In this document: positions 1-64,000 of the stretch, in pieces
How the letters are laid out: each line of letters opens with the position of its first letter
Numbering within the stretch: position 1 is the stretch's first letter
Source: a virus
Length of the DNA: 64,000 bases
IMG/VR virus record: IMGVR_UViG_3300042261_002391
Span: 24,469-88,468 of that record
Reading direction: 5' to 3' (one strand)
The notes under the pieces: model-generated
The model's input: the letters and a program-made list of their open reading frames with translations, nothing else
What the model was told of the DNA's origin: nothing
Databases searched by the model: none
Made by a program: the position numbers and the translations under genes

Positions 1-288
1 TTCTCTGTTTGTACCATCACACATTTCAAAAATCATGTTGACTATCGTATGTGTCATATTTCCATAATAACGATTTTCTTCAACCAATCGTTTAAACGTG
101 TTCACCCTGTTTTTTTCAATACCACTGGCTTCGCCACGGTTGTGTTCCATTCTTTTGAAAATATCAAAATTTAAAGTAGTGTATGTTCTACCAAATTCGG
201 TTACTTCGTCAATACTCTCAATAATTGGATAATAACTTTCAATTGTTACACCATTGATAACTTTTGAATAAGATTTTTTTAATTCCAT
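1..288 (-). CDS. hypothetical protein, runs off window edge (MELKKSYSKVINGV...)
   Basis: ATG at 288 just downstream of ECF-type promoter at 334-363; frame read by hand through the 5' part. Confidence 0.6.
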   Translation of the reverse strand, partial: MELKKSYSKVINGVTIESYYPIIESIDEVTEFGRTYTTLNFDIFKRMEHNRGEASGIEKNRVNTFKRLVEENRYYGNMTHTIVNMIFEMCDGTNRE

Positions 289-412
289 AATTGGTTAATT
301 TATGAATTACTAATAATGAGATTGTTTGTACTTCTTATACGTTTTTAAATAAAAATGGTTACAGATTTTAATGTTTTTATTTAAAAAAGAAAAGGGGATT
401 TCTCCCCTATCT

Positions 413-1300
413 TTATGCAGTTTCCAACAAGTATTCCAAAACTTTCGAATCGGTTTCCTGTCGTTTCTCCGGTACGGCAATGTTCCGGTTATCATCGTTC
501 AGGTACTGATTGATACCGTTATAAATCAGCCAATCATTAACTCTGCCTTTGTAACCTAAGTTAGGTATTTGTGCTTCGTGGTTGATTCTTGACATGATAT
601 CATTCAACGTATTGAAGTTCTTATTGTCAACCATAGCGATTTTGGTAGCTTCCAGAACTTCTGCTAAACGTTCAACCGGATTTTTAACCCAACTTCCACC
701 AAGTGCTTCGTATCTTGCAGTAATAGCCAGATTTATCTGAACTGCATTTTCGGCAAAGTGTTCCATCATTGCATTAAGCTTTTTAAAGCTTTGTTTAATG
801 CTGTCAGTATGTTTGCCAACAATGCAAAGATTAAATTCTTTCATTTCCTGAACCGGAACAGTTAAACCATTGGTGCAAACCAAACGGAAGTAACCAAAAG
901 TGATTTTGTATTTGGTCAAACCATTGTAAGAATGTTGAACTCTCAGCATCGGGCGAATCTTATCGTTAGTACCTTTCATCTGATAGGCATAACGGTCGTC
1001 AGTAATGGTATAATCAGCATAAAAACGGACGTTATTGATATGGCGATAAGTCACTTCGAATTTAATTCCGTTATCGTTTAATACCTTTTCAATCTCCGGA
1101 AAGATTTCTTCGTTTTTCACCAATGCATAAACAGGAGAACAATAATTTAAATCCACTTCTTCACCGTCAATAGTTCCGGTTACTACTCGTGAATATTCCT
1201 TGTTGGTTTTCCTTGGATTCTTGCGCAATTCAACAGGAAAGTAAAATCCTTCTGCTGTCACAATCTGTGCGCCTTGTTTAATCTTTTTTTCTTTTGCCAT
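413..1300 (-). CDS. DUF932/DUF945-family phage protein
   Basis: Motif HSYNG...FGYFRLVCTNGL typical of the family. Confidence 0.75.
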   Translation of the reverse strand: MAKEKKIKQGAQIVTAEGFYFPVELRKNPRKTNKEYSRVVTGTIDGEEVDLNYCSPVYALVKNEEIFPEIEKVLNDNGIKFEVTYRHINNVRFYADYTITDDRYAYQMKGTNDKIRPMLRVQHSYNGLTKYKITFGYFRLVCTNGLTVPVQEMKEFNLCIVGKHTDSIKQSFKKLNAMMEHFAENAVQINLAITARYEALGGSWVKNPVERLAEVLEATKIAMVDNKNFNTLNDIMSRINHEAQIPNLGYKGRVNDWLIYNGINQYLNDDNRNIAVPEKRQETDSKVLEYLLETA

Positions 1301-1545
1301 GATTAGCTGTATTAAGTGATTAATAATTGAACTATTTGTACTTCTTATACGTTTCTTAATTAAAAAAGGTTACACAAATATACACATTTTTTAAATAAAA
1401 ATACACTCACCAAAATATAAGGCAGGTGTGGATTACTGCACCCTAGTATTACCCAGCCTCATATAATTATTATACGTTTCTTAATTAAAAAAGGTTACAC
1501 ATTTCTGTGCAACCTCAAATGATTAACTGCTAGTACCTTTTTGCA

Positions 1546-2022
1546 TTATCCTAGCATTTCTTTCAGCTTCTGTTTCACCTTCAAATCAATCTGTTCTTCC
1601 AATGATTCATTGGTTAGTTCTTCGGCAATGTATTTCGCTGCTTTTTCTGCCTGCGTTTGAATGCTTTCTCTCAATTCGTCAATTTTCAGGTTTGATTTAA
1701 TCTCCTGTCTCAATTCTTCCATTAAGCCATACTTGGCAGTTTCAAGCAATTCTTTTCTGAGTTCTGGTTTTATCACAACAGTACTCCAAAAGCTACCGGA
1801 TTTCTTAACCTCAGTCAGCATGAATGTTTTAAGTTCATTCCTGATTTCATCAACCACATGATTGGCAGCATCTTTCATCGCATCAGTAGCAACAATTGAT
1901 TTCAAATGCTTTTTGCTGAACTCATGAACGATGTTACCACGGATTTCGACTTCAATTTCACTGTCGCCACCAATCAGCCTTTCTAAGGCTTGTAAGCTGT
2001 TAATTTGTATCTTTATGCTCAT
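1546..2022 (-). CDS. hypothetical protein (helical/coiled-coil)
   Basis: 158-aa ORF with own ECF-type promoter. Confidence 0.75.
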   Translation of the reverse strand: MSIKIQINSLQALERLIGGDSEIEVEIRGNIVHEFSKKHLKSIVATDAMKDAANHVVDEIRNELKTFMLTEVKKSGSFWSTVVIKPELRKELLETAKYGLMEELRQEIKSNLKIDELRESIQTQAEKAAKYIAEELTNESLEEQIDLKVKQKLKEMLG

Positions 2023-2090
2023 AATAATGTAATTAATTGGTTTATAGTTCTTATACGTTTTTTAATTAAAAAGGTTACAAAATTTCAAAT

Positions 2091-2423
2091 TCATTTTTCA
2101 TTGAATCCATTTAACAGTTCTTCAATCAATATATAACCAACACCTGTAAATGGTAATCCACCATCATAACTCCAATTATATTGAAGTCTTATTTGTGGTT
2201 GGTTTGTGGTTGGTTTTACCCTGAAGTTTTGAAATCTGCTGAATCCAAATATTGATTTTTTCAATATGTTGGTTACAACATCAATTTTTGATAGTTCATC
2301 AACAGAAAGATTAGATTTATTAATAGTTTCATAACCTTTATTCTGAAGTGATAAATTAGGGTAATTAGTAAAAATATCCATTAAAACATCAAATTCTTCC
2401 TTAGTAATTAAATTGATTTTCAT
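2091..2423 (-). CDS. hypothetical protein
   Basis: 110-aa ORF with own ECF-type promoter. Confidence 0.7.
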   Translation of the reverse strand: MKINLITKEEFDVLMDIFTNYPNLSLQNKGYETINKSNLSVDELSKIDVVTNILKKSIFGFSRFQNFRVKPTTNQPQIRLQYNWSYDGGLPFTGVGYILIEELLNGFNEK

Positions 2424-2544
2424 TGTGTTTGTATTTGTGGTTTGTACTTCTTATACGTTTTAAATTAAGAAAGGTTACACATTTCTGCGTAACCTTTCAA
2501 CCATTTAACCACTTAAATTAACTATTATGACAACAACAAAAGTC

Positions 2545-2874
2545 TTATTCGTCTTCTTCCATCTCATCTGGTTCTGGGTCTGGATAATCAATTTCAATTA
2601 CTCCGTCTTCAACACCTTGCCAGAAATTTTGGCTATTACCTAAAGTACCTTTAGTACCCTCCTGAAGTCTGTTCCTGCTGGGAACTATATTCCCGTAATA
2701 ATCCTGAGTATCTTCTTCAGGCAAAAAGCACGCACCAGATTCTAATAAACTCATCGCCTTCCTACCCATTGAACCTTCGAACTTCCACACCTCACCAGAT
2801 TCAATAAGATTCTGCATCTGGGTCATCCCGTGTTTGTTCTGAAGTTCTGTTATTCTTTCAAGTGTCATCTCCAT
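2545..2874 (-). CDS. hypothetical phage protein with acidic C-terminus
   Basis: 109-aa ORF. Confidence 0.75.
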   Translation of the reverse strand: MEMTLERITELQNKHGMTQMQNLIESGEVWKFEGSMGRKAMSLLESGACFLPEEDTQDYYGNIVPSRNRLQEGTKGTLGNSQNFWQGVEDGVIEIDYPDPEPDEMEEDE

Positions 2875-2902
2875 TGCCGTCAGTTTTATTGGTTTGTATT
2901 GA

Positions 2903-2989
2903 TAGCATTGGTACTGACCACCAGTCCAGTACTTTAGGGCTTCCCTTATTGCGAAGGGACGTTGCTGGATTTCACAACTTTCAATGCTA
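2903..2989 (-). ncRNA. candidate structured RNA (four-way junction) directly after an ECF promoter
   Basis: Closing stem TAGCATTG/CAATGCTA enclosing three GC-rich hairpins. Confidence 0.45.
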
Positions 2990-3026
2990 ATTTCTTATAC
3001 GTTTGAGCTGGGAAAAGGTTACAAAT

Positions 3027-3500
3027 TTAATGACGATTATCAATCAAATATCTACCCGCCTTAATATGACCATCTTCAAACAAGCATTTGAATACATGAT
3101 GAATGCAATACATTGGGTACTTTCCGGCACGAATCTTTTCACATTCGCCAAAGTCCATTGTTATTTTTGCGTCATGTTCACTAATCTCGTATTTGTATAA
3201 AGCATTATTAGCTTCTTCAATTGCTTCAAACTCAAAGCTACCACCATAATGCTTTTCAACCAGACGATTAAATTCATCAGCATCCATTTCAATTAACTCT
3301 GGTTTGGCTGGCTCTTCCTCGAATAATACATTGAAAGGATTTTCTTCTGTACATTCAATAACAACATCAACTGGTCTGGCAATTCTTCTTATATCCAATC
3401 CCCAATAAATGCCTTTCCGTATAGCATTAATTACTTCATCAGTTTCTTTATGGGTTTGAATTCCAACCTCAACATTAATTTTCACTTCTCTTGTTTCCAT
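3027..3500 (-). CDS. hypothetical protein (start moved to METREVK)
   Basis: ECF promoter at 3528-3556 lies inside the longer ORF-track call, so ATG 3500 is the likely start. Confidence 0.7.
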   Translation of the reverse strand: METREVKINVEVGIQTHKETDEVINAIRKGIYWGLDIRRIARPVDVVIECTEENPFNVLFEEEPAKPELIEMDADEFNRLVEKHYGGSFEFEAIEEANNALYKYEISEHDAKITMDFGECEKIRAGKYPMYCIHHVFKCLFEDGHIKAGRYLIDNRH

Positions 3501-3764
3501 AACAGTATTGTTTATTGGTTTGTACTTCTTATACGTTCTTAAATAAAAAAGGTTACCGAAATATATTTTAATAATGTAGGTATTTATATAATATTTAGCT
3601 ACATTTGTAGCAGTGTTTATTGTGACGCACATAGTGATTCTCGAATAGACGAGAAATAATGGAGAATATCTCACTCACTAAGATATGTTATTTATAGCAT
3701 AATCACACAAAAAAGTTGCCCCTACTAGTAAAAGCAACATTAAATTTGTAAGTTCAGGTGTACA

Positions 3765-4163
3765 TTACCCATAGACAAGTTCGTCGAACAATGCGTATTG
3801 TACAATGCTGTCAGCATCTCCGGCATCGTGATTATCAATCAATTCGGCAGGGTCAGTACATCTATCTTCGCAGAACATTTTAATGCCTTTAAGCATAGAA
3901 TCTCTAGTCAGTTTCCATTTGTCTGACGATTCAGCATCATGCAATGTCAACGAGCCACCGTAACCAATTACGTCTGATGCATAGTTTACTTTTTCTTGGT
4001 CTTCATCGCTTACACCAATGATTTTACCATCCCTGTCTTTATTGATTACAGCTTTCCCACACCAATAGTTGATACCACCTTCAAGTGCAGTTACAACTAA
4101 GTCGTTAATGTCTTGAGTGCTGAACTCATGTGATAAGGTAATCTCTACTTTAAACTTGTCCAT
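3765..4163 (-). CDS. conserved-looking hypothetical phage protein (ALEGGINYW...DADSIVQYALF)
   Basis: 132-aa ORF with own promoter. Confidence 0.75.
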   Translation of the reverse strand: MDKFKVEITLSHEFSTQDINDLVVTALEGGINYWCGKAVINKDRDGKIIGVSDEDQEKVNYASDVIGYGGSLTLHDAESSDKWKLTRDSMLKGIKMFCEDRCTDPAELIDNHDAGDADSIVQYALFDELVYG

Positions 4164-4215
4164 GATAGTATGTTTTAAATGGTTATACTTCTTATACGTT
4201 CTTAATTAAAAAAGG

Positions 4216-4479
4216 TTACAGCTCAATTACACTATTTAGTACATTAACAGCATTCGAAATGCCATCCTTACCTATGAAGAATAGGTAATCGTAAGATGTT
4301 GAACCTAATCTCATTCCATCATTATCATACCAATAGTTATATCCTTTGTTATATTCCTTTTTATCGCCTTTAGCATCATAATAAAAAGAACTTGAACTTG
4401 TTTTGGTCTGGTATTTTCCATCAGTAGTTTGATATGACTTACCTACAATCTTAATATCTTCTTTACTGTACATTGCCAT
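4216..4479 (-). CDS. hypothetical protein
   Basis: 87-aa ORF with own promoter. Confidence 0.65.
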   Translation of the reverse strand: MAMYSKEDIKIVGKSYQTTDGKYQTKTSSSSFYYDAKGDKKEYNKGYNYWYDNDGMRLGSTSYDYLFFIGKDGISNAVNVLNSVIEL

Positions 4480-4652
4480 ATGTGTATTGGTTATACTTCT
4501 TATACGTTCTTAATTAAAAAAGGTTACAAACGTACAATAAAAAAGGCGTACATTGCTGCACGCCTTTTCATTAAACAATGTCACAAATAAAAAGAACAAA
4601 ACAAAATCGATATCTTATACGTTTAATCTTTAAAAAGGTTACAATTATTATG

Positions 4653-4727
4653 AGCATGGAGTGGGATTCGAACCCACGACTTTACAGTTTTGCAGACTGT
4701 TGCCTTTGACCACTCGACCATCCATGC
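4653..4727 (-). tRNA. tRNA-Cys(GCA), copy 1
   Basis: Cloverleaf GCATGGA/TCCATGC, loop CTGCAAA, U73. Confidence 0.95.
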
Positions 4728-4763
4728 ATTATCTTATACGTTTTTAATTAAAAAAGGTTACAA

Positions 4764-5024
4764 TTATCCGGCACAACTTTTATACGCTAAGTGAAACACA
4801 TCAAACTTCTTTTTAATAACGTACAACTCATAAAAACTATCTGTTTTAGGCTGTACATTATCTACATGAATAATTTTAAATCTGGGTTCATCCGGATAAG
4901 TATGTTCTTCAATCGTTTCATGCTTGGCAAAGTATTCATTCAATGATGCAACCAGCCATTTATGAAACTCTAGTCCTAAATTCTGTTTAATCTTATTCTG
5001 ATTCCTTAATGCGTACCTTGCCAT
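4764..5024 (-). CDS. hypothetical protein
   Basis: 86-aa ORF. Confidence 0.7.
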   Translation of the reverse strand: MARYALRNQNKIKQNLGLEFHKWLVASLNEYFAKHETIEEHTYPDEPRFKIIHVDNVQPKTDSFYELYVIKKKFDVFHLAYKSCAG

Positions 5025-5029
5025 CAGTT

Positions 5030-5287
5030 TTAATTTAAGAGTTTACGACTTCTTTTTGATACCAGCTTTAACTCATAACCAATACCAATCAATTCAGCTT
5101 TTAATTCGTTTATTTCGGCTTCTGTTGGCTTCTTGCTGTTCTTCACAACATAATCATAGTCACAAGTACTGTGCTGTCCTACGTGTGCATAACAACAAAC
5201 ATCTCCGTTTTGATTTTCAACTTCATAAGGGAATATTGCTAGTACTTCTCCTTTGAACTTCCTGAACATTACTCTTATTAGTTTCAT
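5030..5287 (-). CDS. hypothetical phage protein (CYAHVGQHS motif)
   Basis: 85-aa ORF. Confidence 0.75.
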   Translation of the reverse strand: MKLIRVMFRKFKGEVLAIFPYEVENQNGDVCCYAHVGQHSTCDYDYVVKNSKKPTEAEINELKAELIGIGYELKLVSKRSRKLLN

Positions 5288-5353
5288 AACAGTAAGATAT
5301 AAGCTTGTATTTCTTCTACGTTTTTAATTAAAAAAGGTTACAAATGAGTATGC

Positions 5354-5944
5354 TTAAATTGCATACTCATTTTTCAGGCTTTCAAGTTCTGATTGAAGCA
5401 TTTCCCGACACCGGAATACCATTCCTTTAACTGTGCCTAATGGAACTTCGCAAAGTTCAGCTATTTCGTTATATTCCATTTCCTTAATGAAAAACAGTTC
5501 AGCAATACGCTGATATTTTGGTTTCAAACGACTGATAGCAGAATTAATCGTATTCATTGATTCATTGCTTTCAATCGTTTCCTGAACATCGTTACTTGCT
5601 TCAAATTGAAACAGTTCGTTTCCATCTTCGTCAACATAACCGTCAACGTTGATATTCTTACCAAACTTTGCATTTTTGGTTCTCCAATAGTCAATTACCC
5701 TATTGTTTGCAATGCTGTAAAGCCATGTAGTGAAAGCATTTTTGCTATCATATTGGCTGATAAAACGCTGAACTTTCATAAAGGTATCAGCAGTTAAATC
5801 TTCGGCTGTCATTTCGTCTTTCACCTTACCATTGATGAAGAACTTAACCTGATTGTAAAACTCATTGTAAACTCCGGTAATGTTTCCGGTTGAAACAGCT
5901 AACTGAATTGCTTGTTCTTTTGTCTTTGTCATTGTAGTTGCCAT
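5354..5944 (-). CDS. RNA polymerase sigma-70 factor, ECF subfamily
   Basis: Region 2 AEDLTADTF...FTTWLYSIANNRVIDYWR and region 4 YNEIAELCEVPLGTVKGMVFR. Confidence 0.95.
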   Translation of the reverse strand: MATTMTKTKEQAIQLAVSTGNITGVYNEFYNQVKFFINGKVKDEMTAEDLTADTFMKVQRFISQYDSKNAFTTWLYSIANNRVIDYWRTKNAKFGKNINVDGYVDEDGNELFQFEASNDVQETIESNESMNTINSAISRLKPKYQRIAELFFIKEMEYNEIAELCEVPLGTVKGMVFRCREMLQSELESLKNEYAI

Positions 5945-5987
5945 TGTTGTAAGTATTAAGGTTAAACGTTTGTTCTGAATTGTTTAG

Positions 5988-6019
5988 CAAAGTAAGCGAT
6001 TATAAATTTACTGTGCAAA
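5988..6019 (-). promoter_or_regulatory. Bacteroidota housekeeping-sigma-type (early) promoter of the ECF sigma gene
   Basis: TTTG-N20-TTACTTTG on the minus strand; similar elements precede 6783 (TAACTTTG), 8516 and 9077. Confidence 0.7.
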
Positions 6020-6782
6020 TTTTTTAATACTTTTTTTAATTAAAATTGTAACATTTTTTTTCGGACAATGATTATCAGATACTTAACTCGTACAATCTTT
6101 GCTTTATAATACCGTACAATGTTGAACTATACCGTACAATGTGACAAACATTAGTACATTGAACATTCTACATTCTATGTTAATTATCTTTTTTTTTATG
6201 CTGTTGATATATTCATGTTGCTATCATATTGTTGATAGCTAAGTAAAACTATTGTCCTTAATCAAACATAAATCTATTATTAATACACTTTAATATTTGC
6301 CGGATATTGCCGGATAGTTAATAATACTGTTCTGATTATATTGATAATAAACAAATTTGTTTATTTCTTCTCTGCCGGATATTGCCGGATAGATTAATAT
6401 TTGTTTTGTTATCATAATATTCTGAGGTTTGTTTTTAATTGTTTTTGTAGTTTCATATATAAAGTATATATACTTTATATATGCCGGATGATATAAACAT
6501 AATAATCCGGCATGGTTCTCCGGCTTCCGGCATCATGTATGGTATCATGTATGGCGCATACGTGTGTGTCTGCGCATCACTCGCTTACGCTCGTGTATTA
6601 CGCATACGTGAAGAAATCTTCCTTGACAAAATACTAATCCTCCGGATATATCCTAATTTCTATTGATGTTTTTTAACACATTGCCCTTATCTAAAATCAT
6701 TCTAAATAAGGCTTAGATGTTTTTTAATTAAAAACTATTCACTAACTTTGTCACATCGTTTAATCTTTAAAACCTCAATACT

Positions 6783-8330
6783 ATGGCAATTATTGTTAAA
6801 AAAGCAAATCAGCAAAATGTAGCTATTAGCGAACCAATTAAACCCGCTTTCATCCCTAGTGTTTATCAACAGCGTGTTTATGATTTCATTACCTCCGGTA
6901 ATGGGAATGCTGTGATTGATGCTGTTGCTGGCTCAGGCAAAAGTACGACAATTGTTAATGCTTTGCGCCTTATTCCCTCTGATAAATCAGTTTTATTCTT
7001 AGCTTTTAACAAATCAATTGTTGATGAATTGAAGTTGAAAATCAGTAACTCAAAAATTGATATTCAAACCTTGCATTCACTTGGTATGCAAACAATTAAA
7101 GATACTTTAAGGTTTGTTAATGTTGACGCTTCAAAGTATAAAATCTATGTTAAAGACTCCCTGAAATACGGCTATATCAAACCAACCGTAAAACTCGAAG
7201 AAGAAGAAATGGGCGAATATACCCAAAATATCAATAAGTTAGTTGATTTGATTCGTGTTTATTTGGCTTCCGATATCAATTTAGTTTATGATATCGCTGA
7301 TAAGTATCAGATTAATATTATTGATAATGAAGCTGATGTTGCTTTAAATGCTGTTAATTGGGGTATCAGCAATACCAAAAGTATTGATTTTACCGATATG
7401 ATTTTTCTGCCGAACGTGAAAAACTACCGGACTAAAAAATATGATTTCGTGTTTATTGATGAGTGTCAAGACCTGAACACAGCGCAAAGGGAATTATTTC
7501 TGCAATGCCTGAATGATAACGGTCGTTTTATTGCCGTAGGTGACCCAAGACAAGCGATTTATGGCTTTGCCGGAGCAGATGTAGAAAGCTTCAAAATATT
7601 GGCTAATTTGCCTAATACTATCAATTTGCCTTTATCAATCTCCTATCGTTGTGACTCTGATATCATTAACCTTGCCAAAACTATTGTTCCTCAAATTGAA
7701 TCTAGACCGAATGCACTTGCCGGAACAGTTGACCGGAATGCGCATTTAATTGATATTCAGGACGGTGACATGATTCTTTGCCGGAATACCGCTCCTTTAG
7801 TTGACCTTTGCATGAAATTTATTGCTGACAATACCAAAGCCTATGTAAAAGGCAAGGATATAGGCGCAAACCTAATCAATATTATCAAACGTACCAATAA
7901 AAAGCTAATGAAAGACGTTTTTGAACGTTTAAACAAAGAATTATATAAGATTGGCTGCAAAGTATGTAACAAGCAAAAATGCGATTTTAAGGAAGCTAAA
8001 AGCGATTCTCTTTATACTTCTATGAAAGATAAGATTGAAGCAATTGAAGTGCTTTCAAATAGCCTTGAAACAGCAAACGAAGTAATTGAAAGAATTGAAT
8101 TAATTTTCAAGGATGAAGATAGAACCGGAATTTGTTTATCTACTATTCACAAAGCTAAAGGATTGGAAAGTAATAATGTTTACATAATCTGCGAAGAGTT
8201 ATTCTTTCCTAAACGTGCTATGAAAGTAGCTTGGCAAGCTGAACAGGAATATAACATCGTTTATGTAGCTTATACACGTGCAAAGCATAAACTAGGATTT
8301 GTTATCGACTACGTTTATAAACGTGATTAA
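6783..8330 (+). CDS. UvrD/Rep-like superfamily 1 helicase
   Basis: AVAGSGKS, DECQD, VGDPRQAIYGF, STIHKAKGLE, YVAYTRAK motifs. Confidence 0.95.
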   Translation: MAIIVKKANQQNVAISEPIKPAFIPSVYQQRVYDFITSGNGNAVIDAVAGSGKSTTIVNALRLIPSDKSVLFLAFNKSIVDELKLKISNSKIDIQTLHSLGMQTIKDTLRFVNVDASKYKIYVKDSLKYGYIKPTVKLEEEEMGEYTQNINKLVDLIRVYLASDINLVYDIADKYQINIIDNEADVALNAVNWGISNTKSIDFTDMIFLPNVKNYRTKKYDFVFIDECQDLNTAQRELFLQCLNDNGRFIAVGDPRQAIYGFAGADVESFKILANLPNTINLPLSISYRCDSDIINLAKTIVPQIESRPNALAGTVDRNAHLIDIQDGDMILCRNTAPLVDLCMKFIADNTKAYVKGKDIGANLINIIKRTNKKLMKDVFERLNKELYKIGCKVCNKQKCDFKEAKSDSLYTSMKDKIEAIEVLSNSLETANEVIERIELIFKDEDRTGICLSTIHKAKGLESNNVYIICEELFFPKRAMKVAWQAEQEYNIVYVAYTRAKHKLGFVIDYVYKRD

Positions 8331-8348
8331 ACAGGCTAAAAACAAGCT

Positions 8349-8380
8349 AAAAAAGGCAGTCAAATATTGATTGCCTTTTT
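8349..8380 (+). terminator. intrinsic terminator
   Basis: AAAAAGGCAGTCAA/TTGATTGCCTTTTT hairpin; similar ones at ~8796-8827, 9748-9777, 11093-11124. Confidence 0.8.
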
Positions 8381-8515
8381 GCTTTGTGTACATTGCACAC
8401 GTACATACGGGAAACTATTTTTAATTAAAAAAGTTTGTCTACCTATTGCACAATTCAAAACTATTTACTTACTTTGTGCCGTTATTCAATCATTAATCTT
8501 TAATTCTTTGACACT

Positions 8516-8782
8516 ATGAACACTCAAGCAACAACAAATCAGACAGTTAGAAGTTTATCAACTATCGCTCGTGAAATCCGTCAGGATTGGGGTGCAAAAG
8601 TTTATTTTGGTGCTAAACCCTATCTTCAGGCAATGGGAACACTTGACAAAATATCTGATAACTATTATCAGGACTCAGGCAAAAGTATCGTTTTATACTT
8701 TCTCGCAAATGCCGGAACTTGGAGAGGCGAAACAGCCAAACGTATTAAGGCAGAACTCAAAAAAATGGCAGGCATCAAATAA
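8516..8782 (+). CDS. conserved-looking small phage protein (IAREIRQDW...FGAKPYL)
   Basis: 88-aa ORF with early promoter and terminator. Confidence 0.8.
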   Translation: MNTQATTNQTVRSLSTIAREIRQDWGAKVYFGAKPYLQAMGTLDKISDNYYQDSGKSIVLYFLANAGTWRGETAKRIKAELKKMAGIK

Positions 8783-9076
8783 GACCTGACCGGGCAAAAA
8801 AGCTATCAATACCTGATAGCTTTTTTTATTTCCAGATTCCTTATCTGGAATCAGTCTAAATAAAAATAACATCCTCTGGCGCATATGCGCATACCTATGC
8901 ACACGTGAATAACATTTTTTTTCAATTATCCAAACTTTAATGCAATTATTTTCACCCTGAAAAAAAAATCATTTTTAATTAAAAAAAGTTAGCTAAAAGT
9001 TTTTTTATTCAAAACTAATTCCGATATTTGCATAGAGTTATTTAACCAAATTTTTTAACCGTTTAAATTTAACAAC

Positions 9077-9733
9077 ATGAAAAACATTGCTTTAACAATC
9101 GAAATTACTTTGAAAGTGTTAATTGAATTAGTTATGGGTAAATTAACTACCTTTAAAGCCTTGAAAATCAGTACTAAATTCTCTGATATTATTGAAAGTG
9201 TTGCCCGACCTACTTTTGTAGGCATAAACAGCTATCTTTCAAGTACTTCCGGCGAACTTGCAAACCATGTAATTCTTTGCAATTTCAGCTATAAAAATGC
9301 TGTTTTGCGTGACTTGTCAAAACTGCAAAATTCGACAATTGCCGACGTTGAAGCAATTGCAAAAAACTGTTCTATGCCTATTGAATTAGTGAATGAAGCT
9401 ATTGAAAAGCTAAAAAATAGCTTTATTAACAACATGAATAAAGAAACAGCAAGCAATCAAAGCCTAGCCCAAAAAGATACTTTTACTGTTATTTCCGAAG
9501 CTGTTAAAGTTCACAACGAAACCAAACAGATTTATATCTATGGTTTGGCAATCAGCAAAAAAGTAATTGAAAAAGGCGAATATAAAACAGTTAACAGCAG
9601 ACCGTTAACAGTCGCACAGAATGAAGTTAAAAAGTACTTCAACTTCTCTTCTGATAAGTATCGCCAATTTATTGTTAACTCTGAAAATTTGAGTAGTGTT
9701 AAAATAAACGGTCAGGAATTAGAACTATGTTAA
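9077..9733 (+). CDS. hypothetical protein
   Basis: 218-aa ORF with early promoter and terminator. Confidence 0.8.
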   Translation: MKNIALTIEITLKVLIELVMGKLTTFKALKISTKFSDIIESVARPTFVGINSYLSSTSGELANHVILCNFSYKNAVLRDLSKLQNSTIADVEAIAKNCSMPIELVNEAIEKLKNSFINNMNKETASNQSLAQKDTFTVISEAVKVHNETKQIYIYGLAISKKVIEKGEYKTVNSRPLTVAQNEVKKYFNFSSDKYRQFIVNSENLSSVKINGQELELC

Positions 9734-10229
9734 AAACTAATTCCATTAAAAAGCTAGTCACCTGACTAGCTTTTTTTATTGACTATAATCTTATTAAGAA
9801 TCATTTTAAATAAGCATCAAACATGAAAATAACAGCCAAAATATTTGCATATATCAATTTCAATTTATTGCCAGTTTTTAGGCGTTTTAAAGCACTCACC
9901 TTTCAACCGGATGCCTTAATCAGATTAGAAAAGATAATAAATTGCTGGGCAGATAAACCCTACCCACAGGCGTATCCCACCCTCCCCGATACCCCCCAAG
10001 ACCCCCCCTTTTCACGTCCGGGGTGCAGCGTCCATGTCCCCTCATAGTTAAAAAAATTCTCTAAAAAAATTTTTAAAAATCCTAAATCATTTGCCTGATT
10101 TCCTGATACTTACGCCATTCTATTAATTTTCACGACTAAAAAATTTTCAAAAAAAATTTGTGTGTGGCTTGTGATAATAATCTTGAAGATATTAAACGTC
10201 ATATTAAAAATCTCACAAGTCATTAACGT

Positions 10230-10240
10230 AGTATTTATAG
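10230..10240 (+). promoter_or_regulatory. putative late promoter motif GTATTTATA (example site)
   Basis: Same sense-strand motif (or close variant) shortly upstream of starts at 10256, 16459, 20542, 25783, 28793, 29898, 35166, 39052, 48780, 50321, 52910, 57607, 60504. Confidence 0.65.
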
Positions 10241-10255
10241 ATAAACATTAGTAAA

Positions 10256-11089
10256 ATGTCAGTTATTAGCATCATAAAAGAAGAGGTATACAAATTTAAC
10301 GAAGAATATAATCCGGGGGATAAACAATTGTATGGGTATCATGTAACGTCTAAAGAGAAATTAGAATCGATTTTCGCCAATGGTTTTACTGTAGGCACAC
10401 GTCAGATGCAAGGCAGGGGTTTTTATGCTTTTTATGATTATAGTCATGCTGTACGATATTTAATGAAGGGTGAAATTCAGAATCCTGTAATGGTTAAGTT
10501 TGTTGTTACGTGTAAGAATTGTTTACTGTACTTGAATACTGAGATTGCCAAGCAGGTATTAGGGGCAGATTATCATTTAAAACTGCAATTAGAGCAGCAG
10601 TTTAAGTATAGGGGTGGATTAGAGTTTTTATTAAAGGAAGTTCAGACTGTATATGATAAGAATATGACGATGGAAGACTTAATACAGAAGTTAGATTATA
10701 TTGAAGAAAACAATAGTGAGGGCAATCAGAGTTTTTTTATTTTTAACATGATATCTACGAATACTAATGACAGGTTAGATTTAGTATGGAATGGCAATTA
10801 TGGTTTAGAATATCGAGTGAATTATGTCAGGATATTAGACCCTATTGGTTATTATGACTACACGACAACTGACAGGAAATATTATCAGAAGCCTCAAAAG
10901 TCTATTGTACCTGATACTGAAGATTATAAAGATTTACGTTTGATGTTACGTGATAGTAATCTTTTAGGGACGAAATCAGATTTATTAGAGTTGAAGTACA
11001 AGTTATATGATAGGTTAGCTCAGGTAAGAAACAACAGAGATTATGACTATTTCGATAATATAATTAATCAGATACAAAATCTTATATAA
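10256..11089 (+). CDS. putative ADP-ribosyltransferase-fold protein, possibly virion-packaged
   Basis: YGYHVT...GF...GRGFY pattern; N-terminal IIKEEV motif; late-type promoter. Confidence 0.5.
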   Translation: MSVISIIKEEVYKFNEEYNPGDKQLYGYHVTSKEKLESIFANGFTVGTRQMQGRGFYAFYDYSHAVRYLMKGEIQNPVMVKFVVTCKNCLLYLNTEIAKQVLGADYHLKLQLEQQFKYRGGLEFLLKEVQTVYDKNMTMEDLIQKLDYIEENNSEGNQSFFIFNMISTNTNDRLDLVWNGNYGLEYRVNYVRILDPIGYYDYTTTDRKYYQKPQKSIVPDTEDYKDLRLMLRDSNLLGTKSDLLELKYKLYDRLAQVRNNRDYDYFDNIINQIQNLI

Positions 11090-11151
11090 GCAAAAAAAGA
11101 GTGGTTATATAACCGCTCTTTTTTGTTTTCACTTCCCCATTTGTCATCATT

Positions 11152-12336
11152 TTAGTTCTCCACTTGTCTCATAAATTTTCTGCATCTTGGTGACATATTG
11201 TTAAAATCTCTGTCGGTGATAACACGTGGTAGTCTTATTATTTCGCCTTTTAGTTTATAGTTTGTGTTATAGAGGAATAATATTGGTAGGTAGTCATAGC
11301 CTCTGTGTAGCCATTTTTCGAGTGAATCATAGATGAATTCACGATAGATATTGTCTTTAGGTATTGTAATAATTATCATTGTATTAGTCTTATTTGTATT
11401 TAATTATTTCGTTTGCATCGTCATTAACTAGGTATTCGAGCACTTCCATTACTCTCAGGTCTTCTTTTCTCATTATGCCACAATAGTCCCATTTTTCCGG
11501 GTTGGATATATATTCCATCCATTTTTTTAGTTCTTCGGGTTTGTCTTGGCAATACTCGACTTTATTTTTAGCTTCATGAATAATTTTGGTAAGTAATGAC
11601 TTGCGTAATTCAGCTAAAAGTTTATGTGCTTTATATTCTATTTTTTCTGCCATACAATTATCGCATTATAGTGTCGTCGATTTTCAATAATTGTTTTTCC
11701 TTGTCATCAGGTCGATAAACAACGATTAATTCTTTATTGAAGTTCCTAAAGTTAATTAGTTCCAAGAATGTTTTATTTTGGAATGCTTTAGATTTAGCTT
11801 CGTTTGCTGATAATGCGAAGGTTGAGAAATATATCGATTTTTGATTAGGATTTGTATCGGATTCCGGGTAGCCATATTTAACAACCCATAGTTCGAGTTC
11901 GATTGTATCTACATCAACAAAATCCATATATGGATATTGTTTATCGGTGAATGTTTCGTTGTAGTCACAATGATTGCATTTATGTGGAAATTTTGCCGGG
12001 TATGTTGAATATACTACGCCAGTTGGTCTGAGGAATCCCACATTACATTTAGGACATTTAAAATCGACTTGTACTGTTTTAACATCTTTTCTAGTTTCCA
12101 TTTTTCTTCTCTTTTTTAAGATATGATATTACTGTCTTCAATGCCATGTGGTAGTCATATTCTTCTTTGGTTATTTCTTCTTTATCGTCGAATGAATGTT
12201 GACCTGCGCCTACTTCAAAATTGCGATAATATCTACCATTTTCTTCGGTGTACCAGTAACCAGCACCACGTAATGATGTTAAAACATCAATAGGGTCGAT
12301 TTCCACCTTTGTTCTTAAATTTCCCCAAACTTCCAT
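11152..12336 (-). CDS. four small hypothetical proteins (11152-11379, 11390-11653, 11658-12101 with CxxC zinc ribbon, 12091-12336)
   Basis: Tightly packed co-oriented ORFs. Confidence 0.65.
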
Positions 12337-12354
12337 AGTGTTTTTATTTAAAAT

Positions 12355-13659
12355 TTATAATATAAATGCATTATAACTATCATCGACCACTCCTTTGATA
12401 TCGTATATAATTGATTTATCGTCTTTTTTAAATTGATTCAAATCAATTGTAAGAAATTCGTTATGAGCGACGGCTAATGTGATGATATCATATTTTCCCA
12501 ATTCAGATATATTGTTAATTATATCAATATCGTATTCTGTTTTTGCTTGTTCTTTATTTACCCAAGGGTCATAGATATCAATGTCATATACGCCTAATTT
12601 ATTTAGTTGATTGCAGATGTCCACGACTTTGGTATTACGGATGTCGGTACAATTTTCTTTGAATGTAAAGCCGAGAATTAATATTTTTATAGTTGTAGTA
12701 TTTCCGTATTTGCGATTTACCAGCATTTTAACTGCGACATATTTTGGAAAGCCTTCGTTTACTTTACGTGCATCACTAATAAAATCGGGACGTACACCAT
12801 ATTTTTTAGCTTCTTCGATAAGGTAATATGGGTCAACGCCAATGCAATGACCACCTACGAGTCCCGGAGTGAATTTCAAGAAATTCCATTTAGTCCCGGC
12901 AGCGTTTATAACGTCGTATATATTTATACCCATTGCCCGGTAAACAATTGCAAGTTCATTCATTAACGCAATATTTACGTCACGTTGGATATTCTCTGTT
13001 ATTTTAGCTGCTTCAGCAACTTTAATGCTTGGTGCGAGATATGTACCGATTGTAATTACTTTTCGATATACGTCATCGATTAATTTAGCTGCTTCGGGGT
13101 TTGAGCCTGATGTTATCTTAATAACCTTATCAATTGTGTGAATACTATCGCCCGGGTTAACACGTTCAGGTGAATATCCCACATAGAAATCAGTATTACA
13201 GATTAACTTTGAATCTAATTGTAGTAAAGGTATGCATATGTTTTCAGTTGCTCCCGGGAAGACTGTTGATTCATATACAACAATATCGTCTTTTTTCAAC
13301 ACGGCACTAACGCTACGTGTTGCGAATTTAAGTGTCGTTATGTCAGGGTTATTATCTTGGTCGATTGGTGTAGGGACAGTAACAATATAGAAGTTACAGT
13401 TTTTAACGTCCTCAAGTTTATCGCTAACATATAATCCAATTTGATTTGTTTCTGCCGGGTTATCATTAATCAACACAGAAATCAATAATTCCTTATCAAC
13501 CTCAAGTGTAGTATCATTACCAGCACGCAATTCATTAACTCTACGTGAGTTTATATCAATACCTACGACTGGAAATTTTGTGGCGAATAATCTGGCTAAA
13601 GGTAGTCCAACATATCCTAAGCCAATTACGGCAATTTTAATATTATCAATATTATTCAT
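12355..13659 (-). CDS. nucleotide-sugar dehydrogenase (UDP-GlcNAc/GalNAc 6-dehydrogenase, TviB/WbpO-like)
   Basis: GLGYVG Rossmann motif, YESTVFPG, SPERVNPGD, PGLVGGHCIGVDPYYL, LGFTFKENC. Confidence 0.95.
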   Translation of the reverse strand: MNNIDNIKIAVIGLGYVGLPLARLFATKFPVVGIDINSRRVNELRAGNDTTLEVDKELLISVLINDNPAETNQIGLYVSDKLEDVKNCNFYIVTVPTPIDQDNNPDITTLKFATRSVSAVLKKDDIVVYESTVFPGATENICIPLLQLDSKLICNTDFYVGYSPERVNPGDSIHTIDKVIKITSGSNPEAAKLIDDVYRKVITIGTYLAPSIKVAEAAKITENIQRDVNIALMNELAIVYRAMGINIYDVINAAGTKWNFLKFTPGLVGGHCIGVDPYYLIEEAKKYGVRPDFISDARKVNEGFPKYVAVKMLVNRKYGNTTTIKILILGFTFKENCTDIRNTKVVDICNQLNKLGVYDIDIYDPWVNKEQAKTEYDIDIINNISELGKYDIITLAVAHNEFLTIDLNQFKKDDKSIIYDIKGVVDDSYNAFIL

Positions 13660-13717
13660 TATAAACTATATTGACGCAAAACTACTTATATTTATTTGAA
13701 AATACAAGGGTTTATAT

Positions 13718-14620
13718 CTATTTTTTCAATTCTTTTTCAAGAATTGTTGCCATGTTTTCGAGTTTACGCACAATTGAATTTTCATATAGTTTTTCCACGA
13801 TTGAGTTTCCCCTCATATATTCAATAGTTGATTCGCCATACATTTCGATTACTTTTGAATCTTCACACATATGATTAATTCTCGCATTGTCGAACATTTT
13901 TTCAACAATAGACCAGTCACGCATTTCTTCAATAACAGAGTGTCCGTGCATTTCCATAACTTTAGACATATGTGCAAGCCTATCTGCTTTGGAGGCTTCA
14001 TGCATTTCTTCAATATAAGCATCGCCTTTAACCATTACAATGCGTGAATGGTCAAACATTTTACAAACCTTAGCATCTTCAGTCATTTTCATGATTTTAC
14101 TATATTGGTACAACTCTTTAACCTTAGCACACCCCATTAATTCAATTATTTTTGTACCGTCGTGCATTTCTTCAATATAACAATCATCGGTGACAAGTCG
14201 TATTTCTGTACTATCTTCAACAATTTTTATTCTAGCATTATCATACATAGCAAAGATTACTGAATACTTAACTTCACCTATACTAGCGTTTTTAGTTAAG
14301 ATTGCACCTTCATTTAACAATAGATTTCTACGACCTTTAATAATCATAGAGAATATGATTTGATTTAGTTTAGCAATTATAGCATCTTGAAAAGCACCAT
14401 TGAACCATTCCGGGATGAATGTTTCTTCCACAACTAAACGATATTCATCTAGCTCATCTAAACGTGACCCTTCTTTAGGCGAATATGTTGCCCGGAAGAA
14501 TGTTTTATTTTCAATATCATCAGGAGTGATATACTTTTCAATCAAATCGTTATGTGATTTTGCAAATATATTATGAATCACATCTCCATTCTTTTTAATT
14601 AAAACCAAGTAAAATTCCAT
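13718..14620 (-). CDS. protein with C-terminal 9-aa tandem repeats (likely beta-solenoid)
   Basis: Periodic IEEMHDGTK/VKELYQYSK/IEEMHEASK pattern. Confidence 0.7.
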   Translation of the reverse strand: MEFYLVLIKKNGDVIHNIFAKSHNDLIEKYITPDDIENKTFFRATYSPKEGSRLDELDEYRLVVEETFIPEWFNGAFQDAIIAKLNQIIFSMIIKGRRNLLLNEGAILTKNASIGEVKYSVIFAMYDNARIKIVEDSTEIRLVTDDCYIEEMHDGTKIIELMGCAKVKELYQYSKIMKMTEDAKVCKMFDHSRIVMVKGDAYIEEMHEASKADRLAHMSKVMEMHGHSVIEEMRDWSIVEKMFDNARINHMCEDSKVIEMYGESTIEYMRGNSIVEKLYENSIVRKLENMATILEKELKK

Positions 14621-14668
14621 AGTCGTTTTTTCATAAATATGAAAAAAATAAAAAAAATATTGAAAAAA

Positions 14669-14696
14669 TGTAACCTTTTTAAATATCTAACGTATA
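14669..14696 (+). promoter_or_regulatory. ECF-type promoter driving the tRNA-like RNA cluster
   Basis: TGTAACC-N15-CGTATA. Confidence 0.75.
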
Positions 14697-14762
14697 TTTG
14701 TGTATCCTAGTTGGAAGACGAGGATTGCATTGGAGATAATTACGTAATAATACCAATGTATC

Positions 14763-14836
14763 TGTGACGTAGCGCAGTTGGTTAGCGTGCCTCCGGGATA
14801 GGGAGAAAGTCGTAGGTTCAAGTCCTGCCGTCACTA
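14763..14836 (+). pseudogene. tRNA-like element, aberrant anticodon loop GGGATAG
   Basis: Good acceptor, D and T arms; no U33. Confidence 0.7.
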
Positions 14837-14841
14837 CAAAG

Positions 14842-14916
14842 CAGCAATATAGCATAATTGGTAAATGTGCCTGCCAGTGTTGTAGGAGATTAAGATTCGA
14901 GTTCTTTTTATTGTTG
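14842..14916 (+). pseudogene. tRNA-like element, aberrant loop CAGTGTT
   Basis: Cloverleaf with CCTGC/GTAGG stem and TTCGAGT T-loop; A33, U37. Confidence 0.6.
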
Positions 14917-14989
14917 GGTTGAAAGCATATTAAGTACTGTATGCGGTTCAACAAAACATCGAAAATAAGTGTACATATGTTTCGATGTT

Positions 14990-15063
14990 GAGCGTGCCTT
15001 CTATGTGGTGTGGATACTCCCTGATTTGTGGAGAAATTGTTGGTTCAAGTCCAATCACGCTCG
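14990..15063 (+). pseudogene. tRNA-like element with 9-nt anticodon-position loop
   Basis: Perfect GAGCGTG/CACGCTC acceptor, GTTGG-TTCAAGT-CCAAT T arm, weak D arm. Confidence 0.6.
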
Positions 15064-15199
15064 CTTTTTGGGGTCTGCTAAAAACAGACACGTGGTTGAT
15101 ATTAGAATGCTTAACGAACCCGAAATTGCCAGAGTCTGGTTTACTATAGAATGCTTAACAGACCGAAATGCTCTGGCAATTTCCCAAATTTTTAAAACT

Positions 15200-15592
15200 A
15201 TGAATAAAATTTATCCAGTAATTCAAGTACCAGCGAATGGCAAACCGGATTGGTACACAGGAGCGAGGACTCTTTGTTTTGTATATTCTAAGCATCATGG
15301 AAACTTCATTCTTGAAGGTTATCGTGGTGAAGTAATGGAATTTCTTAAAAAGAACTGCACACATTATTTTTATTACGTGTCGATGTGGCATAATGGAAAA
15401 GCCAGAGGACATTGGGGTTTTTGGAGAAATTATATCACCATAGCTGAACCCGATAAGCGAGTACCAAAGTATAGGAAGCCGGAACACAAATATCGAATAT
15501 TTACTCGACCAGATGGTTACAGCAATTCAATTGAGGTAATGAAATTAAAAAGATTACCAAAACGTTGGATACCTGATTTTGATGACTTATAA
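15200..15592 (+). CDS. hypothetical protein (start moved to MNKIYP)
   Basis: Upstream part of the ORF-track call overlaps structured RNA; ATG 15200 has typical A-rich context. Confidence 0.7.
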   Translation: MNKIYPVIQVPANGKPDWYTGARTLCFVYSKHHGNFILEGYRGEVMEFLKKNCTHYFYYVSMWHNGKARGHWGFWRNYITIAEPDKRVPKYRKPEHKYRIFTRPDGYSNSIEVMKLKRLPKRWIPDFDDL

Positions 15593-16012
15593 TTTTTTAT
15601 ATCTACTACCGTAACAATATGGACAGATTTTTTTACCCGCAGTGGATGTATTATCATCAATAATACCATTACCACAGCAATATGGGCATATTTGAAAAAC
15701 AGGAATTTGATTTTTTAGAACATCAATTCTATTTAGCACTGCCTCATCGATTTTCCAATAGTCGAATTCATTTTCTTTGGGTTCATAATAATGCTGCATG
15801 TAAGTAGTTATATCTTCATATAGCTCATACATTCCATTAAAATTGGTAATAAGTTCCCATGTAGTTGCGGGGGTATTGGTATTCCATCGAACTTGGTATG
15901 CTTTTTCGGTTACCAATAAAATGGTGATACACAATAATGAACTGCTTGATGAAGTCATTCGTATTAAATAAGAATGATTTGCTTCTAAATTTTTATTAAT
16001 CGACATATCCAA
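15587..16012 (-). CDS. hypothetical protein with C-terminal DnaJ-type CxxCxGxG zinc finger
   Basis: CPYCCGNG...CPYCYGS. Confidence 0.7.
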   Translation of the reverse strand: MDMSINKNLEANHSYLIRMTSSSSSLLCITILLVTEKAYQVRWNTNTPATTWELITNFNGMYELYEDITTYMQHYYEPKENEFDYWKIDEAVLNRIDVLKNQIPVFQICPYCCGNGIIDDNTSTAGKKICPYCYGSRYKKL

Positions 16013-16165
16013 TAATTTTTAATGATTTTGGGTCACAAAGTAATTTTACTTCTCTTCCTTCCTTTTCGATATAAACAATTTGTTTTTTACCAACTAAATT
16101 ATCCCGGTGAAGTGTTCTACCCTTCAAGCCGGTTTTAGTTTCAACTAAATATCCTGAATTTCTAC

Positions 16166-16363
16166 TCATGGCATTGATTGTTTTTTACCTACGACCATAA
16201 TTACACGAATTTTTGGTGTAGAATCATTTAATAATGGATATTCATTAGCTTCATGATAATGGATTATTTCGAAACCATCGGCAACTAAATCATAAAAAAT
16301 TATTTGAAGTTCAGCAAGAGTTACTGATTCTTCAATTCGTTTGTATTTTATATATCGCTCCAT
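16166..16363 (-). CDS. hypothetical protein
   Basis: 65-aa ORF. Confidence 0.55.
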   Translation of the reverse strand: MERYIKYKRIEESVTLAELQIIFYDLVADGFEIIHYHEANEYPLLNDSTPKIRVIMVVGKKQSMP

Positions 16364-16458
16364 ATCACATTAAACCGCAAATTTATTAAATTTAAATGTA
16401 AATTGCAAGTTTTTTTGTATTTATAAGAAAATAATTTAAGTATTAATTTTTAACTATT

Positions 16459-16620
16459 ATGAGCAAGGAAAGAGATATTGAGATATTAGAGTATAAAATC
16501 ACTGAAATCGTTGAAAAAATAGCTGCATTTAAAAAACACGGTATTTCGGAGAAAAAAATGGAAAATCTAATAAGAATGAAAATAAAATACGAAGACCAAT
16601 TAATCGAATTAAAGCAATAA
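16459..16620 (+). CDS. small coiled-coil protein, 53 aa (below ORF-track cutoff)
   Basis: MSKERDIEILEYKITE... preceded by GTATTTATA. Confidence 0.55.
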   Translation: MSKERDIEILEYKITEIVEKIAAFKKHGISEKKMENLIRMKIKYEDQLIELKQ

Positions 16621-16633
16621 AAAAAGGGTAGCC

Positions 16634-17029
16634 TCAGACTACCCTTTTTTTATTTTGTATAAAATTTCTCACAAAACTAACATCCCTGTCGTATTCACTT
16701 GAGTATAAAACAATATCCTCAATATATTTTTGATGTCCATCATTATAATATTCAATGAATTCAATACAGATTGCAATTATATCGGCTTCAGTTGTTTTAT
16801 TCTTTTTGTATAGATTTAGAACCACCACAGCACACCATGCCTTAACATCTTTATGTAGTTCAGTATGATAGAGTTTAAAGTATTTTTGAAGATAATCTAT
16901 CACATATATTTTTTCAATAATGTGATTTTTATCACTTAAACCATCAGCAATTTCACCATATGTTTTAATTAAAACATCTGTATCAATAACTGGAAGATTA
17001 TTAACAATATCTGTTATAGTACTACTCAT
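16634..17029 (-). CDS. hypothetical protein
   Basis: 131-aa ORF. Confidence 0.6.
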   Translation of the reverse strand: MSSTITDIVNNLPVIDTDVLIKTYGEIADGLSDKNHIIEKIYVIDYLQKYFKLYHTELHKDVKAWCAVVVLNLYKKNKTTEADIIAICIEFIEYYNDGHQKYIEDIVLYSSEYDRDVSFVRNFIQNKKRVV

Positions 17030-17210
17030 TTTTTACATAAAAAGGAATGTGTATTTATTTAAATAAAACGTGTTGTAAAATAAGTCTTGATTCTTAAATC
17101 ATTAATCTTTAATCCCTGAATACACGAAAATTGAACATTCAAATCGTTATCGTTTCATGTCGGAAATCAACACAGTGTCTTATATCAACAAATAACACAT
17201 TCCAATACAA

Positions 17211-17663
17211 TTATTCATCCATTCCCCAAGGAATGTCGGTTGTGTAGTTAAAAGTATCTAATTCTTCTTGCAATGCATCGACTTTTTTCTGAAATTGATT
17301 GACAATTGTGTTGCGGGTATTTTCGTCATATTGAACTTCATATTCCCGGAGCATTTCTGCGTAACCTGAAGTTTGTGCGCCTTCAACAACGCTTACTTCA
17401 TTCCAAAAAACAATCAATGCTTTATATTCAGCAAGCAAATATATCTTAGACTGAATCTCACGATTGGCTTCGTTGATGACATATTTTAATGCAGTAAGAG
17501 TTTCAATCTTACGTAATAATTCAGTATATGCTTCATCAACGCTAAATTTTTTACCGTTCTGTGAACCAACAAGATACGAGTTCTTATCTTTAATTTGTTG
17601 CTTTAGTTTGACAATTTCGCCAACTAAACTCTTTTTTAATTTTAATGCCTTATATAGTTTCAT
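17211..17663 (-). CDS. coiled-coil protein resembling DIP1984/DUF6847 family
   Basis: MKLYKALKLKKSL...LKYVINEAN...LQEELDTFNYTT pattern. Confidence 0.6.
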   Translation of the reverse strand: MKLYKALKLKKSLVGEIVKLKQQIKDKNSYLVGSQNGKKFSVDEAYTELLRKIETLTALKYVINEANREIQSKIYLLAEYKALIVFWNEVSVVEGAQTSGYAEMLREYEVQYDENTRNTIVNQFQKKVDALQEELDTFNYTTDIPWGMDE

Positions 17664-17715
17664 AACTAAAATTTTGTACAAAGAAAGTTAATTATATTTG
17701 AAAATACAAGTGTTT

Positions 17716-18603
17716 TTAAATTTTTGTTTTAATCCTGAAATCAACTGACCATCCGATTGGCATGTGTTGTGGATTCATTGTATCGATAAAGTGGTTTCGC
17801 CAGAGCTTAACAAAATTTTCGATTTTATCTTCAGAATCAAGTTTTTGAATCACGTGATAGCCGTGGTCATAATACATTCTATTTTCAGCTTTAAACTTAT
17901 CAACATTATTAAAATGTTCATCTGACAAATATTTGTAAATCTTGTATAACTGCAGATAATTATAGCTACATAATGTTTCAAACGGAATACCACTTAACTC
18001 AGAAATAAGCTTTAATTTTTCCAATTTCAGTTCATAACTAATCCAATGATATGATTTAAATAATGAACCAATATTACTAATTAAAATCACATCATCACGA
18101 CTAAATTCACGAAGTTTGGTGGTATATTCTGCATTGAGTTCAGCAATTGTTTTAACGCCATAAATTCGGGCAATTTCATCCTTAAATTGGGTTGCTTTCA
18201 CTTCATAATCAGCATGTGGCTTATAATTGATTAAAACAACATCATGATGATTTTTAGACTTATATTCTTCCGGGAAGAAAGACCTATAGCAATATGGAAC
18301 AATGTGGTGGCGTTGCAGTCCATCTACAACGCCACTAACAACACATCTGTTTTCACGAGCATTTCTACCAAATTCCTCATTGTCTTCAAAACCATTACCA
18401 CGTGGGTCGAAGGTGAATTTAATTTTCTTGTTGCCAATGACTTTAGCAAGGTCTTTTTCCAAGTACCACATTGCTTTTTTCTCACCACAAGTAAACATAT
18501 GTCTACCATTCGGGTGATGTACCATCCAATTTTCCTTGTTGAGACTATTACTGCCTTCAATCAATACATTATTATTATTTTTCTTAAACTGATTACCGTT
18601 CAT
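17716..18603 (-). CDS. stand-alone homologue of the EXD2 C-terminal HNH-like domain
   Basis: CGEKKAMWYL, ENRCVVSG, HHIVPYCYRSFFPEEYKSKNHHDVVL, WRNHF..M.P..MP.GWSV. Confidence 0.75.
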   Translation of the reverse strand: MNGNQFKKNNNNVLIEGSNSLNKENWMVHHPNGRHMFTCGEKKAMWYLEKDLAKVIGNKKIKFTFDPRGNGFEDNEEFGRNARENRCVVSGVVDGLQRHHIVPYCYRSFFPEEYKSKNHHDVVLINYKPHADYEVKATQFKDEIARIYGVKTIAELNAEYTTKLREFSRDDVILISNIGSLFKSYHWISYELKLEKLKLISELSGIPFETLCSYNYLQLYKIYKYLSDEHFNNVDKFKAENRMYYDHGYHVIQKLDSEDKIENFVKLWRNHFIDTMNPQHMPIGWSVDFRIKTKI

Positions 18604-19594
18604 AATAAATCAACATAAATCGATTTTTAATTGCTTCATAGGATGAATTTAAAATAAAATCATTATAGTCATCATCTAAAGCGTTTTTAAATTTTGAAAT
18701 AGCTGCACCTAATTCACCGCCCCGTAAATCAGGTAGCCAAGACATAACAATATCACCATTAAATTTTTGTGAAATCATTTTGTTCCGGGCATCGATTTTG
18801 TTTAATCTATCGAGTTCGCCAGTCAAATTAGCTTCAGGAAAATATTGACTAATTATATCAACATAATCACTTTTGTTACGATTAAACGGATATGAAACAT
18901 TAATTTCATTATCCTTTAAGTAGTTAAGGAATAGATGATATGAACCACGTTTACGATTTCTTTTTTTATCGATGCTGTTTAGGTTTTCCATTTGAAACAT
19001 AACAGTATCAAAATACTTTCCAGCAATGCAAAATTTAAAAATATCTTCAAGCGTATCGAAACCTTGAAGGTATCTATCGTAATCGTATCCACCAAATTCA
19101 AAAATTTTTCGTGCATCATTACTCAACAAAATATCGTGTGAGTTTGAACCTTTAAAATTCCTGAATTTGTAAAAAAGTCCCTGCCATCCATATGACAAAC
19201 CAAACTTATGGTATGTTTTACCCATGATATTACCAAGCGGGTCGTAAGAAAAATAAATCTTTGCTGTTTCCCACTTAGTGTTGATAATTGGGATGATGTC
19301 AACCTGAAAATTCTTATAATCGAATGAATACACACCACCGTTGCAATAAATAGCATTAGGTTTGAAAGTAAATTCAATATAATTTTTCCAATTGATATTT
19401 GAATTATGGTCAACCATAACTAACAAATCCAAATCTCCATGAGTTTCTTTAGTATGGTAACAAGTGACTACTTCACAAATAGTATTGAAGTCAGATGATA
19501 CTATCTGAGCTAATTCATAACCGATTTGTTTGAATTCATCGGTGTTTTTTCTCTCAGTAAAAACACCATATTTTTGTAATGCTCTTCCTCCCAT
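18593..19594 (-). CDS. Pol-beta-superfamily nucleotidyltransferase
   Basis: HGDLDLLV and FQVDII acidic motifs. Confidence 0.7.
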   Translation of the reverse strand: MGGRALQKYGVFTERKNTDEFKQIGYELAQIVSSDFNTICEVVTCYHTKETHGDLDLLVMVDHNSNINWKNYIEFTFKPNAIYCNGGVYSFDYKNFQVDIIPIINTKWETAKIYFSYDPLGNIMGKTYHKFGLSYGWQGLFYKFRNFKGSNSHDILLSNDARKIFEFGGYDYDRYLQGFDTLEDIFKFCIAGKYFDTVMFQMENLNSIDKKRNRKRGSYHLFLNYLKDNEINVSYPFNRNKSDYVDIISQYFPEANLTGELDRLNKIDARNKMISQKFNGDIVMSWLPDLRGGELGAAISKFKNALDDDYNDFILNSSYEAIKNRFMLIYYER

Positions 19595-19661
19595 TTCAAT
19601 TTATTTTTCGTTAATATTTTGCAATTATACGAAAAATAAATTGAATATGTTACAGGTTTTA

Positions 19662-19994
19662 TTAAAATATTTTAAAAGAAATCGTATTGTCTAGGATATC
19701 AGGCTCAGACATTGACCAATTTTCAGTTTCTTCTATTTCATCTAAAAATATTTCAAGTAGTTCATGGTCTTCATCATAAGCTTCTTGTAATAATTCTTCA
19801 GTACTTATAGATTCAAAATCGAAAATTTCTTCTTCTTCTCCATCTTCATTAATATATGGTATTGAAGTTTCTTCAGGACAATTATCTAAATCATACGACC
19901 AAACTATACAATTTCCATCCAATGAATAATTACCATTAATCTCATCATCGATGAATTTACTTTCAATTCTTTCGAATAGTTGTTTTATGTTCAT
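19662..19994 (-). CDS. highly acidic small protein
   Basis: 110 aa, strongly D/E-rich. Confidence 0.7.
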   Translation of the reverse strand: MNIKQLFERIESKFIDDEINGNYSLDGNCIVWSYDLDNCPEETSIPYINEDGEEEEIFDFESISTEELLQEAYDEDHELLEIFLDEIEETENWSMSEPDILDNTISFKIF

Positions 19995-20008
19995 ATTTAA
20001 CTATTATA

Positions 20009-20542
20009 TTAATTAACTAATTTTAATTTATCAATTCCTGATTTATTCCATATGCAACCAGAAGGTATATCCCAGAAATATAACCATGAATAATAATTAT
20101 CGAGAGCGTTATTCATAGCATATTTATTAAATAGCTCTATATAATTAACTATTTCAATACCAGCATAATCTTGTGTAACTTTAATCCAATCAATACCAGG
20201 ACTTATTGGCTTAATTTTTCTTGATGTATCGAATCCTTGATGATATTTTTTAGTAAATTCAATAAAATCTTCATTATTTTTAATTGAAAATACTTTATTA
20301 TTTGGGAAAACTTCATAGATATATTTTGCATCATTTGGTCTATGTCTTTGCGTAATATTAATCCATTTAGTCCCAATTGCATACCAAAACCCTGATGGTT
20401 TCATAGTACGTTCATAAGTAATTATTTGTGATTTATCAAATACAGAATCAATTTTATTTGGTGATGTATGATATCTACCATCAGGGTTTAACTCTGAATT
20501 AAAATTATCTATTTCTTCTTTTATATATTTCATTAGTTTCAT
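20009..20542 (-). CDS. hypothetical protein (KPSGFWY motif), N-terminal IKEEI motif
   Basis: 177-aa ORF with late-type promoter. Confidence 0.7.
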   Translation of the reverse strand: MKLMKYIKEEIDNFNSELNPDGRYHTSPNKIDSVFDKSQIITYERTMKPSGFWYAIGTKWINITQRHRPNDAKYIYEVFPNNKVFSIKNNEDFIEFTKKYHQGFDTSRKIKPISPGIDWIKVTQDYAGIEIVNYIELFNKYAMNNALDNYYSWLYFWDIPSGCIWNKSGIDKLKLVN

Positions 20543-20623
20543 AACTTAATTTAATTTTAGATACAATTAACGTGTTTTTCACATAAATACAATAATAATA
20601 AAAAAAGCCAGTTTTCACTGGCT

Positions 20624-21253
20624 TTATATTTCAACTACGATAGGCTCGTATATTGGTACGTAATTATCGTTGAGCAATGCTGCATTAATAAATTTAATAC
20701 CATCAATTTCACAAATCCCATGACTTTCATGTAAATGACCAAAACAATGAATCTTAGGTTTTACTCTTTCAAGTACTTCAGTACGTAAAGATTCACTACC
20801 TTCATTACTTTTCTTATGCGGTATGTAGTCAAGAATTTGATGTGGTGGAGTATGTGTTATTAACACATCAGTCTTATCAGGAATCATTTCCCAATATTGT
20901 TTTAGTATCTCTTCAGGACGATTAAATGCCCAATCATAAAAGGGTTTAGATACTGGTGTTCCATAGAAATACAAACCATCAAGTTCAATACCATCATCTT
21001 CCAAATAAAATACATTACTCGGCACTAAACTTTTTGCTAAATGTGGATTGGTTTCAAATAGAAAATCATGATTTCCGGCAATACAAATTCGATATTTATA
21101 TTGATTCAAGCTAGAAAACCATTTAAAAAAATTAGTCAATTCATGGACACGACCGAGCGGTGTCATATCACCACAATGGATAATTGCATCAGCTTGTGGA
21201 AGCACGAATTTTTTATGTAAATTATGAGTATCAGATATTATACAGATTTTCAT
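20624..21253 (-). CDS. calcineurin-like metallophosphoesterase
   Basis: ISDTH, HCGD, AGNHD, ITHTPP, FGHLHE. Confidence 0.95.
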   Translation of the reverse strand: MKICIISDTHNLHKKFVLPQADAIIHCGDMTPLGRVHELTNFFKWFSSLNQYKYRICIAGNHDFLFETNPHLAKSLVPSNVFYLEDDGIELDGLYFYGTPVSKPFYDWAFNRPEEILKQYWEMIPDKTDVLITHTPPHQILDYIPHKKSNEGSESLRTEVLERVKPKIHCFGHLHESHGICEIDGIKFINAALLNDNYVPIYEPIVVEI

Positions 21254-21561
21254 TTAGTGTTTTTATTAAATTTTTTTAACTCAAGCAACAAGACATCGAT
21301 ACTAATTTCAATGTCACTAAAAACTCTTGAATTAAACAAGTATTCTATTTTATCTTCACAATAGTAATTTAATTCAAAATTATAAAAAGTATTTCCGACG
21401 CTATACCAAATTGAATTAATATATATGTCATATGTATTTCCTTTGCTTATTATTTTTTCTGGTAAACCATCAAATTTTTCAATAATTTCACCACCAACAT
21501 TATTTTTAATTAAAAAAACCTTAAATGATTCTTTATTGTATTGAGTCGGATACACTCCCAT
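21250..21561 (-). CDS. hypothetical protein
   Basis: 103-aa ORF. Confidence 0.65.
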   Translation of the reverse strand: MGVYPTQYNKESFKVFLIKNNVGGEIIEKFDGLPEKIISKGNTYDIYINSIWYSVGNTFYNFELNYYCEDKIEYLFNSRVFSDIEISIDVLLLELKKFNKNTK

Positions 21562-21573
21562 ATAGAAATTAAG

Positions 21574-21876
21574 TTATTTACTTATTATTTTTTCATATAT
21601 GGCATCGATTCTTTTATTGCTATCATTGATTCTATTATCTATTTTATCCAAACGACTGTTCATTTCATTCTCTAAATCAATAATAGCGTTTTTATTCTCG
21701 ACACCGTTTTTTTCAATATCATTGATTTTATTGATTGCAATAACTTTAAATTCACCAATAATGAATGCAGCAATAATTGCAAATATTGCTATTCTCAAAA
21801 TCCATTTGATAATGATTTTTGTTTTACTTGGCTTAATTACAACATCTTCAACAATATCATCTAAGATATTACTCAT
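21574..21876 (-). CDS. single-TM coiled-coil membrane protein
   Basis: Hydrophobic WILRIAIFAIIAAFII followed by heptads. Confidence 0.65.
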   Translation of the reverse strand: MSNILDDIVEDVVIKPSKTKIIIKWILRIAIFAIIAAFIIGEFKVIAINKINDIEKNGVENKNAIIDLENEMNSRLDKIDNRINDSNKRIDAIYEKIISK

Positions 21877-21955
21877 ATATTTAAAATTATTTCACATATA
21901 AATACATCAATATGAGATAAGAACAGTATAATACGTGTTAAATAGTGTTGATTTT

Positions 21956-22852
21956 TTACGTTAATAATGGGATTTCTTTCAATGAATCTAAACGCATGTG
22001 ACCAACACCATATTTAGTATTCCAGCTATTTGTAAATAAATAAGTGAAAATCCCGGCATTATTTAGTTCAACAAAATTTTCGAATCTGTCATCAACAAAA
22101 ATTTCAATGCCTGCTTGTTTTGCTGCATCAACCTTACTTTCCATAATATCAAGACTATAGACTGGTTTTTTCGGATAATTATGTTTATCCAACCATTGTT
22201 CAGTAATTTCTTTCTTAACTGGTCTTGATGTTATGTAGCAATGAGGTTCGAATGGCAATTCTTCAGCCAAGACCAACGGTTTTAAATTAAGATAAAACTC
22301 ATCGAGTGTATTGGCATTACGCATAGCCTCAAATCTTTTGGTAATTTTTCTATCAAGAAAGAACGAATTTGGCGTTGAGCTAATTTCAGGATACAATTCA
22401 TGCCATCCACCAGTAAAATCAGCTAATACACCATCAATGTCCAATCCGATTTTAGGCATTTTCAAAAATCTTTTTGGTCTATCATCCCCTTGTGGAAATG
22501 TGTAATAAAAGGCATTTAAAAAATGTACGTTGCATGCTGCATGTGCAATGTGTAAGCAACCTGTTTCCGGGTCATAATCTTCGCCAGCTTCCATCGCAGC
22601 CACATGTCGTTTTAATGAAGCAATTACTGAAGTCCAACTAAAACCATTTTCCCAATTCCGGTCATAATATTTGTTTGCCCCAATTGTTAGTACTTCAACA
22701 AAATCACGAAAAGCACGAGGTTCTACCAAGTCATATCTTAATTTACCTTGATTGAATCTAAGTCCACCGCCTTTGCTGGTGACAGCATTAATATCTTTAC
22801 CATCAGCCAATAATTTTTCTTTAATATTTTCTTCCATTTTTTTATTATTCAA
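21956..22852 (-). CDS. dATP/dGTP diphosphohydrolase (DUF5664) fused to HAD 5'(3')-nucleotidase
   Basis: KLRYDLV...GANKY...NWENG...DPETGCLHIAHAACN then IGLDIDGV...ITSR...FVDD. Confidence 0.85.
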   Translation of the reverse strand: MNNKKMEENIKEKLLADGKDINAVTSKGGGLRFNQGKLRYDLVEPRAFRDFVEVLTIGANKYYDRNWENGFSWTSVIASLKRHVAAMEAGEDYDPETGCLHIAHAACNVHFLNAFYYTFPQGDDRPKRFLKMPKIGLDIDGVLADFTGGWHELYPEISSTPNSFFLDRKITKRFEAMRNANTLDEFYLNLKPLVLAEELPFEPHCYITSRPVKKEITEQWLDKHNYPKKPVYSLDIMESKVDAAKQAGIEIFVDDRFENFVELNNAGIFTYLFTNSWNTKYGVGHMRLDSLKEIPLLT

Positions 22853-23878
22853 ATATTTTTACGCCGAACAACTCTTGAAGTTCTCTTAATGGAGCTTCAT
22901 ATGTTTGAGTTTCTGTTTTAATATAGTCAGCAATTGAATATACTTCCAATTCAGTAATTTCCATCTGACAATCTTCAATAGTTTGTAATTTTTCAGGTCT
23001 TGATTTTTTACGAATACTTGTTACATAAGTAAAAATTGCACGTAAATGTCCCGGTGGTAGGTCTGGATGTGAGGCAATACGTAACGAACCATACGATTTA
23101 TCAGTATCGCTATTACGTAATACCCAACGTGCATCAACACGTAATTCACTAACAAAACCCCTGACTCTATCCCAATAGGTGTTGTTTAAATCAATATCTT
23201 CCATTTATTATTTTATTACCCTTTCAGGACAACCATGAATTTCCATTGCTCTAACGCCCAAAGCAGTTACTTTTCGTATTTCGGCAAGAGCTTCTTCATC
23301 ATTCAAATAATATACAGAATTTTTTGCTTTTTGTAAATGAAATTCCATATAGTTAATCCATTCAGCAATCGATTTTTCTTCATCTGGAATACCTATTGCT
23401 TCCCTTCGTGGTGTCCACGTTGCATCTTGATAGTCTCTTTCGCCATCAATACGCTTATATACTTCCTGTCTTTCCATTATTTTTTACGATTATTCTTACG
23501 TGATTGTTTCTGCATTTTGTTACGATTTTGACGTTTCTTTTTGTACGCAGCATCGAATTGATTAACAGTAACATTTCCCCGGTGAACAATTGGTTTGAAT
23601 TTAATTTTCGATTGTTTCAACTGTTCAATCAAAAATTCACGTTTCTGTTCTTCAGTGAGTTCTAATAGTTCTTCAGCATCAGGTACTAATTCAAATTCCG
23701 GTGAGGAAATAAAACCGTCAGCTAATTCGTTTTTTAATTCATCAACAACAGGAGCATTACTTAATACATCCTGCAAATCATCTTTTTCTCGCATATTGTA
23801 ATAATTTTTAATGTCATCTAAAGTTAACTCAATATCTGGATATACCACCTGTTCAATGTCTCGTTTACCTTTAGTCAT
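22845..23878 (-). CDS. three hypothetical proteins (22845-23204; 23208-23477 possibly MazG-like; 23477-23878)
   Basis: Overlapping, translationally coupled ORFs. Confidence 0.65.
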
Positions 23879-23955
23879 GTAATTTATTTTTGTGTAAAAA
23901 TATAAAATGTTTTTTTTATATACAAGAAAAAAGGGAGCATTGCCCCCTTTTTTAT

Positions 23956-24399
23956 TTACTTCTTGTAAAAATCACCCTTTTCGGCTTTATACACATCATA
24001 TGCATCGATTGCTATTTTACGTGCTGCTATATATTTTTTACGTGCTTCTTGAATTTTTTCTTCCTTAAGACTTATTTTTACTGATGGTGCTGGACTTTTA
24101 AAATCCTTATACACCTCACGTTGCAAGAAGTGAAAGAAACGATTAATTGTACGCAATGTTTGTTTATTAACACAACTATTGATATTATTCTTCAATTTCT
24201 TTCTTTGGTTGAGAGATAAGTTTGTAATCATTAATGATAAAATGTTTTCATTAATGTTGAAGTTATTCAATCTCCAATTTTCAATTGCAATTTTTTCATT
24301 GATTTTTTGTACTGCGGTGTTTACACCTTTTACTAACTCGTTTACGCTTCTGTGATTTAATACGTTATTTTCTTTTACTAAAGTTTCCATAATATACAT
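23956..24399 (-). CDS. basic hypothetical protein downstream of amber leader
   Basis: 147-aa ORF. Confidence 0.75.
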   Translation of the reverse strand: MYIMETLVKENNVLNHRSVNELVKGVNTAVQKINEKIAIENWRLNNFNINENILSLMITNLSLNQRKKLKNNINSCVNKQTLRTINRFFHFLQREVYKDFKSPAPSVKISLKEEKIQEARKKYIAARKIAIDAYDVYKAEKGDFYKK

Positions 24400-24501
24400 T
24401 TTTTATTTTTGATTATAATTTATTGAACAATAATAATATTCCAAATTCCGATATGGAATATTTGCGATTCTCAAATCACGAATCTGGTTATAATCAAACT
24501 A

Positions 24502-24537
24502 TTATGGAGGTCTGTTGATAATCTATGTGTCTTTCAT
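24502..24537 (-). CDS. putative amber-containing leader peptide MKDT(TAG)IINRPP(TAA)
   Basis: Read by hand; starts 5 nt after PTH2 stop; followed by an 11-bp inverted repeat that masks the next start region. Confidence 0.65.
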
Positions 24538-24541
24538 ACTT

Positions 24542-24880
24542 TTAATTTTTTAATGCTAAATCTAATGATTGAGTAATTTTACGCATCTCCGGAGTACCGT
24601 AGAAGCATACAGAGGTCATTTGGTTGTCGATGTCAGGTTCGTGGAACGAAATAACATCAGCACCATTAGAAACTAATTTTGAATAAAGTTTTTGGAGTTC
24701 ATCTTCATTATTAATTTCAAGTACGATAATGTAATTAGAAGCTTCATACCATCTATTAAACAATTTATTATTTTTTATCGAAAAATCAGCAATGGCATGA
24801 TTTGATTGTGCAATCATTAATCCATTACTTAAATCATTTCTAACAACAATAACTAATTTATCAATCTACTTATCTTTCAT
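24542..24880 (-). CDS. PTH2-family peptidyl-tRNA hydrolase with in-frame TAG at codon 5
   Basis: MKDK*IDKLVIVVRNDLSNGLMIAQSNHA... matches the PTH2 N-terminal signature (KxVIVVRxDL...G...AQ..HA); FHEPDIDNQMT later. Confidence 0.8.
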
Positions 24881-25783
24881 AACTAAACAATTTAATTTAT
24901 TAATAATATTTTCGTTATATTTTATTCTAATCATTCTTATTTTATTTTCAAAGCAATAGTTGTTTTTTATTAAGTCCCTTCTTTTAATGTTTAAAAATTC
25001 TGACTTCCCGCCAAATGCATCAATTGGCTTATAATGTTGAATTCCATCAAATTCAATGACAATATTTAAATCAGGTAAATAAAAATCAAATCTAAGATTA
25101 CCATTATCGATACAATTATCAAATGATTTTTCTCTTATATAGAGTATATTTTCATTGTTTAAAAATTCAGCAATAATAGATTCTCCTTTTGATTCATTAC
25201 ATATTGGACATCCAATTCCTCTCATGTGATGTACTGGTGCTTGTTGAAACATACCGTGATTAGGACATATTATTGTAACTTTGGTTTTATTGTTAATATA
25301 ATTAACCAATGAATAGTCATACTTTCTATTATGAATATTATTCGATGTTTCAATAAATTCTTCCTGAGATAATTTAAGTTTATTAGCCTTATATTCAATT
25401 GCGCATTTAGGACAGCCTGACTTTTTTAAAATGTGACTTTTAGGCGTTTGTTGAAATATACCGTGTTTTTTACACTGAATTTTTATTTTGGTATAATAAT
25501 TTACATAATCAACCAATGTATAATCATACGTATCGCCATGTATCTCGACACATTTAGCAATAATATCTAATGTGGTATGCCTATTTTTTTGCAAAATTTT
25601 AGTATACCCACATTTTTTACAACCTTGACCAGCTATATGATTTTTAGGCGTTTGAAAAAAATCGCCATGAATTGGACACGTGATAATTATTTTTGTAGTG
25701 TTATTAATATATTCGACTTTATTATAGTCATACTTATCACCATGTTTTTTTATTGCATTAAGTATAAATTTACTAGTATTCAT
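24866..25783 (-). mobile_element. free-standing homing endonuclease (three DUF723-like CPxHG/CxxC repeats + PD-(D/E)xK domain) inserted at the PTH2 gene
   Basis: KHGDKYDY...CPIHG repeats; LRFDFYLP...IEFDGIQH. Confidence 0.85.
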
Positions 25784-25885
25784 AATATCGTTTACTATAA
25801 ATACTAAGTATTTGTCTAAAAGATAACCAGCTTTTAAATCCTTTCTGGTAATCGTAACTAATTTAACCTAGTGTGTGTGTCTCAT
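25784..25885 (-). pseudogene. displaced 5' end of a PTH2 gene, MRHTH(TAG)VKLVTITRKDLKAGY
   Basis: Homologous to the PTH2 N-terminus at 24880 and in frame with the endonuclease. Confidence 0.7.
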
Positions 25886-25972
25886 AACTTTTAGAGTTTA
25901 ATTATAAATACTATTGAATTGCAAATGTAATGAATAATTTTTAATATACAAGCAATTTCAAATAAATTTTTG

Positions 25973-26046
25973 AGATTCTAGTGGGATTCGAACCCACGAT
26001 TTTCAAGTTTTAGAGACCTGTGCAATAACCACTCTGCCATAGAACC
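25973..26046 (-). tRNA. amber suppressor tRNA (CTA anticodon)
   Basis: GGTTCTA/TAGAATC acceptor, CAGGT-CTCTAAA-ACTTG anticodon arm, U73. Confidence 0.92.
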
Positions 26047-26055
26047 ATTTAATTA

Positions 26056-27019
26056 TTAATCAACTACGATTTCAAAATCGACATCTTTTTCACTTGAGCT
26101 GCAGTAAAATCTAAAGCTATAACCCTTATCTTTACAGGCAGCAATTAATCTGTGAGCAAATTCTTCACCACCACCATCATTTTCAGGCATTAATACCTCA
26201 ATATCGTCAATTATAATCGTCTTGAATGGCGGTTCTTTAATACTATCATCATATCTTGCAATGACGCATTTTTTAATAACTTCTTCTTTAACTGTAACAT
26301 CATTAAGAAGATTAAATTTATTTAAAACACTTCTCACGTTTTTATGAAATGTATTGCCATTACGAAAACTTACTGATGTTTCAGTGGGTAACACACCTAA
26401 TTTACCTTCTTTATTCAGAATTGAATTTGCAGTTCCCAATGCTTTCTCTAAACGAACTACATATTCAGCTATATTGTAGATTTTATTATTCCTATTAATC
26501 TTCATTGTCTTCAAATTTAAACATTTTTTTTCGTATTATCTCGTAGTTTTTAAAGCATAAGCACATTGTTTTAAACTCTTTGCCTTCTTTAGCTACTTGA
26601 TAAATATATTTTTCACCTTCTTTAATTGTTATCTGCAAACCATTATCAATTCCCCAATCTTTTCTTTCTTCCGGGGTACTATGACTCATTATATAAACAT
26701 AGCCATCACATAAACGTTCGAATTTAGATATTGGATATGTTCGTTTTAATAATTCAAAGTTTTGCATAGAACTACATTTATATACGAAACAGATTGAAAA
26801 AGGTTACAAAATATCTTTAATAATTTCATCAAACTCTTCTGCGGTCATACTTACTTCCATTCTAAGCTCAGAAATCTTTCTTATAGCAAACACTGCTTCG
26901 CCATAAGCATCTTCATAAATAACAAATAATTGATTGTCGTATTCGCCGGAAAATGGCTTCAACAAAGTCATTGCTGAATCTTCGTCGTAAATTGTAATTG
27001 CTTTTCTTTTATTTGACAT
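26056..27019 (-). CDS. three hypothetical proteins (26056-26514, 26495-26767, 26804-27019 starting MSNKRK)
   Basis: ORFs; the 26804 ORF-track start overlaps tRNAs and was trimmed. Confidence 0.6.
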
Positions 27020-27037
27020 GTTGAGTAAATTTTTTTG

Positions 27038-27123
27038 TAGCGGATACAGGATTCGAACCTGTGACTCCTTTTGGGAGTTCTGGCTTATGAGACCAGCGAG
27101 ATAGTCCACTTCTCTAATCCACA
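27038..27123 (-). tRNA. tRNA-Met(CAT), initiator-like, with long variable arm
   Basis: 1:72 mismatch, loop CTCATAA, extra arm ACTCC-CAAAA-GGAGT. Confidence 0.85.
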
Positions 27124-27128
27124 ATGTG

Positions 27129-27220
27129 CGGAAGGTGAGGGATTCGAACCCTCGGTGCGGAGGTTCTCTCCGCACGGTAGTTTAGCAAACTACTGATTTA
27201 AGCCACTCATCCAACCTTCC
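27129..27220 (-). tRNA. tRNA-Ser(GCT)
   Basis: Class II cloverleaf, loop TTGCTAA, G73. Confidence 0.95.
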
Positions 27221-28087
27221 TTAATTAATAACAATATCCTTATCTGAAAAAGCTTCGCATATTTCAGTATTTGGTTTAATCCATGCTTCACCACATTCAA
27301 GCAAATATCTTGGATATAAATGCTCTTTAGCAAATTTCCTAATATGCTCACAATCTTGAAGCGATAATAACAATACCTTTTCAAGCCGTTCTGCATTATT
27401 TGCAGCCAATGCTTCGCTAACTATACTCATACTTACTGAACATTAAAGTTTTTCAATATAAATGGATTTGGTTTACCTTTACATTCCGATAAATACCAAG
27501 GCAACAACTTTCTTCTCGCAAATGCACTAACAGCACTTCTAATATCACTCCAATCTGAACCGTTCATTGCATCAAGAATAAGCCTTTCCAAGATTTGAGA
27601 TGTTTCATATTGTACTTCAGATTTGCTTGCTTTAATTGTATTTTCAACTAATGTCTGTTCATAGGCTTCTTCAAGAGTATCGCCCGGATAATACCAATGT
27701 GGACATAAATGAGCTTCAATACCAAGTGTTTCGGCTTCATGCTCCCATTCAGGTTTTTCCCACCTATTTGTACGTTTATTTAAACACCAACCATTTTCGA
27801 TTAGATATTGTTCTCTTTCAAGATTTGTTTTCATATTATTCAACTTTTACGTGTTTCAATGAATCACATGGAACACAAGTTATCGATGAATATGAACCGC
27901 CTTGTGTGCTAACGCTATTAACAACAGCATAGCATAAGCCAGTCCGTTCATCTTTAAAATATGTCAAATTTTTCTTAACCTGTTTAATATCTGTTTCTTC
28001 ACTCATTTGACATGAGGCAACAAAAAATACCAATAATAACAATGCAATCTTTTTCATACCATTCTTTTTGCAATTATACGAAAACAA
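27221..28087 (-). CDS. three small proteins (27221-27430, 27433-27843, 27836-28087 lipoprotein-like VASC)
   Basis: ORFs downstream of ECF promoter at 28074-28102, so the last true start is likely MKKIALL. Confidence 0.6.
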
Positions 28088-28097
28088 TTTGAAATTG

Positions 28098-28793
28098 TTA
28101 CAACTTTTTCAATAAATTTTTATTTTCATTTCTTTTTTCTCTTCTTTTAGTTCTCCCGTTACCCTTATTTAATGCACCATATGTCGGTGTTAATGAATGG
28201 CAATTAGGACATAATAATTCTAAATTATTCAAGCTATTATTGTCAGAATTTCCATCTTTATGTTCTAATTGTATTGGTACTAATCCAGTAGTTTGATTAA
28301 TTTCATGCCATCCACACTTCATACATTTATCACCACATTTAAATATTAAATATTTTTTATATGTATCTGAGCTATATGTTGTGTTACCCGATTCGATATT
28401 ATTGAAAATTAAATTTTGTTTATATGTATTACTACATTCAACAGAACAAAATTTATTTTGATTACTGTTTAAATCATTTCCACAATTTAAACATTTTTTT
28501 AGCTTTACAAAATTGCTCACTCTTTTAGGATATTTTCTATTATTATATTTAGCACTACACGACCTACAACAAAATTTTCTACTATCATTAATCATTCCGA
28601 TAAATTCGCCACCACAATTTAAGCAAACAATCTTTTCACGTATATTAGATGTATTTTGTTTATATCCTAATTTATTTAATTTAACTTGAACGCTCCTAAA
28701 ACTACGATTTAATTCTTTAGCGATTCCTTCAAGTCTCATACCTGATTTATTCAAAAAAACAGCTTTTTCAATATCTTCTTTCGACCATTTCAT
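28098..28793 (-). mobile_element. HNH homing endonuclease
   Basis: CMKCG...LEHKDGN...N...LCPNCH; follows tRNA-Gly. Confidence 0.9.
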
Positions 28794-28851
28794 AATATAT
28801 AATTTATTATAAATACTATAAAATGCGAAAAAAGATTTTCGAAACTAATTG

Positions 28852-28925
28852 TGCGGGTAAAGGGAGTCGAACCCTCTCTATTTCTGCTTGGCAAGCAGAT
28901 GCACCACCAACTATGCGTCACCCGC
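28852..28925 (-). tRNA. tRNA-Gly(GCC)
   Basis: Cloverleaf, loop TTGCCAA. Confidence 0.9.
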
Positions 28926-28957
28926 AAATTAGCAGGAATTACTTCCTGCAATTTTTT

Positions 28958-29158
28958 TTAAGGCATGAGCCTAAATGTTAGCTTATTTCTAAGTTTTGGA
29001 TTGCCAACCCAATACACATATTCTTCAGCTTTTTCATAAGCATAGAATTGGGAAATAGCTTTAACATAGAACGTTAGAACTTCACCACTCGTAAGCGTGA
29101 ATTCTACCAACCAATATTTCATTGGTTGTTTTTCGATAACCTTTTTTGAATTCTTCAT
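28958..29158 (-). CDS. hypothetical protein
   Basis: 66-aa ORF. Confidence 0.55.
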   Translation of the reverse strand: MKNSKKVIEKQPMKYWLVEFTLTSGEVLTFYVKAISQFYAYEKAEEYVYWVGNPKLRNKLTFRLMP

Positions 29159-29227
29159 TCTTGCAATTTATCAGATAATCTGATAAACTACGAACTGTTA
29201 ACTTTTCTCATACTCATTATTACATTG

Positions 29228-29303
29228 AACGTCTGGAGGGATTCGAACCCTCATGTATCCAATTACACTTCTCTACGTTCGTAGCGTAGCGTGATACAGA
29301 CGC
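29228..29303 (-). tRNA. tRNA-Arg(ACG) with rearranged D-arm
   Basis: Good acceptor, anticodon and T arms; D-loop-like AATTGGATA lies 3' of the anticodon arm. Confidence 0.8.
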
Positions 29304-29307
29304 ATGT

Positions 29308-29898
29308 TTATTTTTTTCTGTTTTCGTATTTTAAGTATCTTTCTTTTCTTGCAGAATTTTTATTTTTAGATGTAAATGTATCCAATTGACTATTACAATT
29401 AGAACAAACTAATCGTAAATTTTCTCGTTTATTATTTGAAGCATCACCGTTAATATGGTCTAGCACAAATACTAAAGGTTTCCCATTCCAAAAATTTTCA
29501 ATACCACAAATCGCACATTTATTATCTTGTTCTTTTAATACGTGTTTTTTTACAAACACAGGCATATAATCGGCTCTACAATATTTTTCGTTATTTTTTA
29601 AAAAATCTTCGTATTTTATTTTTGCCTTATATTCAAACTCACATGTTTTATTACAATATTTCCCACAATAATAATCACATTCTTTACCACAATTAAGACA
29701 ATAAACAATCTTTTTTTTACCCTTATTTGCTGGAACAAAATTAATTGGGAATTTAGCTCTCCTTGGTAATGAAATTCCTAAACTATTACATATTTTTTTT
29801 ATATATGTATCGGAAACATTATACATTTTACCGATTTCACGATATGTTTTTTTTTCAACAAAAATTAAATTTTCTAATTCTTCTTTAATGTATTTCAT
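29308..29898 (-). mobile_element. HNH homing endonuclease
   Basis: CAICG...LDHINGD...NLRLVCSNCN. Confidence 0.9.
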
Positions 29899-29981
29899 AA
29901 TATTTTTTTATATAAATACTATGAATATTAAAATCGAACTAAAAAATCAAAAATAAATTTTATTGTTATTGGTTCGATTAG

Positions 29982-30053
29982 TAGGGATTAGAGGATTCGA
30001 ACCTTTACAATTTTGTTAGGAACAAAATATGCTATCCATTACATCAAACCCCC
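29982..30053 (-). tRNA. tRNA-Arg(CCT)
   Basis: Loop TTCCTAA; paralogue of the TCT gene. Confidence 0.9.
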
Positions 30054-30181
30054 ATTTAATTTTCATCTGTTTTAATTGGTATATAAATAACCTCACCGCA
30101 ACATAAACCATAGTCACTTCCATTAATTGGAGCTACTGGTTGATTACATTTAGGACAATATGCCATATGTTTTAAATTTAG

Positions 30182-30253
30182 TAGGAATTAGAGGATTCGA
30201 ACCTCTACGATTTCGTTAGAAGCGAAATATGCTATCCATTACATCAAATCCCC
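30182..30253 (-). tRNA. tRNA-Arg(TCT)
   Basis: Loop CTTCTAA. Confidence 0.93.
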
Positions 30254-30291
30254 GTTAGTGAACATTACCCTATTACCTATAGAGGCAAATA

Positions 30292-30516
30292 TTATTTCTT
30301 TCTAAAGAAAACTTTTAATGGGTTTAATTTAGCAAAGATAAAGTAGAGTATAAAGAAAAATAGAGACAATAGGTAGAAAATAGAAATTGAAAACCAATAA
30401 CTTCCCGTTGTGTCTATTAACCACTTCAGAATAGCGTCGTAACCCATAGGATTGAAAAATGTTCCTAAAAAGAGGAACAGAGTCGCTAGTTTCTCCCTGT
30501 TTATTACCTTCATCAC
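30292..30516 (-). CDS. small membrane protein
   Basis: Two hydrophobic segments. Confidence 0.65.
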   Translation of the reverse strand: MMKVINREKLATLFLFLGTFFNPMGYDAILKWLIDTTGSYWFSISIFYLLSLFFFILYFIFAKLNPLKVFFRKK

Positions 30517-30559
30517 TTTCCATATTTTTCGAATTAATAAATGTAATTTTTTTCATATG

Positions 30560-30633
30560 AGCCGAGGACAGGACTCGAACCTGCAACTTCCTGATTACAA
30601 GTCAGGCACTCTACCAATTAAAGTTACCTCGGC
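30560..30633 (-). tRNA. tRNA-Thr(TGT)
   Basis: Loop CTTGTAA. Confidence 0.95.
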
Positions 30634-31082
30634 ATTGTTCTTTCTTTTCGACCATTTCCACGATTAGCACCTTTATATGTTGGTGTTAAACTATGACAAT
30701 TAGGACATAAAAGTTTTAAATTTTCTTCTTTATTATTCAAATAATTACCATCAATATGTTCGATTTCCAACGGTATTTTACCAGTGTATTGATTAACTTC
30801 AGACCATCCGCATTCAGAGCATTTGTTGGAGAATTTTTCAAATATATATCTTTTAATGTGACATGATAATTGATATTCACCTCTCATTCCATCAACTAAT
30901 CCAGCTTTCCATTTATCGATATACTCCAGATATTTAATATCTGCGCCAATTTTTGCTTTTTCAGATGAATGTAATTTTGAGCAATCTTTGCAATATACCA
31001 CCTTCCATTTTTTTATTTCGGAAGGTCTTCGATAGATTGGTTTATTACAATCACTACAATTACAATTTGGTTTTCTCACCAT
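30624..31082 (-). mobile_element. HNH homing endonuclease (stop overlaps tRNA-Thr 5' end)
   Basis: CSECG...IEHIDGN...LCPNCH; lies between two tRNA-Thr genes. Confidence 0.9.
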
Positions 31083-31099
31083 ATTTATTTTCTATTTTG

Positions 31100-31171
31100 A
31101 GCCGACTATTGGAATCGAACCAATATTTACGGGTTACAAAGCCGTAGTAATAACCGTTATACGAAGTCGGC
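31100..31171 (-). tRNA. tRNA-Thr(TGT), variant with C31:C39 mismatch
   Basis: GCCGACT/AGTCGGC acceptor, loop TTTGTAA. Confidence 0.85.
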
Positions 31172-31176
31172 ATTTG

Positions 31177-31521
31177 TTATATTATATGACCAATTCTCTC
31201 TTTCACATGTGCTTTATATCTTTCGATATTTCTAACACTACCACGTGTTGCCGGGTGATAAATGAATTCATGCGATATTTGGTGCTTTTTAAGCTCTTTT
31301 TCGACCTTTCTGCCCATTGCTATTACAACACCATTAAATGATTGAATATCGTTTATATCATCTTCAAATACGTTTTTAAACTCACATTCATTCCAATCAA
31401 TTCCAATGTTTTCAACTGCTTTTGATAAATGTGCTGCAGCTAATCGCTTATCAACCCAAGTAACATTCATTCTAATTGCAGTATTACTTCTTCTTTCTCC
31501 GACAAATAAAAATCGTTTCAT
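31177..31521 (-). CDS. small uracil-DNA-glycosylase-superfamily-like protein
   Basis: LFVGE, VIAMGRKV, IYHPA motifs. Confidence 0.5.
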   Translation of the reverse strand: MKRFLFVGERRSNTAIRMNVTWVDKRLAAAHLSKAVENIGIDWNECEFKNVFEDDINDIQSFNGVVIAMGRKVEKELKKHQISHEFIYHPATRGSVRNIERYKAHVKERIGHII

Positions 31522-31525
31522 ATTA

Positions 31526-31888
31526 TTAATTGTTAATCATTTCGTTTTTAGATTCCAAAAATTTTTCTAAAATCAATTCCTTCCTGAATGTTGTTGTTAC
31601 ATATTCATCAATTTTATTCAAAGTTAGGTTTTTAATTAGTTCTTCAACAGTAATGTATTTACCTTCAGAATAAACCATTGGTGGATATGAAACACCTTTC
31701 CAAATACGTGGAGTAAAATATTTTACTCCCAGCCTTGCCCAACCATAGATTGCAATTTCTTTTGGTCTAATATTGGTGATTTTTTGGCATTCACTACAAT
31801 AGCATAAAGAAACCGGAGCATAATCAGTAGAATAAACACCTTCACTTTCCCGTTCTTCACAAAAATCACAAATTGTTGCGTTATTCAT
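31526..31888 (-). CDS. hypothetical protein with CxxC pairs
   Basis: 120-aa ORF. Confidence 0.6.
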   Translation of the reverse strand: MNNATICDFCEERESEGVYSTDYAPVSLCYCSECQKITNIRPKEIAIYGWARLGVKYFTPRIWKGVSYPPMVYSEGKYITVEELIKNLTLNKIDEYVTTTFRKELILEKFLESKNEMINN

Positions 31889-31909
31889 TCTTTTTATTTA
31901 AAAAGTTTG

Positions 31910-31981
31910 CGCTCCGAGGGAATTACGATATCCCAACCCTCACTTTAACAGAGTGACGCTCTACCTTTGAGCTACCGAAGC
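31910..31981 (-). tRNA. tRNA-Asn(GTT), atypical T-loop ATCGTAA
   Basis: Loop CTGTTAA, G73. Confidence 0.85.
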
Positions 31982-32163
31982 ATTTGTTTTAAACATCATC
32001 GATGTCTTTTTGTTTTTTCCTATCATACTTCTTTTTTGATGTATGAATTTTGTTTACTGTCACCCAACCAGTGGAATTTTCTAGTTCGGCTTCTCTCGAC
32101 CCTTTTCTCGATGCGAGAACATAGTCCGATAGTTTCTTCTTTTTCATTTCACTAGTTTTTTTG

Positions 32164-32235
32164 CGCCCCGAATAGGACTCGAACCTATAATCTATTGGTT
32201 AACAGCCAATTGCTTCACCATTAAGCTATCGGAGC
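32164..32235 (-). tRNA. tRNA-Asn(GTT)
   Basis: Canonical cloverleaf. Confidence 0.95.
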
Positions 32236-32952
32236 ATTGTTTATTTTTTCATGTAATTCAATATGACAATTAGCACATAGTAATATACATTTATCCACTT
32301 CTTTTTTTAAACGTTCGATTGAATAACTTTTACCACTAACCGTAAAATCTTTCATATTTGGATTGGTGTGATGAAATTGTAACACACTTATTGACTTATC
32401 ATATCCACAAATTTCACACTTACCTCCCTTATATTGAATTAACTCAATTTTTTTTCGCTTTCTCCATTCAATAACTGATTGAGATTTTGTTTTTGTCTTT
32501 TCCCTCTTAAATATTTTCAAATCGGGTATTAATTTTCTCAAAGTATCTCTACTGGTATTAAAATGCTTTGCAGTTAATCTTAGTGATTTTACGGTATTAT
32601 AGTATGTAATAATCTCATCAACATCAAATCTTTTTTTTACAGTATTAATTGGTTTATTTAACTTATATTTTCTACATATTTTAATTAACTTATCTTCACT
32701 AATGTCAACTATTTTAAGTATTTCATCATATGTTTTTTCTTCAATCCTTAATTTTTTTATTAATTCGATTGTCCTTTCATCAACGCCAAATAAAAAACTG
32801 TTAATATTACCACCAAGACCAGCATTATTTAAATGATATGATACCGTACTTTTACTACAATTTAAGTTTTTGGCGATTTCATTAATACTTTTACCCCTTT
32901 TCCTTAATTCTAAAATTTTTTCTTTCATATTATTAATACCGATGATTAACAT
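32221..32952 (-). mobile_element. HTH + HNH homing endonuclease (C-terminus overlaps tRNA-Asn)
   Basis: KSINEIAKNLNCSKSTVSYH; CEICG...FHH...LCANCH. Confidence 0.88.
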
Positions 32953-33017
32953 CTTTTGTTAATAAATACGTATAACTGCAAAAAAGTTCGATTCTTTATC
33001 ACAAAATTAATATTTTA

Positions 33018-33089
33018 GCTCTCGTATTGGACTCGAACCAATCCCGCCCTGCTTCACGCAGAGTGTACCTTCCACTATACGAACGAAAT
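33018..33089 (-). pseudogene. degenerate tRNA (loop CGTGAAG)
   Basis: T and D arms present, weak acceptor, G33. Confidence 0.65.
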
Positions 33090-33188
33090 AACTACTACTC
33101 AACTTCACCGCTAAATTCCATTTTTTGTAGAGAACATAAATCTAATCAATGATGTTAGCGCATCATGTTTCAACTTCCAATTCTTTTG

Positions 33189-33262
33189 TAGTGAGGGTGA
33201 GGGTCGAACTCACACATCTTTTGCTTATAAGACAAATGCCGTCACCATTTAGCTACCTCACC
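33189..33262 (-). tRNA. tRNA-Ile(TAT)
   Basis: TTTGT-CTTATAA-GCAAA, A73. Confidence 0.88.
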
Positions 33263-33271
33263 ATTTATTAA

Positions 33272-33478
33272 CTACCATTCAATAGTAACATCTTTTACTG
33301 ATTCAACATCAATTTCATGATAATATTTCCTATGTTTTTTATTGAAAAGAGTGCTTCTAATATTATTAAAACTACAATCACTTGGGCAATGAATTAGTGC
33401 AGTTCCATTTCCTTTTTCTTCCGTGCCTTGACAATAATATGTATAGGTATATTCAAGTAAAACATATTTCCATTCCAT
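33272..33478 (-). CDS. hypothetical protein
   Basis: 68-aa ORF. Confidence 0.5.
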   Translation of the reverse strand: MEWKYVLLEYTYTYYCQGTEEKGNGTALIHCPSDCSFNNIRSTLFNKKHRKYYHEIDVESVKDVTIEW

Positions 33479-33483
33479 AACAA

Positions 33484-33885
33484 CTAACTTAAAATTTGTT
33501 TTACAATATTACTTACAATAATGTTATCAGCTTTTCCTTTGTACAGTGCATTAAATTTGCCCATTATCATTCCGAATGATTTCATGTCCAATGCGATTGC
33601 ATAATCAGCAATAATTGAATCAACTGCTATCTTAATTTCATCATCAGACATTAATTCTGGTAAATATGCAGCATAGAAATTAGCTTCCTCGATATTTGAA
33701 CATTCAATCGCCGAATTTTTCATTTGTTTCAATACTTCAAACGCAACTGAATCGGGAAGATTTGTAGTCCCTTTACGCTGTAATTCACTTTTAATCATTT
33801 TCAAACGATTGATTAGCACGTTGTCACGATTTTTTTCTGCAAGTGCTTGTTTCAATTCTTCATTTACTTTTTCCTGCAATAGCAT
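33484..33885 (-). CDS. GatB/YqeY domain protein
   Basis: LKQALAEKN...LKMIKSELQ...YLPELMSDDEI...MKSFGMIMG...GKAD. Confidence 0.9.
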   Translation of the reverse strand: MLLQEKVNEELKQALAEKNRDNVLINRLKMIKSELQRKGTTNLPDSVAFEVLKQMKNSAIECSNIEEANFYAAYLPELMSDDEIKIAVDSIIADYAIALDMKSFGMIMGKFNALYKGKADNIIVSNIVKQILS

Positions 33886-33959
33886 AGTTTCAATTTTTAA
33901 ATTAACACACAAAATTAACTAAATAATTCAATCTACCAAAATATTTGATAAATTTTTTG

Positions 33960-34033
33960 AGCAGCATCCCGGATTTGAACCGAGACCTCAACCTTGGAAG
34001 GGTCATATGCTAACCGTTAAACACCAATGCTGC
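33960..34033 (-). tRNA. tRNA-Gly(TCC)
   Basis: Loop CTTCCAA, U73. Confidence 0.92.
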
Positions 34034-34104
34034 TTATGTGATAAAGAGATAATCAATATGAAGCAATTAAATCGACATACCTCGAACTTTCCGTCATTAC
34101 CTCG

Positions 34105-35166
34105 CTATAATGTCCGGGAGTTTATCTCTTCACATTTTAAGTTAATTAAATCATCATAACTATATTCTTTATTTTCAAGTATTAATAATACAGAAAACCC
34201 CAACTTAATATATTCATTAAACTTATCAATAATATTATTTTTATTTAATGTAAATTTTGATTTAATTTCAATTATTTTATTTTCATGAGGAATATAAAAA
34301 TCTGGGATTGCTACTCTATATTTTTTATTAGATGAATCCCAATATTTAATTCTAAAATACTCTACTTCATAATCAATTTTATTATTATCTAAATTAATTG
34401 CAAAATTTAATTCATATGAACTTCTATAGTATATTTTTTTTCCGTTCCATGTTTCATGCCAGCCATGTTTATATTGGTATTTAGTCTCTGAACTTAAAAC
34501 ATTATTGTTTAACTTACCTATCAAACATGCGTTAATTTCACTCTCGGATAGATTTCTAGTTTTAATACCAAATGATTTTAATATATGCAATATATTTTCA
34601 GAATTTTTATTATAATTATATTTAATTGCAATATCTTTAGGTGATAAATTATTGTCAAAATATTCCTTTAACAATAACTCCCTTATCCTATAATACTCTT
34701 CAAATATTTTCAATGTTCCAACAGAATCCAAATCAAACCCAAATTCAATTAAATTATTAAACCATTTTTTTGAGTGTTTACATATTTCAATATTTACACA
34801 TTTTTCCTGTCCACAAATTTTACATAATTTAGGTTTGTTATTTTTTTGTGACTTTATCGATAAAGTATTTTTTATTTTGTTCTTAGTTGCTTCACTCACT
34901 ATTCTAATTTGATTATTGAATTTAGCTGAACATGAATGTGAACAAAAATTAAGTTGTCTTTTATTCAATGAAGTATTACAAAATTTACATTTATTAGTAC
35001 ATTCAACTCTTCGTCGATTATATGTATTTAAGTCAAAACCAACAGATTTTGCAATATTTTTCAACTTTAAAATACCTGCAGAATTATCTGAAAATCCAAA
35101 ATAAACATACGCTTCTGTTCTACTATTAAAACTATTTAAAATATCAAACATTTTGCTATTTTCCAT
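34105..35166 (-). mobile_element. PD-(D/E)xK (TnsA-like) homing endonuclease
   Basis: YRSSYEL...YEVE...IPDFYI...IEIKS; follows tRNA-Phe. Confidence 0.8.
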
Positions 35167-35263
35167 ACTAAAGTTTATAATAAATACTTACTTTAGCGGA
35201 AAAAACACGTTATGAGCCAAATATAATAAACATATTTCCAAGGTTCATAATAATCATATTTCG

Positions 35264-35336
35264 TTGGAAAGGTGGAAATCGAATCCACTTAAACGGTTTT
35301 TCAAACCGTCAGATACACCACGTCTCTCACTTTCCA
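35264..35336 (-). tRNA. tRNA-Phe(GAA)
   Basis: ACGGT-TTGAAAA-ACCGT, divergent D arm. Confidence 0.85.
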
Positions 35337-35374
35337 ATATTAAATTTCACATATAAAGAAATTCATATAAAAAT

Positions 35375-35528
35375 GGTTCTGGTGTGAGCCTCCTACTCAC
35401 GTCTCCCGATGATATTTCGACCATCATAAATGTCTCGGAGATTATTGATGTATCAAACCGTATTGCCAAGTACGTTTACATTAACTTTCTACTGAACATT
35501 AGGTCAGCCTCTTATGCAATCCAGAACC
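35375..35528 (-). ncRNA. unidentified structured RNA inside tRNA operon
   Basis: Closed by GGTTCTGG/CCAGAACC, several internal stems. Confidence 0.45.
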
Positions 35529-35602
35529 TTCACATCTAAAGATTCATGACTTCTTTTCGATGCACAAACCAAAACGATGGTGTCCTATCCATTTTGGTTT
35601 TG

Positions 35603-35697
35603 AGGAAGAAGTCGGACTCGAACCGACACACCACGTTCTTCACATGATTACTCGTAGTTTTCAAGACTACTCCCTTACCAATTAGGGTTATTCTTCC
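35603..35697 (-). tRNA. tRNA-Ser(TGA)
   Basis: Class II cloverleaf, loop CTTGAAA. Confidence 0.92.
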
Positions 35698-35707
35698 ATT
35701 ATTATCG

Positions 35708-35788
35708 TAGTGATGGTGGGATTCGAACCCACATTACCTTACGGTACACCTTATCAGGGTGCTGCCTTAACCAATCGACCACATCACT
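35708..35788 (-). tRNA. tRNA-Ile(GAT) with long variable arm
   Basis: Loop CTGATAA; extra arm ACC-GTAA-GGT. Confidence 0.88.
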
Positions 35789-35851
35789 ATATTTTAGTAA
35801 TACTATGCATTAATTATTGAAAAGCGATAATTTTCGCATAATATTACTATG

Positions 35852-35926
35852 AGCACGGAGTGGGATTTGAACCCACGACTTTACAGTTTTGCAGACTGTT
35901 GCCTTTGACCACTCGACCATCCGTGC
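35852..35926 (-). tRNA. tRNA-Cys(GCA), copy 2
   Basis: Nearly identical to 4653-4727. Confidence 0.95.
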
Positions 35927-35960
35927 ATTATTTTTACCCAACATGTCAATGAACTAAAAC

Positions 35961-35991
35961 AAAAAACCCGAAACTTTTGATTTCGGGTTTT
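35961..35991 (-). terminator. attenuator terminator of tRNA operon 1
   Basis: AAACCCGAAA-TCAAAAG-TTTCGGGTTT + U tract, between leader ORF and first tRNA; boxA-like GTTCATTGACAT follows at 35943-35954. Confidence 0.9.
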
Positions 35992-36010
35992 ACTTTATGC
36001 TTAATATTCT

Positions 36011-36145
36011 TTACGAACCTATCGCATCCTCTACACCCGAATCAATTACAATATTTCTGCCTGTAATGTTAGAACAGAATATACCATTTCCATTGCGACT
36101 TGATGTCCCAAAATTTGAACTTGATATGGTTGTAAAAGTATTCAT
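36011..36145 (-). CDS. attenuator leader peptide of tRNA operon 1: MNTFTTISSSNFGTSSRNGNGIFCSNITGRNIVIDSGVEDAIGS
   Basis: Translated by hand; residues 2-32 use only N,T,F,I,S,G,R,C. Confidence 0.88.
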   Translation of the reverse strand: MNTFTTISSSNFGTSSRNGNGIFCSNITGRNIVIDSGVEDAIGS

Positions 36146-36173
36146 CGTTTTTATTTTTAATTGTTAATATTAA

Positions 36174-36233
36174 TTCGTTTTCATCTAAATACGTTGCAAA
36201 GGTAAAAAAGGTTACACAATTTGCAAACATTTT
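36174..36233 (-). promoter_or_regulatory. composite promoter (housekeeping TTTG-N19-TACCTTTG + ECF TGTAACC-N16-CGTAT + late-like GTATTTA)
   Basis: Near-identical copy at 60951-61010. Confidence 0.8.
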
Positions 36234-36295
36234 TCAGGAAAAAATGAAAAAAAAATCATTAATTTTTATAAGTATTTAATTTTCAAACATATCCA

Positions 36296-39052
36296 TTATG
36301 TGGTTACATCAACAATTTTTATTGTATTATCACTACCATCAATATATTTTAGCTTAATTGTACCTGTAGATGTTTTAATAATTTCCTTAGAATAGTCGGC
36401 AAAGATATGTGTTGCACTTGAAAAATCAATTCCGACAAAATTAATATTACCAAATATCATATTTTGTTGAAATGTCACTCCCGATATTGGTATATTAAAA
36501 TATGAAACCAAATGACCGAAAGTATTTAAATTACTACCACTTGATAATGTGATATCTATACAACTATCTCCAAATATATTATTAAAACAATTATCATTCA
36601 AATGGATGCTATTGCAAGCAACTCCAAATATGTTTGAATCACACGTAATGCTCAAAAAATTACCATTACAATGATTGCCAAATACATTATTAGTGCAATT
36701 CTCACCAATATTGTTATACATACATTTATTACCTAAAATAATTGAGTTACAATGACTGCCAAAATTGTTTTCCACACAATTAAAACCTAAAACTGTTGAG
36801 GTAACTCCTGATGAAAATACATTTGATATATTAGCAGCACCTAAAGTACAATTATTTAACCCAAATCCCGATGTATTTATTTGACAATCATCGCCAAAAG
36901 TGTTTGAGGTACACTCATCGCCAAAAGTGTTTGTGGAATTATTTGAATCAAAACGATTAAAGCCACAAGTATTGCCAAAAGTGTTCGCATAACAGTTATA
37001 GCCAAAAATGTTCCCATAACAAGTATTGCCAAAAATATTTTCATTACAACCATCACCAAAAATATTTGAATGACAACTATTACCAAAAGTATTTGAACCA
37101 CAATTATCACTAAAAATATTTGAATAACAACTATTGCCAAAAAAATTCACTGAGCAACTATTGTTAAAAGTATTTGAATAACAGCTATCGCCAAAAGTGT
37201 TTCCATAACAAGTATTGCCAAAAATATTTAAATAACAACCTACGCCAAAAGTGTTTCCATAACAAGTATTGCCAAAAATATTTAAATAACAACCTACGCC
37301 TAAAGTGTTTGAGCTACAATTATTGCCAAAAATATTTTCACTACAACCATCAGCTAAAATATTTCCACTACAGTTAATGCCAAATCTGTTATTATAAGAG
37401 CCACCGCTTAAAGTGTTTAACCTACAAATATCACTAAAAATGTTTTCATTACAACCATTAGCTAAATTATTGGTATTACAGTTATCACCCAAAATATTTG
37501 AATAAGAACCACTAAATACATTATCATAACAACCATAACCCAAAGTATTGTTATAACATATATTATTAAAAATATTATTATAAGAATAACTTCCAAATTT
37601 ATTGTAATAACAATTATATGTTAAAGTATTATTATTACAATTATCAGCAAAAGTATTGTTAGCACACACACTATATAACGTGTTTGAATAACATCCATCA
37701 CCAAAAGTATTATTTACAGAATTATTACCTAAAAAATTTGACTGGCAACCACCATTAAAAATATTTGAAGAGCAATTATTTCCAAACGTGCATAAACTAA
37801 AATTTTTTCCTAAAATATTAAAATTACATGACTTACCAAAAACATTTGACTGACAATAATCACCAAAAACATTCGAGGCAAATTCCCTTCCAATAATATT
37901 ATTATCACACCCATTACCAAAAGTATTTGAGTCACAGTTTATACCAAATATATTACGAGTACAATTATTACCAAAAGTGTTTGATGTAAATAAATCGGAA
38001 ATAGTATTTAGCTGAAAATCAGCCCCATATTTATTATTAGTAATTGAAGAGAATTGGCTATCAATATTACTATTAGATAAATAAAATACGTTATTTTGTA
38101 ATATCGATGGGATGTACCCTGTTTGGCTATTTACGCCATTAATTATTGAATCGAAAATATTATTCTTAACTAATAATTCATATGTATTATACTCATCAAA
38201 ACCTTGAAACGTTAAACAGTCAATATAGTTCGAATAACCATCAGAATAAGACATATAGCTCCAATATTGTGTTATATTGTAGTCAACAATTTTTGCCCAA
38301 GATGTATCATCTGTGACATCATTTAAATTATCATCAATTACACTAAGATAAACACCACCTGTAGAACCTGTTACTTGTACATAAGTATTTACGCTGTATG
38401 CAGTCCCACCACTCCACTGAGGATATCCATTAGTATCTTCAGTAAACAAATATCTTCTGAATTTAACATTTCTAAAGTCATACCCTAAGCTATTATTGTT
38501 TTTTACGTCATGTCTTTTATATATAACACCCTTAAAATCAGGTATTAATGTAACATTAGTTAAATCAGGATTTAAAGCTGTGCCACCAGCATTTTCAGCA
38601 GTCGCAAAACCATAATCTAGCATCCAATTGTTTGGATTCCAGTCGTAATAAATTATATCTTGTGGATATTGTTGTGAATATGCTTGTGGATAGAATTCGC
38701 TAATTGTACTTGCTTTAATAATTAGCGGTTCTAAGTTCCCAACATTAATATCATCAAGTCTATCGTAACCATCAAACATATAATGAACAGTTCTATAATC
38801 ATTTATTCTATAGAAAGTATTGGGTGTTAATCCGGAGGTAGTTGTTAAACCAGTTAATTGATTATAAGTTAAATTAATCACACCTGCAGTATTACCACTG
38901 ATTTCAACAAAATATCCTTCACCATTGAGATAGGTGTCTGGGTCTTGTGATAGTGTAGTATTTATTGGTGATGATGATACATAAACATCGCCAGTTCTAA
39001 GATAATTTCTATAATCGGAAACTGAAAGTTTATCTAGTTCTTGTGTTGCCAT
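36296..39052 (-). CDS. large beta-helix repeat protein (9-aa NxFGxxCxx repeats), probable virion fibre/spike
   Basis: Dozens of 9-aa repeats; exact 54-bp tandem duplication near 37189-37300; late-type promoter. Confidence 0.75.
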   Translation of the reverse strand: MATQELDKLSVSDYRNYLRTGDVYVSSSPINTTLSQDPDTYLNGEGYFVEISGNTAGVINLTYNQLTGLTTTSGLTPNTFYRINDYRTVHYMFDGYDRLDDINVGNLEPLIIKASTISEFYPQAYSQQYPQDIIYYDWNPNNWMLDYGFATAENAGGTALNPDLTNVTLIPDFKGVIYKRHDVKNNNSLGYDFRNVKFRRYLFTEDTNGYPQWSGGTAYSVNTYVQVTGSTGGVYLSVIDDNLNDVTDDTSWAKIVDYNITQYWSYMSYSDGYSNYIDCLTFQGFDEYNTYELLVKNNIFDSIINGVNSQTGYIPSILQNNVFYLSNSNIDSQFSSITNNKYGADFQLNTISDLFTSNTFGNNCTRNIFGINCDSNTFGNGCDNNIIGREFASNVFGDYCQSNVFGKSCNFNILGKNFSLCTFGNNCSSNIFNGGCQSNFLGNNSVNNTFGDGCYSNTLYSVCANNTFADNCNNNTLTYNCYYNKFGSYSYNNIFNNICYNNTLGYGCYDNVFSGSYSNILGDNCNTNNLANGCNENIFSDICRLNTLSGGSYNNRFGINCSGNILADGCSENIFGNNCSSNTLGVGCYLNIFGNTCYGNTFGVGCYLNIFGNTCYGNTFGDSCYSNTFNNSCSVNFFGNSCYSNIFSDNCGSNTFGNSCHSNIFGDGCNENIFGNTCYGNIFGYNCYANTFGNTCGFNRFDSNNSTNTFGDECTSNTFGDDCQINTSGFGLNNCTLGAANISNVFSSGVTSTVLGFNCVENNFGSHCNSIILGNKCMYNNIGENCTNNVFGNHCNGNFLSITCDSNIFGVACNSIHLNDNCFNNIFGDSCIDITLSSGSNLNTFGHLVSYFNIPISGVTFQQNMIFGNINFVGIDFSSATHIFADYSKEIIKTSTGTIKLKYIDGSDNTIKIVDVTT

Positions 39053-39175
39053 ATTAATTTCTAGTTTAATATAAATACAAAATATTAACTAAATAACTAT
39101 AATATTATATACAAATCAAGAACATAAAAAAAAGGCTGTCCATTTGGACAGCCTTTAATATTATAGAATTATGAA

Positions 39176-41449
39176 TTAAATCTTTTCTTCTTTTTCGCAC
39201 ATGTCGAAAGTGAAATCAACAGATTGTCCGTCAAGAGTGAGTGTTAATTTATTTTCGTCAAAACTCTTGAACTCGGTGAACCATTTTTTCGATAAGATAA
39301 GAGCAAATTTAATTTCAGCAATTTCTTGCATAATTTTTCTCTTTTGCTTATTCAAAATGTTCGATTTTGTTTCGAGATATGTTTTTAACACACCCTTTTG
39401 CTGTTCTTCAGATAATGTTTTGTAAATATCAGATTCGGTCTGTGCAACGTATTTATTAATCGCATCAGCCATAACCAATTCATTAATCTTCAAAGGAGCA
39501 CCGGATTTAATTTTAGCTACAACATCTTCGACTTTAGGAAGTGATGATAATCCTTTAATCTTCGTAGCAAGATTTACTGACATGTAGAAGTCGGTTGATT
39601 CAGCAGAAGTTACTTTTGGTGCGAAACCATTGAAATCTGTGATACCAATTTCTTTTAACCAATCAGCACATTCCTGACCAAGTAATTCGACGAACGATTG
39701 ACTTGTTTTTGGGTAAAGTGATTTCCGATAATAATCGTAAACCTTTTTATCACCTTGCAATTTAACGAGTTTCCATTCTAATTTGGCAAGTTCAACAGCA
39801 CTAATTGATTTAATCATACCTTTATTAACAATTGGTAATGATTTCAAATCAATTACAATAATGTTTGGTGCAGATGTTACATGAGATTCTTTAGTGTAAA
39901 ATGCCACAACCGAATACTTAACATTGTTTTTGTCCAAAATGTCAATCAATTCACTAGAATACGATACCGGGATTTTGTCAACATTTACAATACCGTCTTT
40001 TACCAAAGTGAACGTATTGTATTTGAATGTAGCTACCTTATCAATGCCGTACTTATTTTTAGGTAAAATTCCTTCACCTTCAATGTAAATACGAACACTC
40101 AAATTAGCACGTTCTTCGTTCCAAACTAAGTCAGTTAATGGATAACCTCTTTCAGGATTACTGTTAACAAATTTAATGTCAACTTTCTTTTCTTCTAATT
40201 CTTTCAAGATTGCTGATGCTTCATCAACACTTTTAGCTTCGGCAAGTCTTTGTTTATCGGCATCTGTTAAAGTACTACCAACAGCAACTTTTTTCCGTCC
40301 AATACGATTGTACTGGAAATCTTCATGATTAGGATAGAACAAACAACCTTCAAGGCTACCCAAATCACCGATAAGATTCATCAAGCAATAAGCATTGTCC
40401 GGAACTGGAACAATAGTTTCACGACTTCCGTTAGGGAAACGTTTAGAAACGTCGGTGATACAATCCTTAATTGCAGATTTGAATGAATTCAGTTTTTGTT
40501 TACCAAAAGCATTTGCAAGCATTTTGTAATAGTAATTATCACCCAATGCATAGAAGATTTTTTCGGCTTCATCATTCAATAATTTGTCAGCCAAAACATA
40601 GATACCCGCATACAATGAAGTATCAGTAAGTTGTTCAGAATCACCGACAGCATTTGGTGAGAAGAAGTATACTTCTTCAACATCAGCACCGACCATAATC
40701 TTACTGTCAACAATATTATACAACAATACGCTGCCGTTTGAAACGCTAAATGCAAAGTCATACAAATACTTGTCAGTAATCTCAACCAACGTTTTCTTTC
40801 CACTACGGAATGTTGATGAGATTTTTGCATTGAACACTGGTTCGAAATCATCAAACCCATCACAACTTACTTTCTCACCACCGAGAATCGATGCCATTTC
40901 AGTAATCCTGCGTGAATCAGCATAATAACCATATTCAACAAAAGTTGAAGCGGTAATGTCATTTTCAAGTGATTTTAATGCTTTAGTTACATCACCCCAA
41001 GGACAGTCATTGTTGTAACCATCAGTAAGGAAAATCATTGAAAATACGCTGTCTGGTCTGTTTTTCTTAATTCGTTGAACTAATTCACCAACCAATTCAA
41101 GTGGTTTTAAGAATGCTGTTAACCCAACAGGACGAAGCCATTTGTCGATTGCATCATTTAAATCACTAAGTGTTTTTAATGATTTTACTTCAACCTCTTC
41201 TTTCAAAATACCAGCATCCCTACTGCCCGAAAACCAAACAATAGAAATAGTATCGCCATCTTTCATGATGTTCGATAGTTTGTTCTTAAGCTGTGTTCTG
41301 ATGTGTTGAAGTTCGTAAGACATTGACCCTGATACGTCAACTACGAAGATGTGATTAGTTTTTTTTGGAAGTTCCACAACTACTTCATTATTTACTTTTT
41401 GCGAAACAAGGAAATAGTTTTCATCAATTTTTACATTTTGTTTTCTCAT
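39176..41449 (-). CDS. vWA domain protein
   Basis: MIDAS DVSGS, GLT, FLTDG; ECF promoter at 41504-41533. Confidence 0.85.
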   Translation of the reverse strand: MRKQNVKIDENYFLVSQKVNNEVVVELPKKTNHIFVVDVSGSMSYELQHIRTQLKNKLSNIMKDGDTISIVWFSGSRDAGILKEEVEVKSLKTLSDLNDAIDKWLRPVGLTAFLKPLELVGELVQRIKKNRPDSVFSMIFLTDGYNNDCPWGDVTKALKSLENDITASTFVEYGYYADSRRITEMASILGGEKVSCDGFDDFEPVFNAKISSTFRSGKKTLVEITDKYLYDFAFSVSNGSVLLYNIVDSKIMVGADVEEVYFFSPNAVGDSEQLTDTSLYAGIYVLADKLLNDEAEKIFYALGDNYYYKMLANAFGKQKLNSFKSAIKDCITDVSKRFPNGSRETIVPVPDNAYCLMNLIGDLGSLEGCLFYPNHEDFQYNRIGRKKVAVGSTLTDADKQRLAEAKSVDEASAILKELEEKKVDIKFVNSNPERGYPLTDLVWNEERANLSVRIYIEGEGILPKNKYGIDKVATFKYNTFTLVKDGIVNVDKIPVSYSSELIDILDKNNVKYSVVAFYTKESHVTSAPNIIVIDLKSLPIVNKGMIKSISAVELAKLEWKLVKLQGDKKVYDYYRKSLYPKTSQSFVELLGQECADWLKEIGITDFNGFAPKVTSAESTDFYMSVNLATKIKGLSSLPKVEDVVAKIKSGAPLKINELVMADAINKYVAQTESDIYKTLSEEQQKGVLKTYLETKSNILNKQKRKIMQEIAEIKFALILSKKWFTEFKSFDENKLTLTLDGQSVDFTFDMCEKEEKI

Positions 41450-41675
41450 ACAATGAAATTTTATTACAGTTATTTATTATTTTCAGTTTTTATTATTTAC
41501 AGTCTTATACGTTACAGTTTTTAAAATGTTACATATTTGCATCAAAAACTTACTTTATTAAGACACAAATATAATACAATATAATTAAATTACAATATAG
41601 TTTTTTACTAAATACTATAAAATAAATAAAAATCTCCTAAATTATATCAATTCAGGAGATTTTTATTTAAAATGT

Positions 41676-43265
41676 TTATATGAACTTATTCATTAATTTT
41701 CTCAATGAATCACTCATCGATAAATGATATTCATCAATCATTGCAACCATATTATTATCATCAAAATTATCTCTTGCCAATGCCATTCCAACAAATAATT
41801 TATTAACAACCCCAACAACGTCACCATTCCCAGACTTAGCATATTTAGCCAAAAACTCTTTCCAAAAAACATGTGACGAATTCCAATATATTACATGTTT
41901 ACCACTTTCTCTACCAAAACTACAAACCGGGTCACCTTCACCCATTTCTCTCGTTTCCCATCTAACAAATTCTCTACTACCATTTTGACTTGGGTGAACC
42001 TCTTTCCGATTTCTAGGACCTGTATTTTCATTGTGTTTTTCAGGTTTAGATTTTTCACCACCAACTTTATTATTTTTCCCCGCTAATTTTAATAATTTAG
42101 TATCGTTAATTTCTTTAAAACTACCATCCATAGTTTCGTTTACATTTTTATCGTCAATGTTAACATCTTTTTCAAGTCTTTTCAAAGTTAATGCAGATTT
42201 TGCATAAATCGAAACATATGATGATAGCTTATCCATGAACCCTTGGTCTATAGTAGTTTTATCTTTTTCTGTGATAACTTTTAAAAAGGATGAACCGAAA
42301 ATATAATCATCATTTCCATCAATAAACAACTCAAATCTAAATCCGTTTAAATAACCATCACCTTTTGTAAAAGTTCCCAAACACAAACCTTCACCAACTA
42401 ATCTGTAATTTCTATAAATATATATTCCATTATTAGCAGCATTTCTACCGATTGATTCCGAAAATTTACCGGATTGACTCTCTAAATAATATGCATTAAA
42501 TCTGTAGGTTTTATTTTTATATTCGAAAGTTTCATTAAATTCACTCATTAATTTTGACCAATTTTCATTTCTATACATTGGGTCAAATGGTTTTACCAGA
42601 CAACCATTAACGAAAATATTGACTTTATTTTCCTCAATGATATATTTATAATTTAAACCAAATTTTTTAATCAAAGTGTCTTTAAAATTAGTAACATTTG
42701 TTGTATTACTAGCTCTATCGATATTTGAAATTTCAACAATCGTACCTGTTTCGGAACTTGTTTTAGTTTTAAACTTTTCATATTCCTCATCAGAACCTTC
42801 ACCAATAGTAGCCGACCAAATATTGTTATCAATCATATAATCATAATCAAATACTGCAATAAGAAATGGTGAATTCAATTCTTTAGTCTTAATAACTAAT
42901 TTCCTACCGATAGATAAAAAGGCTGTCTTTAAACCAGTTCCATAACATCCAAGGTCAATACTTGAGTCCTTAGACCCAATTGAGCCTAATTTCAATGCTT
43001 CATGTAGAATATTAAAATCCATTCCACACCCATCATCAATAATAGTAATATTGCTTTCAGGTTTTAACTCTTTATCTGCTAATTTAAAATTAATATTAAC
43101 CCATACATTTTTTGAATTTACGTCGGTTTCTAATGAATTATCAACAATATCAGCAATTGCTGTATAATTATTATAACCTGAATTTCTCATAGTTGATAAA
43201 TAACCAACATTTGGCAGAATGCCCACATTCTGAATCGAGTCAGAATTTTTAAAATAATTTTCCAT
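41676..43265 (-). CDS. MORC-like GHKL ATPase
   Basis: AIADIVDNS, DDGCGM, GCYGTGLK, GTIVEI. Confidence 0.9.
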   Translation of the reverse strand: MENYFKNSDSIQNVGILPNVGYLSTMRNSGYNNYTAIADIVDNSLETDVNSKNVWVNINFKLADKELKPESNITIIDDGCGMDFNILHEALKLGSIGSKDSSIDLGCYGTGLKTAFLSIGRKLVIKTKELNSPFLIAVFDYDYMIDNNIWSATIGEGSDEEYEKFKTKTSSETGTIVEISNIDRASNTTNVTNFKDTLIKKFGLNYKYIIEENKVNIFVNGCLVKPFDPMYRNENWSKLMSEFNETFEYKNKTYRFNAYYLESQSGKFSESIGRNAANNGIYIYRNYRLVGEGLCLGTFTKGDGYLNGFRFELFIDGNDDYIFGSSFLKVITEKDKTTIDQGFMDKLSSYVSIYAKSALTLKRLEKDVNIDDKNVNETMDGSFKEINDTKLLKLAGKNNKVGGEKSKPEKHNENTGPRNRKEVHPSQNGSREFVRWETREMGEGDPVCSFGRESGKHVIYWNSSHVFWKEFLAKYAKSGNGDVVGVVNKLFVGMALARDNFDDNNMVAMIDEYHLSMSDSLRKLMNKFI

Positions 43266-43382
43266 TTCATTTGTTTTTTATTAATACGATATATTCATTT
43301 TTATATACCATATCTAATTATTATTTATTTGAATCAATTAATTACTAATTAATTCACGACAAACATATAAACTTAATTTCAT

Positions 43383-44429
43383 TTACACAAGTATTTTTAA
43401 AAATTCGTCATAATTTTCATCTAAAATTAAAACATACACATATCCACACGCCTCAACAGATTTTCTTTTTGCATTAATTTTATCCCATCCACCTTGTCGT
43501 TTTAACCAATATGCTGATTTAATTTCAATGATATTATTATTATACTTAAAATCAGGTAAATGCCATTTTCCATATTGACTATCTAAATATTTGAATGTTG
43601 GCGAATTATTAATATCATCAATAATACTAATATTCTCACAATATTCAAGGAAACGAAACTCATGTAATGATTGATAATATAATTTAGTGTTTTTATATTG
43701 TTTAATCATATGATTAGTAATTGGGTTCTCATTGTATTTACACATATTTTGTGATGCTAATTCTTTAAATTCATCAGTTTTTGAATAATGAGTCACACCA
43801 TAATTTTTTAATATCGAATCTTTTTGTTTTTCTTTAACATATGTTAACGATTGGGGATATTTAACACCATACTTATTTAAATTATTAGTGATTCTTTTAT
43901 TAACTAAAGCCTTAGACTGCATACAATACTCAACGTCATAATTATTTTTCAATGTGTTTTTTGATTTTTCCTTTACTTCTTCTAATTGAAAAACATTTTC
44001 TACTTGGTATTTGCTAATAACAGTATCTTTTACTTTCGATTGATTCCAATGTGATGGCTCTGCAATCTCAGAACATTTATGTGAACAGTATTTTCTAGGC
44101 TTTCCTCGATAAAATTCCACATCATTATCACAATTAGGATTCTGACATTTCGGGTGACTATGTTTTTCAACATAATTTAATTCTTGCCACTCATATTTAT
44201 TGTGTCCAATTGCATATTTTGAAAATTTGCCCCTATTAAAATTCGGTCGTTCATCACAATATCCGCATTGACATTTAGGCTCGATTTCATTTAAAACAGT
44301 TAGCACATAATAATCAGCAGTTGACATATTATGTACGTCACGTATATGATTAGTTAAATCACCGCCTAAATTGTTTTTAAATTCCTTTCCACAAATTTCA
44401 CATTTAATCATAAAAAAATCCTCCAGCAT
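43383..44429 (-). mobile_element. free-standing PD-(D/E)xK homing endonuclease next to nrdJ
   Basis: C2H2 finger, KYGV repeats, HLPDF...IEIKS. Confidence 0.75.
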
Positions 44430-44478
44430 TTAATATAAATAGTGGAGGATGATTGAAAAGTATATGATGTGGGAATTC

Positions 44479-47055
44479 TTACCCGCACCGTGAATTTCCG
44501 CACCCCATGCAAGTTAAACACCCCTCTTTATATTCAAGATGTTCACTGCCACAATTCGGACATTTTCCTTTTCCCTTTTCGCCATCTTTAATATATCGTT
44601 TTATCACACGTGCAACACCATTTTTCCAAGTATTGATATATTCTTCACTAAAATTCAAAGATTCAATCAATTCGTGTAAATATATTGTAGGCATTCCATG
44701 TCTCATAATACCCGAGATAAGTTTGGCGTAATTCCAGAATACAGGATTAAATGCGTGATTGACACCAGTATGTACTTGTTTAACGCCGTCAGCATCAATA
44801 TATTCAATGTCGTAACGTTTGATTTTTATTGGATTATTATTTTCATCAACAGCATCGATAATATTCTTCACCACTTCACATTCTTTAACATTTGGCGGTA
44901 ATTTACTTAAACCATTTTCAAGTTTTCCTGTGAATATTTCATAAGGTCTACCATCTTTCAATCCAACAACAGCAATCCATTTTTCAAGATTGTTTTGGAA
45001 ACGATGAATATCTGCTTTCAAACGTTTAGGACGCTTTGGCGCATGATTTTCATGGAAGTGTTCTTGATTATCTTTAACTTCTTTAGCAGGTTTTTCATCA
45101 GTACTAACCAACACACCGCTTCTACTACCATCACGATAAACAGTAAGACCTTTACATCCCACACGCCAACCAGTTTCATATACCTTAGCAACCATTTCTT
45201 CAGTAATCGTATTTGGAAGATTAACTGTTACTGAAATTGAATGGTCTACATGCTTTTGTAAACGACCCTGCATTTCAACTTTCTTAACCCAATCAACATC
45301 GTTTGATGTTGCTTTATAATATGGAGATTTTTTTACGATTTCATCAAGTTGTTCGCTGTTCATGCTCTTAACAACTTTAATATCGTATCCGTTGATTTCA
45401 AGCCATTTTTCGAACTTATGGTGAAATACTGGATATTGCATCCATGCAATACCTTCATCATCAACATAGTCAATACGCACATCTTTTTCCTGTGGATTGA
45501 TTTTCCTACGCCTCATATACAATGGCAAGAATACTGGTTCGATTCCTGATGTTGTTTGAGTCATTAAACTCAATGTTCCAGTTGGTGCGATAGTGAGCAA
45601 TGCAATATTTCTACGCCCATACTTAACCATATCATCATATAGTTTAGAGTCTGCTTCTTTAATTCTTAAAATAAAAGGATTATTAACCTCACGCTTAGAA
45701 TCGTAAACAGGGAAAGCACCACGTTCTTTAGCCATATTTACTGATGAACGATAAGCATTTAATTTTAATGTTTCATGAACTTTTTCGCTAAAATCGTTTG
45801 CTTCGTCAGTGCCATAACGTAAACCTAAAGCAGCCAACATATCACCTTCAGCAGTAATACCTAAACCAGTTCTACGACCATTAATAGTCATTTGTTTGAT
45901 TTCATTCCAAAGACTGATTTCGATTTGTTTAATAAATTCTTCTTCAGGGTCTGATTCAATTTTAGCTAATATTGCGTCAATTTTTTCAATTTCAAGGTCG
46001 ATAATATCGTCCATGTATCTTTGAGCAATCCGAGCGTCTAATTTAAATGCTTCCCAATCAAAATACGCCTGTGGTGTGAATGGATTACGGACATAACCGT
46101 ATAAATTAAGTGACAATAAACGACAGCTATCATTTGGACATAACGGAATTTCACCACAAGGATTAGTACTAACAGTTCTAAAACCCAAATCAGCGTAACA
46201 ATCAGGAATACTTTCACGAATAATAGCATCCCAAAATAAAATACCGGGTTCTGCTGATTTCCATGCATTGTGAATAATCTTTTTCCAAATTTTATTAGCA
46301 TCCGCATCTTTCACATATTTTGGCGCATTGCTATCAATTGGATATTTTTGATGAAATGGCGTATTATTCAATGCAGCTTCCATAAATTCATCAGTAATTT
46401 TTACTGAAATATTTGCACCAGTTACTTTACCTTGTTCGAGTTTTGCATCAATGAATTTTTCAGAATCAGGATGTTTAATTGATGTGCTTAGCATTAATGC
46501 GCCTCTACGACCATCTTGGGCAACTTCCTTAGTTGTATTTGAATAACGTTCCATGAAAGGAACAACACCTGTTGATGTAATTGCTGAGTTTTTTACCGGG
46601 CTTCCAGTTGGTCTGATAAACGACATATCAAGTCCAACACCGCCACGTCTTTTTTGTAGCTGAACAACTTCTTGGTCAAGTTTCAAAATACCGCCATAAC
46701 TATCACTATCTGTCTTGTTCCCAATAACGAAACAATTGGATAATGAAACAATTTGATTGTTATTGCCGATGCCTGACATTGGTGAACCACCCGGAACAAT
46801 TCTATTGAATCCTTTCAATGTTTCGTAAATATATTCTTCACTTAAACCATTGGGATACTTTGCTTCGATTCTCGCAAGTTCTTTAGCGATTCTTCGATGC
46901 ATATCATCGGGAGTTAGTTCATATAAATTCTTATCGTCCTTTAGACAATATTTTCTAATCCATACATCTGTAGCAAGCTCATCCCCTTTAAAATACTCTA
47001 AAGTAGCTTTTTCCACTTCGTGTTTAGGATAAATTTTTAGATTTTTTTCCGTCAT
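44479..47055 (-). CDS. nrdJ: adenosylcobalamin-dependent (class II) ribonucleotide reductase
   Basis: SLSNC, STNPCGEIPL, TIAPTGT, KGLTVYRDGSR, C-terminal Zn ribbon. Confidence 0.93.
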   Translation of the reverse strand: MTEKNLKIYPKHEVEKATLEYFKGDELATDVWIRKYCLKDDKNLYELTPDDMHRRIAKELARIEAKYPNGLSEEYIYETLKGFNRIVPGGSPMSGIGNNNQIVSLSNCFVIGNKTDSDSYGGILKLDQEVVQLQKRRGGVGLDMSFIRPTGSPVKNSAITSTGVVPFMERYSNTTKEVAQDGRRGALMLSTSIKHPDSEKFIDAKLEQGKVTGANISVKITDEFMEAALNNTPFHQKYPIDSNAPKYVKDADANKIWKKIIHNAWKSAEPGILFWDAIIRESIPDCYADLGFRTVSTNPCGEIPLCPNDSCRLLSLNLYGYVRNPFTPQAYFDWEAFKLDARIAQRYMDDIIDLEIEKIDAILAKIESDPEEEFIKQIEISLWNEIKQMTINGRRTGLGITAEGDMLAALGLRYGTDEANDFSEKVHETLKLNAYRSSVNMAKERGAFPVYDSKREVNNPFILRIKEADSKLYDDMVKYGRRNIALLTIAPTGTLSLMTQTTSGIEPVFLPLYMRRRKINPQEKDVRIDYVDDEGIAWMQYPVFHHKFEKWLEINGYDIKVVKSMNSEQLDEIVKKSPYYKATSNDVDWVKKVEMQGRLQKHVDHSISVTVNLPNTITEEMVAKVYETGWRVGCKGLTVYRDGSRSGVLVSTDEKPAKEVKDNQEHFHENHAPKRPKRLKADIHRFQNNLEKWIAVVGLKDGRPYEIFTGKLENGLSKLPPNVKECEVVKNIIDAVDENNNPIKIKRYDIEYIDADGVKQVHTGVNHAFNPVFWNYAKLISGIMRHGMPTIYLHELIESLNFSEEYINTWKNGVARVIKRYIKDGEKGKGKCPNCGSEHLEYKEGCLTCMGCGNSRCG

Positions 47056-47277
47056 ATTAAAAATATTTTTTATTAAAATTATTTTCGCAAATATATTCTA
47101 TTGCCTCAATAAATACAAGCATTTTAGAAAAAGTAAAGAATAATTTTAAGCTTTTTTTTAAGTATTTGTAGATTAGATTTTTAGCAATTTTTATTAAAAT
47201 GTTAAATAAAAATTACAAAAAAGGGTGCTATAAAATAGCACCCCAAAAAAACGGAAATAAATACAAAACAGAAAATA

Positions 47278-48042
47278 TTACTTATTAGTATCTGTAGTAA
47301 TCGACCCTGCAGTATTACTAACAACTGATGAACCATTTTGATTATCGGCATTAATAAGACCTTTAGATTTTAATTTAAAACTAGCATCCTTACTTGACAT
47401 GCTACGATAACTCACTGTTGCATCAGATAATGTTGCTGACATATTAAACACGCCATCACTAGTTGCAGTATAGGTATACGTATTTGATGTTGAAATTCCA
47501 AATCCACTACCAACCGAAAATGCATCTTGGTTTGCAGCGAGATAAATGAAATTCCAATTATCGTCTTCGCACTCTTTAATCATTTGTTTAATGGTATCCA
47601 ACTTATACTCCTTACTGGCATTTTCCTGACCATCGGTTACAATACAAACCAATACTTTCGATGGTTTCACGTAATCTAATTTAGCAAACGTTGCCCGGGT
47701 GCTATTAATTGTTTTACCAATTGCATCGTATAATGCAGTCATACCTCTAGGCTTCCAAACTTCTTTTGAAATTTTTTCAGCCTTTTTAATGTCGATATTG
47801 TCATAAACCAATTCATATTGGTCATCGAATAATACAACGCTGATTGTTGCCTCATCCGGCAATTTTTTCTGTTCATCCAGAAATGTACCGAATCCACCAA
47901 CACTATCGTCAATAATGTTGGACATAGACCCTGAACGGTCAAGAATACAGATTATGTGTGTTTTTTCATTTGTTGGCATTTCTACCTCTACTTTAACTCT
48001 AGCCATATTAATTATAATTAAACTTGAAATTATTTTTAGCAA
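47278..48042 (-). CDS. vWA domain protein
   Basis: ILDRSGSM, GMTALYDAIG, VTDGQENAS (start may be slightly downstream). Confidence 0.9.
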   Translation of the reverse strand: MLKIISSLIIINMARVKVEVEMPTNEKTHIICILDRSGSMSNIIDDSVGGFGTFLDEQKKLPDEATISVVLFDDQYELVYDNIDIKKAEKISKEVWKPRGMTALYDAIGKTINSTRATFAKLDYVKPSKVLVCIVTDGQENASKEYKLDTIKQMIKECEDDNWNFIYLAANQDAFSVGSGFGISTSNTYTYTATSDGVFNMSATLSDATVSYRSMSSKDASFKLKSKGLINADNQNGSSVVSNTAGSITTDTNK

Positions 48043-48108
48043 ATATAATATATTAAAATGGAAAATGCAAGTTATTTTTATTTAGACTAAATAAAAAATA
48101 ATGAAATA

Positions 48109-48780
48109 TTAAATAAAATCAGTACCATCAAATTCTTTTTTTAATTTATGGCATCTTTTGTAATTACCGCCTTTAGGTGCTAAACCTACGAATATTAGTG
48201 ATTGTCTAAAATTAAAATTATTTCTAATTAATGCTTCTAATAAGGTATCATCACTAATTTTTTTCTTGTTAGTTGTTTTATTTCTACCTCTCCATGTAGG
48301 TGTTAAAGCATGACAATTAGGGCATAATGCCTCTAAATTTTCTCTACTATTGTTATGATGATTACCGTCGATATGTTCCAATTCCAATGGAAGTGGAACA
48401 TCTAACCATTTACTTAATCCACACTTATTACATTTATTATTTTGTTCTAAAATAATTCTTTTTCTTAGTCTTTCATAACTTAATGTGGAAAATTCAGCAT
48501 TTAGTATTTTATCATTAAATAGTTTAGTCCTATTTTCTTTAATTTTTTTGATTTTATCAATGTCGATGATTTTAATGATATTGTTATCTTCCAATTTCTT
48601 AGATGGAAATACACCACCAACTTTCCTACCTTTTAATGACTTACTTACGGCAATATTAATATTGGTTCTATTTTCTTTTGTACTATATGCTCTAGCACAT
48701 GCTCTCGAACAAAAATCGCCGTTACTATATTTACTGTATTTTACGGCATCATTTACCTGACAATTTTTACATTTTTCCAT
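48109..48780 (-). mobile_element. HNH homing endonuclease (start moved to MEKCKNC)
   Basis: CNKCG...LEHIDGN...LCPNCH; ORF-track start overlaps tRNA-Lys. Confidence 0.9.
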
Positions 48781-48836
48781 AATTTGAACTAATTTTAATA
48801 TAAATACTATTAAAATTAAAATTAGTTCAAATTTAG

Positions 48837-48910
48837 TACTCCCGATGGGACTTGAACCCATAGTCTCGCACTTTAAAAGAGTGGGGTTTTACCAATTAAA
48901 CTACGGAAGT
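48837..48910 (-). tRNA. tRNA-Lys(TTT)
   Basis: Loop CTTTTAA. Confidence 0.9.
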
Positions 48911-48946
48911 ATCTTATTATAATAACTGTTATATTTTAACAGTTTG

Positions 48947-49028
48947 TAGGAATGGTAGGATTCGAACCTACTAGACCGAAGTACTTGATTTACAGTCAAG
49001 CCTAACCCTCCAACGTTAGCGCATTCCC
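48947..49028 (-). tRNA. tRNA-Tyr(GTA)
   Basis: CTTGA-CTGTAAA-TCAAG, variable arm, A73. Confidence 0.92.
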
Positions 49029-49038
49029 ATTTATATTG

Positions 49039-49130
49039 TGGAACATGTAGGATTCGAACCTACTTACTGCGACCAATACGACTATTTAGCGATGCAGGTT
49101 GGATTTACAGTCCAGTGCCGTTAATGTTCC
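49039..49130 (-). tRNA. tRNA-Tyr(GTA) with rearranged D-arm
   Basis: Perfect acceptor and T arms; only 8 nt between acceptor and anticodon stems; GTCGT-ATTGGT in the variable region. Confidence 0.8.
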
Positions 49131-49141
49131 AAATTTCCGTG

Positions 49142-49213
49142 TACTCCCGGTGGGAATCGAACCCACAACCCACTGATTAAGAGTCAGTTACTCTACCTTT
49201 AAGCTACAAGAGC
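49142..49213 (-). tRNA. tRNA-Lys(CTT)
   Basis: ACTGA-CTCTTAA-TCAGT. Confidence 0.93.
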
Positions 49214-49227
49214 AAATATATAAAAAC

Positions 49228-49255
49228 AAAAAACCCGAATCTTTCGAATCGGGTT
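49228..49255 (-). terminator. attenuator terminator of Lys/Tyr tRNA operon
   Basis: AACCCGATTC-GAAA-GATTCGGGTT + U tract. Confidence 0.9.
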
Positions 49256-49286
49256 CTTTTAATTTCTGGCTTTGCAAAATCATTGC

Positions 49287-49382
49287 TTATTTTTTGCGTC
49301 CTGCAGAACAAAACATTCCCGATTCCATAAGAGATTTCTTATAAGATTTATAACCGTAATATTTTTTTGCAGTAGCTTTCAT
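49287..49382 (-). CDS. attenuator leader peptide: MKATAKKYYGYKSYKKSLMESGMFCSAGRKK
   Basis: Translated by hand; 10 of residues 2-16 are K or Y. Confidence 0.88.
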   Translation of the reverse strand: MKATAKKYYGYKSYKKSLMESGMFCSAGRKK

Positions 49383-49417
49383 TTCTTTATTTTTTAATTG
49401 TTCAACTTTTAATAGTG

Positions 49418-49459
49418 CAAATATACGCATAAATACGAAATAAACAAGAAAAGGTTACA
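49418..49459 (-). promoter_or_regulatory. composite promoter (ECF + late-like + TTG-N19-TATATTTG)
   Basis: TGTAACCTTTTCTTGTTTATTTCGTATTTATGCGTATATTTG. Confidence 0.75.
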
Positions 49460-49511
49460 AAAAATAGCAACATTTTTCAAAGTTTTTTCTAAATTATTGA
49501 TTTTCAATATT

Positions 49512-50321
49512 TTATTCAACTAATCTAATTGTCCAATAGTCGGCAGATAACCCTGATTGTTCGACATATCCGTAAGGCAAATAGAAATATCCATTAATTC
49601 CCCATTTTTCACCCCAACTATTACGAACAATTAATGCTTGTTTATTATCGTCATAACCAACAGCAAGTACGGCATGTCCACCCATTGATTGTTCTCCGGG
49701 TTTAGGCATTGATGCAATTCCTGTACGAGCAACTTCATCACTCATAAACGATTCATATATTGTAAACCCAAATGCTACGGGATATCCATCAGATAAGCAA
49801 TGTTTTACTTCATATAACGTATGTGGACTAATTCTTAAATATTCCAGTACTTGATTATCTAACGCAACACGATAACAATCATTATTCGGTTTTGTTTTAA
49901 ATTTCCAAATATCATATTTCCACATTGATTCTGAACAAACACCGTCTTTGACCATTGTTTTAATACCATCACGAATCATCGCACCAGCATCTTCATTAAT
50001 AGTTCCCTCCAATGCTCTTTCATTATAATAAATGAACAATCTTGAAGGAATAAAATCTTGTTTCTTTTGTTTAATTTGTTCAAATTGAAATGCAGCACCT
50101 AAAGCATTTGCAGTACAACTACCTAATTCGCCTTGATTATAGACTGGTGGACAATATTGTCTTAAATCTACTATTGATGGTAGTTCATGAGGAGCAGTAA
50201 TTTTAAATTTACGGTCACGTGGGTCTACATTATCTTTTACCCAACCAAATTTAAATGTTTGTTTTTCGGGTTTACCGAAAATTTTCTTGAAGAATTTTTT
50301 AATTAATGTTAATAGTTTCAT
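49512..50321 (-). CDS. papain-family (C1A) cysteine peptidase
   Basis: QGELGSCTANA, GGHAVLAVGY, RNSWG. Confidence 0.95.
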   Translation of the reverse strand: MKLLTLIKKFFKKIFGKPEKQTFKFGWVKDNVDPRDRKFKITAPHELPSIVDLRQYCPPVYNQGELGSCTANALGAAFQFEQIKQKKQDFIPSRLFIYYNERALEGTINEDAGAMIRDGIKTMVKDGVCSESMWKYDIWKFKTKPNNDCYRVALDNQVLEYLRISPHTLYEVKHCLSDGYPVAFGFTIYESFMSDEVARTGIASMPKPGEQSMGGHAVLAVGYDDNKQALIVRNSWGEKWGINGYFYLPYGYVEQSGLSADYWTIRLVE

Positions 50322-50384
50322 AGTATTTCGTTTTCATATAAATACTATGAAAAATGGCTACATTGTTAAATGCAGCCATTTTAT

Positions 50385-51515
50385 TTATCCTACTTCATAA
50401 CCATCCTTAAACGGTTTTGAATATGTTGGTCTGATTTTCTTCCATATAATTTCATCATATGGTCTTTTATCAAACATTTTAAATAAGATGCTGCAATATT
50501 CAGTTTTAAGTGCTTCTGCTGCAAATTCTTTACGTGTTTTAATATCATTGATATGATAAATACGAATGAATTCTTTCAACGATAGTCTTTCAATTGAGTT
50601 ATATTCGTTTTCCAACGAAGCAACTGTTTTTTTCAACCAATCATAAAATTCGTCAGGTACTCGGTCAAGTAACGAATCAAAATCATAATTATTCATCAAA
50701 TGTTCCCATACCGTAATATTTGAAACATTCGTTAAAATACCATGTAATCTGATATATTCACTAAATTTTACTTTAACACGAAAACCGTCAGAAAACCTAA
50801 CAACAAAACCTTCACGATTTTCTTCTTCAAGTGCCTTCAAATCATTAAGATTCTTTATGTTTTTTAATTCATATTTCTTAACAACAGTAAAATACTTAGA
50901 ATACATCGCAATCAATTTATCGTATGGTAATTCTTCCCCGGTTGAAGTTATAATGTTACCTAGTAACACTAATTCCCTTCTATCACCATAATCGACAACA
51001 ATACGATTTTCTTTATATAAAATTTCGAACAAATATGTGCAATTACGATTCAATGCATCAAAAGTATTATTTTCAATCATTTTACGTGCTTCAATAACTT
51101 GCTCGGAAATAAATGAACCACGACTAGCAACAATCCATTGCATTATTTCTTCATAAAAGAAAACTATAATCAATGACCCATCCATTTTTTCAAAAATTTC
51201 AAATTCTTTAGACATATCAATTTCTGATGGGTCGTGTTCTTCAAAATTCTTGAATTTCATGAATGGTCTAGCAAGAATATTACCATTGCCATCAACAACC
51301 ATTCCACGACAAGATAATGTGTATACATCCCAAAATCTTTTAGATTGTACTTTAGGTGAATAATTCAAAATCCAAATATCATATTCTGGATGCTTATTGG
51401 CAACAATTAATCCATTGTCAATATATTCCCGCAATAATGCCCAATCAACTTCTTCCAACATTTCCATTCTATGTCCCCCTCTTTTTAGGATATGAGTATA
51501 ACTTGTTTCTTTCAA
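50385..51515 (-). CDS. T4 Rnl1-family RNA ligase
   Basis: EKMDGSL, SRGSF, FE, EGFVV, RVKVK (true start probably the internal MEMLEE). Confidence 0.9.
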   Translation of the reverse strand: MKETSYTHILKRGGHRMEMLEEVDWALLREYIDNGLIVANKHPEYDIWILNYSPKVQSKRFWDVYTLSCRGMVVDGNGNILARPFMKFKNFEEHDPSEIDMSKEFEIFEKMDGSLIIVFFYEEIMQWIVASRGSFISEQVIEARKMIENNTFDALNRNCTYLFEILYKENRIVVDYGDRRELVLLGNIITSTGEELPYDKLIAMYSKYFTVVKKYELKNIKNLNDLKALEEENREGFVVRFSDGFRVKVKFSEYIRLHGILTNVSNITVWEHLMNNYDFDSLLDRVPDEFYDWLKKTVASLENEYNSIERLSLKEFIRIYHINDIKTRKEFAAEALKTEYCSILFKMFDKRPYDEIIWKKIRPTYSKPFKDGYEVG

Positions 51516-52332
51516 GAAATTCTCGTCTCAATTGTTTTGTTTCATATTTATTCTCGCCTAAAACATATACGTATTTATGCTTTTTACCGATTTCCCGGGA
51601 TTCGCACGATAACATATAATCTTTAGATAATTTTTTTATCCTTTTAGCAATATCTTCAGGCATTTGGTCAAACTTTACACTATCACCTTTCTGCCAATCA
51701 AGTTGCCAAATAATTCCATCATTTTTTGCAACTTTTCTATATACTGAACGTGCTCTAAAATATCTGTCTGATACCCATCTACCTGATTCAATTCTATATT
51801 GTTTGCTTGCACCAGATTTCTTACCAATATAATAAAAATTACATGCTTGATAAAGAGTACCTAATTCATTTGCCTCCACATCAGAATATGCGACAAATAC
51901 TCTAAATCTGGTGTTTTTAACCATCCAATTAATAGCGTACATTATTAATGAACTTCCCAAATTTTTGGGTGACCAACTAATGCATGCACCTCTGCTAATT
52001 AATCTTTCAATCTTTTTGGTCTTTTCTCCAACTAATTTCGAAAAAACACTAGGCATATCCATTATCACAACACCTGCTAATATACCATTATATCTTGCAG
52101 TAAAAATGTGCGTTGGATATAAACTCATTCTGCCAAGCCATTCATGTCGTTCGATAAATTCTTTTACTTCATCGTAACACGCATCCTTTTCTTCGAATTG
52201 TATTGTAAAATCAGAAACTCTTAAATCCTTAACATCGTCTTCAGATAAATTTGCTCTTTTTAAATCTTCATCCCGGTTAGCAACCCTTATTTCATATTGC
52301 CAACAATTTTCAGTGTTTGTTTTTATTCCCAT
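51469..52332 (-). CDS. Mom-like GNAT DNA-modification protein
   Basis: ISRGACISWSPKNLGS...VAYSD...GTLYQACNF. Confidence 0.75.
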   Translation of the reverse strand: MGIKTNTENCWQYEIRVANRDEDLKRANLSEDDVKDLRVSDFTIQFEEKDACYDEVKEFIERHEWLGRMSLYPTHIFTARYNGILAGVVIMDMPSVFSKLVGEKTKKIERLISRGACISWSPKNLGSSLIMYAINWMVKNTRFRVFVAYSDVEANELGTLYQACNFYYIGKKSGASKQYRIESGRWVSDRYFRARSVYRKVAKNDGIIWQLDWQKGDSVKFDQMPEDIAKRIKKLSKDYMLSCESREIGKKHKYVYVLGENKYETKQLRREFLERNKLYSYPKKRGT

Positions 52333-52835
52333 TTATGTGCATGTATTATACCGTGCTCCAACTTAGCATCATGAAATATTTCTTTCACGATTTTCAAATA
52401 ATCTTCTTGCTTCAAATAATGCTGATATGTTCCAGATTTGGTCAATCCCGAGGCTTTATTTGGATTCATATATGTCGAGCGAACAAACACCTGTCCGTGC
52501 CTTTTTAATCCATTATATGCCAATAAAAGTATCATTAATTGAACCTCACATTCCATCACAACATTTAACACATTAAATATTGTAGCTGTATCTGTATTAA
52601 ATGCCAAAACATGCTCTAATATCATTAAGTTATGTGCTGCGGTTCTATTATACGGGTCATACACCAAATTTGTTACATTTTTTTCACGTAATTTTTCACT
52701 AAATAAATCATATTTACCACCGCCAATATCAAAATTCACTGTATTCGGTTTCCAGCCAAAATATTTATCCACAATTTTAAATCCCGCTGGGACTTGTTTC
52801 ATAGATGATGCTTCTGAAGAATATTTTTGTATCAT
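52323..52835 (-). CDS. SAM-dependent methyltransferase
   Basis: FDIGGGKYD, YDPYN, NVLNVV. Confidence 0.8.
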   Translation of the reverse strand: MIQKYSSEASSMKQVPAGFKIVDKYFGWKPNTVNFDIGGGKYDLFSEKLREKNVTNLVYDPYNRTAAHNLMILEHVLAFNTDTATIFNVLNVVMECEVQLMILLLAYNGLKRHGQVFVRSTYMNPNKASGLTKSGTYQHYLKQEDYLKIVKEIFHDAKLEHGIIHAHKWE

Positions 52836-52909
52836 TACTATAATCCATTCTAATCAGCAAAGGTAAAACTATTTTAAAAACAATCAAGTATTTATAGAAA
52901 AAAATAGTA

Positions 52910-53347
52910 ATGAAAAATTCAGTCAATAAAATAATCAATGAAGAAGTTGGAAATTATTTAAACGAAGCATATGTTTTTGAAGGAGATAATTTTAAATTTC
53001 AACAACGCATAAATAATTCGACATTTATAAATTATGAAGGGTTTTCAACCGATTATGACCTTAATATAATTGAGAGTGATGTTATGGTTAATTGGCATAT
53101 TGTATTCTGGTTAAACCAATATGGAATTGAAAATTTCAATATAATCGTTGACAGTGTTGAGGGAACATATAAGATTCAATATTTAAATAAACAAACCGAT
53201 GTTCAAGAACAGGAAGTAGAAAAGAATATTTCTGAAATTAAATGGAAATTCGTTGTAGGTGCTGCAAGTCTTAATATTGGTGGTGGCTTATATGTTTCCG
53301 GATTAAATTTTGATTTTAAAACAAATACATGTGATGTCAAATTCTAA
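52910..53347 (+). CDS. hypothetical protein with N-terminal IINEEV motif
   Basis: Late-type promoter directly upstream. Confidence 0.75.
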   Translation: MKNSVNKIINEEVGNYLNEAYVFEGDNFKFQQRINNSTFINYEGFSTDYDLNIIESDVMVNWHIVFWLNQYGIENFNIIVDSVEGTYKIQYLNKQTDVQEQEVEKNISEIKWKFVVGAASLNIGGGLYVSGLNFDFKTNTCDVKF

Positions 53348-54176
53348 TGTCATAACAAATATTATTACTGAAGAAATTAATAAGGTATTGTACGAAAATG
53401 AAAAATTTAACGATACTGACATAATCAATCCCGAGAATATTGATTTATATCGTGAATACGATAAACTAAATGCACAATTGTTTGATGATAAGCTTCCACG
53501 AGTACCAATGAAATGGTCAAATCGAAAATATAGTCTTGGTCACGTTAATGCACACATAAACAGAGCATCAAGAGAATCAAAAATTAATTACTTGGGAATG
53601 TCTAATTTTCATGCAATGCCGTATCGTGTGTTTAAAGATACTCTAGCACATGAAATGATACATGTTTTGCTTTTAATTAACGGAAAACACGATTATGGCG
53701 ATAATCATGGATATAATTTTCATCGAGAAGCAAATAGAATTAATAGTATGGGTTTAGGCTATAATATTACTGCACATAGTAATGATAAATTGGGTGTAAG
53801 TGATAGTGTTAAAGGTAGGGAAATGATTGCGATTATATTAAAAATCAACAACGTTAATTACATAGCAGTCACTTCAAATAAAGTATATGAAACTGAATTC
53901 AGTAGAGTTGTTAATTTATTCGAAAGATTGGTTAATCGTGGAAAATATAACGAGGTCGATATTACGATTGTTAAATCAAGTAATCCGTTATTGCAAAAAT
54001 ACAAACATTTAAGGAATTTTAATTCTGGAATATCTTATTCCCCGCTATCTGATGACCAATTAAACAGTTTATTACAAGACACAATATTGACAAAGTATGA
54101 AGTACGAAGGGATAAACCAGTTGTAATGACTGAAGAAACACACGATAATAATTGGGAAGAAGTGATTATCGTTTAA
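53334..54176 (+). CDS. SprT-like zinc metalloprotease with N-terminal IITEEI motif
   Basis: LNAQLFDDKLP, TLAHEMIH, HG..F. Confidence 0.85.
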   Translation: MSNSNVITNIITEEINKVLYENEKFNDTDIINPENIDLYREYDKLNAQLFDDKLPRVPMKWSNRKYSLGHVNAHINRASRESKINYLGMSNFHAMPYRVFKDTLAHEMIHVLLLINGKHDYGDNHGYNFHREANRINSMGLGYNITAHSNDKLGVSDSVKGREMIAIILKINNVNYIAVTSNKVYETEFSRVVNLFERLVNRGKYNEVDITIVKSSNPLLQKYKHLRNFNSGISYSPLSDDQLNSLLQDTILTKYEVRRDKPVVMTEETHDNNWEEVIIV

Positions 54177-54221
54177 TAATTATATTACACACACAAAACG
54201 ATTATTTTTAATTAATATCAT

Positions 54222-54416
54222 ATGAAAAATCTATTAGAAAAATTGAAAAACTGGTTTAAGAAAAACTGGTTTATTGTAGTAAACTACTTAGTGATTTTTA
54301 TCGCTTATTCAAATGTTTACGAAAAGGAAGGTACTGTACTTGCAGAAGTACTTTTAGGTCTTTGGTTATTTGCTTCCGCAGCATACGGAATTTATAAACT
54401 AACAATTAGAAAATAA
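54222..54416 (+). CDS. small two-TM membrane protein
   Basis: 64 aa, hydrophobic. Confidence 0.65.
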   Translation: MKNLLEKLKNWFKKNWFIVVNYLVIFIAYSNVYEKEGTVLAEVLLGLWLFASAAYGIYKLTIRK

Positions 54417-54449
54417 AAACAAAACCCATCAATTACGATGGGTTTTGTT

Positions 54450-54740
54450 TTAAAATATTAATTCAGTGTAAATATCACTACACCACCTACCTTGAGTTTT
54501 GACGATTTTAATGGGTTTTTTCATCCATTGTTTTGGATTTTTCGATACTAATTTCCAATTAGGATATTTAATATTGTTATCACACGCATAACCGCCATAA
54601 CATTTACCTTCATAATTTTCATTGTCATGATATTTGCAATACGAACATCTAATTTTGCCACTTCTTTCAAGAGTGTGTTTATATGCACGATTAAATTCAT
54701 AACGATTTGTAGTTGTTTCACTAATAATTTTTGCCTTCAT
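54450..54740 (-). CDS. small basic protein (CSYCKYH...NWK...KQW)
   Basis: 96-aa ORF preceded by leader ORF and hairpin. Confidence 0.75.
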   Translation of the reverse strand: MKAKIISETTTNRYEFNRAYKHTLERSGKIRCSYCKYHDNENYEGKCYGGYACDNNIKYPNWKLVSKNPKQWMKKPIKIVKTQGRWCSDIYTELIF

Positions 54741-54757
54741 AATTTTCTAAGTTTAAC

Positions 54758-54790
54758 TTAGAAAACAGATGCCCTTTCTTTAATTTTCAT
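54758..54790 (-). CDS. putative leader peptide MKIKERASVF
   Basis: Its stop lies in an 11-bp inverted repeat (54743-54765) abutting the next ATG. Confidence 0.5.
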   Translation of the reverse strand: MKIKERASVF

Positions 54791-54942
54791 AGTAAAATTT
54801 TTTATATAAATAGTTGATAGTTATTTCAAATTTCTTTTCTTAACCGTTTTTTTTATAATCGGCTTTGTTCTGCGTGGGTCATTAACTTTCAATGGCTTTC
54901 CACAATTACAATCATCTTGTTTATTAGTATTACTCATCACAC

Positions 54943-56863
54943 TTATACTTGTAATAACAATCTCTTATCTTCCCTATTGTAGATTTTAGCAATAGTACCT
55001 TGACCATGAATAATTTGAATGAAATATCCTTTAAATGGATATATCGAATTCATAAATTCTGAATTTAATTCAGGTACGGATATTGGTTGAAATGTATCTG
55101 TAACATATTCAATTATGAAAGATAATTTATTATTGGGGTATGGTTCACATCCGTTAGAATAACATTTTTCACGATATTCGTCATCATGTTCAAAAATTAA
55201 TCGGTAGATTAATGTATCAAAATCATTTTGACTCAACCATTCTTCAAAACGATGATATCTATCTCTTTTAATCATTCCACGTTGTCTTTCTTTCCCAATG
55301 AAAGCTTCGCCTTCTTCAGATTCAAACCAATTATGTAATTTTTCTAAATCAAGTGCCATAATCAATCAAATAAAACATTCCACTTTTCTTTAAACAACTC
55401 AGAATATTCATTAGCATCAACGAAGTTTACTTGCAATACTCCAACGCCTGTCATTACACCAACAAACAACAAGTTAGGGTCAGAAATACCTTCACACGCA
55501 TATGAATCAAATATTCTAATCTGACAATAATCATCATTAATTAACACCTTAACCAAGTGTTTATCGTCACGTTTTTCAACATATTTTGCAGGAAACATCC
55601 ATATTTTTTGAATGTCTATTTCTGCGGTTCTTTCCTGAAACTCCATTTGTCAAATCCGAATTGAGCTATTTTATACTTATCTTCAATATTTAGTGTATCC
55701 TTTTCAGGATTACCTAAAACTCCGCTAATATACATCTGAATTTCCTGAAAAGCAAGAAAACTGTCGAAAACTTTATAGAATTCGTAATCAGCTAGAATCG
55801 GGTTGATTATCAATTCTGAGTCATTACTCAAGCGAATAGTATTGTGACCCAAACTATAATACCCTTCGTTATAGCAAGAGTCATACACGAAAATTGGCGA
55901 CTTAAATTTCCGGAAATAAGATGTAACATCATAGTTGATAATTTCGTTATAGATGTCAACCATATTTCCATTAAAGCTTCTTTCGGTATTAACTAATGGC
56001 TTAATTTCTTCAAAATCGTATGTAATGGTAGTCTTAACACCATTATTACCAACCAATTCGTATAATTTAAAACCAACATAGATTTTACCACAAAATCCAA
56101 TAATAAAGTATGAATAGTTATGATACTTCTGTGGGTTTATTTTCTTCATAAAGAAATTACCCAATCTTAAAAATGGGCTTATGTCTTTATGTTTACCATA
56201 ATAGTCAGCACGTCTAAAAGCGTCGAACATTTCATTTTTTTTCAGTTTAATCTCAGTTCGCTCATAAACAATGGTTTTATCAATGCCAAGTGTTCCGGCA
56301 ACGCCATCGTAATAATCTTTTTTCTTCGATAAAATTAACATGAGTTTTATTTATTGAGGTTTAACACTAAATAATGCTTGTTTCATTAATTAAAAGTCTT
56401 TAAATTGTGGGTATTTTTTTAGTAAAATTTTATCAAAATGTATAAATGATTCACGCTCATTATCATCTCCAATCTCATATTCAATATTAATGTATTCATT
56501 AAACCATGAATATTCGCCGTTAAAATGCAGCACATTATACTTTTTGTATAAGATATTTAAATATCTTTGGTATTGATTATCGTTATATACGTAATATCTT
56601 ACACTATAAAGGGTATTGTCAACAAACAACAATACAACATCCTTTTTAAAAGAATATTCATCTAATCTTACAATCGTAACATTATCAGGATAATCAGTAG
56701 TGTTCGCATCATTAATATCGACACCTTTTTTTATTAGTGATTCTTTACTATCATATCCCAAAATAAAATATTTTAGAACTGTTTTGGAATTAGCACCAAC
56801 CTGAGAGAACACAGTCGTTGAAAACAACAACACAATCAAAGCCAATATAAATTTTTTCATCAT
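54943..56863 (-). CDS. four hypothetical proteins (54943-55365, 55362-55646, 55616-56341, 56390-56863 with signal peptide)
   Basis: Co-oriented ORFs downstream of ECF promoter at 56875-56905. Confidence 0.7.
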
Positions 56864-56908
56864 TATTTTTTTTACTTATACGTAAAGGCTCTAAAAAATG
56901 TTACAATT

Positions 56909-57607
56909 CTAACAAAATTTTATCCATTTTCGTATGGTATTGTCACTCACGCCATATTTCTTTCCAGTTGCAGCATATCCAATCTCATTAACACTATTCA
57001 ATAAAACATCTAGGTCTGGTCTGTCTACTTTACGTAAGCTCTTATGGTGACATTTTTGACACATAACGCTATTATTACTTATTGTTGCACCACACGAACA
57101 AAGCTTGTTTTTTTGTTTAGGTTTTTTTTCTCTAAATTTTAACAGCTTATTGTTTTTTCCTGCAAATGTATCTGATTGAGAATGACAGTTGGGACATAAA
57201 AATTCTAAATTTTCAATTCTGTTGTCATTATTAATACCATTTTTGTGTTCTAATTGTAATGATAATTTTTTACCTTCCCAACATCCAGTATTTCCGCATT
57301 TACATTTATACTCCAACAACCCTTTATTAATTAAACGTTTTTTTAGAGTAGCTCTATTCGTATAGGTTGAATTTTCAACGAGAATATCTTCTATTGGAAT
57401 TATTTCTTTAATTGATGTATGGTCACCATAATAATGATATTTAGGTATTACAATTCCTCTTTTAATTAGTTGTGATTTAATTGAGGCATATCCACCACTA
57501 CCGTTGCTACTATACCCAAAATTAATTAATACTTCCCTTAGTGACTTACTTTTTGCCAATACAGCAATAATCTCAGCATTACTATATTTTTCAATCTTAC
57601 TATTCAT
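56909..57607 (-). mobile_element. HNH homing endonuclease with C-terminal HTH
   Basis: LQLEHKNG...NLEFLCPNCH; GKKYGVSDNTIRKW; follows tRNA-Trp. Confidence 0.9.
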
Positions 57608-57673
57608 AACAATATTTTTTATATAAATAGTATTTCGAACAGCAAAAGTATTATTACATCAAAACTAATTTTG

Positions 57674-57745
57674 CACGCTTGGAAGTAATCGAAACCTCAT
57701 CTTCGGGGTTGGAAGCCGACATCTTAGCCATTAGACGACAAGCGT
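57674..57745 (-). tRNA. tRNA-Trp(CCA)
   Basis: Loop TTCCAAC, G73. Confidence 0.88.
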
Positions 57746-57766
57746 ATATTTATTTTTTCCCACTAA

Positions 57767-58279
57767 TTAAAATATTGATGCCCCTATTGTATATACAATT
57801 GCACTAAATGCAACTAATTCAATCCACCATGTTTTATTCTTTTTTAGTAATAACCCAATCAAAATCATTAAAGACGCTGATATCGCATTAACATGCCACA
57901 TATTATAACCAAATAGAATTGCTAATTGACTAAATCCAACACCTGCGATAGCTGCTGCAGCGTGTATTTTATATATCCAACTATCATTTATTTGAGCTGC
58001 TGCACCAACAAAACAAATACCAGCACCAGCAAAAAATATTAATGGTGTCACATCTATCCCGGCAATTATTGCTGGTATCGCAAAACCCCAACAAAATAAT
58101 GTAAATAGAAAGTTATATTGTTTAGGTAATGCATAGTAACTAGCACTGATTGAACTTTGTACACCGTATTTAATCCAAATAAACGATACATATGATACGA
58201 ACACAAGTACCATTATAATAAACGAAACTAATTGAAATCCCATATAATCATTTTTTTTCATAAATACGAAGAATATCAA
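57767..58279 (-). CDS. multi-pass membrane protein (SISASYY motif)
   Basis: Several TM segments; start likely at MGFQL. Confidence 0.75.
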   Translation of the reverse strand: MIFFVFMKKNDYMGFQLVSFIIMVLVFVSYVSFIWIKYGVQSSISASYYALPKQYNFLFTLFCWGFAIPAIIAGIDVTPLIFFAGAGICFVGAAAQINDSWIYKIHAAAAIAGVGFSQLAILFGYNMWHVNAISASLMILIGLLLKKNKTWWIELVAFSAIVYTIGASIF

Positions 58280-58282
58280 ATT

Positions 58283-58376
58283 AAAGTCGATAAACTACAT
58301 TCGGTTCAAGGCACTCTATAGTCCCGACTAATTTACCATAGATGCAGTAGTTCTTAACTCGTCTAACATCGACTTT
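58283..58376 (-). ncRNA. unidentified rod-like structured RNA in tRNA operon 2
   Basis: Nested stems AAAGTCGAT/ATCGACTTT, AACTAC/GTAGTT, TCTATGGT/ACTATAGA. Confidence 0.45.
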
Positions 58377-58377
58377 G

Positions 58378-58450
58378 TGGAGCTATCGGAGTACGATTCC
58401 GAAACATGACATTGCAAGTGTCATATGATAGCCAGTTTCACCATAACCCC
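58378..58450 (-). tRNA. tRNA-Ala(TGC), atypical T-loop ATCGTAC
   Basis: G3:U70, loop CTTGCAA. Confidence 0.88.
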
Positions 58451-58461
58451 AAATTTAATCG

Positions 58462-58532
58462 TTGCGATAACGGGAATCGAACCCGTATTGTCTCCTTATG
58501 AGAGAGGTATCCTACCGTTAGAAGATATCGCA
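58462..58532 (-). tRNA. tRNA-Met(CAT) (or lysidine Ile2)
   Basis: Loop CTCATAA. Confidence 0.85.
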
Positions 58533-58540
58533 ATATTGTG

Positions 58541-58614
58541 TGGAGTCGAAGGGACTCGAACCCTCAACATCCTGCGTGCAAGGCAGGTGCTCTAGCCAAT
58601 TGAGCTACGACCCC
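58541..58614 (-). tRNA. tRNA-Ala(TGC)
   Basis: Canonical, G3:U70. Confidence 0.95.
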
Positions 58615-58625
58615 AAGTTAATTTG

Positions 58626-58698
58626 TACACCCGGTCGGATTCGAACCGACACTTTATACGTTCTAAGCGTATTGACTCTACCGTTGGTCTACGAGTGC
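58626..58698 (-). tRNA. tRNA-Leu(TAG), short variable loop
   Basis: ATACG-CTTAGAA-CGTAT. Confidence 0.9.
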
Positions 58699-58704
58699 AT
58701 TTTG

Positions 58705-58777
58705 TAGCTACGGTCGGATTCGAACCGACACTTAACTGTGTTTGAAACAGACGACTCTGCCGTTGGTCTACGTAGCC
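58705..58777 (-). tRNA. tRNA-Leu(CAA), short variable loop
   Basis: Loop TTCAAAC. Confidence 0.88.
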
Positions 58778-58789
58778 ATTTAATTTTTG

Positions 58790-58862
58790 TAGCTGCAATC
58801 GGATTCGAACCGATACTTTATACGTTCTTAGCGTATTGACTCTGCCGTTGGTCTACGCAGCC
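58790..58862 (-). tRNA. tRNA-Leu(AAG), short variable loop
   Basis: ATACG-CTAAGAA-CGTAT. Confidence 0.88.
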
Positions 58863-58871
58863 AAATAGTTG

Positions 58872-58959
58872 TAGCTCAGATGGGACTCGAACCCACACGC
58901 CCCTCACGGAGCAGCAGATTTTAAGTCTGCTATGTACTACCAAATTTCATCACTGAGCC
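58872..58959 (-). tRNA. tRNA-Leu(TAA)
   Basis: Class II cloverleaf. Confidence 0.95.
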
Positions 58960-58964
58960 ATTCC

Positions 58965-59216
58965 TTAATTAATCTTAACAAGAGTATTGGAATTAAGTGC
59001 TTTCCTAATATATCTCATCAATGTTATTCCACGATATTCAGCAAAAAATGTTGATGTTCCAACATCTGCTTTATCGTTCATATCAACTTCAAATTGATAA
59101 ATATCTTCACCCACATACAAATTGTAATACAATACACCTGCAATAGCATGACTGAATTTTGCTGTTGTATCTTTTACTGCTTCTATAATTGTAATCATAA
59201 TTTCGAATTTTAGCAT
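58965..59216 (-). CDS. hypothetical phage protein
   Basis: Likely start MITIIE; ITLMRYIRKAL motif. Confidence 0.65.
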   Translation of the reverse strand: MLKFEIMITIIEAVKDTTAKFSHAIAGVLYYNLYVGEDIYQFEVDMNDKADVGTSTFFAEYRGITLMRYIRKALNSNTLVKIN

Positions 59217-59300
59217 GGGCGGGAGGATTCGAACCTAATGCTGCAGACAATCCATATTTCCCCTCGGGCGGGGAACGTCTTACCGTTAAACGACACCCAT
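59214..59300 (-). pseudogene. degenerate tRNA (loop CGCCCGA, long insert, broken T stem)
   Basis: Acceptor and D arm intact. Confidence 0.65.
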
Positions 59301-59365
59301 ATTTTTAATTTATCGGTAATATAACCTATAAACGTTATTTATCGGTAATATAACCTATAAATTTG

Positions 59366-59439
59366 TAGTCGTAGAGGGAATCGAACCCCCGATATTTTGC
59401 TTGTAAAGCAAACGCTCTAAACCACTAAGCCATACGACT
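59366..59439 (-). tRNA. tRNA-Val(TAC)
   Basis: Loop TTTACAA. Confidence 0.93.
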
Positions 59440-59446
59440 ATTTATG

Positions 59447-59520
59447 TGCTTCCAGTTGGATTCGAACCAACGACATTCACTTTGTAGGAGTGACATTCTT
59501 AACCACTGAAATATGGAAGC
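59447..59520 (-). tRNA. tRNA-Val(TAC), C33 variant
   Basis: TCACT-CCTACAA-AGTGA. Confidence 0.87.
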
Positions 59521-59619
59521 ATTTTTGTATGAAAATTCCGTCAATAACTCTCATTTTCGACGTTAGTGTTGGTTATTTCCGACAAAACAATATCTTTTGT
59601 TGATAATAAGCAACATCAG

Positions 59620-59709
59620 TACAGCGTAGGGGATTCGAACCCCTGATACCTCTATTAGAAGTATATCAGATTGAAAGTCTGACAACATAAGCCACTCGTT
59701 CAACGCTGC
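59620..59709 (-). tRNA. tRNA-Glu(TTC) with long variable arm
   Basis: TCAGA-CTTTCAA-TCTGA; extra arm ATACTTCT-AAT-AGAGGTAT. Confidence 0.85.
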
Positions 59710-59741
59710 ATCTTTCAGATTATATCGATTATAATCCATTG

Positions 59742-59813
59742 TACTCGGTACGGTACTCGAAACCGTATGGCAAGGTTGAAAACCTTGAATCCTAACCGTT
59801 AGATGAACCGAGC
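59742..59813 (-). tRNA. tRNA-Glu(TTC)
   Basis: CAAGG-TTTTCAA-CCTTG. Confidence 0.9.
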
Positions 59814-59838
59814 ATTTCTTTTGCTTATCATTTAAGCA

Positions 59839-60504
59839 TTAATATTTTTCATAATACTTTATCCACTTTCTTATGGCATTATCACTTACACCATATTTTC
59901 TACCTGTACCTAAATATCCTAGTTCTTTGATTTCATCAACTAATTGTTTATATTCAGGACGTTTAACTTTACGTTGATTGATTGATTTGTCCTTATTTAG
60001 AGTGCTTTTATTGACAAGATTTTTTATTTTCTTAATCCTTTCAACATTTTTTCCTCCATGTGTTGGGAGTGTTGCATTACAATTAGGACAAACAATTCTC
60101 AAATTTTCAATTCTATTATCATCATGCATTCCATTAATATGGTCAAGAATTAAACTCATATGCTTTCCATGCCAATTTTCATCCTGTCCACACAATTCAC
60201 ATTTACGTTCTTTTAATCCTTCTTTATATAGACGATTTTTTAAATTACACGTACTATGTGTTGAATTAAGAACTAATATATCTTCAATCGGTATTTTCAG
60301 CATAAAATTATATTTGTTGTCGTTAAAATTTGTCTGATTGATACGAATAAAATGATTCGTATCTAAATTAAATAACTTAATATATTTTTTTACTGTATTT
60401 CGATTTCCACATAAATTGTTACCATATAATTTTCTTGACACTTCTGATAACGATACTGATTCTTTTACGATTTTTTCAAATTCTAATTTATTCATAACTG
60501 TCAT
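59839..60504 (-). mobile_element. HNH homing endonuclease with C-terminal HTH (paralogue of 56909-57607)
   Basis: LDHING...NLRIVCPNCN; GRKYGVSDNAIRKW; follows tRNA-Asp. Confidence 0.9.
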
Positions 60505-60565
60505 TTATTATAAATACGAATCAGTTCGAAAAAACAGCGAAAAACCTCAATAAAATCAACATTGC

Positions 60566-60635
60566 CGAACGTGTGGGATTCGAACCCCTACTTCTGAGAG
60601 ACAGTCAGAGATGTTAGCCATTACACTACACGCCC
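60566..60635 (-). tRNA. tRNA-Asp(GTC), U37
   Basis: TCTGA-CTGTCTC-TCAGA. Confidence 0.83.
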
Positions 60636-60646
60636 GTTATTTTTTG

Positions 60647-60719
60647 CGGTACTGATGGGACTCGAACCCACGACCTGAGCATAGACAGTGCCCCATTCTC
60701 ACCACTGAACTACAGTACC
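60647..60719 (-). tRNA. tRNA-Asp(GTC), U37
   Basis: GGGCA-CTGTCTA-TGCTC, G73. Confidence 0.9.
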
Positions 60720-60758
60720 GTATTTTTCAACCCACAATTTCAATGAACTACATAAAAC

Positions 60759-60790
60759 AAAAAAACCCGGCTTAATCTTAAGTCGGGTTC
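60759..60790 (-). terminator. attenuator terminator of tRNA operon 2
   Basis: AACCCGACTTAA-GA-TTAAGCCGGGTT + U tract; boxA-like GTTCATTGAAA at 60738-60748. Confidence 0.9.
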
Positions 60791-60817
60791 TTTAAACAAT
60801 AACAATAGAAAGGAGGT

Positions 60818-60925
60818 TTATTGTTTCAAATTTTTGAACCCGACTTTGCATAACATATCCTCTGCATCTGCCCATAAGAGGTCAACTGCCACAACCACTG
60901 CTAATATGTTTAGTAAAGTCTTCAT
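60818..60925 (-). CDS. attenuator leader peptide: MKTLLNILAVVVAVDLLWADAEDMLCKVGFKNLKQ
   Basis: Translated by hand; residues 8-25 use only L,A,V,D,W,E,M. Confidence 0.88.
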   Translation of the reverse strand: MKTLLNILAVVVAVDLLWADAEDMLCKVGFKNLKQ

Positions 60926-60950
60926 TTTGTTATTTTTTAAATTTTTAACT

Positions 60951-61010
60951 ATTCGTTTCATCTAAATACGTTGCAAAGGTATAAAAGGTTACACAATTTG
61001 CAAACATTTT
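60951..61010 (-). promoter_or_regulatory. composite promoter, near-identical to 36174-36233
   Basis: TTTGCAAATTGTGTAACCTTTTATACCTTTGCAACGTATTTAGATGAAACGAAT. Confidence 0.8.
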
Positions 61011-61078
61011 TGCGAGAAAAATTGATTTTTTTTAAAAATTTTATTTAATTGTTTGAATATCAGTAAATTAAAAATACG

Positions 61079-61495
61079 CTAAATATTAAATATTTTTGGC
61101 AGACCTAATGATTTATGGTATGAATTGAATATTGATTTAATATTTAATGTTCCAGCAGGATTCATTGAATGAACCAATATTGTTTCAGGAAGTGCTAGTT
61201 TATTTTCGGCACAGTAATCAATCAACCATTTGGCACAATCATATCCGGTTTTTTCAACGAAGCTATCGTAAAGTTCGTTATATGTTTCCGAACCATGTAA
61301 ATCCGGGTCATAGTGTTCATCAGCTAAATCATGGTCAAATGAAACCATTGTAGGCAATCCGTTTTCTTCAATAGCTTTTATGAATTCATTATAACTACGG
61401 ACAACTTTCCAGCCAAGCAAATATAATTGATTATAGGTATAGTCGAAACTATCTTGAGGTTGACGATAATCGTCGAGATATAGATTATAAGTCAT
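61079..61495 (-). CDS. cyclic-phosphate processing receiver-domain protein (RNA repair associated)
   Basis: LYLDDYR, SFDHDL, TGYDCAKWL, VHSMNPAG. Confidence 0.85.
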   Translation of the reverse strand: MTYNLYLDDYRQPQDSFDYTYNQLYLLGWKVVRSYNEFIKAIEENGLPTMVSFDHDLADEHYDPDLHGSETYNELYDSFVEKTGYDCAKWLIDYCAENKLALPETILVHSMNPAGTLNIKSIFNSYHKSLGLPKIFNI

Positions 61496-61497
61496 GA

Positions 61498-61695
61498 TTA
61501 TTCATTTAATTCGTTTACTGTGACCATAAATCTTGGATAATAGCCATTATCTGACTTTCCAAATATTATTAAAGACACGTCTTTTTGTTTTTCAGTAGGG
61601 TCACCTGTTGTGGGAATGATATTGATTCTATCATTAAATTCCGGAATTTCTTCCAAATCGGACTTAATTGTTTTTAACAGTTCTTCAGCATCCAT
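61498..61695 (-). CDS. hypothetical protein (start moved to MDAEEL)
   Basis: ORF-track start overlaps tRNA-Gln. Confidence 0.6.
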   Translation of the reverse strand: MDAEELLKTIKSDLEEIPEFNDRINIIPTTGDPTEKQKDVSLIIFGKSDNGYYPRFMVTVNELNE

Positions 61696-61710
61696 ATGTT
61701 CTAAATTTAT

Positions 61711-61785
61711 TGGTTGTCCAGCGTGGACTCGAACCACGACTCCGACAGTCAAAGTGTCGTATGCTAACCATTACATAACAGGACA
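61711..61785 (-). tRNA. tRNA-Gln(TTG), CCA encoded
   Basis: CGACA-CTTTGAC-TGTCG, U1:A72. Confidence 0.93.
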
Positions 61786-61788
61786 ATT

Positions 61789-62553
61789 TTATGAAAATGC
61801 TTCTTCTAAGCACATTATTAATTTTTGCATGTTTGCTCGATAAAAGCCAGCACTATTAGTACAACCACATTCGACTATTTTATACTGACCATTAACCAAA
61901 CACACATCCATTACAAACGTTTCATTTATTTCAAACAACTTTATCATTTCTCTTACGAAAGAATATGCTGATTCATCAACAAATTCATCTAAACAATACC
62001 TACCGCCTAAACTATACTGACTTGCGGTAGCAATTTCACCTTTTACAATCCAAAATCGAATTTCTTTTTGTATTTTCTTTACACTTGAAATCTGTATTTT
62101 AGTGTCAAGGTTTAATATTGTTGAATGACCGTTTGTTGATTGTTCGTTTTTAAATATATTCCATTGCTCCATATCGAAAACACGCCCGGTAAATACTTTT
62201 GTATCTTCAGTAGGTCTAGCGAAAAAAATATCTTCACGAAAAAAATTATCACCAAATTTAACGATTTCCGAATCATAATTCAACAAATTGTCTTTATAAT
62301 ACTTACTATATACTTCGTAATCATGATTTTCGCATAAAGTTGAACCCGGATACCAACCATATTGTTTGGAGATTCTCGACATTTTTACAGCACCAAAAGG
62401 AAACACATCATTTCTTTTGGTTTTAAATTTAAATGTTTCAATGAATGGTCTTACATTAACAATTTCATATGGTAAATTTAAACGATTCAATGCTAGAATC
62501 AAACTGTTATAGTTTTCTTCACGGAATACATTTTCTTGAACGATATAATACAT
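61789..62553 (-). CDS. ATP-grasp domain protein (DUF4343/R2K-like)
   Basis: FARP...KVFTG, EIRFWIV.G, VMDV, KIVE...NSAGFY. Confidence 0.85.
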   Translation of the reverse strand: MYYIVQENVFREENYNSLILALNRLNLPYEIVNVRPFIETFKFKTKRNDVFPFGAVKMSRISKQYGWYPGSTLCENHDYEVYSKYYKDNLLNYDSEIVKFGDNFFREDIFFARPTEDTKVFTGRVFDMEQWNIFKNEQSTNGHSTILNLDTKIQISSVKKIQKEIRFWIVKGEIATASQYSLGGRYCLDEFVDESAYSFVREMIKLFEINETFVMDVCLVNGQYKIVECGCTNSAGFYRANMQKLIMCLEEAFS

Positions 62554-62554
62554 A

Positions 62555-62857
62555 TCAAATATTTTCGATTATCCAATCAGTTAAATTAGTTTCAGCAGCC
62601 ACTTGATTATATGACCATTTACAATCTTCCCAATTTAACATATCTTTAGTCTGTTTATAGATTAGACTATCTTTTTCACAATAAATTCTAAATGTTTTAT
62701 ATCTCTCATCATCAGGATACTTTTTAGCATCTTTATATGCTGAAGATAATCCATGTGTGGACGTTTGGTAAACTTTACCTCGTTTACTTAAATTACTGCC
62801 ACGATGTTTATGTGGCTGGTAATATAACCCGGTTGGTACATGTTTTAATTTATACAT
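62555..62857 (-). CDS. hypothetical protein
   Basis: MYKLKHVPTGLYY; housekeeping-type promoter TATCTTTG at ~62873-62880. Confidence 0.65.
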   Translation of the reverse strand: MYKLKHVPTGLYYQPHKHRGSNLSKRGKVYQTSTHGLSSAYKDAKKYPDDERYKTFRIYCEKDSLIYKQTKDMLNWEDCKWSYNQVAAETNLTDWIIENI

Positions 62858-62912
62858 CGCTCTTTTTTCTTGCAAAGATAAATAATAATTTCAATCACAC
62901 AAGTATTTTTTG

Positions 62913-62995
62913 TAGTCCCCGCAGGATTCGAACCTGCAAACCCGTTAGAGTGTCGGCTTCAAAGACCGATGCATTAACCATTCTGCCAGAGGACT
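62913..62995 (-). tRNA. tRNA-Gln(TTG) with long variable arm
   Basis: TCGGT-CTTTGAA-GCCGA; extra arm ACTC-TAAC-GGGT. Confidence 0.83.
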
Positions 62996-63006
62996 ATAAT
63001 AAAAAG

Positions 63007-63053
63007 CTGTCTTGACAGGATTCGAACCTGTACTCTCTTGGTTCAGAGCCAAT
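63007..63053 (-). pseudogene. 3' part of tRNA-Gln(CTG), 5' acceptor and D arm missing
   Basis: TTGG-CTCTGAA-CCAA, T arm and 3' acceptor only. Confidence 0.75.
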
Positions 63054-63056
63054 AAT

Positions 63057-63133
63057 TGGTGTGTCTAGGAAGATTCGAACTTCTCACCAACAGAATCACA
63101 AGCTGTCGTGCTAACCGTTACACTATAGACACC
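63057..63133 (-). tRNA. tRNA-His(GTG), G-1 present, A73, CCA encoded
   Basis: GTGTCTA/TAGACAC, loop TTGTGAT. Confidence 0.88.
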
Positions 63134-63136
63134 ATA

Positions 63137-64000
63137 TCACGAGTTTTCATAAAACTCTAAAAATTTTTTAATTTCATTTTCAATATAAATTTTTCCTGAT
63201 TCACTATTAATACTTTTCCATTTAATTCTATAAACATTAAAACCGTTCTCTTTTAATATTTTATCTCTTTCAATATCATGTTCTTTTCTGTACTTATGTT
63301 GACTACCATCAATTTCCAAATCAATATTTTTATTTTTTAAATAGAAATCTAAAAAATAATTACATGAACTTCGTAATCCTAAATTATTTTTATTTATCGG
63401 AAAATTATGACTAAAATCAATATTATTATTTTTTAATACATTAATAAAAAATTGTTCAGGATAGCTTATAATATTTCTTGTTTGCCAACCTTTATGTGAG
63501 CCATTAAATATCGCATTTTCCATATATTTTTTCTGATTGTCGCTTCTTAATTTATTTCTACAAGTATCAGAACAACATTTATTTTTCAAATAAGAACCTT
63601 TATGACTAACATTAACAATAAATTCATTGTTACATATTATGCATATTCTAGTTAATTCAGGTAATTTAATTTCATTTTTCGTTCTTTTAACCTTAACGCT
63701 ATTTTTTAGTCTATTACTTATTTTATTTTTTGTTTCTGTTGATAATATTCTATTTTTATTATTAAAACTTGCAGCACAACTACTATTACAAAATTTATTA
63801 TATTTACTTATTATAGGTTTTCCGCAAAATAAACAATATTTGATTTTCTTCTCAAAATGACTTACATCGATATTATATTTTTTTATTAAAATATCTAATT
63901 TATCATACGTTGTTTTATTTGAGTAACCATAATATTTAAGTAACACATCATTTTTAGAATTAGCATTTCTTATAATTTCAAATAAATTTTTTTCTATCAT
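63137..64000 (-). mobile_element. DUF559/Vsr-like homing endonuclease
   Basis: SYPEQFF...YFLDF...LEIDGSQH...DIERD...YRIKW. Confidence 0.85.

What the first reader, a model, noticed from the sequence alone, without database searches (positions are those of the whole stretch)
48837..49459. Dedicated Lys/Tyr attenuator and mini tRNA operon
Leader MKATAKKYYGYKSYKK uses AAA, AAG, TAT and TAC; the only tRNAs downstream are Lys(CTT), Tyr, Tyr, Lys(TTT). GAATCGGG (49318-49325) is perfectly complementary to the terminator 5' arm CCCGATTC (49246-49253), while the terminator itself has a mismatch. tRNA-Lys is the known PrrC target and tRNA-Tyr is another reported target of tRNA-cleaving effectors, so a separate sensor for these two is suggestive (inference). 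This is the smallest unit for experiments.
Basis: partly seen in the sequence, partly recalled or inferred. Interest (0 to 1): 0.88.

Follow-up and report, generated by a model that had tools for sequence, protein, structure and literature searches.

The report
Lys/Tyr leader switch gating phage tRNAs
A large freshwater phage puts its lysine and tyrosine tRNA genes behind a tiny test gene full of Lys and Tyr codons joined to a switchable transcription stop, so it probably makes these tRNAs only when ribosomes read those codons slowly; I found no paper describing such control of tRNA genes.

Summary
On the minus strand lie, in order: a Bacteroidota-type promoter, a 31-codon ORF (10 of its first 15 post-Met codons are Lys or Tyr), an intrinsic terminator, then 12 nt later tRNA-Lys(CTT), an odd Tyr-like tRNA, tRNA-Tyr and tRNA-Lys(TTT). 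An 8-nt stretch inside the ORF pairs perfectly with the terminator's 5' arm, while the terminator itself carries a U.U mismatch.

The module recurs in 26 or more distinct viral contigs. There, 89 of 91 tRNAs within 1.5 kb downstream are Lys or Tyr. One hairpin covaries, and across 85 related elements the antiterminator covaries. Two sister leaders in this window, and dozens elsewhere, are built from the amino acids of their own downstream tRNAs (0 of 5000 permutations reach the observed match). Sphingobacterium trp operons use the same layout with a WWW leader.

Best reading (about 0.75): a trp-type ribosome-mediated attenuator giving demand-driven phage tRNA supply. The defence-sensor idea (PrrC, PARIS or retron targets) is untested. 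Its only support is circumstantial: a T4 Rnl1-type RNA ligase sits upstream in 20 or more relatives.

This scan has reported the same kind of element on other phage DNA. Eight literature searches found no published account. Nothing here is experimental.

The parts
49418..49448 (-). Promoter of Bacteroidota type: -33 CTTG, 19-nt spacer containing the conserved CGTATTTAT, and -7 box TATATTTG (49425-49418). The predicted transcript start is a few nt downstream.
   Evidence: Sequence. TTG-N17-21-TAnnTTTG is present at the same place in 23 of 27 pattern-hit loci, one of which (L019) is a chance match without the element. The consensus itself is from established knowledge of Bacteroidetes sigma-A promoters.
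49287..49382 (-). Leader ORF of 31 codons plus TAA: MKATAKKYYGYKSYKKSLMESGMFCSAGRKK.
   Evidence: An ORF of 26-31 codons is kept open across segment 2 in all 26 relatives.
49335..49367 (-). Regulatory codon block KKYYGYKSYKK (codons 6-16; a further Lys is codon 2). It is also the 5' strand of the 1:2 structure.
   Evidence: unique K/Y density in the contig; YYYGKKSYKK conserved in relatives.
49324..49346 (-). Hairpin P1 inside the ORF (TCTTATAAG / CTTATGGA), directly 5' of segment 2 and overlapping it by 2 nt.
   Evidence: 99% of cells paired. The closing pair is G-C in 18 sequences, A-U in 6 and G-U in 1, so the AAG/AAA Lys codon covaries with CTT/TTT. RNAalifold also predicts it.
49310..49366 (-). 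The whole 1:2 (anti-antiterminator) structure: an outer helix between the KKYY codons and GAATGTTTT, enclosing P1 and segment 2. Its dG is -11.9 kcal/mol.
   Evidence: MFE folds. On the alignment 83% of cells are paired, with weak covariation.
49318..49325 (-). Segment 2, GAATCGGG: the 5' strand of the antiterminator, read as codons E-S-G.
49274..49297 (-). Spacer hairpin GCAAAA...TTTTGC, which holds the stop codon (49289-49287). It forms the apical part of the antiterminator structure.
   Evidence: the spacer folds better than its shuffles in 26 of 26 relatives (mean z -1.6), and the stop codon lies 18-28 nt after segment 2.
49222..49255 (-). Intrinsic terminator: 5' arm AACCCGATTC (segment 3 core 49253-49246), GAAA loop, 3' arm GATTCGGGTT (segment 4, 49241-49232), then the run TTTTTTGTTTTT. 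It has one U.U mismatch and a dG of -11.9 kcal/mol.
49142..49213 (-). tRNA-Lys (anticodon CTT). It starts 12 nt after the U-run, which leaves no room for a promoter of its own.
   Evidence: 67 bits.
49039..49130 (-). Atypical tRNA-Tyr-like gene (anticodon GTA) with a D arm reduced to 5 nt and a 32-nt variable region.
   Evidence: 34.4 bits against a gathering score of 29. ARAGORN does not call it.
48947..49028 (-). tRNA-Tyr (anticodon GTA).
   Evidence: 38.7 bits.
48837..48910 (-). tRNA-Lys (anticodon TTT), the last tRNA of the unit.
   Evidence: 61 bits.
50385..51467 (-). Context gene: a T4 Rnl1-family RNA ligase, upstream on the same strand and separated from the module by a papain-family peptidase gene (49512-50321).
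   Evidence: Pfam PF09511, 70.5 bits. The same ligase lies 0.2-3.5 kb upstream of the K/Y leader in 20 or more related loci.

Best explanation
This is a ribosome-mediated (leader-peptide) transcription attenuator of the trp/his type. It controls tRNA genes rather than biosynthetic enzymes.

Proposed mechanism:
1. Host RNA polymerase starts at the Bacteroidota-type promoter and transcribes a 31-codon leader.
2. If Lys and Tyr codons are decoded quickly, the ribosome runs through segment 2 to the stop codon, which lies inside the loop of the would-be antiterminator. Segment 2 is then either covered or re-sequestered in the 1:2 structure. The terminator hairpin (3:4) forms and transcription ends 12 nt before tRNA-Lys(CTT).
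3. If Lys-tRNA or Tyr-tRNA is scarce, the ribosome stalls in the KKYYGYKSYKK block. The 1:2 structure is held open, and the free GAAUCGGG pairs with CCCGAUUC as soon as that emerges. The terminator cannot form.
4. Polymerase then reads into the Lys, Tyr-like, Tyr and Lys tRNA genes.

The products relieve the stall, so the circuit is a negative feedback loop that matches phage tRNA supply to decoding demand.

Shown from sequence and comparison: the parts, their conservation, the alternative pairings and the leader-to-tRNA correspondence.
Inferred: translation of the leader, the direction of the switch, and the physiological trigger.
For: 1. Complete anatomy in the right order, with no promoter space between terminator and first tRNA.
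2. K/Y density is unique in the contig: 1 of 74,149 windows.
3. The module is found in 26 distinct viral contigs by a leader pattern and in 24 distinct K/Y leaders by an independent terminator-based pattern. In the latter set the first tRNA is always Lys or Tyr, and 89 of 91 tRNAs within 1.5 kb are Lys/Tyr, against 14 of 324 behind other leaders.
4. The module moves as a unit. In L002 and L003 other genes lie between the peptidase gene and the leader.
5. Structure: P1 is 99% paired with G-C/A-U covariation, and 0 of 500 shuffles reach the observed covariation score. The antiterminator is 98.6% paired, against 65% or less when the partner is slid, and RNAalifold prefers it over the terminator.
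6. Across 85 distinct elements of many leader families, the base 5' of TCGGG covaries with the base 3' of CCCGA (AT 30, GC 28, TA 11, CG 3). That is 89% paired against 50% with shuffled partners, p<0.0005.
7. The terminator is systematically the weaker partner. All three flanking pairs are Watson-Crick in 41 of 86 antiterminators but only 15 of 86 terminators. In the K/Y family the mismatch column is U.U in 14 and U.G in 11 of 26.
8. A 1-nt indel makes this window, L016 and L029 read segment 2 as E-S-G, where the other relatives read G-I-G or R-I-G. The RNA is conserved, the peptide is not, and the ORF still ends 18-28 nt after segment 2.
9. With the nascent RNA ending at segment 3, a ribosome mask at any A-site up to codon 16 leaves P(2:3) at 0.98-1.0. 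Masks at codons 17-27 give 0.
10. Two sister leaders in the window, and dozens elsewhere, are composed of the isotypes of their own downstream tRNAs: mean in-set fraction 0.59 against 0.30 +/- 0.027, reached by 0 of 5000 permutations.
11. Sphingobacterium has the same promoter, leader, segment 2 and terminator design, with a WWW leader, in front of trpE and trpG. The layout is therefore a working attenuator type in the likely host phylum.
Against: - There are no expression or ribosome data. The RNA contigs laid on the region were mostly other organisms' tRNA-Lys.
- At equilibrium the full-length RNA folds into the terminator whatever the mask.
- The truncated free RNA of this window prefers 2:3 even without a ribosome. 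The off state therefore rests on kinetics and ribosome sterics that I could not simulate.
- The outer 1:2 helix has only weak covariation (83% paired).
- The antiterminator is invariant within the K/Y family, so its covariation comes only from sister families.
- The terminator is modest (-11.9 kcal/mol with a mismatch), so basal read-through may be high.
- Leader codon choice does not track which Lys isoacceptor is present downstream.
Confidence: 0.75

Rival explanations
1. The same attenuator hardware is present, but the signal that matters is not tRNA shortage. It would be amino-acid starvation, the general translation rate, or the degree of transcription-translation coupling during infection. 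The element would then be a timer or global gauge, and the Lys/Tyr content would only tune its sensitivity.
For: Leader-peptide attenuators report charged tRNA, which depends on amino acid supply as much as on tRNA level (established knowledge of trp and his attenuation). The free RNA of this window favours the antiterminator without any ribosome, so loss of translation as such could also open the switch.
Against: Extra tRNA does not cure amino-acid starvation. Each leader family mirrors exactly the isotypes of its own tRNA block, and a global gauge would not need that.
Confidence: 0.1
2. The ORF is an ordinary small-protein gene with its own terminator. The tRNAs are made by constitutive read-through or processing, and the Lys/Tyr richness reflects the AT-rich genome.
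For: The genome is about 31% G+C. The N-terminal M-R-T-F-G-T is fairly conserved in relatives.
Against: The K/Y density is unique in the contig. The C-terminal half changes reading frame between relatives while the RNA is conserved. The link to Lys/Tyr tRNAs is exclusive. Antiterminator covariation has no role in a plain gene. Sister leaders match their own tRNA sets.
Confidence: 0.05
3. The element is an RNA-only switch, bound by a protein, a small molecule or a tRNA in the manner of a T-box, and the ORF is incidental.
For: P1 and the alternative helices are conserved RNA structures.
Against: No Rfam family, T-box included, matches at E<=1. The start codon, an open frame across segment 2 and a narrowly placed stop codon are kept in all 26 relatives, even across a frameshift. 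The regulatory block is defined by codons, not by one specifier.
Confidence: 0.04

Closest known systems
Leader-peptide attenuators of enterobacterial amino-acid operons (trpL, hisL, pheL, leuL; multivalent thrL and ilvL)
   Same: The layout is the same: a promoter-proximal mini-ORF with a cluster of sensing codons, 1:2 / 2:3 / 3:4 alternative helices, an intrinsic terminator, and a stop codon placed so that an unstalled ribosome blocks the antiterminator. From memory, the published trp leader energies are about -11, -12 and -20 kcal/mol. Here the values are -11.9 for 1:2, about -14 for the 2:3 duplex without loop cost, and -11.9 for 3:4.
   Different: The regulated genes are tRNAs rather than enzymes, so the product itself is the sensed molecule (direct autoregulation). 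The element is phage-encoded and there is no sequence relation: no Rfam leader family matches. Two amino acids are sensed that share no biosynthetic pathway.
Bacteroidota trp-operon leader found here (Sphingobacterium athyrii, L146:135-280, in front of trpE and trpG)
   Same: It has the same promoter type (TTTG / TAnnTTTG) and a leader ending in I-S-I-G-N, whose ATCGGG segment is a perfect complement of the terminator 5' arm (CCCGAT). The terminator has a wobble where the antiterminator is perfect, followed by a T-run.
   Different: It carries three Trp codons and regulates anthranilate synthase. It is cellular, not viral. Whether the phage elements descend from such host attenuators or converged on the same design is open.
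pheST (phenylalanyl-tRNA synthetase) attenuator and T-box riboswitches
   Same: Both tie expression of a component of the translation apparatus to the state of the cognate tRNA through terminator/antiterminator choice (established knowledge).
   Different: pheST regulates a synthetase, not tRNA genes. T-boxes bind uncharged tRNA directly and need no translation, and no T-box match is present.
Anabaena trn operon (a 26-gene tRNA array silent until translational stress)
   Same: It is an accessory tRNA gene array that is switched on when translation is impaired (PMC8421152; PMC10272220).
   Different: Control is by the ribbon-helix-helix repressor TrcR binding DNA, not by a leader peptide and terminator. 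The array is cellular and plasmid-borne and is not codon-specific (PMC10272220 abstract).
Phage tRNAs that rescue infection from tRNA-cleaving defences (T5 tRNA-Lys against PARIS; T5 tRNA-Tyr against retron Eco7/Septu)
   Same: Lys and Tyr are the isotypes involved (PMC11464382; PMC11555353; PMC13096335). Phage copies replace the depleted host tRNAs.
   Different: Those papers concern E. coli phages and the tRNAs themselves; no sensing element is described there. Here the nuclease resistance of the tRNAs and the presence of such defences in the host are untested.

Membership tests
Ribosome-mediated (leader-peptide) transcription attenuator | Short ORF with start and stop codons between a promoter and the regulated genes | tested here: met
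   ORF 49382-49287 lies behind the promoter at 49448-49418. Both are conserved in relatives.
Ribosome-mediated (leader-peptide) transcription attenuator | Cluster of codons cognate to the regulated product | tested here: met
   10 Lys/Tyr among codons 2-16, a density unique in the contig. Downstream tRNAs are Lys/Tyr here, and 89 of 91 are Lys/Tyr in relatives.
Ribosome-mediated (leader-peptide) transcription attenuator | Intrinsic terminator (G+C-rich hairpin plus U-run) between the leader and the regulated genes | tested here: met
   Located at 49255-49222 with a dG of -11.9 kcal/mol; 90% of cells paired in 26 relatives. The simple scanner missed it because of the U.U mismatch.
Ribosome-mediated (leader-peptide) transcription attenuator | Antiterminator helix that uses the terminator's 5' arm and a segment of the leader | tested here: met
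   A perfect 8-bp helix here; 98.6% paired in the family; chosen by RNAalifold; covaries across 85 elements.
Ribosome-mediated (leader-peptide) transcription attenuator | Anti-antiterminator (1:2) that overlaps the sensing codons | tested here: inconclusive
   The MFE of this window forms it. P1 is well supported, but the outer helix is only 83% paired with weak covariation, and the truncated free RNA prefers 2:3 in this window.
Ribosome-mediated (leader-peptide) transcription attenuator | Stop codon placed so that a non-stalled ribosome prevents the antiterminator | tested here: met
   The stop codon lies 18-28 nt after segment 2, inside the spacer hairpin, in all 26 relatives. Masks at codons 17-27 abolish 2:3. 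The steric block at the stop codon itself is inferred.
Ribosome-mediated (leader-peptide) transcription attenuator | Read-through rises when the cognate charged tRNA is limiting | not testable with these tools
   This needs reporter, in vitro or Term-seq experiments.
Rfam leader families (Trp_leader, His_leader, Leu_leader, Thr_leader and the like) and T-box | Match to the family covariance model | tested here: not met
   cmscan of 48000-50500 at E<=1 found only the four tRNAs and chance hits.
Anti-defence phage tRNA module (PARIS, retron or PrrC evasion) | Phage tRNA-Lys/Tyr variants resistant to a host tRNA nuclease, needed for infection of defended hosts | not tested
   Only circumstantial evidence: the Lys/Tyr isotypes, an Rnl1-type ligase in synteny, and an aberrant variable region in the second Tyr gene. 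No Pnkp was found in the 27%-complete fragment.

The most novel reading that the evidence does not exclude
The Lys/Tyr module is a dedicated counter-defence circuit. When a host anticodon or variable-loop nuclease (analogues of PrrC, PARIS AriB or retron/Septu PtuAB) destroys tRNA-Lys or tRNA-Tyr, ribosomes stall in the leader. The switch opens and the phage floods the cell with its own, possibly nuclease-resistant, Lys and Tyr tRNAs, including the rewired Tyr gene. The syntenic Rnl1-type ligase meanwhile repairs cleaved tRNAs.
Probability: 0.2. Interest if true: 0.95.

Novelty: new variant of a known kind. Interest (0 to 1): 0.85.

Why it matters
- Phage tRNA genes are usually treated as constitutive cargo. 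If this reading is right, they are expressed on demand, block by block, through a sensor that reads out the cell's capacity to decode exactly the codons those tRNAs serve.
- It would be, as far as my searches show, the first case of leader-peptide attenuation applied to tRNA genes, and a direct autoregulatory loop in which the product is the signal.
- It would explain why tRNA genes in these phages are grouped into fixed isotype sets.
- It offers compact natural sensors of codon-specific decoding speed for synthetic biology.
- It makes the question of what phage tRNAs are for testable: codon-usage compensation, replacement of degraded host tRNAs, or escape from tRNA-cleaving immunity. One only needs to ask what opens each switch.
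- The Lys/Tyr unit, about 230 nt from promoter to terminator (49448-49222), is the smallest and cleanest one to test.

Tried and rejected
- Cultured or deposited phages: blastn of the region and of the sister Asp-type leader against 50,697 phage records found no homologue of the leader. It found only HNH, tRNA and peptidase fragments, so no isolate is at hand.
- Expression: 24 public runs hold parts of the stretch, from freshwater, wastewater, bioreactor and sediment metagenomes. Laying two metatranscriptome runs, one probable DNA run and one DNA run gave mainly generic tRNA-Lys contigs from other organisms. One exact 96-nt RNA contig lay over tRNA-Tyr. There is no information on leader 3' ends or read-through.
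- Equilibrium folding of the full leader with ribosome masks always gives the terminator. This is expected for a kinetic switch and does not discriminate.
- The consensus terminator scanner did not list this terminator, because the mismatch splits the stem.
- Codon-level matching (AAG against presence of tRNA-Lys CTT) shows no pattern. Nearly all leaders carry all four codons.
- Search for a polynucleotide kinase/phosphatase partner of the ligase (PF08645, PF13671) in the 88-kb fragment found none. The fragment is only 27% complete, so this says little.
Only one had tRNAs downstream, and it is a phage-like 5.8-kb contig in a MAG.
- Eight literature searches and one paper on attenuator surveys turned up no description of leader-peptide control of tRNA genes.
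Full report
**What is there**

The window is an AT-rich stretch (about 31% G+C) of an 88-kb viral record. CheckV rates it 27% complete. It carries 39 tRNA genes called by ARAGORN, nearly all on the minus strand.

Reading the minus strand from 49460 downwards, the parts are:
- A promoter with CTTG, a 19-nt spacer and TATATTTG (49448-49418). This fits the Bacteroidetes sigma-A consensus TTTG / TAnnTTTG, which I know from the literature on that phylum.
- An A-rich 5' leader.
- An ORF of 31 codons (ATG 49382, TAA 49289-49287) reading MKATAKKYYGYKSYKKSLMESGMFCSAGRKK.
- A small hairpin that contains the stop codon (49297-49274).
- An intrinsic terminator, AACCCGATTC-GAAA-GATTCGGGTT followed by TTTTTTGTTTTT (49255-49222).
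- Twelve nucleotides later, tRNA-Lys(CTT), a Tyr(GTA)-like gene with a truncated D arm and a 32-nt variable region, tRNA-Tyr(GTA) and tRNA-Lys(TTT).

GAATCGGG inside the ORF (49325-49318) is a perfect complement of the terminator's 5' arm core CCCGATTC (49253-49246). The terminator stem has a U.U mismatch at the same position.

The one amendment is that the leader runs for 31 codons and contains the antiterminator segment.

**Is it more than chance?**

Among 74,149 stop-free 15-residue windows in all six frames of the contig, only this one has ten or more Lys/Tyr.

**Conservation**

The neighbouring papain-family peptidase gene led to relatives in IMG/VR. In these the same mini-ORF, hairpin and Lys/Tyr tRNAs follow. 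In two of them another gene sits between the peptidase and the mini-ORF, so promoter, leader, terminator and tRNAs travel together.

A pattern taken from the leader found 38 loci, giving 26 distinct sequences.

A second pattern was built only from segment 2 and the terminator, and so is blind to the leader's codons. It recovered 24 distinct K/Y leaders. In every one the first downstream tRNA is Lys or Tyr. Of the tRNAs within 1.5 kb, 89 of 91 are Lys/Tyr, against 14 of 324 behind other leaders.

The promoter motif is present at the same place in 23 of 27 pattern-hit loci, one of which (L019) is a chance match without the element.

**RNA structure**

On the 26-sequence alignment A1:
- The hairpin P1 is formed by the S-Y-K codons and the codons just before segment 2. 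It is 99% paired, and its closing pair switches between G-C (18), A-U (6) and G-U (1). The Lys codon AAG/AAA thus covaries with CTT/TTT. None of 500 column shuffles reaches the observed covariation score.
- The terminator is 90% paired, but its mismatch column is U.U in 14 and U.G in 11 sequences.
- The antiterminator is 98.6% paired, against 65% or less for slid partners. RNAalifold chooses P1 plus the antiterminator as the consensus structure.
- Within this family the antiterminator never varies, so I looked across families. In 85 distinct elements followed by tRNAs, the base just 5' of TCGGG and the base just 3' of CCCGA form AT (30), GC (28), TA (11) or CG (3). That is 89% paired against 50% for shuffled partners, p<0.0005. 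The next two positions are also above their controls.
- All three flanking pairs are Watson-Crick in 41 of 86 antiterminators but in only 15 of 86 terminators.
- The spacer between segments 2 and 3 folds better than shuffles in 26 of 26 relatives. The stop codon always lies 18-28 nt after segment 2, inside that fold.

**Translated leader or small protein?**

A 1-nt indel makes this window, L016 and L029 read segment 2 as E-S-G, where the other relatives read G-I-G or R-I-G. The RNA is identical and the downstream peptide is unrelated. Yet the frame stays open across segment 2 and closes at the same distance. That is what an attenuator needs and not what a protein gene shows.

**Logic of the switch**

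With the nascent RNA ending at segment 3, a 30-nt ribosome mask with its A site on any codon up to 16 (all the Lys/Tyr codons) leaves the 2:3 helix at probability 0.98-1.0. Masks on codons 17-27 abolish it (with similar results for eight relatives).

With the whole terminator present, equilibrium always favours 3:4, as is also true of the trp leader. The choice must therefore be kinetic.

The full-length MFE shows a 1:2 structure in which the KKYY codons pair with the sequence just after segment 2 and enclose P1. Its outer helix is only weakly supported by comparison. In this window the truncated free RNA prefers 2:3. The off state therefore probably depends mostly on the ribosome itself covering segment 2, or sitting at the stop codon inside the antiterminator loop. 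This step is inferred.

**Context that bears on mechanism**

The window contains two sister units with the same promoter type, segment 2 and terminator:
- One precedes the Cys-Ile-Ser-Phe-Gly-Asn-Thr-Arg-Met block (leader ATG 36145).
- One precedes the Asp-Glu-Val-Leu-Ala-Met-Trp block (leader ATG 60925). Here an 11-nt segment is perfectly complementary to the terminator arm, and the terminator has an A.C mismatch.

Their leaders are written in the amino acids of their own tRNA blocks. The generic scan shows dozens of further families doing the same:
- A leader rich in I, H, M, S, N, W and R precedes Ser-His-Trp-Ile-Met-Asn-Arg.
- A leader rich in T, Y, Q, P, K and G precedes Pro-Gln-Tyr-Thr-Gly-Lys.

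Over 42 representative leaders, the mean share of leader residues that belong to the downstream set is 0.59, against 0.30 +/- 0.027 when sets are permuted (0 of 5000 permutations).

The same pattern in cellular genomes hit true trp attenuators of Sphingobacterium. These have a leader with WWW that ends I-S-I-G-N, a perfect antiterminator, a wobble in the terminator, and then trpE and trpG. The design is thus native to Bacteroidota, the likely host phylum. Only one of 121 cellular hits had tRNAs behind it, and it is a phage-like fragment.

**The defence idea**

Lys and Tyr are indeed the isotypes hit by PARIS and by retron Eco7/Septu in E. coli, and phage T5 tRNAs rescue infection (PMC11464382, PMC11555353, PMC13096335). 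tRNA-Lys is also the PrrC target, repaired in T4 by Rnl1 with Pnkp (established knowledge).

A T4 Rnl1-family ligase (PF09511, 70.5 bits) lies 1 kb upstream on the same strand. It keeps that position in 20 or more related loci. These loci are all one phage lineage, so the synteny is a single observation rather than many. No Pnkp is seen in the fragment.

Because every tRNA block has its own leader, and other lineages mix Tyr and Lys with Pro, Gln, Thr and Gly, a special defence role for this unit is possible but not indicated. I give it about 0.2.

**Comparison and novelty**

The element works like the trp, his, thr and ilv leader-peptide attenuators and meets their sequence-level criteria. 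It matches no Rfam leader or T-box model.

What differs is the cargo. The sensed molecule and the product are the same, which gives direct feedback on tRNA supply.

The nearest published case of stress-induced tRNA arrays that I could find is the Anabaena trn operon. It uses the DNA-binding repressor TrcR (PMC8421152, PMC10272220).

Eight literature searches gave no report of leader-peptide control of tRNA genes.

Earlier notes of this scan describe the same kind of element in other phages and in this window. Those are unchecked AI notes, and I used them only as leads.

**Verdict**

The feature is real and conserved. It is very probably a ribosome-mediated attenuator for a Lys/Tyr tRNA mini-operon. 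It is a new variant of a known mechanism, of high interest, and ready for a simple reporter test.

The 3' limit of the unit is not settled. After tRNA-Lys(TTT) come an AT-rich inverted repeat, an HNH-like ORF and a 241-residue ORF. The next strong terminator on this strand is at 47244-47222.

Noticed in passing
window 49039-49130 (-): The second Tyr(GTA) gene has intact acceptor, anticodon and T arms, but only 5 nt where the D arm should be and a 32-nt variable region (Rfam 34.4 bits; missed by ARAGORN). Septu is reported to cut the variable loop of tRNA-Tyr (PMC13096335), so an altered variable region could matter. It could also be a decaying copy.
   Followed up: partly
window 50385-51467 (-); L001, L002, L006, L013, L016, L020 and others: A T4 Rnl1-family RNA ligase (PF09511) sits upstream of the Lys/Tyr module in this window and in 20 or more related contigs, usually with a papain-family peptidase gene between them.
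   Followed up: partly
window 35927-36226 (-) and 60720-61010 (-): Two sister attenuators with near-identical promoters (TTTGCAAATTGTGTAACC...TACCTTTG). Their leaders use only the amino acids of their own tRNA blocks. In the Asp-block unit an 11-nt segment, AAGTCGGGTTC, is perfectly complementary to the terminator arm.
   Followed up: partly
L146:100-290 (+), Sphingobacterium athyrii; also L148, L160, L194, L202, L227, L229: Cellular trp attenuators with a WWW leader ending I-S-I-G-N, built on the same segment 2 and terminator motif as the phage elements, in front of trpE and trpG. They may be the evolutionary source of the phage design.
   Followed up: partly
window 48783-48831: A perfect 17-bp AT-only inverted repeat (arms 48783-48799 and 48815-48831) lies between tRNA-Lys(TTT) and the start of an HNH-like ORF (ATG 48780). 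HNH-type ORFs also interrupt the Lys/Tyr tRNA block in relatives such as L002.
   Followed up: no
L014, L015, L030, L037, L039, L042 (first 30-140 nt after the terminator): Where the first tRNA lies more than 130 nt after the terminator, the gap holds repeats of a motif like GCATAAAAACGCATATTGTTGCATAAAAA. Its function is unknown, and it is absent from this window.
   Followed up: no
window 49426-49444 and the same place in relatives: The promoter spacer contains an almost invariant CGTATTTAT between the -33 and -7 elements of the Lys/Tyr units. It may be a binding site for a phage or host regulator, or an extended promoter element.
   Followed up: no
window 51469-52332 (-): A 287-residue ORF matches the Mom protein family (PF25680, 42.5 bits), which points to a DNA-modification gene next to the RNA ligase.
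   Followed up: no
L044, L045, L051, L056, L060, L065 and others: There are many further leader families in viral contigs, each mirroring its tRNA block. Examples are a Q/Y/P-rich leader before Tyr-His-Pro-Gln and an L/F/V/T/Q-rich leader before Gln-Phe-Thr-Val-Leu. Contig sizes reach 360 kb.
   Followed up: partly

What the first reader, a model, noticed from the sequence alone, without database searches (positions are those of the whole stretch)
49039..49130. Second D-arm-rewired tRNA (Tyr) shows the same topology
GGAACAT TA ACGGC A CTGGA-CTGTAAA-TCCAA C CTGC ATCGCTAAATA GTCGT ATTGGTC GCAG TAA GTAGG-TTCGAAT-CCTAC ATGTTCC A. ACGGC pairs 5/5 with GTCGT in the variable region, which is followed by a D-loop-like ATTGGT; CTGC/GCAG would make this a pseudoknot. 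Two unrelated tRNAs with the same rearrangement point to an alternative tRNA architecture that standard scanners would probably miss, possibly resistant to host tRNases (inference).
Basis: seen in the sequence. Interest (0 to 1): 0.85.

Follow-up and report, generated by a model that had tools for sequence, protein, structure and literature searches.

The report
Rewired, pseudoknotted phage tyrosine tRNA
This 92-base phage gene is an intact tyrosine tRNA that is not a cloverleaf: half of its D-arm sits behind the anticodon arm and pairs back as a pseudoknot, a design kept in over 150 distinct phage sequences, skipped by ARAGORN and by GenBank annotation, and absent from every paper I could search.

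Summary
On the minus strand, 49130 to 49039 has a 7-bp acceptor stem, a Tyr (GUA) anticodon arm and a standard T-arm. Only 5 nt (ACGGC) stand where the D-arm should be. Its complement GUCGU, followed by an A..GG D-loop-like stretch, lies inside a CUGC/GCAG helix after the anticodon arm.

One 5/5 match in a 32-nt region is not significant alone (about 0.2 by chance). Comparison settles it. In a census blind to the partner strand, both free positions paired in 66 of 66 distinct sequences with 2 and 6 pair types (1 of 20,000 shuffles as good). The second helix formed fully in 62 of 66.

A shorter Arg/Ile version, including this window's Arg(ACG) at 29228-29303, shows 100% pairing with all four Watson-Crick types at two positions in 87 sequences. 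Members fill isoacceptor slots in phage tRNA arrays, keep isotype-correct discriminators and often encode CCA.

Cultured carriers include crAss001, Microbacterium phage Zooman and Agrobacterium phage Atu_ph04, never annotated. ARAGORN misses 110 of 111; Rfam scores them near threshold.

This scan met the class before on other DNA (at least eight follow-ups). Charging, use in translation and nuclease resistance remain untested.

The parts
49039..49130 (-). Whole gene: 92-nt rewired tRNA-Tyr(GUA); no encoded CCA (discriminator A is followed by CAA)
   Evidence: Sequence read; Rfam RF00005 34.4 bits with the D-arm deleted; ARAGORN makes no call
49124..49130 (-). Acceptor stem, 5' strand (GGAACAU); pairs 7/7 with 49040-49046
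   Evidence: acceptor pairs 100% paired with double changes at 6 of 7 pairs in alignment A1
49122..49123 (-). U8 A9
   Evidence: 'TA' here in all 157 distinct family members
49117..49121 (-). ACGGC: the strand that takes the place of D-stem positions about 21/22-25 and runs straight into position 26 and the anticodon stem
   Evidence: Pairs with 49078-49082; 100% paired in 15, 16 and 66 sequences, with compensatory changes
49099..49115 (-). Anticodon arm: CUGGA / CUGUAAA / UCCAA; anticodon GUA at 49106-49108; C.A at the first stem pair
   Evidence: the same C.A occurs in 3 of 15 members
49094..49097 (-). CUGC: 5' strand of the second helix, at the place where a class II variable arm begins
   Evidence: Pairs with 49067-49070; 4/4 pairs in 62 of 66 members with CUGC/GCAG, CCGC/GCGG, CUCC/GGAG, CUGG/CCAG, CCCC/GGGG, GCCC/GGGC and CCUC/GAGG
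49083..49093 (-). 11-nt A-rich linker (family consensus N-UUAACAAAU-N; this copy keeps only the AAAU part)
49078..49082 (-). GUCGU: relocated 5' strand of the D-stem (positions about 10-13)
49071..49077 (-). AUUGGUC: relocated D-loop with the A14 and G18 G19 equivalents
   Evidence: A and GG invariant in A1; in the blind census every full partner strand (65/65) is followed by A and then GG 1-4 nt later
49067..49070 (-). GCAG: 3' strand of the second helix; crosses the D-type helix, giving the pseudoknot
49047..49063 (-). T-arm GUAGG / UUCGAAU / CCUAC, identical to the T-arm of the canonical Tyr gene next door
48947..49028 (-). Canonical class II tRNA-Tyr(GUA), 10 nt downstream in the same operon
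   Evidence: ARAGORN; Rfam 38.7 bits
49142..49213 (-). tRNA-Lys(CUU), 11 nt upstream; first gene of the four-tRNA cluster Lys-Tyr(rewired)-Tyr-Lys
48837..48910 (-). tRNA-Lys(UUU), last gene of the cluster
29228..29303 (-). Sister gene: rewired short-type tRNA-Arg(ACG), the only ACG-anticodon gene in the 88-kb contig; UCAC ... GUGU then AAUUGGAUAC
   Evidence: family statistics
50385..51515 (-). T4 Rnl1-type RNA ligase (tRNA-repair enzyme family); context only
   Evidence: PF09511 2.4e-19; phrog_562 9.2e-67

Best explanation
The gene encodes a working elongator tRNA-Tyr(GUA) of a conserved phage-borne class with a rewired D-domain. The piece that normally lies between positions 9 and 22 (the 5' strand of the D-stem plus the D-loop with A14, G18 and G19) has been moved into the loop of the variable arm. 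What remains before the anticodon stem (ACGGC, then A) corresponds to the 3' strand of the D-stem plus position 26. In the RNA, ACGGC pairs with GUCGU across the whole anticodon arm, rebuilding a D-type helix that can stack on the anticodon stem as in any tRNA. The relocated A..GG loop can then reach U8 and the unchanged UUCGAAU T-loop to form the elbow. CUGC/GCAG forms the base of the variable arm at its usual place and crosses the D-type helix, so the fold is a pseudoknot and not a cloverleaf. Shown here: the sequence, both helices by covariation, the family, its distribution, and tRNA-gene hallmarks. Inferred: the L-shape; co-transcription with the flanking Lys, Tyr and Lys genes (10-36 nt spacers); end processing and CCA addition by host enzymes; charging by host TyrRS (A73, GUA and the variable-arm base are kept); and use on the ribosome. 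Why the rewiring is kept is unknown. My leading guess (about 0.3) is escape from a host factor that reads the ordinary D-arm of particular tRNAs.
For: 1. Structure. The D-type helix is 100% paired in 15 sequences, with changes on both sides at 2 pairs. The second helix is 98% paired, also with changes on both sides at 2 pairs. Sliding partners by 1-3 columns gives about 43% pairing.
2. Census blind to the partner strand (metagenome scan). The two free pairs form in 66/66 sequences (GC 55, AU 11; GU 42, GC 10, UG 6, CG 5, UA 2, AU 1). Over 9 haplotypes 18/18 cells pair against a shuffled mean of 11.1, reached by 1 of 20,000 shuffles.
3. Short type, no pairing demanded. In 87 sequences two pairs are 100% paired with all four Watson-Crick types, plus a conserved U.U at the 13.22-like position.
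4. Gene hallmarks. U8 A9 is invariant in 157/157. The discriminator is A in 72/73 Tyr and 17/17 Ile and mixed in Arg. CCA is encoded in 22%, 43% and 12% of Tyr, Arg and Ile genes (chance 1.6%).
5. Slot filling. In loci with at least 5 ordinary tRNAs the rewired gene is the only one with its anticodon in 58 of 65 cases. It is the only Tyr gene in the 24-tRNA array of crAss001, and a rewired Arg(UCU) is the only tRNA found in the 2.5 kb fetched around it in Limnohabitans phage DC31 and in Agrobacterium phage Atu_ph04.
6. In this window it sits in a tight four-tRNA cluster.
7. No dedicated partner protein recurs nearby, only HNH- and HTH-type ORFs, which fits reliance on host enzymes.
Against: Nobody has seen the RNA, its ends, its charging or its use. 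No RNA run was available here. Here and in 3 other of 17 Tyr loci a canonical Tyr gene is also present, so in this phage the rewired copy is not strictly needed for decoding. No 15-48 tertiary covariation could be detected. This copy departs from the family's linker consensus and has the shortest D-like loop in the alignment. Nearest-neighbour folding gives only z = -1.67, though it cannot score pseudoknots. Part of my sampling was anchored on family motifs, and sequences in a family are related, so counts of cells overstate the number of independent events. A later check recorded in the scan's notes priced 'works as is in translation' at 34/100.
Confidence: 0.7

Rival explanations
1. It folds as described but is not a decoder. 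It would be a tRNA-Tyr look-alike that acts as a decoy or sponge for a host tRNA-directed defence nuclease or sensor, or as another tRNA-shaped regulator, while the canonical neighbour does the decoding.
For: A canonical Tyr gene lies 10 nt away. A tRNA-repair-type RNA ligase is 1.25 kb away. Host tRNA-Tyr depletion is a documented defence that phage tRNA-Tyr counteracts (PMC11555353).
Against: In most arrays the rewired gene is the only one for its anticodon (58 of 65; crAss001). A decoy needs no isotype-correct discriminator, no intact 7-nt anticodon loop with U33 and A37, and no encoded CCA, yet all are kept. The design also serves Arg and Ile isoacceptors for rare codons, which are typical phage supply tRNAs.
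Confidence: 0.15
2. The mature molecule differs from the gene. The long insert after the anticodon arm is removed or cut, leaving a D-armless mini-tRNA or a two-piece tRNA, and the helices matter only for folding or processing of the precursor.
For: The insert is bracketed by a helix (CUGC/GCAG) that could in principle mark a processing site. D-armless tRNAs do work in mitochondria (PMC4394434).
Against: No such processing pathway is known in bacteria (my knowledge, not tested). The insert carries the invariant A..GG and the partner strand under selection. The short Arg/Ile type has no bracketing helix, yet has the same relocated strand and loop.
Confidence: 0.08
3. It is a decaying duplicate of the neighbouring tRNA-Tyr, and the complementarity is chance.
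For: One 5/5 match with G.U allowed in a 32-nt region has about a 0.2 chance. The low Rfam score (34.4 bits) and the ARAGORN miss are also what a pseudogene would give.
Against: The architecture recurs in more than 150 distinct sequences from many habitats and host phyla, with compensatory changes in every helix. The reversed-sequence controls gave 1 and 0 hits.
Confidence: 0.02

Closest known systems
Canonical bacterial and phage class II tRNA-Tyr(GUA) (Rfam RF00005), for example the gene at 48947-49028 of this window
   Same: 7-bp acceptor stem, A73, GUA in a CUGUAAA loop, 5-bp T-stem with a UUCGAAU loop (17 nt identical to the neighbour), and a helix starting one base after the anticodon stem where the long variable arm begins.
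   Different: There is no D hairpin between positions 9 and 26. The variable-arm loop is enlarged to 23 nt and carries the D-stem 5' strand and the D-loop. The D-type helix encloses the anticodon arm and crosses the variable-arm helix as a pseudoknot.
D-armless mitochondrial tRNA-Ser(GCU/AGY) of mammals and D-armless nematode mt-tRNAs (PMC4394434, PMC7609411)
   Same: No D hairpin, with a short connector between the acceptor and anticodon stems. They show that ribosomes can use tRNAs without a cloverleaf D-arm, and activity is reported for the mammalian case.
   Different: According to the review, those tRNAs have a simplified core with alternative tertiary contacts, and atypical mt-tRNAs partly or wholly lose the G18 G19 / U55 C56 residues behind the D/T-loop contact. 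The phage class keeps U8, A14, G18 G19 and a standard T-loop and rebuilds the D-stem from a relocated strand. It occurs in viruses of bacteria, not organelles. That the mt forms lengthen the anticodon stem in place of the D-stem is my recollection (Steinberg et al. 1994) and was not checked here.
allo-tRNAs and other 8/4 or 9/3 tRNAs from metagenomes and phages (Mukai et al. 2017, PMC5389517)
   Same: Non-canonical tRNAs found in metagenomes, some phage-borne, missed or mis-scored by standard tools (abstract seen).
   Different: Those change the acceptor/T-stem lengths but remain cloverleaves with a normal D hairpin. Here the stems are 7/5 and it is the connectivity of the D-arm that changes.
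Circularly permuted and split tRNA genes (Cyanidioschyzon merolae, Nanoarchaeum)
   Same: The order of tRNA segments in the gene differs from the textbook order.
   Different: In those cases processing restores an ordinary cloverleaf tRNA (my knowledge, not checked here). Here the acceptor strands are in normal order, no bulge-helix-bulge motif is evident, and the covariation argues that the rearranged order is the functional one.
Tyrosine-accepting tRNA-like structures of plant RNA viruses (PMC10870377)
   Same: Virus-encoded, pseudoknot-containing, non-cloverleaf RNAs that mimic tRNA-Tyr (abstract seen).
   Different: Those are 3'-terminal genome elements of eukaryotic RNA viruses and do not decode. 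This is a discrete gene in a DNA phage tRNA operon with a full anticodon arm.

Membership tests
tRNA (Rfam RF00005, cloverleaf) | 7-bp acceptor stem plus discriminator base | tested here: met
   GGAACAU/AUGUUCC pairs 7/7, then A; covaries across the family
tRNA (Rfam RF00005, cloverleaf) | 5-bp anticodon stem with a 7-nt loop, U33 and a purine at 37 | tested here: met
   CUGGA / CUGUAAA / UCCAA; the first pair is C.A, as in 3 of 15 members
tRNA (Rfam RF00005, cloverleaf) | 5-bp T-stem with a UUCRANY loop | tested here: met
   GUAGG / UUCGAAU / CCUAC
tRNA (Rfam RF00005, cloverleaf) | D hairpin (3-4 bp stem, 7-11 nt loop) between positions 9 and 26, giving a four-way junction | tested here: not met
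   Only 5 nt lie there. Infernal deletes 15 model positions and inserts 32 nt after the anticodon arm
tRNA (Rfam RF00005, cloverleaf) | Score at or above the curated gathering threshold | tested here: met
   34.4 bits against 29; ordinary neighbours score 50-74
Bacterial-type tRNA-Tyr identity | Anticodon GUA, discriminator A73, long variable arm | tested here: met
   GUA and A73 are present (A in 72 of 73 family members). A 4-bp helix stands at the variable-arm position, but its loop is engaged in the pseudoknot. That these are the identity elements is from my knowledge
Bacterial-type tRNA-Tyr identity | Tyrosylation by TyrRS and delivery by EF-Tu | not testable with these tools
   No biochemical data; no RNA run available
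Rewired (pseudoknotted) phage tRNA class, Tyr type (unpublished; defined by this scan) | U8 A9, then a 5-nt strand AC-N-N-C that pairs with N-N-N-G-U inside the post-anticodon region | tested here: met
   ACGGC/GUCGU 5/5 here; 66/66 in the blind census
Rewired (pseudoknotted) phage tRNA class, Tyr type (unpublished; defined by this scan) | Partner strand followed directly by A and then GG a few bases later (relocated D-loop) | tested here: met
   AUUGG here; 65/65; A and GG invariant in A1
Rewired (pseudoknotted) phage tRNA class, Tyr type (unpublished; defined by this scan) | 4-bp second helix starting 1 nt after the anticodon stem and ending 3 nt (U-A-R) before the T-stem, crossing the first helix | tested here: met
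   CUGC/GCAG then UAA here; 62/66 with 4/4 pairs
Rewired (pseudoknotted) phage tRNA class, Tyr type (unpublished; defined by this scan) | A-rich linker of about 11 nt, consensus N-UUAACAAAU-N | tested here: inconclusive
   The length (11 nt) and AAAU are kept, but the UAAC part is replaced by CGCU in this copy
D-armless mitochondrial tRNA | Loss of the D-arm together with loss or weakening of the G18 G19 / T-loop elbow contacts | tested here: not met
   The D hairpin is absent, but A14, GG and a canonical T-loop are conserved and the D-stem is rebuilt. The family feature is as described in PMC4394434
Permuted or split tRNA genes restored by processing | 3' half encoded upstream of the 5' half, or on separate genes, with bulge-helix-bulge processing sites | tested here: not met
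   The acceptor 5' and 3' strands are in normal order in one gene. No such motif was seen by eye and none was searched formally

The most novel reading that the evidence does not exclude
Phages of many bacterial phyla translate with a non-cloverleaf tRNA topology: a D-stem closed around the anticodon arm, pseudoknotted in the Tyr form. It is used as is by host synthetases, EF-Tu and ribosomes, and it is kept for Tyr, Arg and Ile because the rewired D-domain escapes a host tRNA-directed defence (a nuclease or sensor that reads the ordinary D-arm) while remaining fully functional.
Probability: 0.25. Interest if true: 0.92.

Novelty: new variant of a known kind. Interest (0 to 1): 0.82.

Why it matters
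The cloverleaf is treated as universal for tRNAs outside organelles. A conserved class that keeps the acceptor, anticodon and T arms but changes the connectivity of the D-arm would show that the translation machinery reads the three-dimensional shape and not the chain topology. It would give a natural new scaffold for engineered or orthogonal tRNAs.

It would also correct phage annotation. crAss001 and its relatives look as if they lack a Tyr tRNA, and several phages look tRNA-free, only because the gene is skipped. Codon-usage and tRNA-complement analyses of phages are therefore biased for Tyr, Arg and Ile.

If the rewiring turns out to be a counter-defence, it adds a structural route (besides anticodon-loop mutations and overexpression) by which phage tRNAs evade tRNA-targeting immunity. 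Because cultured phage-host pairs carry it, all of this is directly testable.

Tried and rejected
- **RNA evidence:** no RNA holder was listed for the window. Read laying could use only DNA contigs, so nothing can be said about expression, ends or CCA.
- **Levitt pair:** I tested covariation between position 15 and the base before the T-stem. There was none in the Tyr type, and in the short type both positions were fixed by my search pattern. Inconclusive.
- **Dedicated partner protein:** clustering 825 ORFs within 4 kb of rewired tRNAs in 100 loci gave only HNH- and HTH-type families, an RNR and small unknowns. No synthetase or modification enzyme recurs.
- **Pnkp partner for the RNA ligase:** PF08645 was not found in the 88-kb contig, but the contig is only about 27% of the genome, so this says little.
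- **Single-sequence folding:** MFE -22.7 kcal/mol, z = -1.67. It cannot represent the pseudoknot, and the inner hairpin it draws is not conserved. Each helix alone adds -2.2 or -3.6 kcal/mol to the frame.
- **Relaxed Tyr pattern:** mostly chance hits; only parser-confirmed ones were used.
- **Reversed-region control of the 'any 5/5 complement' test:** 31/68, too permissive. I replaced it with a position-fixed, haplotype-level shuffle.
- **Genome-contig scan:** 31 hits, about 6 real and all on MAG contigs. The three isolate-genome hits (Virgibacillus, Brevibacillus, Flavobacterium) show no tRNA around the motif and look like chance matches.
- **Other collections:** blastn found nothing in complete E. 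coli genomes or PLSDB plasmids.
- **Literature:** eight searches and five papers consulted gave no description of this architecture. Subscription-only literature is not covered.
- **Not run:** tRNAscan-SE (not available), a family covariance model, and any RNA 3D modelling.

Full report
**1. What is there**

The window is part of an 88.5-kb IMG/VR viral record. It has about 30% G+C, comes from a freshwater metagenome, and CheckV puts it at about 27% complete, so it is a fragment of a jumbo-sized phage. ARAGORN finds 39 tRNA genes in the window.

In order it has:
- a 7-bp acceptor stem, then U8 A9;
- five bases, ACGGC, then one base, A;
- a 5-bp anticodon stem with loop CUGUAAA (Tyr, GUA), then C;
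- CUGC, an 11-nt A-rich linker, GUCGU, AUUGGUC, GCAG, UAA;
- a standard T-arm, the acceptor 3' strand and discriminator A.

ARAGORN does not call it. The Rfam tRNA model does, at 34.4 bits against a threshold of 29, by deleting all 15 D-arm positions and inserting 32 nt after the anticodon arm. The gene lies in a tight minus-strand cluster: Lys(CUU), 11 nt, this gene, 10 nt, a canonical class II Tyr(GUA), 36 nt, Lys(UUU). A second gene, Arg(ACG) at 29303-29228, shows the same anomaly. My descriptor scan finds no other such gene in the 88-kb contig.

**2. Is it more than chance?**

Taken alone, no. A 5/5 complement with G.U allowed somewhere in a 32-nt region has about a 0.2 chance, and a reversed-region control was equally permissive (31 of 68). 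The case rests on relatives.

- Pattern scans of IMG/VR for the layout (anticodon loop, D-loop motif, then T-arm) returned many phage contigs. A parser for the full topology gave 115 hits in real sequence against 1 in reversed sequence, and later 84 against 0.
- For the Tyr type, a 15-sequence alignment (A1) was counted against the full structure with the two crossing helices. The D-type helix is 100% paired, with G-C to A-U at one pair and G.U, G-C and U.G at another. The second helix is 98% paired, with changes on both sides at two pairs. Sliding partners by 1-3 columns drops pairing to about 43%.
- My parser had demanded pairing, so I repeated the count without that demand. All five pairs form in 16 of 16 Tyr sequences.
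- I then spent the single metagenome scan on a pattern that fixes only the 5' side and leaves the partner strand free. Of 68 distinct sequences that frame as tRNAs, 66 have a single N-N-N-G-U site followed by A and GG. In these the two unconstrained pairs form in 66 of 66, with 2 and 6 pair types. At the level of 9 haplotypes, 18 of 18 cells pair against a shuffled mean of 11.1, and 1 of 20,000 shuffles is as good. The second helix forms 4/4 pairs in 62 of 66, with CUGC/GCAG, CCGC/GCGG, CUCC/GGAG, CUGG/CCAG, CCCC/GGGG, GCCC/GGGC and CCUC/GAGG.

This larger one is not.

**3. The short (class I) version**

In 87 distinct Arg and Ile sequences, with no pairing demanded, the four positions of the cross-arm helix behave as follows:
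- the elbow-side position is a conserved U.U (67 of 87), like the frequent 13.22 mismatch of ordinary tRNAs;
- the next two pairs are 100% paired and use C-G, G-C, A-U and U-A;
- the pair next to the anticodon stem forms in 79% (C-G 43, G-C 23), with an A.C sub-family (11).

The partner strand is followed by AAUUGGA. That includes the A20 known, from my memory, as an Arg identity element. Then come about 5 nt and the T-arm. This version has no second helix and is not pseudoknotted. It is a three-way junction in which the D-type helix is the base of the anticodon arm.

**4. Anatomy and likely mechanism**

Read against standard numbering, the strand left before the anticodon stem is the 3' strand of the D-stem (about 21/22-25) followed by position 26. 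The relocated strand is 10-13, followed by A14 ... G18 G19. In other words, segment 10-21 has been transposed into the variable region.

From textbook tRNA structure, the new joins are each between neighbours in the L-shape:
- the D-stem stacks on the anticodon stem;
- U8 pairs with A14 next to residue 21/22;
- the variable loop runs along the D-stem from the 10-25 end to residue 48.

So 9 to 22, 44/45 to 10, and 21 to 46-48 all join residues that already lie close together. This is my inference; no 3D modelling was possible.

In the Tyr form the CUGC/GCAG helix begins one base after the anticodon stem and ends three bases (U-A-R) before the T-stem. That is exactly where a class II variable arm sits. 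Its loop carries the linker, the relocated strand and the relocated D-loop. Each helix alone adds -2.2 or -3.6 kcal/mol to the acceptor, anticodon and T frame of this gene.

**5. Is it a working tRNA?** Indirect evidence says probably.

- U8 A9 is invariant in 157 of 157 distinct members. The discriminator is A in 72 of 73 Tyr and 17 of 17 Ile and is mixed in Arg, matching bacterial identity rules as I recall them. CCA is encoded right after the discriminator in 22% of Tyr, 43% of Arg and 12% of Ile genes, against 1.6% by chance.
- In loci with at least five ordinary tRNAs, the rewired gene is the only one with its anticodon in 58 of 65 cases.
It is unannotated and is the only Tyr gene in an array of 23 annotated tRNAs.
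- In Limnohabitans phage DC31 and Agrobacterium phage Atu_ph04 a rewired Arg(UCU) with encoded CCA is the only tRNA found in the 2.5 kb fetched around it.
- Microbacterium phage Zooman has a rewired Arg(ACG) in an unannotated gap between two annotated Arg genes.
- No dedicated enzyme recurs nearby, only HNH- and HTH-type ORFs.

Against: no RNA, charging or translation data exist. No RNA run was available. In this window a canonical Tyr gene stands next door. No 15-48 covariation was found.

**6. Distribution**

- 31 GenBank phage records carry the Tyr type, mostly cultured crAss001-like Bacteroides phages. None of the 30 listed annotates it.
- In Kehishuvirus 'tikkala', whose authors used tRNAscan-SE, the array is annotated except for a 114-nt hole holding this gene.
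- Cultured carriers infect Bacteroidota, Actinomycetota and Alpha-, Beta- and Gammaproteobacteria hosts.
- In 185,579 species genomes the short-type motif gave 31 hits, about 6 of them real and all on MAG contigs.
- Nothing was found in complete E. coli genomes or PLSDB plasmids.
- Only Tyr, Arg and Ile anticodons were seen. By-catch in 1.86 Mb of Tyr-selected DNA was Ile(UAU) x7, Ile(GAU) x3 and Arg(ACG) x1. I cannot explain this restriction.

**7. The nuclease-resistance idea**

It is not tested. Context in this window: a T4 Rnl1-type RNA ligase lies 1.25 kb from the gene on the same strand (PF09511 2.4e-19; phrog_562 9.2e-67), with no Pnkp found in this partial contig. Zooman has an RtcB-like ligase 2.4 kb from its rewired gene. 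Published work shows that retron-Eco7 depletes host tRNA-Tyr and that phage tRNA-Tyr rescues infection, there by abundance; no cleavage site was mapped (PMC11555353). These make an arms-race reading plausible, but nothing links it to the rewiring.

**8. Comparison with what is known**

Eight searches of open-access papers and preprints found no description. The 2020 review of non-canonical tRNAs never mentions phage or pseudoknot. The closest analogues:
- **D-armless mitochondrial tRNA-Ser:** it lacks the hairpin too, but per the review it has a simplified core with alternative tertiary contacts, and atypical mt-tRNAs partly or wholly lose the residues behind the D/T-loop contact.
- **allo-tRNAs:** they have altered stem lengths but are still cloverleaves.
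- **Permuted or split tRNA genes:** processing restores a cloverleaf.
- **Viral tyrosine-accepting tRNA-like structures:** they do not decode.

This scan has met the class on other DNA at least eight times. My results agree with those notes and add a larger blind census, the CCA and discriminator statistics, and more cultured carriers.

**9. Verdict**

The architecture is real, conserved and apparently undescribed. Function as a tyrosine-decoding tRNA is likely (about 0.7) but unproven. The selective reason for the rewiring is open.

Noticed in passing
window 29228-29303 (-): Rewired short-type tRNA-Arg(ACG), the only ACG-anticodon gene in the contig. It has the same transposition of the D-stem 5' strand and D-loop, without the second helix.
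   Followed up: yes
window 50385-51515 (-): T4 Rnl1-type RNA ligase (PF09511, phrog_562), separated from the Lys-Tyr-Tyr-Lys tRNA cluster by a papain-like peptidase ORF (49512-50321). A Mom-like ORF lies next to it (51469-52332). No Pnkp was found in this partial contig.
   Followed up: partly
all rewired tRNAs collected: Only Tyr, Arg and Ile anticodons occur among 157 distinct rewired tRNAs, although the same arrays hold ordinary tRNAs of every isotype. Unexplained.
   Followed up: partly
window 49047-49063 and 48955-48971 (-): The rewired and the canonical Tyr genes share an identical 17-nt T-arm while their acceptor stems differ. This could reflect gene conversion or a common constraint.
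   Followed up: no
L284:2387-2463 (+), GenBank PQ006092: Bajarodcaudo virus 1 has a rewired tRNA-Ile(UAU) about 30 nt upstream of its rewired tRNA-Tyr. Both are unannotated.
   Followed up: partly
L283:2494-2569 (+), GenBank OK040793, and 11 of 87 short-type members: A sub-family has an A.C opposition (or G.G in 5 of 87) at the helix pair next to the anticodon stem, leaving only two Watson-Crick pairs plus U.U. It includes Microbacterium phage Zooman.
   Followed up: no
window 25972-26046 (-): tRNA with anticodon CUA (called 'Pyl' by ARAGORN), an amber suppressor. It hints at TAG recoding in this phage.
   Followed up: no
window 27037-27123, 35707-35788, 59619-59709, 62912-62995 (-): Met, Ile, Glu and Gln tRNAs of 81-91 nt. 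These are class I isotypes with extra-long variable regions by ARAGORN and Rfam coordinates.
   Followed up: no
window 49228-49262: A G+C-rich hairpin followed by a U-run on the minus strand, just upstream of tRNA-Lys(CUU). Another first-stage note reads it as an attenuator. The simple terminator scan did not flag it.
   Followed up: no
L005:3421-3776 (-): A tmRNA gene (Rfam RF00023, 72.9 bits) in a 42-kb viral contig, about 600 nt from its rewired tRNA-Tyr.
   Followed up: no
L133:8761-8915 and 9763-9914 (+): tRNA-model matches of 152-155 nt in a 345-kb viral contig, possibly intron-containing tRNA genes.
   Followed up: no

Follow-up and report, generated by a model that had tools for sequence, protein, structure and literature searches.

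Organization of the operon 2 leader region

The window analyzed here, a stretch of 64,000 nt, forms the right-hand part of an 88-kb contig from a large uncultured freshwater (lake) phage with a GC content of 32% and 39 tRNA genes predicted by ARAGORN. In the whole 88-kb contig, a hairpin with a T-run directly ahead of a tRNA gene was found at only three sites. One of these belongs to operon 2, which is located on the minus strand and consists of a promoter, an A-rich 5′-UTR, an open reading frame (ORF) of 35 codons, a spacer of 27 nt, a hairpin followed by a T-run, and 14 tRNA genes, in this order (Table 1). The ORFs scattered through the tRNA block encode an HNH endonuclease (60504-59839), a protein of 83 aa, and a membrane protein of 170 aa. 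HNH/homing-endonuclease-like ORFs amid the putatively gated tRNA genes were noted at 56909-57607, 59839-60504, and 63137-64000. Several of the tRNA predictions are unusually long, e.g., Glu at 59619-59709 (91 nt) and Gln at 62912-62995 (84 nt), and may contain insertions.

Table 1 Coordinates of the leader units and associated features in the window
Feature	Position	Strand	Description
Operon 2 promoter, Bacteroidetes type	61004-60974	minus	TTTG (61004-61001), 19-nt spacer, TAccTTTG (60981-60974); from motif scan and sequence
Operon 2 leader ORF	60925-60818	minus	35 codons and TAA (60820-60818), ATG at 60925; peptide MKTLLNILAVVVAVDLLWADAEDMLCKVGFKNLKQ
Putative sensing tract, codons 8-25	60851-60904	minus	Ala/Asp/Glu/Leu/Met/Val/Trp codons only; peptide LAVVVAVDLLWADAEDML
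Putative antiterminator strand	60846-60836	minus	AAGTCGGGTTC; within codons 27-30, ends 15 nt ahead of the stop codon
Predicted intrinsic terminator	60790-60754	minus	5′ arm 60790-60779, loop 60778-60775, 3′ arm 60774-60763, T-run TTTTTTTGTTTT to 60754
Conserved box	60748-60731	minus	GTTCATTGAAATTGTGGG; between the operon 2 terminator and the first tRNA gene
Putatively gated tRNA block	60719-57673	minus	Asp x2, Glu x2, Val x2, Leu x4, Ala, CAT, Ala, Trp; ARAGORN
Operon 1 unit	35961-36227	minus	promoter 36227-36197; 44-codon leader 36145-36011; antiterminator TTCGGGT 36041-36035; terminator 35990-35961
Operon 3 unit	49228-49382	minus	31-codon Lys/Tyr-rich leader 49382-49287; antiterminator GAATCGGG 49325-49318; terminator 49256-49228

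The promoter motif is presumably the consensus of the Bacteroidetes sigma-A factor. Together with the 5′-UTR, it is nearly identical to its counterpart in operon 1 across about 60 nt, and the motif T[TC]TG-N17-21-TAnnTTTG was present upstream of 34 of 39 orthologous operon 2 leaders. A scan for sigma-70 promoters and terminators yielded nothing that exceeded shuffled sequences; the terminator of operon 2, which contains a mismatch, was overlooked by the scanner. The word TTTGCAAATTGTGTAACC, shared by the two promoter/5′-UTR regions, was also used for an exact-word scan of IMG/VR, but the single match was in a coding region without tRNA genes and was discarded as a chance match.

An alternative in-frame ATG at 60961 would extend the leader peptide to 47 aa. 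However, this start is not conserved. It is missing in relatives, and in operon 1 an ORF beginning at that place would encounter a stop after 4 codons; therefore, 60925 is the likely start. A Pfam search with the operon 2 leader peptide returned no match. The hairpin downstream of the ORF, GAACCCGACTTA/agat/TAAGCCGGGTTT, contains one A.C mismatch and precedes a run of seven T; its predicted free energy is -13.2 kcal/mol (z = -5.1). This terminator is retained in all orthologues. The first tRNA gene, encoding tRNA-Asp, begins 34 nt after the T-run.

Correspondence between leader codons and downstream tRNAs

Residues 8-25 of the leader peptide comprise all seven of the amino acids A, D, E, L, M, V, and W and nothing else; for W, E, and M there is a single residue each. 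This alphabet is exactly the set of isotypes encoded downstream. All 18 codons of the tract can be read by the tRNAs of operon 2 itself, compared to only one or two of the ten codons of the tail. The four tRNAs for Leu have the anticodons taa, aag, caa, and tag (ARAGORN), and the Leu codons of the leader are TTA (L4, L8, L17, L25), CTA (L5), and CTC (L16), which correspond to the anticodons taa, tag, and aag, respectively. The codon TTG, read by caa, occurs in the leader only at L33, which is in the tail. The restricted alphabet with its single W, E, and M, the list of downstream tRNAs, and the three matches between Leu codons and anticodons had all been put forward in a sequence-only reading of this DNA, and all of them were recovered, the tRNA list with ARAGORN.

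The seven amino acids account for 34.5% of the residues in the long ORFs of the phage. The probability of an uninterrupted run of at least 18 of them in a peptide of 35 residues is about 8e-8, and no such run occurred in 2 million simulated peptides. In the three units of the window, the share of tract residues that are cognate to the tRNA set of the same unit was 100% in operons 1 and 2 and 67% in operon 3, versus 0-20% for the other two sets.

The residues K2, T3, N6, and I7 in the head of the peptide are not cognate to operon 2, and thus stalls at these positions would open the operon as well. Because there is only one codon each for W, E, and M, the sensitivity to the respective tRNAs is expected to be weak. 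A head of the form MK(T/N)(L/I/V)x(N/D)I is common to leaders of very different composition (60925-60905 and 36145-36125 in the window; loci L025-L230), which suggests either common descent or a requirement of initiation or early elongation.

Sister units in the contig

The other two units have the same kind of parts (Table 1). The leader of operon 1 contains exclusively N, T, F, I, S, G, R, and C at residues 2-32, and the block behind it encodes tRNAs for Cys, Ile, Ser, Phe, Gly, Asn, Thr, and Arg. The Lys/Tyr-rich leader of operon 3 precedes genes for tRNA-Lys, tRNA-Tyr, and a further tRNA-Lys. The amino acids are thus divided among the leaders, with N/T/F/I/S/G/R/C in operon 1, A/D/E/L/M/V/W in operon 2, and K/Y in operon 3. 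In Pfam, the operon 3 leader had no match, and the operon 1 leader had only a non-significant one (E = 0.12; 12.7 bits versus a cut-off of 27). A tRNA gene with the anticodon CTA, i.e., an amber reader that ARAGORN labels Pyl, was observed at the end of the operon 1 block (25972-26046), and early TAG codons in ORFs after this gene had been mentioned in the first reading.

One tRNA-His gene and two tRNA-Gln genes are located at 61711-63132, upstream of the operon 2 promoter. No leader is visible for them, as the contig breaks off at 64000 within an endonuclease-like ORF. According to the rule that emerged from the other units, a leader rich in His, Gln, and Pro is expected in relatives, and such leaders were indeed found. 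In loci identified via a neighbouring 138-aa gene, a Pro/His/Gln-rich leader, e.g., MKNFTHTQPQPQQHPQEVEWGKYV, precedes tRNA genes for Pro, His, and Gln; the gene order is the same, and a leader of the operon 2 type follows next. Hence, a fourth attenuator and a tRNA-Pro gene of this phage are probably located just off the contig.

Pairing and covariation of the putative antiterminator

The segment AAGTCGGGTTC inside the ORF (60846-60836) is the exact reverse complement of GAACCCGACTT (60790-60780) in the 5′ arm of the terminator. Thus, the 11 Watson-Crick pairs out of 11 that the sequence-only reading had described were verified. The duplex has a predicted free energy of -20.0 kcal/mol (RNAduplex). 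When the 176 nt upstream were shuffled 20000 times, the longest stretch perfectly complementary to the arm averaged 4.4 nt and never exceeded 10 nt. The antiterminators of the three units (TTCGGGT in operon 1, AAGTCGGGTTC in operon 2, and GAATCGGG in operon 3) differ from one another, and each fits the terminator arm of its own unit. Duplexes of cognate antiterminators and arms had a mean energy of -12.0 kcal/mol versus -7.5 kcal/mol for non-cognate combinations, and none of 100000 permutations was as good.

An alignment of 11 operon 2 orthologues showed that the core helix of 7 bp is paired in 76 of 77 cells, and that three orthologues carry a double change of one core pair, from G-C to A-U. 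The arm base of this pair covaries in two of the three also with the 3′ arm of the terminator, as is expected for a base that is shared between two alternative helices. The Pro/His/Gln leaders have differing arms, each with a fitting antiterminator (GAATGGGG/CCCCATTC versus TGCTTGGG/CCCAAGCA), and the paralogous and distant leaders have still other arm sequences, to which their antiterminators match accordingly. A lack of conservation of the pairing had been named at the outset as an observation that would contradict an attenuator, and the conserved core, the double changes, and the matched arms of the paralogues show that it did not occur.

Predicted structures and ribosome position

Two kinds of in silico folding were applied. 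For the first, the transcript was folded before the 3′ arm of the terminator is made, and a ribosome footprint from A-15 to A+12 was masked codon by codon. In this pre-terminator transcript, the pairing between the 5′ arm and the antiterminator had a probability of about 1, except where the footprint masked the antiterminator. The last A-site codon that permitted the pairing was M24/L25 in operon 2, K16 in operon 3, and I32 in operon 1, and in all three cases this is the end of the cognate tract. When 36 distinct leaders were pooled, the cognate fraction was 0.56 in the permissive window versus 0.31 in the tail (Fisher 3e-16).

For the second, equilibrium folds were calculated. With codons 8-25 of operon 2 in the A site, the probability of the terminator was 0.5-0.99, and the terminator was preferred at most ribosome positions. 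As equilibrium favours the terminator, the switch would have to be kinetic. The folding of the whole operon 2 leader was no better than that of shuffled sequences (z = -0.34). Equilibrium folding was set aside as an inadequate model for testing the switch; in the trp attenuator, the terminator is likewise the more stable structure.

A ribosome at the stop codon leaves the antiterminator uncovered, with gaps of 15-28 nt. Termination would therefore have to rest on timing and not on a steric block as in trp. A 1:2 anti-antiterminator or pause hairpin could not be clearly established in the folds of the leaders. In the full-length minimum free energy structure, GACUUU of codons 2-4 pairs with AAAGUC; the ribosome-free pre-terminator transcript is still dominated by the antiterminator, and the model predicts that an untranslated leader would read through.

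Leaders in other phages and orthologues in IMG/VR

The tRNA-rich regions of four published huge-phage genomes (LR756500, LR756501, LR756504, and LR745206), which were reached via weak DNA matches, were searched with a detector that required a hairpin with T5 within 150 nt before a tRNA gene and, upstream of the arm at a distance of 10-50 nt, the end of an ORF of 15-50 codons. As the detector allowed loops of at most 9 nt and demanded an uninterrupted T5, it missed or misdrew true units (L026, L030, and L033), which were recovered by eye, and the leader counts are therefore lower bounds. At least 17 further units were found in the four huge phages, and 20 leaders from five large phages, including the one analyzed here, were compared. 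The compositions of the leaders are very diverse. Examples are MKTKKQQYKQYQPQYKTVMGVYSLFGT, which precedes tRNA genes for Tyr, Tyr, Gln, and four Lys; a leader containing IAIVEIAVIGGAEEGV, followed by Glu, Ala, Ile, Val, and Gly; a leader containing SKSSSRSSSMS, followed by Arg and Ser; and MTTTQQIQQQQINQTD, followed by three genes for tRNA-Gln.

In a permutation test with the 20 leaders, the own tRNA set ranked first of 20 for 17-18 leaders. The summed enrichment z was 75.5, versus a mean of 0 (sd 7.2) for permuted sets, and none of 200000 permutations reached 75.5. All 20 amino acids were more common in leaders that precede their own tRNA.

Orthologues of the operon 2 leader were retrieved from IMG/VR with the tRNA-blind pattern TTATGGG..GTCGGGT..ACCCGAC, which represents only leader and arm. 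It occurred at 46 places, of which six were chance matches within long ORFs and 40 were leaders of the operon 2 type. All 40 precede tRNA genes for Asp, Glu, Val, Leu, Ala, and Trp, 37 of them within 200 nt. The sequence-only reading had stated that conservation of the peptide as a membrane protein regardless of tRNA content would speak against its proposal; this was tested, and the invariable presence of matching tRNAs shows that it is not the case. Among 32 distinct orthologous peptides, A, D, E, L, M, V, and W made up 91% of the sensing tract versus 34% of the tail, and the order of the residues was shuffled (e.g., VVLAVDLLWADAED, VALEAVLLWAADED, and LVLVALLWVDDAEE). A composition that is kept while the order is shuffled fits a codon sensor but does not fit a peptide that folds or resides in a membrane. 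All four tract substitutions of a near relative, which comes from another metagenome, are synonymous, amino acids of the tail are altered, and the arms are unchanged; the contigs of four DNA runs covered the leader only in patches and provided one diverged relative. Among the sequencing runs listed for 57600-61100, none was an RNA run. Taken together, the retained composition with free order and the synonymous changes indicate that the property under selection is the presence of codons and not the structure of the peptide.

A conserved box between terminator and first tRNA

A box with the consensus GTTC(A/T)TTGA(C/A)AT.TTGG (GTTCATTGA..) is located between the operon 2 terminator and the first tRNA gene. 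Only two copies exist in the window, the second (35954-35937) being located before the first tRNA gene of operon 1. The box is present in 24 of 32 spacers of the operon 2 type, and its start is 22-24 nt away from the first tRNA gene in 22 of these 24. It remains beside the tRNA gene in spite of an insertion of 220 nt. It is absent from operon 3 and from most of the distant units, in which the tRNA gene begins 5-20 nt past the T-run, so that read-through would be the sole route to those tRNAs. The box may serve as a signal for processing or as a further site of transcription initiation; its distance to the tRNA gene of 22-28 nt is too short for a sigma-70 or a Bacteroidetes promoter. In some relatives (L025 9400-9470, L029/L198, and L202), a strong hairpin (GGAGTGGGTT..AATCCACTCC) is located between the box and the first detected tRNA gene.

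Proposed mechanism and alternative explanations

The correspondence between leader and tRNAs, the ribosome geometry, the covariation, and the linkage in orthologues support the proposal of the sequence-only reading that the element may be an attenuator with a leader peptide that is matched to the tRNAs encoded downstream. Judged from these sequence features, operon 2 is very likely to be controlled by ribosome-mediated transcription attenuation at a leader peptide that gates a phage tRNA operon. The host RNA polymerase would start at the Bacteroidetes-type promoter, and a ribosome would translate the 35-codon leader behind it. Codons 8-25 would sample the codons served by the 14 downstream tRNAs. 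If any cognate charged tRNA were scarce, the ribosome would stall in the tract, and AAGTCGGGTTC would stay bare and could capture the emerging 5′ arm of the terminator; the hairpin would then form too late, and the polymerase would enter the tRNA genes. With fast decoding, the ribosome would be on codons 25-35 and mask the antiterminator while the terminator is made, and transcription would stop before the tRNA genes. Because the products of the operon would relieve the stall, a negative feedback would result, and each tRNA block would be made on demand. We infer translation of the ORF, the coupling of transcription and translation, the direction and the size of the response, and the control of read-through by leader translation in the cell from the arrangement of these elements. 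Possible triggers would be the decay of host tRNAs after shut-off, a mismatch in codon usage, or anticodon-nuclease defences, all of which are discussed as contexts of phage tRNAs (PMC10264068, PMC11555353, PMC11464382). The sensor cannot separate a shortage of tRNA from a shortage of amino acid.

Three other explanations were considered. The hydrophobic-looking stretch LAVVVAVDLLW could belong to a real small hydrophobic or membrane peptide with a terminator of its own, with the tRNAs being expressed separately and the matches being incidental. The peptide family is indeed kept in relatives, including the LLW core, and a separate start at the box past the terminator is conceivable. However, the LLW core was partly imposed by the search pattern, and the box is too near to the tRNA gene for a promoter and is lacking in most other units. 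Furthermore, the tract, with its five acidic residues, is not a transmembrane helix, the order of residues is not retained among the 32 orthologues although 91% of the tract is cognate, the peptide never occurs without tRNA genes among the 40 IMG/VR leaders, and a correspondence with the tRNAs exists also for K/Q/Y, H/F/K/W, S/R, Q, P/D, and I/G/A leaders. Hence, a membrane peptide is highly improbable. It is somewhat less remote, yet still quite improbable, that the terminator is conditional but run by a phage or host protein or by a transcription programme, as in the lambda N/Q type, and that the ORF is translated without being a sensor. Large phages frequently have their own transcription factors, the terminator is preferred in equilibrium folding, and the conserved box adjoins it. 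Control by a protein would, however, leave unexplained that each leader spells its own tRNA set, that the cognate tract ends at the boundary permitted by the ribosome, and that the terminator arm shows covariation with a stretch of the ORF.

The last alternative shares all parts with the proposed attenuator and differs in the signal, which would be amino-acid starvation of the host or general translation stress and not the supply of phage tRNAs. A stalled ribosome reports a shortage of charged tRNA of any cause, the common non-cognate head MK(T/N)xxNI would answer to other shortages, and an untranslated leader is predicted to read through. Yet, additional tRNA is no cure for amino-acid starvation, and therefore nothing would be gained from a separate sensor for each tRNA block. 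The distribution of all amino acids over blocks with matched leaders and the codon matches at the level of isoacceptors point to the tRNAs as the controlled variable, and starvation as the signal appears unlikely, though less so than the other two alternatives. Returning to attenuation by tRNA supply, it seems rather likely that large phages of Bacteroidota have a codon-resolved and self-correcting supply of tRNAs, in which the tRNA complement as a whole is divided into blocks, and each block stands behind its own ribosome-read test gene and is transcribed only during stalls on its codons. If this is true, tRNAs lost to host shut-off or to anticodon nucleases would be refilled automatically.

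Comparison with known attenuators and tRNA operons

Attenuators that respond to more than one amino acid are known from enterobacteria, i.e., the leaders of ilvGMEDA (Ile/Leu/Val) and thrL (Thr/Ile); further examples of leader-peptide attenuators are trpL, hisL, leuL, and pheL. The phage element resembles these leaders in its short ORF rich in regulatory codons, its intrinsic terminator, and a mutually exclusive antiterminator, the 5′ strand of which is located just past the regulatory codons, as well as in the representation of several amino acids in one leader and in the ribosome position as the putative signal. In contrast to the enterobacterial leaders, it would control tRNA genes and not biosynthetic enzymes, and its sensor would read the operon's own products. 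Further differences are that up to seven to nine amino acids are represented per phage leader, some of them by one codon, that the antiterminator is wholly within the ORF and is left uncovered by a ribosome at the stop codon, that a 1:2 pause hairpin could not be established, and that the element is phage-borne and located behind a Bacteroidetes-type promoter. An Rfam search at E <= 1 returned only two sub-threshold matches to unrelated sRNA models, and neither a Trp, His, Leu, or Thr leader family nor a T-box was among the matches.

Leader-peptide attenuation of a component of the translation apparatus is known for pheST of E. coli with its pheM leader. However, the target is an aminoacyl-tRNA synthetase and not tRNA genes, one amino acid is sensed, and the operon is chromosomal. 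The T-box has in common with the proposed phage attenuator that a leader with a conditional terminator and antiterminator responds to the state of specific tRNAs. It differs in that it binds uncharged tRNA directly, without translation, and that it controls genes for synthetases, biosynthesis, and transport; the phage element has a conserved ORF in place of a specifier loop. The trn operon of Anabaena sp. PCC 7120 comprises accessory tRNA genes that are not expressed by default but are switched on upon impairment of translation (PMC8421152). Among published inducible tRNA arrays it comes closest, but its control is exerted by a repressor, TrcR, which binds to direct repeats in the promoter (PMC8421152, PMC10272220), and the words 'leader', 'attenuat', and 'terminator' are absent from both papers.

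A literature search for control of tRNA genes or of phage tRNA arrays by leader peptides or attenuators retrieved no published account, and a targeted look at the huge-phage paper (PMC7162821) found none either. The structural features that define leader-peptide attenuators, apart from a clear pause hairpin, are present in the phage element, and tRNA genes would be a new target. If the proposed mechanism is true, it would be the first case in which leader-peptide attenuation acts on tRNA genes and senses the operon's own products. Attenuation would thereby be extended to RNA genes, to feedback on the sensed molecule, to phages, and to transcription of the Bacteroidota type.

The purpose of tRNA genes in phages has been a matter of debate for decades; codon compensation, the replacement of degraded host tRNAs, and the escape from anticodon nucleases are among the proposals. 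To our knowledge, almost nothing is known about the regulation of phage tRNA arrays. If the mechanism operates as proposed, the phage would gauge the speed of decoding codon by codon and supply tRNAs on demand, and hypotheses of supply and demand would become directly testable with simple reporters. A practical rule for annotation follows as well: the tRNAs encoded in a block can be predicted from the composition of the small ORF in front of it, as exemplified by the Pro/His/Gln leader, which was predicted correctly.

Variant arrangements

In another phage clade (L163, L164, L167, L169, L171, L175, L177, L182, and L184), a single leader of 41-45 codons, MKQLHNISNQYSRRHGQEPMG.ACILDSEFVDKRCLYKWVS and variants thereof, was observed about 2-4 kb into the loci. 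The array behind it is a single mixed one with up to about 15 tRNA isotypes, and almost every amino acid seems to be represented once or twice in the leader. Units in tandem were observed in two huge phages, in LR756504 near 401 kb (Asp, then Tyr/Gln/Lys) and in LR745206 near 407 kb (Pro/Asp, then Gln). In these tandem units, codons belonging to the second block are found in the first leader too, as though the control were meant to be nested.

Follow-up and report, generated by a model that had tools for sequence, protein, structure and literature searches.

The window analysed here, a 64,000-nucleotide stretch of phage DNA (positions 24,469 to 88,468 of IMG/VR record IMGVR_UViG_3300042261_002391), contains three tRNA blocks that each stand behind a promoter, a short leader ORF and a terminator, and it closes with a further group of His and Gln tRNA genes. 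We focus here on the question of whether this last group is also headed by such a unit, as an earlier note on this DNA had predicted in proposing a fourth attenuator, with a leader rich in His, Gln and Pro codons, beyond position 64000. The three units inside the window are arranged as follows:

Unit 1, 35964-36227, minus strand: composite promoter 36227-36197, leader ORF 36145-36011, terminator 35990-35964, then the Cys...Met tRNAs
Unit 2, 49231-49490, minus strand: promoter, K/Y-rich leader ORF 49382-49287, terminator 49256-49231, then the Lys/Tyr tRNAs
Unit 3, 60763-61004, minus strand: composite promoter 61004-60974, leader ORF 60925-60818, terminator 60790-60763, then the Asp...Trp tRNAs

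The blocks behind them serve C, I, S, F, G, N, T, R and M (unit 1), K and Y (unit 2) and D, E, V, L, A, M and W (unit 3). They cover 17 amino acids and thus leave H, Q and P, confirming from the tRNA genes the count that had been taken from the three leaders.

The last tRNA block and the end of the record

The end of the window holds the following features:

61079-61495, minus strand: cREC_REC (cyclic-phosphate processing receiver) gene (Pfam, E 2.3e-21)
61711-61785, minus strand: tRNA-Gln(UUG), the last tRNA of the block (ARAGORN; Rfam 54.2 bits)
61789-62553, minus strand: R2K-clade ATP-grasp gene (Pfam R2K_3, E 3.5e-17)
62555-62875, minus strand: ORF of 106 aa from the ORF list, no family match in Pfam
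62912-62995, minus strand: tRNA-Gln(UUG) (ARAGORN; Rfam 59.4 bits)
62996-63056, minus strand: 5'-truncated tRNA-Gln(CUG) remnant, from the anticodon arm to the 3' end, abutting tRNA-His (alignment)
63057-63132, minus strand: tRNA-His(GUG) (ARAGORN; Rfam tRNA 52.4 bits)
63137-64000, minus strand: complete DUF559-type homing-endonuclease gene, 287 aa (Pfam DUF559, E 6.9e-11)

ARAGORN and the Rfam tRNA model agree with the earlier reading that this cluster holds only His and Gln genes, namely Gln, Gln and His, to which the Gln(CUG) remnant is to be added. The remnant, called by neither ARAGORN nor Rfam, aligns with the Gln(CUG) genes of two related fragments (L065 and G006) from the anticodon arm on and is without the acceptor 5' strand and the D-arm; together with the endonuclease insert, it indicates that the stretch has been rearranged. 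The reported lack of an intact tRNA-Pro in the window also holds, as none is found by Rfam at gathering score or by ARAGORN. ARAGORN finds none in the rest of the 88,468-bp record either, and in a blastn search of the whole record for a hidden, non-canonical gene, 45 distinct tRNA-Pro genes of relatives matched only other tRNAs. Pro alone among the amino acids has no tRNA in the record.

The upstream end of the cluster had been placed off the window, and the actual situation is stronger than that: the record itself ends with position 64000, the ATG of the endonuclease forming its final three bases. Since the record stops here, the phage's own fourth unit is unseen. The record represents about 27% of the genome, with roughly 240 kb lying outside it, and an 11,128-nt Logan contig of run X1 (freshwater metagenome, sample S1) spans window positions 62500-64000 with no mismatch and continues for at least 4.3 kb past 64000. 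Within the available DNA, there is no host-type promoter (TTTG-N17-21-TAnnTTTG) in 61100-64000, and no short ORF with at least seven H/Q/P in ten residues across the whole record. Nothing is drawn from a simple terminator scan of 60700-64000, since the terminator of unit 3 itself escaped it.

We propose that the His/Gln genes at 61711-63132 are the tail of a fourth attenuator-controlled tRNA operon whose head would lie just past the end of the record. Such a head would be expected to open with a host promoter of the Bacteroidota type, followed by a translated ORF some 22-25 codons long in which Pro, Gln and His codons form a run. Next would come an intrinsic terminator, about 25-35 nt beyond the stop codon, and at least one tRNA-Pro gene, and after these the endonuclease gene that fills 63137-64000. 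Judged from the sequences of relatives, the phage's own DNA not being available, it is very probable that an H/Q/P unit is present within about 0.5 kb past 64000.

His/Gln/Pro leader units in related phages

About 30 related phage fragments carry a His/Gln/Pro-rich leader ORF and a terminator ahead of an equivalent tRNA block. First of all, fragment G006 is collinear with the window, with 19 shared ORFs in inverted order, and contains counterparts of units 1-3 plus a fourth unit, in the same order as in the window, with only about 50% protein identity between it and the phage of the window (G000). Its unit 4 consists of a host-type promoter, a 23-codon ORF (57415-57486) with PQHQPQQ and a terminator with a hairpin of -18.5 kcal/mol and a T-run, behind which lie a tRNA-Pro-like gene, an HNH endonuclease and then Pro, Pro, His, R2K, Gln and Gln. 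Second, the leaders of L065/L100 (ORF 7820-7894) and L070 (ORF 2721-2795) contain H, Q or P at 9 of 10 consecutive residues, reading QPQPQHPQ and QPQPQQHPQ, respectively, and each has a terminator. The genes behind it run Pro, Pro, His, Pro, His, Gln ... R2K, Gln, with the same His/Gln-R2K-Gln layout as in the window. Third, scanning the DNA pattern CAACATCCACA-N6-TGAATGGG against viral contigs yielded 26 further contigs (L127-L152), all 26 with a leader of the kind MKNL..PQPQQHPQ..EWG.Y.; in every one of the 25 that are readable, Pro/His/Gln tRNAs lie behind the leader and a CCCCATTC/GAGTGGGG terminator is found 24-34 nt past the stop codon. Finally, a CCNCAACAACATCCACA scan of viral contigs added two more H/Q/P units, in L165 and L205.

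In 21 distinct leaders, H, Q and P together account for 37% of residues, compared with 7% in long ORFs, and the reading frame and the H/Q/P run are conserved over these 21 DNA versions, the codon changes being synonymous. The terminator hairpins of the relatives and of window units 1-3 range from -11 to -21 kcal/mol and are located 20-36 nt past the stop codon. One detail of the prediction is not supported: a CCCGA/TCGGG terminator had been expected, and the H/Q/P units of relatives instead have CCCCATTC/GAGTGGGG or GATCCCC/GGGGATT. The prediction of a fourth attenuator itself is supported, and strongly so, by related DNA. It was a forward prediction made from amino-acid accounting alone, and sequence comparison finds it met at every readable related locus, a test that a chance pattern would fail.

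The genes that accompany the tRNAs are also shared. R2K occupies an equivalent position in G006, L065, L069 and L070 and appears as a conserved passenger of the Pro/His/Gln tRNA operon, while cREC_REC, detected by tblastn in L138, L141, L069, L065, L150 and G006 too, is kept by the relatives just behind the H/Q/P tRNA block. From residue 1 on, the window endonuclease shares 61% identity over 286 aa with a homologue in L134 (L134:364-1212, minus strand) that sits between tRNA-Pro and tRNA-His, and a homologue in L140 sits between tRNA-Pro and tRNA-His/Gln; in these two contigs, the endonuclease starts about 370-420 nt downstream of the leader ATG (about 370 nt in L134). No look-alike of the L134 unit was found among GenBank phages. 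By analogy with these two loci, the endonuclease at 63137-64000 would be an insert within the tRNA operon, between an off-record tRNA-Pro and tRNA-His. These loci also bear on whether the fourth leader was lost or never present, with the His/Gln genes read through from the endonuclease or from farther upstream and tRNA-Pro absent or encoded elsewhere. Local rearrangement has occurred (the truncated Gln(CUG) is fused to tRNA-His, and the endonuclease has inserted), only some 27% of the genome is in the record, and four pattern and protein scans produced no adjoining contig with a leader, all of which leave room for such a loss. On the other hand, L134 and L140 have the endonuclease insert too and retain the leader and tRNA-Pro directly upstream of it, a leader is present in all of the at least 28 relatives with a readable Pro/His/Gln block, and the other three units of this phage are intact. 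We consider the absence of a fourth leader very unlikely.

A pure H/Q/P leader is, however, not universal, as seen from the mixed block and mixed leader of G001, the closest relative by the R2K gene (77% identity). Its unit B leader (26150-26272) contains N, I, S, F and V codons as well as Q, P and H, ahead of tRNAs for Gln, Pro, Pro, Phe, Asn, Val, Ile, Ser and His. In L148, similarly, a CGC codon has been added to the leader, and the operon begins with tRNA-Arg(ACG). The upstream leader of our phage could exist and be mixed, as in G001 or L148, heading a larger or different tRNA block, and the nearness of G001 by R2K identity gives this some weight. It remains improbable: units 1-3 already provide tRNAs and leader codons for the other 17 amino acids, the tRNA array is collinear in its order with that of G006 and not with that of G001, and the R2K, cREC_REC and endonuclease neighbours match those of relatives with pure H/Q/P leaders.

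Several candidates for the adjoining DNA were considered and rejected. L002 rested on a single match to the shared unit promoter among viral contigs, which was judged to be chance. G005 and G006, obtained from a phage-type promoter scan, are not the same phage, only relatives, having no megablast match beyond tRNA genes; their completeness adds up with that of G000 to 101%, but the three cannot be pieces of one genome since G006 has its own full tRNA array. L165 and L205 contain H/Q/P units but are not this phage. The large protein upstream of G006 unit 4, scanned against viral contigs, found only itself, and the R2K protein scan of metagenome and genome contigs gave relatives of at most 77% identity.

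Leader composition and predicted RNA switches

In 15 units, each amino acid with a tRNA in the block is present in that block's leader, Met aside. The fraction of leader and block that matches averages 0.58 over these units, compared with 0.28 after permutation, and none of 200,000 permutations reached the observed value. Furthermore, in most units the 5' arm of the terminator finds a better pairing partner in a segment of its own leader than in shuffled sequence. This pairing is unit-specific, though sequences differ among units: cognate leader-terminator pairs average -11.7 kcal/mol and non-cognate pairs -6.6 kcal/mol, with 0 of 100,000 permutations reaching the observed difference. In L065 and L070, GAAUGGGG has two possible partners, the CCCC of the regulatory codons and CCCCAUUC; as predicted pairing, this is a trp-like 1:2 / 2:3 / 3:4 layout, its dependence on the ribosome being inferred only. 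Not every unit conforms. Antiterminator pairing in G006 unit 3 and G001 unit A is no better than in shuffles, and G006 unit 4 has no convincing antiterminator, coming last of the 15 units when they are ranked by pairing of the leader with the unit's own terminator arm. The Rfam scan of the window returned tRNA matches only, with no leader family (His_leader, Trp_leader, Thr_leader, Leu_leader) and no T-box; in G006 unit 4, the only Rfam match beside tRNAs was to PyrG_leader, located at the terminator hairpin and, at 31 bits, below the gathering score of 65.

The mechanism that these features suggest is attenuation, which is inferred and not shown, there being no expression, ribosome or termination data for any unit. 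When CCN, CAR and CAY codons are read fast, the ribosome would run through to the leader ORF's end, where it covers or frees the wrong strand of the RNA, so that the terminator folds and transcription stops. When charged tRNA-Pro, -His or -Gln is short, on the other hand, decoding would slow and the ribosome would stall, leaving a downstream leader segment free to pair with the 5' arm of the terminator as an antiterminator; the polymerase would then proceed into the Pro/His/Gln tRNA genes. With units 1-3 and the proposed fourth, there would be one sensor per tRNA block and four blocks for 20 of 20 amino acids, making the four units a complete set for the genetic code.

It could be argued that the short ORFs are no translated sensors, that the hairpins terminate transcription in the ordinary way or act as processing signals and that the composition match is a by-product, for example of tRNA-derived sequence. 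Data on translation and termination do not exist to counter this directly, and G006 unit 4, lacking a clear antiterminator, fits it. We nonetheless find such a reading hardly credible, given that no permutation in 200,000 attained the composition match, that the frame and the H/Q/P run persist through 21 DNA versions with synonymous changes, that an added Arg codon accompanies an added tRNA-Arg in L148 and that leader-terminator pairing is specific to each unit despite differing sequences. Taking the ORFs as sensors, we lean, with considerable reserve, towards a broader interpretation in which giant phages of Bacteroidota-type hosts would sense tRNA supply through the ribosome, with a complete set of four channels, each block being on only at slow decoding of its own codons. 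The H/Q/P channel would then be a regulatory RNA family that is conserved and occurs, across many habitats, in dozens of uncultured phages, and the system might serve as an inducible response when host tRNAs are depleted or cleaved. This last possibility is raised by the H/Q/P operon also holding RNA-repair-type genes (R2K ATP-grasp, cREC_REC).

Relation to known attenuation systems and phage tRNA arrays

Leader-peptide attenuation is a textbook form of control of amino-acid operons. The phage units resemble hisL of the enterobacterial his operon, as well as trpL, pheL and leuL, in having a short ORF in which codons for the sensed amino acid form a run, an intrinsic terminator a few tens of nucleotides past the stop and, in most units, a leader segment predicted to pair alternatively with the terminator 5' arm, and in L065/L070 the resemblance extends to the predicted 1:2 / 2:3 / 3:4 layout, with the regulatory codons themselves serving as region 1. 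They differ in that they precede tRNA genes and not biosynthetic enzymes, that three amino acids would be sensed at once in the H/Q/P units and that they reside in phage genomes with Bacteroidota-type promoters and have no Rfam leader match. The genes behind the terminators are tRNA genes together with R2K, cREC_REC and homing endonucleases, none of which falls within the classical scope of making or charging amino acids. The ilvGMEDA and thr leaders likewise combine codons for several amino acids acting on a single terminator; their amino acids share a biosynthetic pathway, whereas the phage set is that of the tRNA genes in the block and changes with it (L148, G001). T-box riboswitches are also cis-acting leaders in which a choice between terminator and antiterminator reports the state of a specific tRNA. 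The T-box, however, binds uncharged tRNA directly, needs no translation and controls aminoacyl-tRNA synthetase and amino-acid genes, and the phage units have an ORF and not a specifier loop.

In these phages, a familiar attenuation logic appears to gate tRNA genes: with the ribosome gauging how much tRNA is available, the phage would replenish only those tRNAs that run short. An extra tRNA relieves a stall only if the tRNA, not the amino acid, is limiting. The H/Q/P leader family, with its 21 versions and natural variants such as the Arg codon with tRNA-Arg, provides compact constructs for direct testing. These leaders may also explain how huge phages regulate large tRNA arrays and respond to host defences that target tRNA. 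We found no published account of leader-peptide control of phage tRNA arrays in the literature, and in one published huge-phage stretch, that around the R2K homologue of LR756500, our script listed no leader unit beside the few tRNA genes. In other respects, the arrangement is a common one for large-phage tRNA arrays (T4, vibriophages, Lak and other huge phages), in which tRNA clusters are interspersed with homing-endonuclease genes, and by blastn the window is related to Lak phages and to the LR7565xx huge phages.

The last tRNA block of the record

The viral record (A+T-rich, G+C 32%; CheckV completeness ~27%) is 88,468 bases long; the window comprises its terminal 64,000, and position 64000 is the record's final base. 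Kin of its phage are the huge phages LR7565xx and the Prevotella Lak phages, and the sequencing runs that contain window DNA are freshwater and lake metagenomes. ARAGORN finds 39 tRNA genes in the window, nearly all on the minus strand. As the earlier note had held, three leader units are real. Each has a Bacteroidota-type promoter, TTTG-N19-TAnnTTTG, which in units 1 and 3 overlaps a motif of the phage itself, TGTAACC...CGTAT; after it come a short ORF, a hairpin with a T-run and then tRNA genes.

tRNA blocks of the three leader units
Unit 1: C, I, S, F, G, N, T, R, M
Unit 2: K, Y
Unit 3: D, E, V, L, A, M, W

These blocks account for 17 amino acids and leave H, Q and P over. The tRNAs for H and Q are confined to the last block, and the reported absence of tRNA-Pro stands: none is found in the whole record by ARAGORN or by blastn with 45 distinct tRNA-Pro genes of relatives, nor in the window by Rfam.

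Genes of the last block and its surroundings (all minus strand)
63137-64000: DUF559-type homing-endonuclease gene, upstream of tRNA-His, its ATG being the record's last three bases
63132-63057: tRNA-His(GUG) (ARAGORN)
63056-62996: 61-nt tRNA-Gln(CUG) remnant (alignment to Gln(CUG) genes of relatives)
62995-62912: tRNA-Gln(UUG) (ARAGORN)
62875-62555: ORF of 106 codons
62553-61789: R2K-clade ATP-grasp gene
61785-61711: tRNA-Gln(UUG) (ARAGORN)
61495-61079: cREC_REC gene

Starting at the anticodon arm, the remnant matches the relatives' tRNA-Gln(CUG) genes through to the 3' end; its D-arm and the 5' strand of its acceptor are missing. Truncated in this way at the 5' side, it abuts the 3' end of tRNA-His with no gap, and relatives carry an intact Gln(CUG) at the same site. 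The last block is without a head of its own in the available DNA: there is no host-type promoter within 61100-64000, and no short ORF with at least seven H/Q/P per ten residues in the whole record.

H/Q/P leader units in related phages

G006, a viral contig of 148.5 kb, is collinear with the window (19 ORFs in common, in inverted order, at ~50% identity), and its four leader units follow the order of the window's three. Three of them head tRNA blocks of the same kinds as window units 3, 2 and 1 (D/E/L/V/A, Lys and Cys...Arg), and for units 3 and 2 the leader peptides can be seen by eye to have short motifs in common with their window counterparts. The fourth sits exactly at the window's break-off point: it has a host-type promoter, a leader ORF (57415-57486) containing PQHQPQQ and, after it, a hairpin of -18.5 kcal/mol with a T-run, followed by a tRNA-like gene with a UGG anticodon, an HNH endonuclease gene, Pro, Pro, His, R2K, Gln(CUG) and Gln(UUG).

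The His/Gln-R2K-Gln layout is common to the related contigs L065/L100 and L070, where leaders of 24 codons have H/Q/P at 9 of 10 consecutive residues and terminators of -17 to -21 kcal/mol precede tRNAs for Pro, Pro, His, Pro, His and Gln. A search pattern derived from these leaders, CAACATCCACA-N6-TGAATGGG, matches 26 viral contigs from many metagenomes, every one with a leader of the type MKNL..PQPQQHPQ..EWG.Y. Reading further is possible for 25 of them, and all 25 have a CCCCATTC/GAGTGGGG terminator 24-34 nt past the stop codon, followed by Pro/His/Gln tRNAs; in several, Asp, Glu, Val and Leu come next, as the window continues with unit 3. Both cREC_REC and R2K recur as conserved passengers of the operon. 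On this comparative evidence, the window holds the downstream portion of a conserved module headed by an H/Q/P leader in every readable relative.

The H/Q/P terminator is often followed first by a non-canonical gene resembling tRNA-Pro(UGG), in which additional bases come after the anticodon arm.

tRNA-Pro(UGG)-like genes
G006 57558-57638 (L119:17558-17638): missed by ARAGORN; Rfam 25.2 bits, below the gathering score
L134, oriented 9775-9861
L131, immediately past the terminator: position 33 seemingly C

G006 (IMGVR_UViG_3300025140_000001; CheckV completeness 45%, 34 tRNA genes) and the related contig G005 (IMGVR_UViG_3300025140_000080; 29%, no tRNA genes) come from one metagenome, both with the phage-type promoter, and may be two parts of a single relative's genome.

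The DUF559-type gene that ends the record is complete, its alignment with the L134 homologue starting at residue 1 (61% identity over 286 residues). In L134 (364-1212, minus strand) and L140 (1883-2713), homologues lie inside the H/Q/P operon, between tRNA-Pro and tRNA-His/Gln, and the endonuclease gene starts ~370-420 nt downstream of the leader ATG; with the window's own gene, the family is seen within this operon in three phages. Endonuclease segments 63318-63345 and 63883-63904 also match other contigs of X1, the likely source run, and of a second run, X3, and the assembly break at 64000 may be due to repeated endonuclease copies. An 11,128-nt X1 contig spans 62500-64000 with zero differences and extends at least 4.3 kb past 64000; the piece adjoining 64000 was not recovered by scans of viral, metagenome and genome contigs.

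Very probably, as judged from the related loci, an H/Q/P-enriched leader, a terminator and tRNA-Pro lie within ~0.5 kb past the record end. This stretch remains unread in this phage, which leaves room for a leader of mixed composition, a reading we consider quite unlikely, or for no leader, which we consider slightly less likely still. Every related locus supports the H/Q/P-enriched head. For that head, the CCCGA/TCGGG terminator that had been expected is not borne out, since the relatives' H/Q/P terminators have other stems.

Leader composition and the proposed switch

First of all, across 15 units of six phages, each leader contains every amino acid, Met excepted, whose tRNA is in its block. 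On average, a leader's own block matches a fraction of 0.58 of its residues, versus 0.28 in permuted pairs; the observed mean is reached in 0 of 200,000 permutations. H, Q and P make up 7% of long ORFs versus 36-39% of the three H/Q/P leaders first examined (binomial P 3e-4 to 6e-5), and 37% over 21 distinct leader versions. The codons used (CAT, CAA/CAG and CCA/CCC/CCG) can, by standard wobble rules, be decoded by the downstream GUG, UUG/CUG and UGG anticodons. In contig L148, a natural variant, the H/Q/P leader (2284-2355) has gained a CGC (Arg) codon and the operon's first gene is tRNA-Arg(ACG) (2440-2513); leader and tRNA content here co-vary naturally.

Second, most units have, towards the 3' end of the leader ORF, a segment complementary to their own terminator's 5' arm, with sequences that vary between units.

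Leader segment / terminator 5' arm pairs
TCGGG/CCCGA
GGCAGGG/CCCTGCC
GCTGAGTG/CACTCAGC
GAATGGGG/CCCCATTC
GACCTTC/GAAGGTC

Pairing energy averages -11.7 kcal/mol for cognate versus -6.6 for non-cognate pairs (equalled in 0 of 100,000 permutations), and 11 of the 15 terminator arms pair best, among all 15 leaders, with the cognate one. This pairing is predicted as an antiterminator in window units 1-3 when the RNA is folded up to just before the 3' arm; for the fourth unit of G006, the pairing tests over the 15 units gave no convincing antiterminator. In L065 and L070, folding of the free RNA pairs the GAAUGGGG segment with CCCC of the regulatory Gln-Pro-Gln codons; a ribosome stalled at these codons would free GAAUGGGG to pair with CCCCAUUC, which corresponds to the 1:2 / 2:3 / 3:4 layout of trp-type attenuators. 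The units would sense slow translation of Pro, His or Gln codons and respond with transcription of the matching tRNA genes. These units thus probably work as attenuators, an inference for which there are no experimental data.

In L070 a phage-type promoter motif, TGTAAC-N16-CGTATA (2845-2880), immediately follows the attenuator T-run, so that transcription by way of a phage sigma factor could avoid the attenuator. Units 1 and 3 and the L070 H/Q/P unit also have, past the T-run and ahead of the first tRNA, a box, AGTTCATTGA[CA]AT, of unknown function, which may be a processing or start signal.

AGTTCATTGA[CA]AT boxes
Window 35943-35955, minus strand
Window 60737-60749, minus strand
L070 2881-2893

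Known leaders and passenger genes

The proposed working is like that of hisL, trpL and the multivalent ilv and thr leaders; the phage units differ in gating tRNA genes, which lie outside the scope of that classical family. They match no Rfam leader family or T-box, and in full-text literature searches we found no description of tRNA genes or phage tRNA arrays being controlled by leader peptides. Finally, the R2K ATP-grasp (61789-62553, minus strand) and cREC_REC (61079-61495, minus strand) genes are kept within the Pro/His/Gln tRNA operon, or immediately after it, in many relatives and belong to Pfam families that have been associated with RNA repair, which hints at co-regulation of tRNA supply with tRNA repair.
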